Assembly: GCA_964426185.1 (NCBI GenBank)
Contig: CAYRPF010000083.1
Coordinates: 1-13,004, forward strand
Length of the DNA stretch: 13,004 nucleotides
Origin: an uncultured archaeon
GTDB lineage: Archaea > Asgardarchaeota > Lokiarchaeia > Sigyniarchaeales > Promethearchaeaceae
Direction: 5' to 3'
Below the pieces are notes generated by a model. It was not told the DNA's origin, did no database searches, and was given only the letters and a program-made list of their open reading frames with translations. Shown here one piece after another: positions 1-13,004 of the stretch. The position numbers and the translations under genes are program-made. Position 1 is the first letter of the stretch. The number at the start of each line of letters is the position of its first letter.

Positions 1-442
1 CAACATTGGGATTAATTTGTTTTTCAATATCTTCGACTGATTCAGCACATAATACTTGAAAGGAAGAGATATTTCGAAATCCTTCGCACATAACGAGAAT
101 CCTCTCTTGGGGGAAGATATTTTGATAATTCTGAATTAATCCGATAGAAAATTGATCAAATTGGGGTTCTGTCAAATTTTTATTCAGAAATGTGGCCACT
201 TCAACCTTAGTCCGCCCTATCACCATTGAAGCGCCATTTTGGCTGTATTTCCAAGTATCCTTACTTGGAGTGTCAAAAATTGGGAGCGAATGATTCGTTT
301 TTTTTAATACAATGCAGTGGAAATCCCTATTTTTAGCCGCTGTAATGATTGATTCAATTGAAGCCGTTTTTCCTGAATGAGAGTAGCCTATAAAAGAGAT
401 TAAATGTATATTATGATTTTTTAAATATTCAAGCAAGTTCAT
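1..442 (-). CDS. mobB: Molybdopterin-guanine dinucleotide biosynthesis protein MobB (3' end runs off the window)
   Basis: Not in the ORF track; translated by hand from ATG at 442 (in-frame TAA at 461-463 upstream). MNLLEYLKNHNIHLISFIGYSHSGKTASIE...FDTPSKDTWKYSQNGA...ILVMCEGFR has the MobB P-loop GxSxSGKT, the D-x-x-x-KDT motif and the EGF(K/R) motif. The frame is open to base 1. Confidence 0.88.
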   Translation of the reverse strand, partial: MNLLEYLKNHNIHLISFIGYSHSGKTASIESIITAAKNRDFHCIVLKKTNHSLPIFDTPSKDTWKYSQNGASMVIGRTKVEVATFLNKNLTEPQFDQFSIGLIQNYQNIFPQERILVMCEGFRNISSFQVLCAESVEDIEKQINPNV

Positions 443-539
443 TTTCCAATATGCAAAGTATTATTGCAAAAGGAATAAAATTTTTGAAGGCTTACACAGA
501 AGGGAATATTAGATTAATATTGAGAAAAGGGAATAAATT

Positions 540-2522
540 ATGTCAACACTAAGTTCACGCCCCGTATTTATCTTTGACGCCAATTTTTTTATTGGATTAA
601 AAGAAATCAGAGCAGAAAGTCCATATACCAACTTAGCTCTTGCTAAAAAAAAACTTAATCTACGTTTCTATGTATCTGCGCAAGTATTTAATGAATGCCC
701 ATTTATAGTTGGAAGTAATTTTCGCGATTTTACTAAGGGAATTGAAGTAGTAATGGTCAAGGATAAAGAATTGAACCACGTCAAAGATGAACTTTTTCGC
801 CGAGGCGTCAAATTAATGGCTCAAGATCCTGATCTTTCTTTAGTTGCTTTAGGTATGCAACTTAATACCAAAGATAATGAAGTATACATTGTCAGCGATG
901 ATTTCAAGCTTAGCCAGAACATAGAAAATCTCAATCAAGATATAAAATGTTTGCCTTTACCTTCATTTTTGCAGATGTTGGGTCAAAATTTAAAGGGCGT
1001 TTCCCAGAGATATTGGAAACTCGTTCGGAAGAAAATTCTCAAATTGAATCTAGATTATATGATGAGTCGATCGGACATATATGCTCCCCAAGCGAAGATT
1101 GCTTGGTTCATTGAAAATTCCATCGATATTGCCGGTATGGGTGTGAATCTCAGAGCCGCCATGGATGAAGATGAAAAAGAAAAAGAAGTTTTGGATTCTG
1201 AAAAGAAAATCTTGAATGTTTGCTATGATTATATCCGAAAGCGTAAAATATCTCCAGAGGATAGCAAAAAAATCAAACACTTTGAGAAATCCTTAAAGAA
1301 AATCCAAAAAGAAAGGGAAAACTTGATCCAGGCTCAAAAATATCTCATGAAAAATGATTTTAAAAATACTCTGAAAATTCTTAGGCGAACTAATGAAATA
1401 TTAAATCGTGATTTTCAATTAATGGGTGCAAAACTGCGGGAGAAGGATTACCAGCTTTTAGAGCAAGTTTTTGCGTCGGAAATCTCAAAAGTGGTATTTT
1501 TACGATGTTTTGTGCTGATTGCTTCCAATAAGTTTATCTCTGCCTTGGACGCGCTTGATCAAACCGCACTTTTCGCAACTGTAGCACGATTACCCGAAAC
1601 AGTATTGGCGATTAATTATTTAAAAGCTTTATTATATATTCTTAATTCATATTACAACAAAGCTATTGATCAGTTCAAATTTAACTATAATTTAGCCATG
1701 AATTTGCATGTTCGCCCCCACATAGCAGAAATTCTTCAACTAAAAGCTGTAATCGGAAATTGTATTACCAATTATTTGATAGATCAGCAAAATGAAGCAT
1801 TTAAATTGGTTACTTCCACTATCAAATCTTTAACTTCTAAATCCATTCCCAATTTGATGCAAGCACTCCTTGACTCGGGCGAATATTTTCTTGCTATGGG
1901 GTTTCCTGAAATTGCATCTAATTTGTATTCAGAAGCCCTTGAGTGCGCCATTGATTCTAAGAAGAAATGGAAATATTCTTTCATTATAGGAAAAATGAAG
2001 GAAGCTTATATGGCTTCTGCATTAATTGGAACGGAAATTCGCCCCAGCGCGGACATTTCAATCTTAATTGATAAATTTCATGATCTTGAAGATTTTGAGA
2101 CATTCAATGATTTAATGGTACAGTTAGCCCAATTTACTAATAAATTCTATGAACCTTTTCCATTTTTCACCAAGGACAAGCGAAAAAAGACACCCTACAA
2201 TCAACTCCCAGATGTTCTAAAAAGTGAATGGCAGTGTGTAAAAATTGAAGAAAGTAAGAAGAATGATGAAACAATTCTTATTGGATTTAATGAAAAGGTA
2301 GGATTGGTTGCTTTTTCGGTTCTTCTTGATCGAACTTTGGAGGGTGTACCTGAGAATTATATCTTACAATTGAAGCCCCATGCCAAAGTGATTGTTGAAA
2401 AACCAAGTGAAATTGATAATACTGCATTTTTGATTCGAGCGATGATTCGACTTTTCAAAGAAGAACGTGATATTGCCATTACTCGAAAAATACCGATATT
2501 TTTTAAACAGCTACATGCTTAA
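540..2522 (+). CDS. PIN-domain (NOB1/VapC-like) nuclease fused to a long TPR-like helical region and a beta-rich C-terminal domain
   Basis: The N-terminus has the PIN acidic residues: FIFDANFF (D13), VFNE (E52), QDPDLSLVALG (D98), IVSDDFKL (D120/D121). Residues ~250-500 show TPR-like patterns (YYNKAIDQFK; SGEYFLAMGFPEIASNLYSEALECA). Confidence 0.75.
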   Translation: MSTLSSRPVFIFDANFFIGLKEIRAESPYTNLALAKKKLNLRFYVSAQVFNECPFIVGSNFRDFTKGIEVVMVKDKELNHVKDELFRRGVKLMAQDPDLSLVALGMQLNTKDNEVYIVSDDFKLSQNIENLNQDIKCLPLPSFLQMLGQNLKGVSQRYWKLVRKKILKLNLDYMMSRSDIYAPQAKIAWFIENSIDIAGMGVNLRAAMDEDEKEKEVLDSEKKILNVCYDYIRKRKISPEDSKKIKHFEKSLKKIQKERENLIQAQKYLMKNDFKNTLKILRRTNEILNRDFQLMGAKLREKDYQLLEQVFASEISKVVFLRCFVLIASNKFISALDALDQTALFATVARLPETVLAINYLKALLYILNSYYNKAIDQFKFNYNLAMNLHVRPHIAEILQLKAVIGNCITNYLIDQQNEAFKLVTSTIKSLTSKSIPNLMQALLDSGEYFLAMGFPEIASNLYSEALECAIDSKKKWKYSFIIGKMKEAYMASALIGTEIRPSADISILIDKFHDLEDFETFNDLMVQLAQFTNKFYEPFPFFTKDKRKKTPYNQLPDVLKSEWQCVKIEESKKNDETILIGFNEKVGLVAFSVLLDRTLEGVPENYILQLKPHAKVIVEKPSEIDNTAFLIRAMIRLFKEERDIAITRKIPIFFKQLHA

Positions 2523-2586
2523 ACGCATTAAATTATTATAAATTTTTTGGATTGCTTTTTTATATTTGTTTTAAGTAAATTAAAGT

Positions 2587-2991
2587 ATGGGGCGTAATCT
2601 TTTTACCCACACGGAAGATTTGCAGTATATTTTAAAAATGTTAGTTCTTCAAGGTGATATTTTTGCGCTGGAACATAATGTTGTTTTTTGGAAGAGTTTA
2701 TATGATTCGATTGAAGCAGTTGAAAAATTAGTAGAATCGAGAATTAAACGGTGGAAAGGGACAGAATTGGAAAAACCTCTTAAAAATCTACAGAGTCAAA
2801 CGATTAAATTCATAAAACAAATAAAAAAGGAAGGTTTTTCTCATGGGTCTTGGTGTGGGGCTTCGGAAGAATGTGAGCATTTACTAAATCAATATCGTAT
2901 GAAATGCATTCCCAATTTGCTGGAAATGGCAGAATATTTAGAGGAAAACGACAAAACACGACAAGAAGTGGAATCCTATTTACTTTTCTAA
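2587..2991 (+). CDS. Hypothetical alpha-helical protein (134 aa)
   Basis: ATG start, typical composition, amphipathic helices, AT-rich TATA-like stretch upstream (~2528-2543), convergent with rps26e. No family recognised. Confidence 0.7.
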   Translation: MGRNLFTHTEDLQYILKMLVLQGDIFALEHNVVFWKSLYDSIEAVEKLVESRIKRWKGTELEKPLKNLQSQTIKFIKQIKKEGFSHGSWCGASEECEHLLNQYRMKCIPNLLEMAEYLEENDKTRQEVESYLLF

Positions 2992-3056
2992 TCAATATCG
3001 AAAAACAAAATAAAAAATAACTTAATTTATAATTACATTCATAGAATTCGCGAAAA

Positions 3057-3344
3057 TTACCGGATTTTATCACGTTTGCGCCGATCATTACCTGCACGAA
3101 TATGAACTTTATGAGTATGGATTGCACAAGAAACACAATACCAATCTGTAACCTGTCTTCGAGGTAAAATCGCACCTGAATCGCGTAGTTCTTTTCCAAT
3201 TGTAGCGTCCACTAATGAAACATATCGACTTACTCGTTTTGCTTTTCCACGTGGTACAAATCTTCCGCATTTAGCGCACTGGACTGGTTGATCTCGTCCA
3301 CTTTGTGAACCGGTTCGACCACCAGACCTTCTTTTTTTAGTCAT
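3057..3344 (-). CDS. rps26e: 30S ribosomal protein S26e (eS26)
   Basis: MTKKRRSGGR, VQCAKCGRFVPRGKA and YCVSCAIHTHKVHIR form the eS26 zinc-finger signature. SD-like GGTGAG ends 6 nt before the ATG. Confidence 0.97.
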   Translation of the reverse strand: MTKKRRSGGRTGSQSGRDQPVQCAKCGRFVPRGKAKRVSRYVSLVDATIGKELRDSGAILPRRQVTDWYCVSCAIHTHKVHIRAGNDRRKRDKIR

Positions 3345-3445
3345 TAATAACTCACCATTGTTATCATTTTTTCCTTAGAATTAGAGAGTTACGAGGTTAA
3401 ATACATCATAAAAAAAAAATTTTGGGTATTTCTGGATTTATTGTG

Positions 3446-4141
3446 TTAAATTTTTTGTAAATTTTTGTAGGAAAACAAAATCCTTTGAATTAAGGTCAAT
3501 GTGCAAAAAGCGGTATAAATTAGAAATAGGACAGGAAAAACCCACAATGTTTGATGTCCATTACCAAACTTTTCTTCGATTGCAAAAACGGCCCATTCTA
3601 TCACGTAAATAAAGATTAATATGAAAAATCTCTCCGCTCGCTCCATAAAACCGATTCCTTTCATAGAAAGACCTTCGATTTCTGCTCGTGAGCGTGTATA
3701 AGATATCATAAGAATAATCGTGAGTGAAATAAATCCGATCAAATAATTTATTGTTTTATCCCATGGCCAAATAATTCCCCCAACCATTAACCCTATCAAA
3801 GAAACTGCATCAGCGATGCGATCTAAAGTGCTGTCTAAAAATGCACCATATTTGGAAACCATGCCTGAATTTCGTGCCACCGTGCCATCCAGTACATCTA
3901 TATAACCTGAGATGAAGAATAGCCATGGAGGTACACAAGCCCACCACCACCAGATATTATTGGTAATATAGGAATAATTATAGAGAAAAACATTAGGAAA
4001 TGCGAAAGCAACACCTGCTAATACAGACAATATAAATCCAAATAGGCTGAGCTGGTTTGGAGTAATTTTTTTTTTGATGCACCATCTACTCGGGCCATTT
4101 ACGAATTTAGGTAAAAGATATCGAAAATTGTTAAGAACCAT
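3446..4141 (-). CDS. CDP-alcohol phosphatidyltransferase (archaetidylinositol-phosphate synthase / PgsA-like)
   Basis: Family motif DVLDGTVAR...G...D...DRIAD, plus TPNQLS, SYTRSRAE and GFMERAER, and several transmembrane segments. ATG at 4141 (MVLNNFR) is preferred over the track's TTG at 4153. Confidence 0.93.
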   Translation of the reverse strand: MVLNNFRYLLPKFVNGPSRWCIKKKITPNQLSLFGFILSVLAGVAFAFPNVFLYNYSYITNNIWWWWACVPPWLFFISGYIDVLDGTVARNSGMVSKYGAFLDSTLDRIADAVSLIGLMVGGIIWPWDKTINYLIGFISLTIILMISYTRSRAEIEGLSMKGIGFMERAERFFILIFIYVIEWAVFAIEEKFGNGHQTLWVFPVLFLIYTAFCTLTLIQRILFSYKNLQKI

Positions 4142-4158
4142 GAAATATCCCAACTTTT

Positions 4159-4493
4159 AAATAGGATTACTTTAACATGAATCTGTTTCCGTGTTTTAAC
4201 CTTTGCGATCATAGCTTGGAATTTCCAAATACTTGCGCAACTTCTTCTCTAAACCCGGAAAGGTATGATTCACGAGGGTCCGATATTTCTTGTCTCAGAA
4301 AAGGGTTGCTGACAATTCCTTCATTGCAAGCTCAAGGCTGTCTCGGGAATGAGCCTAAGTTCTGAAAATGAGAAATATCAACTCTGAGGTATGGTCAGGA
4401 TGCATGCTCGAATCAATCATCCGCGAATTTCTCGCGTCCCGTTCGTCCTCGGTATCACATGACCGAAAAACTCCCCATCATCGTTCCCTATCT
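4159..4493 (-). ncRNA. Candidate ~335-nt structured non-coding RNA or 5' leader, family unassigned
   Basis: About 44% GC (hand count, 4161-4490) versus ~24% in the 6481-6720 spacer. No credible ORF. There is an 8-bp terminal helix (4486-4493 with 4159-4166) and about ten nested internal helices, whose non-Watson-Crick pairs are mostly G-U when read on the minus strand. Confidence 0.65.
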
Positions 4494-4604
4494 TATTAAA
4501 AAGAGCTTCACATTTATTTTTTCTCCTATGTAATATATAGATCATATTCCGATAATTCCTACATAGTAATATCATCTATAGCGATCAAGTATTTCTAAAA
4601 ATTT

Positions 4605-5021
4605 ATGGCGATTCCTCAAAATGAGATACATAATAAGTATAATGGCCATAATATTAGTGATAAATTCTCTAAAAAATTGGATAATGCAGATTCAGGTTTA
4701 TTGACTCGCCATATGCTTCAAAAATTTACCAAATCAATCAAACAATGTTTCCCTACTTGCGTGGCCACAGTTATGGCAGATCCTCATGGTTTTCCTATTT
4801 ATTCAGAGATTGAAACTGGTATGGATGAAAATTTATTGGCTTTGTCTGCAGTGGAAGAACGGCGTAAGTTTTTGGATCTTCATGAATACCATAAGATAGT
4901 AAAACCTGTGGGCAAGGATATTCGACTGCTTATTCTGCTAAAGAAAGCTCGTCAAAATTACGTTCATTATGGAACATTTGAAAGAATTTTTAAAAATCAA
5001 ATCAAAAATGTGAAAGAATAA
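4605..5021 (+). CDS. Roadblock/LC7 (MglB)-like protein, divergent
   Basis: A helix is followed by CVATVMADPHGFPIYS, then MDENLLALSA helix, then beta strands IVKPVGKDIRLLILL and a C-terminal helix. This matches the roadblock a-b-b-a-b-b-a pattern with its 'D-x-x-G-(F/L)-P-I-x-S' turn. Confidence 0.6.
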   Translation: MAIPQNEIHNKYNGHNISDKFSKKLDNADSGLLTRHMLQKFTKSIKQCFPTCVATVMADPHGFPIYSEIETGMDENLLALSAVEERRKFLDLHEYHKIVKPVGKDIRLLILLKKARQNYVHYGTFERIFKNQIKNVKE

Positions 5022-5059
5022 ATTATTTCTTTCTTAATTATCTTGCAAAAATGGTATCT

Positions 5060-6007
5060 TCATTTTCTTTTCGATGGGAGCACAATATTTAATTTTGTAA
5101 TCAGCTCTTTGAAACGATTTCTTACCGTTACTTCCGTTACTTGCGAAATTCGGGCAATATCTCGCTGCGTGCGCCTTTCTCGATAATAAATAGATGCCAC
5201 ATATATTGCTGCTGCAGCAACCCCGGTTGGACCTCGTCCTGATGTTAATCCTCTTTTTTCGGCTAAATTTATAATTTGTACGGCTTTTTTGGCAACCCGT
5301 TCGCTTAATTTCAATTCAGAAACAAAACGATTGATATAATCTGTTGCTTTGGTTGGATTCGATGATAAATTTAATTTTGACGCTACAAATCGGTAGCTCC
5401 GTCCAATTTCTTTTTTATCCACACGTGCATTTTCAGAAATTTCTTGCAGGGTTCTTGGTATTTTGCAGAGTCTACATGCTGCATAAAGGGACGCAGCAGC
5501 TACCCCTTCAATTGAGCGTCCTCTAATCAAATGATTGGAAACTGCTGAACGATATATTTTTGCCGCCGATTCTCGCAGATTTTTGGGTAATCCGAGAACC
5601 GAACTCATCCTGTCTAATTCAGATAGCGCAAATGTGAGATTCCGTTCTGTGGCATCTGAAACACGAATTCTTGATTGCCATCGGCGTAAACGATAAATTT
5701 GACTTCGCAACCGTGAAGGAATCTCCCGACCAGCATAATCTCGATTTTTCCAATCTATGATGGTACTAAGTCCTTGATCGTGAATGGTTAAAGTCATAGG
5801 TGCTCCCACACGAGTGCGTTTTTCTCGTTGATCAAAATCAAAAGCACGCCATTCTGCACCTGGATCGATTAGACGAGCACTAATTACTAACCCACAATGA
5901 GAACATATGACTTCACCTCGTTGTGTATCCATAATGGTATCATAACTATGGCAATTTGGGCAATAGTCACCTAGGTCAAGATCTTCAATTTCTGATGTTT
6001 TTTCCAT
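5060..6007 (-). CDS. tfb: Transcription initiation factor IIB (TFB)
   Basis: Zn ribbon CPNC...CSHCG, B-reader GAEWRAF...RVGAP...HDQGLST, and two cyclin repeats ([16 protein letters not shown]; [13 protein letters not shown]...VTEVTVRNR). ATG at 6007, with an in-frame TTG at 6010. Confidence 0.98.
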
Positions 6008-6032
6008 CAACTTAATGCCTCGTTTATAATAT

Positions 6033-6048
6033 ATTTTTATATAAAAAT
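6033..6048. promoter_or_regulatory. Palindromic TATA-like element upstream of tfb
   Basis: Perfect 16-bp palindrome ATTTTTATATAAAAAT containing TTTATATA about 30 nt upstream of the tfb start, in the short gar1-tfb spacer. Confidence 0.5.
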
Positions 6049-6050
6049 TA

Positions 6051-6461
6051 TTAGGAATTTTTAGTATGTAATTTTTGGAGATTTTGATTTTTCTGTTTAG
6101 CTTTGGTTTTTTTTGAAGTGGTTGTTTTGAATTTCGGTGAAATTGTTTTGGCTTTAAATCTTCTTCTATTTGCTCTATCAGAAGAAGACTTTTGTTTTTG
6201 TGCTAATGTAAACAGAGACGATCCTTTTTGGAGTTTATACTTCTGAAAAATATCTGTGGATGTATCAAAAACCTTCACTGATACAAACGGTTTCTTGACT
6301 GGTCCGAAAATATCTGCAATAATCCCGATACGTTGCTTTTCAGCAGTATACACATTTTCTCCAATTTCAGGTATTTTTTTATCAAATGTACTTTCTGCAT
6401 TACGAAGAATGATGTGTTTTGAATTTGCCTGTCCGATTATTTTCCCAATATTCACATGCAA
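6051..6461 (-). CDS. gar1: H/ACA RNP subunit Gar1/Naf1 family with a lysine-rich tail
   Basis: PEIGENVY...[20 protein letters not shown] is the Gar1/Naf1 core. The position directly upstream of tfb is a common archaeal arrangement. SD AGGAG precedes TTG 6461 and GTG 6455 (either could be the start). Confidence 0.92.
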
Positions 6462-6546
6462 AAGCTCCTAAATTACTATTTGTAAGGGAATAAAAACAAC
6501 CAAAGTGTGAATGGTTCAATTATATGATCATAAAAAAGGAAATACC

Positions 6547-6560
6547 AATATAAATCTTCG
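6547..6560 (-). promoter_or_regulatory. Putative BRE-TATA promoter for gar1(-tfb)
   Basis: The minus strand reads CGAAGATTTATATT: a purine-rich BRE-like run followed by TTTATATT, about 85 nt upstream of gar1. Confidence 0.4.
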
Positions 6561-6761
6561 GAAAACTTCACTTTTAATTAAAAAAGTTGTGAAATAAAAC
6601 CAGTTTTGAAGATGAAAGAAAAATAGAACTTTCTATTACACACTCTTTATGATGAATGCACATTTAGATTTTAAATTTTATTTTAAAATAAGTAAAGAAT
6701 TTTTACTCAATCTGTGCTACCATAAAAAAAAAATCTCTCCTTAAAAATTTTTTCTTTAGGT

Positions 6762-7523
6762 TTACTTCTTCTGATTTATTGGGTGTAGATCTTGTAAGCG
6801 ATTACGTGGGTCATATAGAGAGAGATCAAGCTGAGATGAGAAATTATAAATTAATTGCTTTAATTCTTTGATTCCTTGTTGGTTTTTGGCGGATGTTTCA
6901 ATTATATCAATTAATCCTTCGGAATCCTCATTAAATACTTCAGATGGAGATTTGGGCATTAAATTTAATTCATTTAAAGCAGTAAAAAGTTTCTCCTTTG
7001 TCTGTTGAAGTCGAAAAGAATTCATTTTGTCAACTTTATTTAAAACTAAAACACTTGGAATTTTTCGTTCTTTCATAAATTGAACTAGTTCTAGGGTGAG
7101 TGGGATGGTGGATTGATTTTTGAAATACCATTTCTCTAATTCTGGTCCCAATCGATCTGCGCTGACAACAATTAGCATCAGAAATATATTTGATTTATCA
7201 AGTTCAATGTAATTCAAAATTTGATCTTGGACTTTTTCTTCTGATTTTCTATCCAATCGCACCATTCGACCAAATCCTGGTAGATCAATCACATGATAAT
7301 TCAATTTTGGATCATTGATTATAGTTAAACGAACCGTGGAACCTGCAGTTTTGCCTACTTTGCCTTTGTACCATTTTGGATGGCTTAATAATAAGCGAGT
7401 GATGCTACTTTTCCCGACATTTGAATTACCTATAAGACAAAGCCGGGGAAAATTTCCACGTGGATAAGAAAATTGAATTTTCCTCTTTTTACTTGCTTTA
7501 TTTGATTTGTTGCTTTTTCCTAT
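6762..7523 (-). CDS. engB: EngB/YihA(YsxC)-family TRAFAC GTPase, extended upstream of the ORF-track call
   Basis: The frame is open from 7559 to the stop at 6762. It contains G1 LIGNSNVGKSS, G2 GKTAGST, G3 DLPGFG, G4 NKVD and G5 TSAK. The track's TTG start at 7304 omits G1 and G2. The start is placed tentatively at ATA 7523. Confidence 0.82.
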   Translation of the reverse strand: MGKSNKSNKASKKRKIQFSYPRGNFPRLCLIGNSNVGKSSITRLLLSHPKWYKGKVGKTAGSTVRLTIINDPKLNYHVIDLPGFGRMVRLDRKSEEKVQDQILNYIELDKSNIFLMLIVVSADRLGPELEKWYFKNQSTIPLTLELVQFMKERKIPSVLVLNKVDKMNSFRLQQTKEKLFTALNELNLMPKSPSEVFNEDSEGLIDIIETSAKNQQGIKELKQLIYNFSSQLDLSLYDPRNRLQDLHPINQKK

Positions 7524-7551
7524 TACGGATTCCTCAATAATTTGTGGATTT

Positions 7552-8418
7552 TTAGATGTCTAAAAATTCATCTTTCAGAAAATCTTGAAACATCTTTTTT
7601 TTCTCAGTTTTAGTCAAAATAGGTCGGTCAGAGATAGGATCACCTACCATACTTAAAATTTCTTTTAAATGCTCTGGATTTACTGAGATGGTCAATTTGC
7701 CTTTCTTAAATTGCACCACTTTTTCGTCATAAAGTTGTAATCGTAAAATGAAGCCTAATCCAAAATAAAACTTATGCTCTTCGATTGGTTCTACTGGATT
7801 TTTACTGGTCACCTCTTTTAGGGCTTCATAAAGTGCTTGTTTTGAAGCTTCATGATCTTCGACATTGAAAACTAAGTGCCATAAGGCATGATAAACTATT
7901 TTATTTCGGCGTGAACTCAAGTATTCAATGAATTTTTCCTTGGATACGGTATTTACGCCCATTTTTTGCTTTTTCTTTTTAATTTCTTCCGCCATACGTG
8001 CTTCCAAATCAGCATCAATTTCAGGTTTAAAAGGAATTTCTTCAGTTTCAGTGGTTGTTTCAGAATTAGTCAAAATGTCGTTAATTTCAAGTTCGTTTCC
8101 ATCTTCAGCAATATTTTCAGCGATAGCTTCTTCTATATCTGCTAGATCTTGATCGGTGAATTCTGAATGATCAATTTCAGAAAATTCAAGCAGTTCTGAA
8201 CGCAGTTCTTCTTCAGTTTCAAGGGTTGAATTGCTATCTTTTTGTGTTTTTTCTTGTAGTTCTTTTTGTTCTTCTTCTTGTGGTTCTTTCTTTAATTCTT
8301 TTGATTTCTCTTCCATTTCTTGATCTTGTAGTTTTTCTAAATCAGAATTAACTTCATCCTCTTGATTTTGGGTGTTTTCGCCCTCTCTTTTTTCATCCTG
8401 GGGATTTGGTTCTTGCAT
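7552..8418 (-). CDS. Hypothetical protein: Glu/Gln-rich low-complexity N-terminal half and a folded ~130-aa C-terminal domain
   Basis: 288-aa ORF with an ATG start. The first ~150 aa are very acidic and likely disordered or coiled; the C-terminus has hydrophobic core patterns (IVYHALWHLVF; FYFGLGFILRL). It lies 28 nt upstream of the proposed GTPase start, so the two are likely co-transcribed. Confidence 0.8.
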   Translation of the reverse strand: MQEPNPQDEKREGENTQNQEDEVNSDLEKLQDQEMEEKSKELKKEPQEEEQKELQEKTQKDSNSTLETEEELRSELLEFSEIDHSEFTDQDLADIEEAIAENIAEDGNELEINDILTNSETTTETEEIPFKPEIDADLEARMAEEIKKKKQKMGVNTVSKEKFIEYLSSRRNKIVYHALWHLVFNVEDHEASKQALYEALKEVTSKNPVEPIEEHKFYFGLGFILRLQLYDEKVVQFKKGKLTISVNPEHLKEILSMVGDPISDRPILTKTEKKKMFQDFLKDEFLDI

Positions 8419-8496
8419 GCTTCTCAGTTAAAGTTAACATTTTGTAACATTTATGGTTACGTATCCTTTTTGTGAAAGCGTTCATTTTGTTCTCCT

Positions 8497-9213
8497 ATGA
8501 GATCAAAGGATGTTCTGGAAGGGATTGAACTAATAATTTTCGATTATGATGGAGTATTATACAACATGATTGAACCTTTGCGTGAAACAGTAATAGAAGG
8601 AACAAAAAAATTTCAACTTCAATCTAATGGTTTGAATGAAGATATGAGAGAGGTTTTTAGGGTATTAGAATTTGCTTTGACCAGAACGGTGGCTGATCAA
8701 ATATTAGATTCAAAAGAGATGCTCGATATTAAGTTATTAGAAGGTTTACCGCTCTTAAAAAAATTGAAGATTGCCACATTCTTTTACGGCAATTTTCGCG
8801 CAAAAACTCAAGAACCTAAATTATTTGATGGAGTAATTGATTTGGTAAAGAAATTAGATGCTCGAAGGATTAAAATGGCAATACTTTCGAATAGCGCAAA
8901 GAAGTATATTGAATCTACTTTAGAATATTATAACCTGACGAAATATTTCTCTTTAATTTTAGGGGCTGCCGAAGTTACTAAGGTAAAACCTGATCCAGAG
9001 GGTTTATTAAAGATTTTGGAAATTGAAGGAGTTAAACCCAAAAACACACTCTTCATAGGTGATATGGTATCGGATATCGATGCTGGTAAAAATGCAAATA
9101 TCAGAACCATTGCTGTAGCCAGCGGTATTCTTCCTAGAGAAAAACTGGAAGATGCTAATCCCTTTGCCATTGTATCGAATATACGCGAGCTTATCGATTT
9201 TTTTGGATTATAA
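8497..9213 (+). CDS. HAD-superfamily hydrolase (phosphoglycolate phosphatase-like, subfamily IA)
   Basis: Motif I IFDYDGVL, motif II ILSNS, motif III KVKPDPEG, motif IV FIGDMVSDIDAGKNA. Confidence 0.92.
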   Translation: MRSKDVLEGIELIIFDYDGVLYNMIEPLRETVIEGTKKFQLQSNGLNEDMREVFRVLEFALTRTVADQILDSKEMLDIKLLEGLPLLKKLKIATFFYGNFRAKTQEPKLFDGVIDLVKKLDARRIKMAILSNSAKKYIESTLEYYNLTKYFSLILGAAEVTKVKPDPEGLLKILEIEGVKPKNTLFIGDMVSDIDAGKNANIRTIAVASGILPREKLEDANPFAIVSNIRELIDFFGL

Positions 9214-9320
9214 AATTTAAATTCTTATGGAAAAGTGCATAGTAAAAATAAAAAAATATGCTCGCTTTAACAACCTAATAGAATAAATCGGATAAAAAAG
9301 TTCTAAAATTAGTGATTAGC

Positions 9321-11396
9321 ATGAAAATACTTATGATTCATAGTAATGGGGCTACCATGAAAAAATACGCCCCTGCTACCTCAAAGCCACAAGAATACTC
9401 CGAAAAAGAACTTCAATTAGAGGGTAAAGTTCTTGTATGTTTCATTTCAGTGGAAGACCAAGATACTTTTGATATTAAAATTATCTCAAAACAAGCCACT
9501 GACGAAATTCTAAACGCAGTGGAGTTAATTGAGACATTTCCACAAAAAATTAAAGAAAAAAACGCAGAAGTGGAAAAATTCAATAAAGGGTTAGAAAAAG
9601 CCAAAGAAAAAGGGTTTAGATTAAACGAAAATCCAAAACAAAAGAAAAATCTCATACTTCCTCCCGAAATGTATAAAGTAGAAAAAATTTTAGTCTATCC
9701 ATGGGCGCATTTAAGCAATTTCCTCAGTCAAGAACCTACTGCTATGGAAGTTTGTCCAACAATTGCAGAAATGTTGAAAGAAAAGGGTTATGATGCCTAC
9801 TTTTCACCATTTGGTTGGTATAAGGCGTTTAATTTGGAATGTTTAGGTCATGAAGTGGCTGAAATGTATCGGGATGTTCCCTTGGCACTTTTATCCACTG
9901 AGGTTCGTGCAAAATCTGTCTTTAAAATTGTTAACCCTGATAAAAGTATTGAATTCTTTTGCGATAGTTCAGAAGAAGGGAAGAAAAAAGCCAAAATTCC
10001 CAAGAAATATCCTAAAGATTTTCGAGATTTCATTAAAGCCGAAGTATTAAGTTCAAGAGAAGTAGGTAGGGAAGAGCCAGCGCACATTAAATTGATGAAA
10101 AGGTTTGAATTGGCTGATTTTGATGATGCCACTGATGCAGGAAATTTGCGATGGTATACCAAAGGATTGTTAATGAAAAATCTACTACGTGAATATGTCG
10201 AAAACCAAGTGGTTGAACATGGTGCCATATATGTTGATACTCCTGTAATGTATACGGTTAAAAATAAAAAACTTACAGCCCAAACTGCTCGATTTCCGGC
10301 GCGAACTTATTGGGTTCACAGTGGAAATAATCGATATCTGCTTAGGTTTGCCTCCGATTTTCTGCTCTTTAACATGTTTTCTCAAATGAATATAAGGGCA
10401 GAACAACTGCCAATTCGTGCTTATGAGTATGAACAGTATGCATTTAGGAGAGAACAAGCAGGGGAATTAGCAGGTTTACGGCGACTTCGTGCATTTACAA
10501 TGCCAGATATGCACACCCTATGCAAGGATTTACCTCAAGCAGTGGAGGAATTTAAGGAACAGTTTATTTTATCCAATAAAATCCTTCATGACCTAAAGCT
10601 AAAATCCTACATGATCATTCGCACTACAGAAGATTTTTGGGAAGAAAATAAGGATTGGATTTTAGAAATAATTTCTTCAGAAGGTGAACCTGCATTAATT
10701 GAATTATGGCCTGAACGTTATTATTATTTCATTTTAAAATATGAACGACCAGTTCTTTCTGCTCAAGGACATACCGCTTGTCTTTGCACAAATCAAATTG
10801 ATGTGGAATCTGCTCAAGAATTTGTGGAACAATATGGCGAAAAGCGGCAAAAATACAACATTCGTTGGCATGATAAAAATGGTAACGAAGGTCATCCAAT
10901 AATTCTCCATAACTCACCTTCTGGCGCCATTGAACGAGTGATCTGGGCCATTTTGGAATCCAGCGAGCGATATAAGGATCAACTTGTTCCAGGATTTCCC
11001 TTTTGGTTGGCCCCTATTCAATGCCGAGTGATGTCTGTTGGAGAAAAGGAGAAGCAATATGCGGAATCTATTGCAAATCAACTAAATGAATTACGAATTC
11101 GCTGTGATTTAGATGATCGTGATGAAAAAATCGGTAAAAAGATTCGAAGCGCTGAAATCGAATGGATTCCTTATACTATTATTGTCGGTGAGAAAGAAAT
11201 GAAAAATCAGACAATTTCGATCCGAAAAAGATTAACCAGATTGCCATATCAAGATAACCATTCAAGTATTCAAATCAATGATATAAAATTAGATAAATTT
11301 GTTAAGGAAATTGATGAATTGATGGATGGATTTCCTCGAAAACCCTTACCCAAGCCTTTCCAACGTTTCAAATCTCGGGTCTTCTTCCGACAATAA
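9321..11396 (+). CDS. thrS: Threonine--tRNA ligase, archaeal type with N-terminal DTD-like editing domain
   Basis: Editing domain MKILMIHS...VYPWAHLS...SPFGWYKAF..CLGH. Class II motif 2 FRREQAGELAGLRRLRAFTMPDMH, motif 3 ILHNSPSGAIER, and anticodon domain WLAPIQCRV...KIRSAEIEWIPY. ATG 9321 is preferred over GTG 9312. Confidence 0.97.
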   Translation: MKILMIHSNGATMKKYAPATSKPQEYSEKELQLEGKVLVCFISVEDQDTFDIKIISKQATDEILNAVELIETFPQKIKEKNAEVEKFNKGLEKAKEKGFRLNENPKQKKNLILPPEMYKVEKILVYPWAHLSNFLSQEPTAMEVCPTIAEMLKEKGYDAYFSPFGWYKAFNLECLGHEVAEMYRDVPLALLSTEVRAKSVFKIVNPDKSIEFFCDSSEEGKKKAKIPKKYPKDFRDFIKAEVLSSREVGREEPAHIKLMKRFELADFDDATDAGNLRWYTKGLLMKNLLREYVENQVVEHGAIYVDTPVMYTVKNKKLTAQTARFPARTYWVHSGNNRYLLRFASDFLLFNMFSQMNIRAEQLPIRAYEYEQYAFRREQAGELAGLRRLRAFTMPDMHTLCKDLPQAVEEFKEQFILSNKILHDLKLKSYMIIRTTEDFWEENKDWILEIISSEGEPALIELWPERYYYFILKYERPVLSAQGHTACLCTNQIDVESAQEFVEQYGEKRQKYNIRWHDKNGNEGHPIILHNSPSGAIERVIWAILESSERYKDQLVPGFPFWLAPIQCRVMSVGEKEKQYAESIANQLNELRIRCDLDDRDEKIGKKIRSAEIEWIPYTIIVGEKEMKNQTISIRKRLTRLPYQDNHSSIQINDIKLDKFVKEIDELMDGFPRKPLPKPFQRFKSRVFFRQ

Positions 11397-11580
11397 TTTT
11401 TATTCTCTTTATTTTGGGACAGAATAATTATTACGGGATATTTTTCCCACGTCCTTTTTTTTGATAAATATATTATTTCTGTTAGTAAATATTCTCAAAA
11501 TCTTATAATAAATTATAAAAAAAATAAAAAACTATGCTGATTTCATTTTCGTAACGACTTTAACATTATGTGATTACCTA

Positions 11581-11715
11581 ATGCCAGAAATTGAAATTGA
11601 TTTTAATATCTTCTTTCCATCTAAACAAATTTTTAACAGTTACCTTGAAATCTTAAAAAGTCAAAAGGTTAATAATGAAATCGGAATTATTCCGGAAAAA
11701 CGGAAATTTTTCTAA
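11581..11715 (+). CDS. Candidate small protein (44 aa)
   Basis: Translated by hand: MPEIEIDFNIFFPSKQIFNSYLEILKSQKVNNEIGIIPEKRKFF*. GTGA lies 7 nt upstream, TATA-like runs at ~11502-11520, and T-rich tracts downstream. It fills an otherwise empty 375-nt gap between convergent genes. Confidence 0.4.
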   Translation: MPEIEIDFNIFFPSKQIFNSYLEILKSQKVNNEIGIIPEKRKFF

Positions 11716-11771
11716 AAAAAGTACTTTACTTCTATATATTGATTTTTTCTCTCTAATTTTTGATTTATAAT

Positions 11772-13004
11772 TTATACATTTTCAAAATCAATTTTGATTG
11801 ATTTGTCTTTTGGCCAGTTTGCGCGTAGAAGGATGTCCCGTGATGCTTCATGTGTTTCAATTATCGGAAATCCTGTTGCTTCGGAGAGCTTTTGGGCGAA
11901 CTCCAATAAATCTTGAAAACTTGGTGCAAAATCTCGTAATTCATGGTTCTGGGCAAATACACCTAAACGATTAGTCAATTCTAATGCATTTGCTTCAACC
12001 GTAAAACCTTTGATATCTATAAAATTAGGTGGATTCTTTTTTAGAATTTTTGCATAATCCTTAACCATATCTGGATTTATATTTAAGAATTTTACAGAGG
12101 TTATTCTAACAACTGTTCTACAAGGTAGTTGGGGTAAAAGTGCCAGAGTTTCTTGCAATCTTTTCCATGAGTCTTTTATCAAAGGGCGAGTTATTTTAGC
12201 ATGTTCTGTTCTAGTTGGAGCAGGGAGTGTAACGTACAATTGGGTCGGCAACATATTATTCTGCCACAATTTCTTAATAACTCCGGGTTTAGTCCCGTTA
12301 GTTACAATGAAAGTGCACATTTTTCGTTTACGAAACTCCGCCACTAATTCTCCAATTTTGGGAAATAAAGTAGGCTCACCTGCAAGAGAAATGGCAGCAT
12401 GCTTGGGATGTTTTGCATTTTCAAAAACTTCGAGAATTTCTTGTTTAGTGGTTACATATTGTTCTATAAGTTTTGAAATGTCTTCTTTTGTTTGCAATTT
12501 ATCGACCATATTATGTTTTAATTCATAATAATCTTCATTGGGATTTTGCAAAATTCCACAATTTTTCAAAAGAAGGACTGCACGGTGAGTTTTCTTCTTA
12601 GTATTTTGCAGATATTTTGCCATTTCAGCAATGGTGTATCTATTATTTTCTGGCGGAGATGATTTTCCTTCCAAATATTTTTGTAAGACTTGATGCATAA
12701 TTTCGAAATTTTCAAGCGAACGATCAAGTGTGATATGCTCAAAAATTAGATTGATGGAATGTCGAATCATTTCATCAACTAGCTTTTTAGGATCGTCAAC
12801 CGGTCCTTTCCAACTTGCTCCAAATGATGCATTTTCAATATCGCGCCAACAAAAAACACATTGGTGATTGCAGAAAGGTAGAGCTGGAGTATTTTGAATG
12901 CAAGTTTCAGAATCAATTCCAAAATAACCTTTATAACAATTTCTATTAGATCTGCCAGTCAATAATTTTTCAGTTAGCCAGTGACAAGGCTTGATCGCAG
13001 AATG
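11772..13004 (-). CDS. taw1: 4-demethylwyosine synthase Taw1/TYW1 (radical SAM tRNA-Phe G37 modification), 5' end off the window
   Basis: The frame is open to the window edge: HSAIKPCHW...CYKGYFGIDSETCIQNTP..CNHQCVFCWR (auxiliary-cluster cysteines, catalytic Lys, CxxxCxxC), then PKHAAISLAGEPTLFP, FIVTNGT, PTQLYVTL, FIDIKGF. Confidence 0.96.
   Translation of the reverse strand, partial: HSAIKPCHWLTEKLLTGRSNRNCYKGYFGIDSETCIQNTPALPFCNHQCVFCWRDIENASFGASWKGPVDDPKKLVDEMIRHSINLIFEHITLDRSLENFEIMHQVLQKYLEGKSSPPENNRYTIAEMAKYLQNTKKKTHRAVLLLKNCGILQNPNEDYYELKHNMVDKLQTKEDISKLIEQYVTTKQEILEVFENAKHPKHAAISLAGEPTLFPKIGELVAEFRKRKMCTFIVTNGTKPGVIKKLWQNNMLPTQLYVTLPAPTRTEHAKITRPLIKDSWKRLQETLALLPQLPCRTVVRITSVKFLNINPDMVKDYAKILKKNPPNFIDIKGFTVEANALELTNRLGVFAQNHELRDFAPSFQDLLEFAQKLSEATGFPIIETHEASRDILLRANWPKDKSIKIDFENV

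Follow-up and report, generated by a model that had tools for sequence, protein, structure and literature searches.

In the genome of a Harpocratesius-like Lokiarchaeon (Asgard), a 450-nt gap lies between a phosphatidyltransferase gene on the minus strand and an ORF on the plus strand (4605-5021), and part of it is filled by a structured, conserved non-coding RNA (ncRNA) read from the minus strand. The question raised by this locus is to which kind of RNA this molecule belongs. A first-pass annotation, made from the sequence alone, had proposed a discrete, unassigned structured RNA preceded by a promoter-like element, to be read as a new large ncRNA class, a very divergent RNase P-like RNA or a structured leader. 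All the positions given here are those of the window, that is, the whole stretch of 13,004 nt that was analysed.

Locus and boundaries of the RNA

We considered the following elements of the locus:

~4489 to ~4175, minus strand: ncRNA gene of ~315 nt, likely a three-armed H/ACA-like sRNA
4511-4523, minus strand: AT-rich, TATA-like putative promoter element, ~27 nt upstream from the conserved 5′ end of the RNA
3446-4141, minus strand: CDP-alcohol phosphatidyltransferase gene (Pfam PF01066, E = 4.5e-16), downstream neighbour, outside the RNA

The boundaries ~4489-4175 are a best estimate, the transcript contigs (from relatives) giving neither the strand nor the exact ends; in a genome of the same genus, the conserved stretch corresponds to positions 4176-4501 of the window. 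Of the ~335-nt discrete RNA described in the first-pass annotation, the discreteness was retained and the length was reduced to ~315 nt. The terminal helix drawn there between 4486-4493 and 4159-4166 was discarded: its 3′ strand is not conserved and is located beyond the 3′ end suggested by the RNA contigs of the orthologue, and its 5′ GGG pairs instead with the CCC at 4278-4275.

The GC content is 0.435-0.455 within the ncRNA and 0.265 at 4500-4699, in agreement with the difference (~44% vs ~24%) noticed earlier. The AT-rich run previously placed at 4512-4523 was also recovered, and the relatives of family f1 carry a TATA-like box at an equal distance from the RNA 5′ end; judging from its sequence, the run at 4511-4523 would act as the promoter of the ncRNA. 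No conserved ORF is common to the homologues of the ncRNA, which is single-copy in the genome, and this rules out a MITE. The start of the phosphatidyltransferase gene conserved in the relatives is the ATG at 4141-4139 and not the TTG at 4153.

Conservation, covariation and expression

In the 13 sequences of family f1, 87% of the cells are paired, against 36-47% when the partners are slid, and 45 of the 83 pairs of the ncRNA are compensatory, a number reached by none of 500 shuffles. In an independent set of sequences from family f3, the same architecture was recovered de novo by RNAalifold. The folding energy of the single sequence, which the first-pass annotation had suggested comparing with controls, does not stand out (z = -1.35 for the minus strand, -0.95 for the plus strand). 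The structure is supported by the comparison of relatives and not by thermodynamics.

Covariation in the relatives supports several helices of the first-pass annotation: the two stems of the central arm, 4371-4381 with 4280-4290 and 4360-4366 with 4294-4300; the CGCGAG hairpin, formed by 4431-4436 and 4422-4427; and, in the 3′ arm, the stem between 4267-4274 and 4176-4183 together with the UUUCCG, GUUU and UUGCG pairs and the cap. Two other hairpins (4462-4469 with 4446-4453 and 4418-4421 with 4399-4402) were not confirmed, and the two small central hairpins, which never covary, gave way to a helix (4350-4346 with 4319-4315) and a K-turn. Two further central-domain helices that we tried, CUC/GAG and UGCU/AGCA, never covaried and were replaced.

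The covariance model R1, built on the central domain, found the RNA in four f1 genera only. We considered this range as a limit of sensitivity, because model R2 finds arm A (described below) at full length in three Asgard families (f1, f3 and f17). All three arms together were found in f1, in f3 with genome G004, and at one f17 locus.

As regards expression, metatranscriptome contigs from three studies have their coverage confined to the orthologous RNA of Promethearchaeum (MK-D1, L041 1795-2114), and one of them, 321 nt long, consists of the orthologous RNA and nothing else. The search of Rfam with the window and 8 homologous loci, both at gathering thresholds and at E = 10, returned only chance echoes of C/D or lncRNA families. 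The unassigned structured RNA is real and expressed, expression being read from the contigs of the Promethearchaeum orthologue, and the discrete ncRNA with a promoter-like element of the first-pass annotation is borne out.

Structure of arm A

The first of the three arms is composed of the following elements:

4380-4485, minus strand: arm A, putative H/ACA motif 1 nested within a C/D-like K-turn
4485-4473 with 4389-4380, minus strand: K-turn A
4464-4460 with 4397-4393, minus strand: lower stem
4459-4446 and 4408-4398, minus strand: pocket
4445-4439 with 4416-4409, minus strand: upper stem
4438-4437 and 4418-4417, minus strand: GA dinucleotides of K-turn B
4436-4422, minus strand: cap hairpin
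4447-4452, minus strand: putative 5′ guide strand, core CGAGG, invariant in 30 sequences
4402-4408, minus strand: putative 3′ guide strand, core GCA, at least 90% conserved
4390-4392, minus strand: ANA box 1 (AUA), directly 3′ of the lower stem

In the 30 sequences of the three families, all 21 pairs of arm A are compensatory and 89% of the cells are paired, against 28-39% when slid. The letters conserved in at least 90% of the sequences are the GAs of the K-turns, CGAGG.C, G.GCA.A, A.A and the D-like GAG. The A.A of ANA box 1 reaches the same level, and the box is mostly ACA in f3 and f17. The number of layers in the upper stem is 6-8, according to the way non-canonical pairs are counted, and the lower stem has 5-7 bp followed by a loop and a further 4-bp stem.

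On top of the upper stem there is the signature of a K-turn: a variable cap is flanked by a GA on its 5′ side and by a 3-nt bulge followed by GA on its 3′ side. Its AUGA is conserved in at least 90% of the sequences, and the G.A pairs, recognised here by their signature, would be stacked on the upper stem. At the base, K-turn A has a box C-like element at the 5′ end and a box D-like element after the ANA, with a canonical CUGA in one f3 genome.

An archaeal H/ACA sRNA carries 1-3 motifs; a K-turn or K-loop lies in the apical part of each, and the ANA that follows the lower stem on its 3′ side is 14-15 nt away from the target uridine (PMC2377435). The arms of the Asgard RNA share one plan: above a lower stem come a large internal loop, an upper stem of ~6-8 layers, an apical K-turn and a small cap, and an ANA stands on the 3′ side of each arm. 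In arm A we found the hairpin, the ANA, the ANA spacing, the K-turn signature and the bipartite target complementarity of archaeal H/ACA motifs; precisely, the ANA and the guide base beside the predicted target U are separated by 15 nt in both the window and MK-D1, and by 14 nt in f3.

Some features of the fold speak against the H/ACA reading. The ANA boxes are located within internal loops of a closed structure instead of occupying free linkers or the 3′ end. From the pocket to the G.A pairs, the upper stems count 6-8 layers, whereas those of Pyrococcus have 5-6 bp, and the lower stem of arm A has 5-7 bp, against at least 7 bp in the Pyrococcus descriptor, whose rules come from one genus (PMC2377435). 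In addition, the ANA of arm B is 17 nt, not 14-15 nt, from the upper stem in the window, and that of arm C is UCA in Promethearchaeum.

Predicted target of arm A

We searched the 16S and 23S rRNAs of MK-D1 for the best H/ACA-type site of arm A. All nine non-redundant guides pointed to the same 23S site, with scores of 8-10, a level reached by none of 100 position-permuted controls (top control 6.7) and, under relaxed rules, by none of 40. The 5′ guide pairs just 3′ of an unpaired UU of the 23S, and the 3′ guide just 5′ of it. The arm A target was checked only in relatives because the assembly containing the window, which also has no 16S gene, has no 23S target site; in five genomes of families f1 and f3 the site is identical. 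In the genus of the window, the predicted duplexes are short, of 5 bp for the 5′ guide and 3 bp for the 3′ guide (5 bp if one U.U mismatch is allowed).

The predicted U, the first of the unpaired UU and at about position 2639 of the MK-D1 23S, corresponds to E. coli 2496, P. abyssi Psi2588 and yeast 25S Psi2865, in the loop of the peptidyl-transferase centre; for the yeast position we assume an offset of 369 from E. coli 2496. The offset of 92 between P. abyssi Psi2588 and E. coli 2496 is implied by a remark on RluE/B/C in PMC2377435. In P. abyssi, the sRNA that guides this pseudouridine is Pab40/Pf7/Afu4, through the first of its three motifs (PMC2377435), and yeast Psi2865, in the peptidyl-transferase centre and conserved in human, is guided by snR46 (PMC8307265). 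We found no pseudouridine mapping for these organisms in the literature searched.

The partner proteins Gar1, Nop10, Cbf5 and L7Ae are encoded in the genome. In the proposed mechanism, L7Ae would bind the K-turns, while the ANA box, the lower stem and the pocket would provide the docking site for Cbf5, Nop10 and Gar1. The strands of the arm A pocket would pair with the 23S on both sides of the unpaired UU in the peptidyl-transferase-centre loop, and the first U would thus be placed in Cbf5 and converted into pseudouridine. Both the protein binding and the modification itself are what we infer; the gene, its structure and conservation, the RNA contigs of an orthologue, the guide-target complementarity and the presence of the protein genes are what the analysis shows.

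Arms B and C and helix H1

The remaining elements are the following:

4282-4379, minus strand: arm B, a K-turn arm between arms A and C
4379-4371 with 4290-4282 and 4366-4360 with 4300-4294, minus strand: arm B outer stems
4313-4299, minus strand: arm B conserved loop strand
4350-4346 with 4319-4315, minus strand: arm B upper stem, 6/6 pairs changing on both sides
4344-4343 and 4322-4321, minus strand: GA dinucleotides of arm B K-turn D
4342-4326, minus strand: arm B cap
4291-4293, minus strand: ANA box 2 (ACA), after the arm B inner lower stem
4275-4278, minus strand: 3′ strand of helix H1, pairing with the RNA 5′ AGGG (4489-4486) and enclosing arms A and B
4176-4274, minus strand: arm C, H/ACA-like, with the same arm recovered de novo in f3 (RNAalifold)
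4274-4267 with 4183-4176, minus strand: arm C closing stem
4261-4256 with 4191-4186 and 4254-4251 with 4196-4193, minus strand: arm C lower stems
4250-4241 and 4202-4197, minus strand: arm C pocket
4240-4236 with 4207-4203, minus strand: arm C upper stem
4234-4233 and 4210-4209, minus strand: arm C K-turn C
4232-4214, minus strand: arm C cap
4184-4186, minus strand: ANA box 3 (ACA), with the conserved 3′-pocket GUUA starting 14 nt upstream

Arms B and C are built like arm A, and their pockets are very conserved. Arm B is also present in f3, G004 and f17. Its ANA box 2 is ACA or AUA in f1, ACA, AUA or AAA in f3 and ACA in f17, and in f17 and f3 the distance from this box to the upper stem is 14-16 nt. 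ANA box 3 is ACA or AUA in Harpocratesius, in genome G008 and in f3. Helix H1 was predicted by RNAalifold in two independent sets; its covariation support is weak because its pairs are nearly invariant, and the 5′ GGG is absent in f17.

For arms B and C we found no rRNA target above the permuted controls, which reached the score in 2/100 and 22/100 cases, respectively (4/40 and 5/40 with relaxed rules), and no tRNA target. Helix 69 is the only rRNA site that fits both conserved strands of arm C; the fit is weak, of 4+4 bp, with a chance of ~0.1-0.4 of arising at random, and arm C may address this helix. The H/ACA target scan of the whole genome of the window was swamped by chance matches in AT-rich DNA.

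Other candidate pairings were dropped. The best relaxed match of arm C, in the 23S leader of MK-D1, is not conserved in Harpocratesius. Antisense pairing of the conserved loops to the 16S/23S loci of MK-D1 and Harpocratesius gave no more matches than shuffles, none of them common between the species, and apparent loop matches ~770 nt upstream from the 23S fall in a non-conserved AT-rich flank.

In eukaryotes, snR30/U17 and snR10 act as chaperones of pre-rRNA folding or processing. The near-invariant loops of arms B and C, retained across Asgard families although all the stems drift, could suggest that these arms are not ordinary modification guides and have another role, which we consider doubtful. 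In such a case, they might be chaperones of this kind for pre-rRNA, or several Cbf5/L7Ae modules might be held in one closed particle; the RNA would then be an Asgard-specific multi-module RNP, going beyond three guides per transcript.

Identity of the RNA and alternative explanations

The locus is likely the gene of a three-armed box H/ACA-type guide sRNA, transcribed from the minus strand under its own TATA-like promoter. We placed the RNA among the box H/ACA guide sRNAs because of its anatomy and of the guide-target match; hence, it is probably a variant of these sRNAs and not the new large ncRNA class envisaged in the first-pass annotation. As an H/ACA sRNA, it is unusually large and tightly closed, and two of its arms have no assigned target.

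Among the alternatives, we considered a new class of large L7Ae-bound RNP RNA, whose K-turn arms would scaffold another activity and in which the H/ACA likeness and the complementarity of arm A to rRNA would be coincidental or vestigial. Such a class would be in keeping with the lack of an Rfam match, with the four K-turn signatures, with the near-invariant loops of arms B and C, for which no target was found, and with an architecture closed by H1 and by the outer stems under the arms, unlike the simple tandem H/ACA hairpins of PMC2377435. Nevertheless, we judged it unlikely, since arm A has the ANA, the spacing, the K-turn polarity and the guide-target pairing of an H/ACA motif, an ANA follows all three arms across families, and the site of arm A is known to be H/ACA-guided in Pyrococcus and yeast.

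K-turn A can also be read as a box C plus a box D, with CUGA in one f3 genome, and weak Rfam echoes come from C/D snoRNAs; as Pab21 carries a C/D motif (PMC2377435), the RNA could be a composite of C/D and H/ACA modules, in which the C/D-like K-turn would recruit Nop5-fibrillarin and guide 2′-O-methylation. This is very unlikely: the ~12 nt upstream from the D-like box are occupied by the ANA and the lower stem, so that no guide is free, and the second K-turn is 35 nt away and not 12. Moreover, the spacers of ~30-35 nt pair with each other, whereas a box C/D sRNA has unpaired guides of 10-12 nt upstream from D and D′, and the Rfam C/D matches all have E >= 0.9, none standing clearly below E ~1.

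A cis-acting structured leader or switch controlling the downstream phosphatidyltransferase-eS26 genes was suggested by their position, on the same strand and with the ATG 34 nt downstream from the RNA in the window, and by a neighbourhood conserved in four f1 genera (g1, g5, g6 and g7), in which the ncRNA adjoins the phosphatidyltransferase gene. We regard this reading, already raised in the first-pass annotation, as highly improbable. In the relatives, the distance to the downstream gene ranges from 70 to 1300 nt, with either 1.3 kb in between or 70-150 nt that contain a separate promoter-like AT-rich stretch; the RNA is on the opposite strand in G004 and 3.6 kb away in G015, the RNA contigs stop at the ncRNA ends, and the ncRNA has its own TATA-like box. 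In genera g2, g3 and g4 and in G015, the region upstream from the phosphatidyltransferase gene is coding and does not contain the RNA.

Finally, the size and loose sequence echoes had pointed, in the first-pass annotation, to a highly diverged RNA of RNase P, RNase MRP or SRP. This has a negligible probability: contig C10 carries matches over the full length of both the RNase P RNA (63 bits, E = 3e-17) and the SRP RNA (82 bits, E = 2e-18), the candidate matches neither RF00373 nor RF01857 even at E = 10, and its 5′ end pairs internally and not with the 3′ end.

Significance

In the literature searched we found no description of an H/ACA guide RNA in Asgard archaea, the closest known relatives of eukaryotes, for which this locus supplies a candidate. 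The assignment to the box H/ACA guide sRNAs makes a testable prediction, that is, the conversion into pseudouridine of the peptidyl-transferase-centre uridine whose modification is H/ACA-guided in Pyrococcus (Psi2588) and in yeast (Psi2865, by snR46). If this were true, Euryarchaeota, Asgard archaea and eukaryotes would have inherited the guiding of the site from their common ancestor, if not from an earlier one. The build is also unusual, with a putative H/ACA hairpin closed by a C/D-like K-turn and two K-turn arms in a compact fold. A new covariance model of this RNA would help to annotate Asgard genomes, in which the Rfam models of RNase P and SRP RNA score below thresholds.

Comparison with known systems

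L7Ae also recognises K-turns in archaeal RNase P RNA. Both this RNA (RF00373) and the archaeal SRP RNA (RF01857) are similar in size to the Asgard RNA; they are present elsewhere in this genome, and the candidate matches neither model.

Yeast snR46 (PMC8307265) addresses the same rRNA position as that predicted for arm A, with the same kind of bipartite pairing, but it follows the eukaryotic two-hairpin plan without K-turns. As for Pab21/Pf1 (PMC2377435), an H/ACA motif and a C/D-type K-turn occur in one RNA, as in the Asgard RNA; in the latter, however, the H/ACA hairpin is closed at its foot by the C/D-like K-turn, which encloses the ANA, and the whole is part of a three-armed RNA. Unlike arm A, Pab21 guides position 891 of the 16S (PMC2377435).

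Pab40/Pf7/Pho40/Afu4 of Pyrococcus and Archaeoglobus (PMC2377435) have, like the Asgard RNA, three hairpin motifs, in each of which an ANA accompanies a K-turn or K-loop at the apex. With respect to Pab40, to which it is likened by description only, the Asgard RNA has extra closing helices (the 5′ GGG with the internal CCC, and the outer stems under arms B and C), ANA boxes in internal loops and longer upper stems, with no target for arm B and a weak match for arm C. Motif 3 of Pab40 targets the loop of helix 69 (PMC2377435), which is also the site fitting the strands of arm C, and motif 1 of Pab40 and, as predicted, arm A address the same 23S uridine.

Genomic context and evidence for a structured RNA gene

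The RNA gene sits on the minus strand, within a 450-nt gap between the following two genes of the window; further upstream in the window are the genes for TFB and Gar1.

One side of the gap, minus strand: CDP-alcohol phosphatidyltransferase gene (PF01066), followed by the eS26 gene
4605-5021, plus strand: ORF of 138 aa without Pfam family, upstream, divergent neighbour of the RNA gene

The mechanical ORF of the phosphatidyltransferase starts at TTG 4153. Alignment with seven relatives gave a conserved ATG (then GTT) at 4141-4139, which in the window leaves only about 34 nt between the RNA 3′ end and the start codon. Homologues of the 138-aa ORF adjoin the RNA in Harpocratesius, L. ossiferum and two relatives' genomes, G002 and G006, with 44-71% identity, and none was seen within 1.4 kb of the RNA in the Promethearchaeum loci. 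The distance from RNA to homologue is about 1.1 kb in the complete H. repetitus genome (locus L004, about 1840-2930) and about 110 nt in the window.

The first-pass annotation had reported a GC-rich stretch, and we obtained GC values of 0.44-0.46 for the RNA against 0.27 for its flanks. The stretch is single-copy in the genome. The same-genus genome, of Harpocratesius repetitus, shows 75% identity across window positions 4176-4501, and other genera show 80-85% over the RNA core; in these matches the RNA is always upstream of the phosphatidyltransferase gene. We found no reading frame common to the RNA homologues.

Folding energy, proposed earlier as a check, was unremarkable for the single sequence (minus strand, z = -1.35; plus strand, z = -0.95). 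Support for a structure comes from comparison. Here the conservation and covariation looked for in relatives were found: in the final structure of 13 sequences, 87% of cells are paired, against 36-47% with the partners slid, 45 of 83 pairs have changes on both sides, and none of 500 shuffles reached any of the structure measures. Comparison supports many helices of the first-pass annotation, but not its terminal helix, nor two of its 5′ hairpins and the two small hairpins of the central part. Its observation of a structured RNA was for the most part real, and the RNA gene concerned is one to which no database model gives a name. No Rfam family matched the window or eight homologous loci, either at gathering score or at E = 10.

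Anatomy of the RNA

Four K-turn signatures were present in the alignment (a 3-nt bulge then GA on one strand, GA opposite); their UGA/AUGA letters are invariant and the surrounding stems drift. The 5′ GGG of the RNA pairs with CCC at 4278-4275, and the chain between and beyond is organized in three arms:

4485-4380, minus strand: arm A (ANA after the lower stem at 4392-4390)
4379-4282, minus strand: arm B (ANA at 4293-4291)
4274-4176, minus strand: arm C (ANA at 4186-4184)

Every arm has, from base to tip, a lower stem, a large internal loop, an upper stem, a K-turn that stacks its G.A pairs on this upper stem, and a small cap. In Pyrococcus, box H/ACA sRNAs contain one to three motifs, each with an apical, L7Ae-binding K-turn or K-loop, a 5-6 bp upper stem, an ANA on the 3′ side of the lower stem and a distance of 14-15 nt between the ANA and the target U (PMC2377435). 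The Asgard RNA follows this plan, and its best interpretation is a box H/ACA guide sRNA that is large and closed and has three arms. Arm A bears an extra K-turn at its base, built like a box C/D pair and having the canonical CUGA as 3′ strand in one genome of a further Asgard family (f3).

In P. syntrophicum MK-D1 (L008/L041) the non-bulged strand of the apical K-turn of arm A is AA and the cap has a long U run paired with A's; this strand is GA in a near-identical metagenome sequence and in all other relatives.

The genome encodes the H/ACA partner proteins Gar1 (within the window), Nop10, Cbf5 and L7Ae.

Predicted target of arm A

The 16S and 23S rRNAs of MK-D1 were scanned with the pocket strands of nine non-redundant homologues. 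A site had to contain an unpaired U-N flanked by two pairings, one with the first bases of the 3′ pocket strand and one with the last bases of the 5′ pocket strand. As a control we used the identical guides with permuted positions. For arm A, all nine guides shared one best site, with scores of 8-10, which beat 100 of 100 permuted controls (best control 6.7) and, under relaxed rules, 40 of 40. The site, UUGC-UU-CCUCGA, is in the central loop of domain V of 23S rRNA, and its sequence is the same in MK-D1, H. repetitus, L. ossiferum, relative G004 and one f3 genome. Between the ANA and the guide base beside the target there are 15 nt in the window, as in MK-D1, and 14 nt in f3.

Neither a 16S rRNA match nor the 23S target sequence was found in the assembly of the window's genome (155 contigs, 92% complete), hence the target site was read in relatives; the rRNA genes of this genome appear unassembled. 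Only 26 tRNAs were found in it by aragorn.

Of the UU, the first U is the predicted target; it lies five bases ahead of the C preceding GAUG, in agreement with the spacing from 2865 to 2870 in yeast. If yeast Um2921 is taken, as we assume, to be E. coli U2552, the offset is 369 and Psi2865 presumably corresponds to E. coli 2496. In P. abyssi, Pab35 makes the pseudouridines made by RluE, RluB and RluC in E. coli (PMC2377435), from which we derived a numbering offset of 92 in domain V; P. abyssi Psi2588 is then also E. coli 2496. For Psi2588, conserved in eukaryotes, the guide is motif 1 of Pab40/Pf7/Afu4, an sRNA with three motifs (PMC2377435); for yeast Psi2865, in the peptidyl-transferase centre and conserved in human, it is snR46 (PMC8307265). 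Arm A is predicted to guide this same pseudouridine.

Distribution and conservation

R1, a covariance model built on the central domain, matched the RNA in four genera of the window's family and in no others. With a second model, of arm A alone (R2), full-length matches were obtained under strict filters in 16 of 127 f3 genomes, as well as in G004 and in f17 (12 of 19), which makes a third Asgard family; this showed that the range of R1 was a limit of sensitivity. Reading onward, arms B and C were also present downstream of the R2 matches, and RNAalifold, given only the f3 set, arrived at this three-arm fold as well; 25 of its 59 pairs are compensatory.

Each of the 21 pairs of arm A has changed in a compensatory way among 30 sequences. 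Conservation reaches 90% or more only in the letters of the K-turn GAs, of both guide cores, of the ANA and of the D-like GAG. Stems that drift around fixed guides and protein-binding motifs are what one would expect of a guide RNA whose rRNA site is invariant.

Arms B and C

In every family looked at, the H/ACA-like plan and the ANA are retained in both arms, and neither arm had a standout target in rRNA, whole-genome or tRNA scans. The arm B loop strand at about 4313-4299 is almost invariant; its 5′ loop strand shows no conservation from family to family. ANA and upper stem are 17 nt apart in the window, against 14-16 nt in f17 and f3.

In arm C, the conserved strands, two of 4 nt each, fit helix 69 of 23S rRNA, whose loop has a universally modified uridine: the first pairs with the loop just 5′ of this uridine, the second with the helix's 3′ strand. 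No other site in the rRNA sense strands fits the pattern, with about 0.1-0.4 such sites expected by chance, and the register varies among families; helix 69 may be considered as a lead only.

Expression in relatives

Logan contigs of four RNA runs were placed on 1.2 kb around the MK-D1 orthologue (L041). Contigs of three metatranscriptome studies cover only L041 1795-2114, one contig, 321 nt in total, being the RNA alone; at the 3′ side, contigs of two studies end at the same base, immediately ahead of a T-rich tract. In MK-D1 and in the window alike, a TATA-like box is present about 27 nt upstream of the RNA 5′ end. The discrete transcript proposed earlier as a check is hinted at in relatives rather than in the window's own organism, by contigs that do not prove strand or ends.

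Alternative identities

The two target-less arms and the closed fold leave some room for a less ordinary role of this H/ACA-like RNA. A structured leader of the phosphatidyltransferase gene, as the first-pass annotation had proposed, is unlikely: between the RNA and the downstream gene relatives show from 70 nt to 1.3 kb (the latter in G006), in G004 the RNA is about 780 nt away on the opposite strand, and in relative G015 the distance is 3.6 kb. In three genera (g2, g3, g4) and G015 (loci L066-L070), where the RNA does not adjoin the phosphatidyltransferase gene, another protein-coding gene abuts that gene upstream; with the G004 arrangement, this indicates that the RNA gene moved relative to it during Lokiarchaeial evolution.

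RNase P RNA and SRP RNA are excluded, since both were found elsewhere in the genome as full-length matches, less than 9 kb apart on another contig (C10):

C10 45377-45665: RNase P RNA (63 bits, Rfam cut-off 84)
C10 54346-54663: SRP RNA (82 bits, Rfam cut-off 96.5)

Both are below the gathering thresholds, so standard annotation would miss them. A MITE-like repeat is ruled out by the single copy. The RNA is probably not a new class either, as had been suggested, being best read as a box H/ACA guide; in a literature search of incomplete coverage we found no description of it.

Comparison with known guide RNAs

The three-armed Asgard RNA is built to the same plan as the box H/ACA sRNAs of Pyrococcus (PMC2377435). 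One of these, Pab21, likewise bears a C/D motif (PMC2377435), as the Asgard RNA has a C/D-like K-turn at the base of arm A. Arm A would share its site with motif 1 of Pab40/Pf7/Afu4 and, in the yeast peptidyl-transferase centre, with snR46; motif 3 of Pab40 targets helix 69 (PMC2377435), the same helix for which arm C is a candidate.
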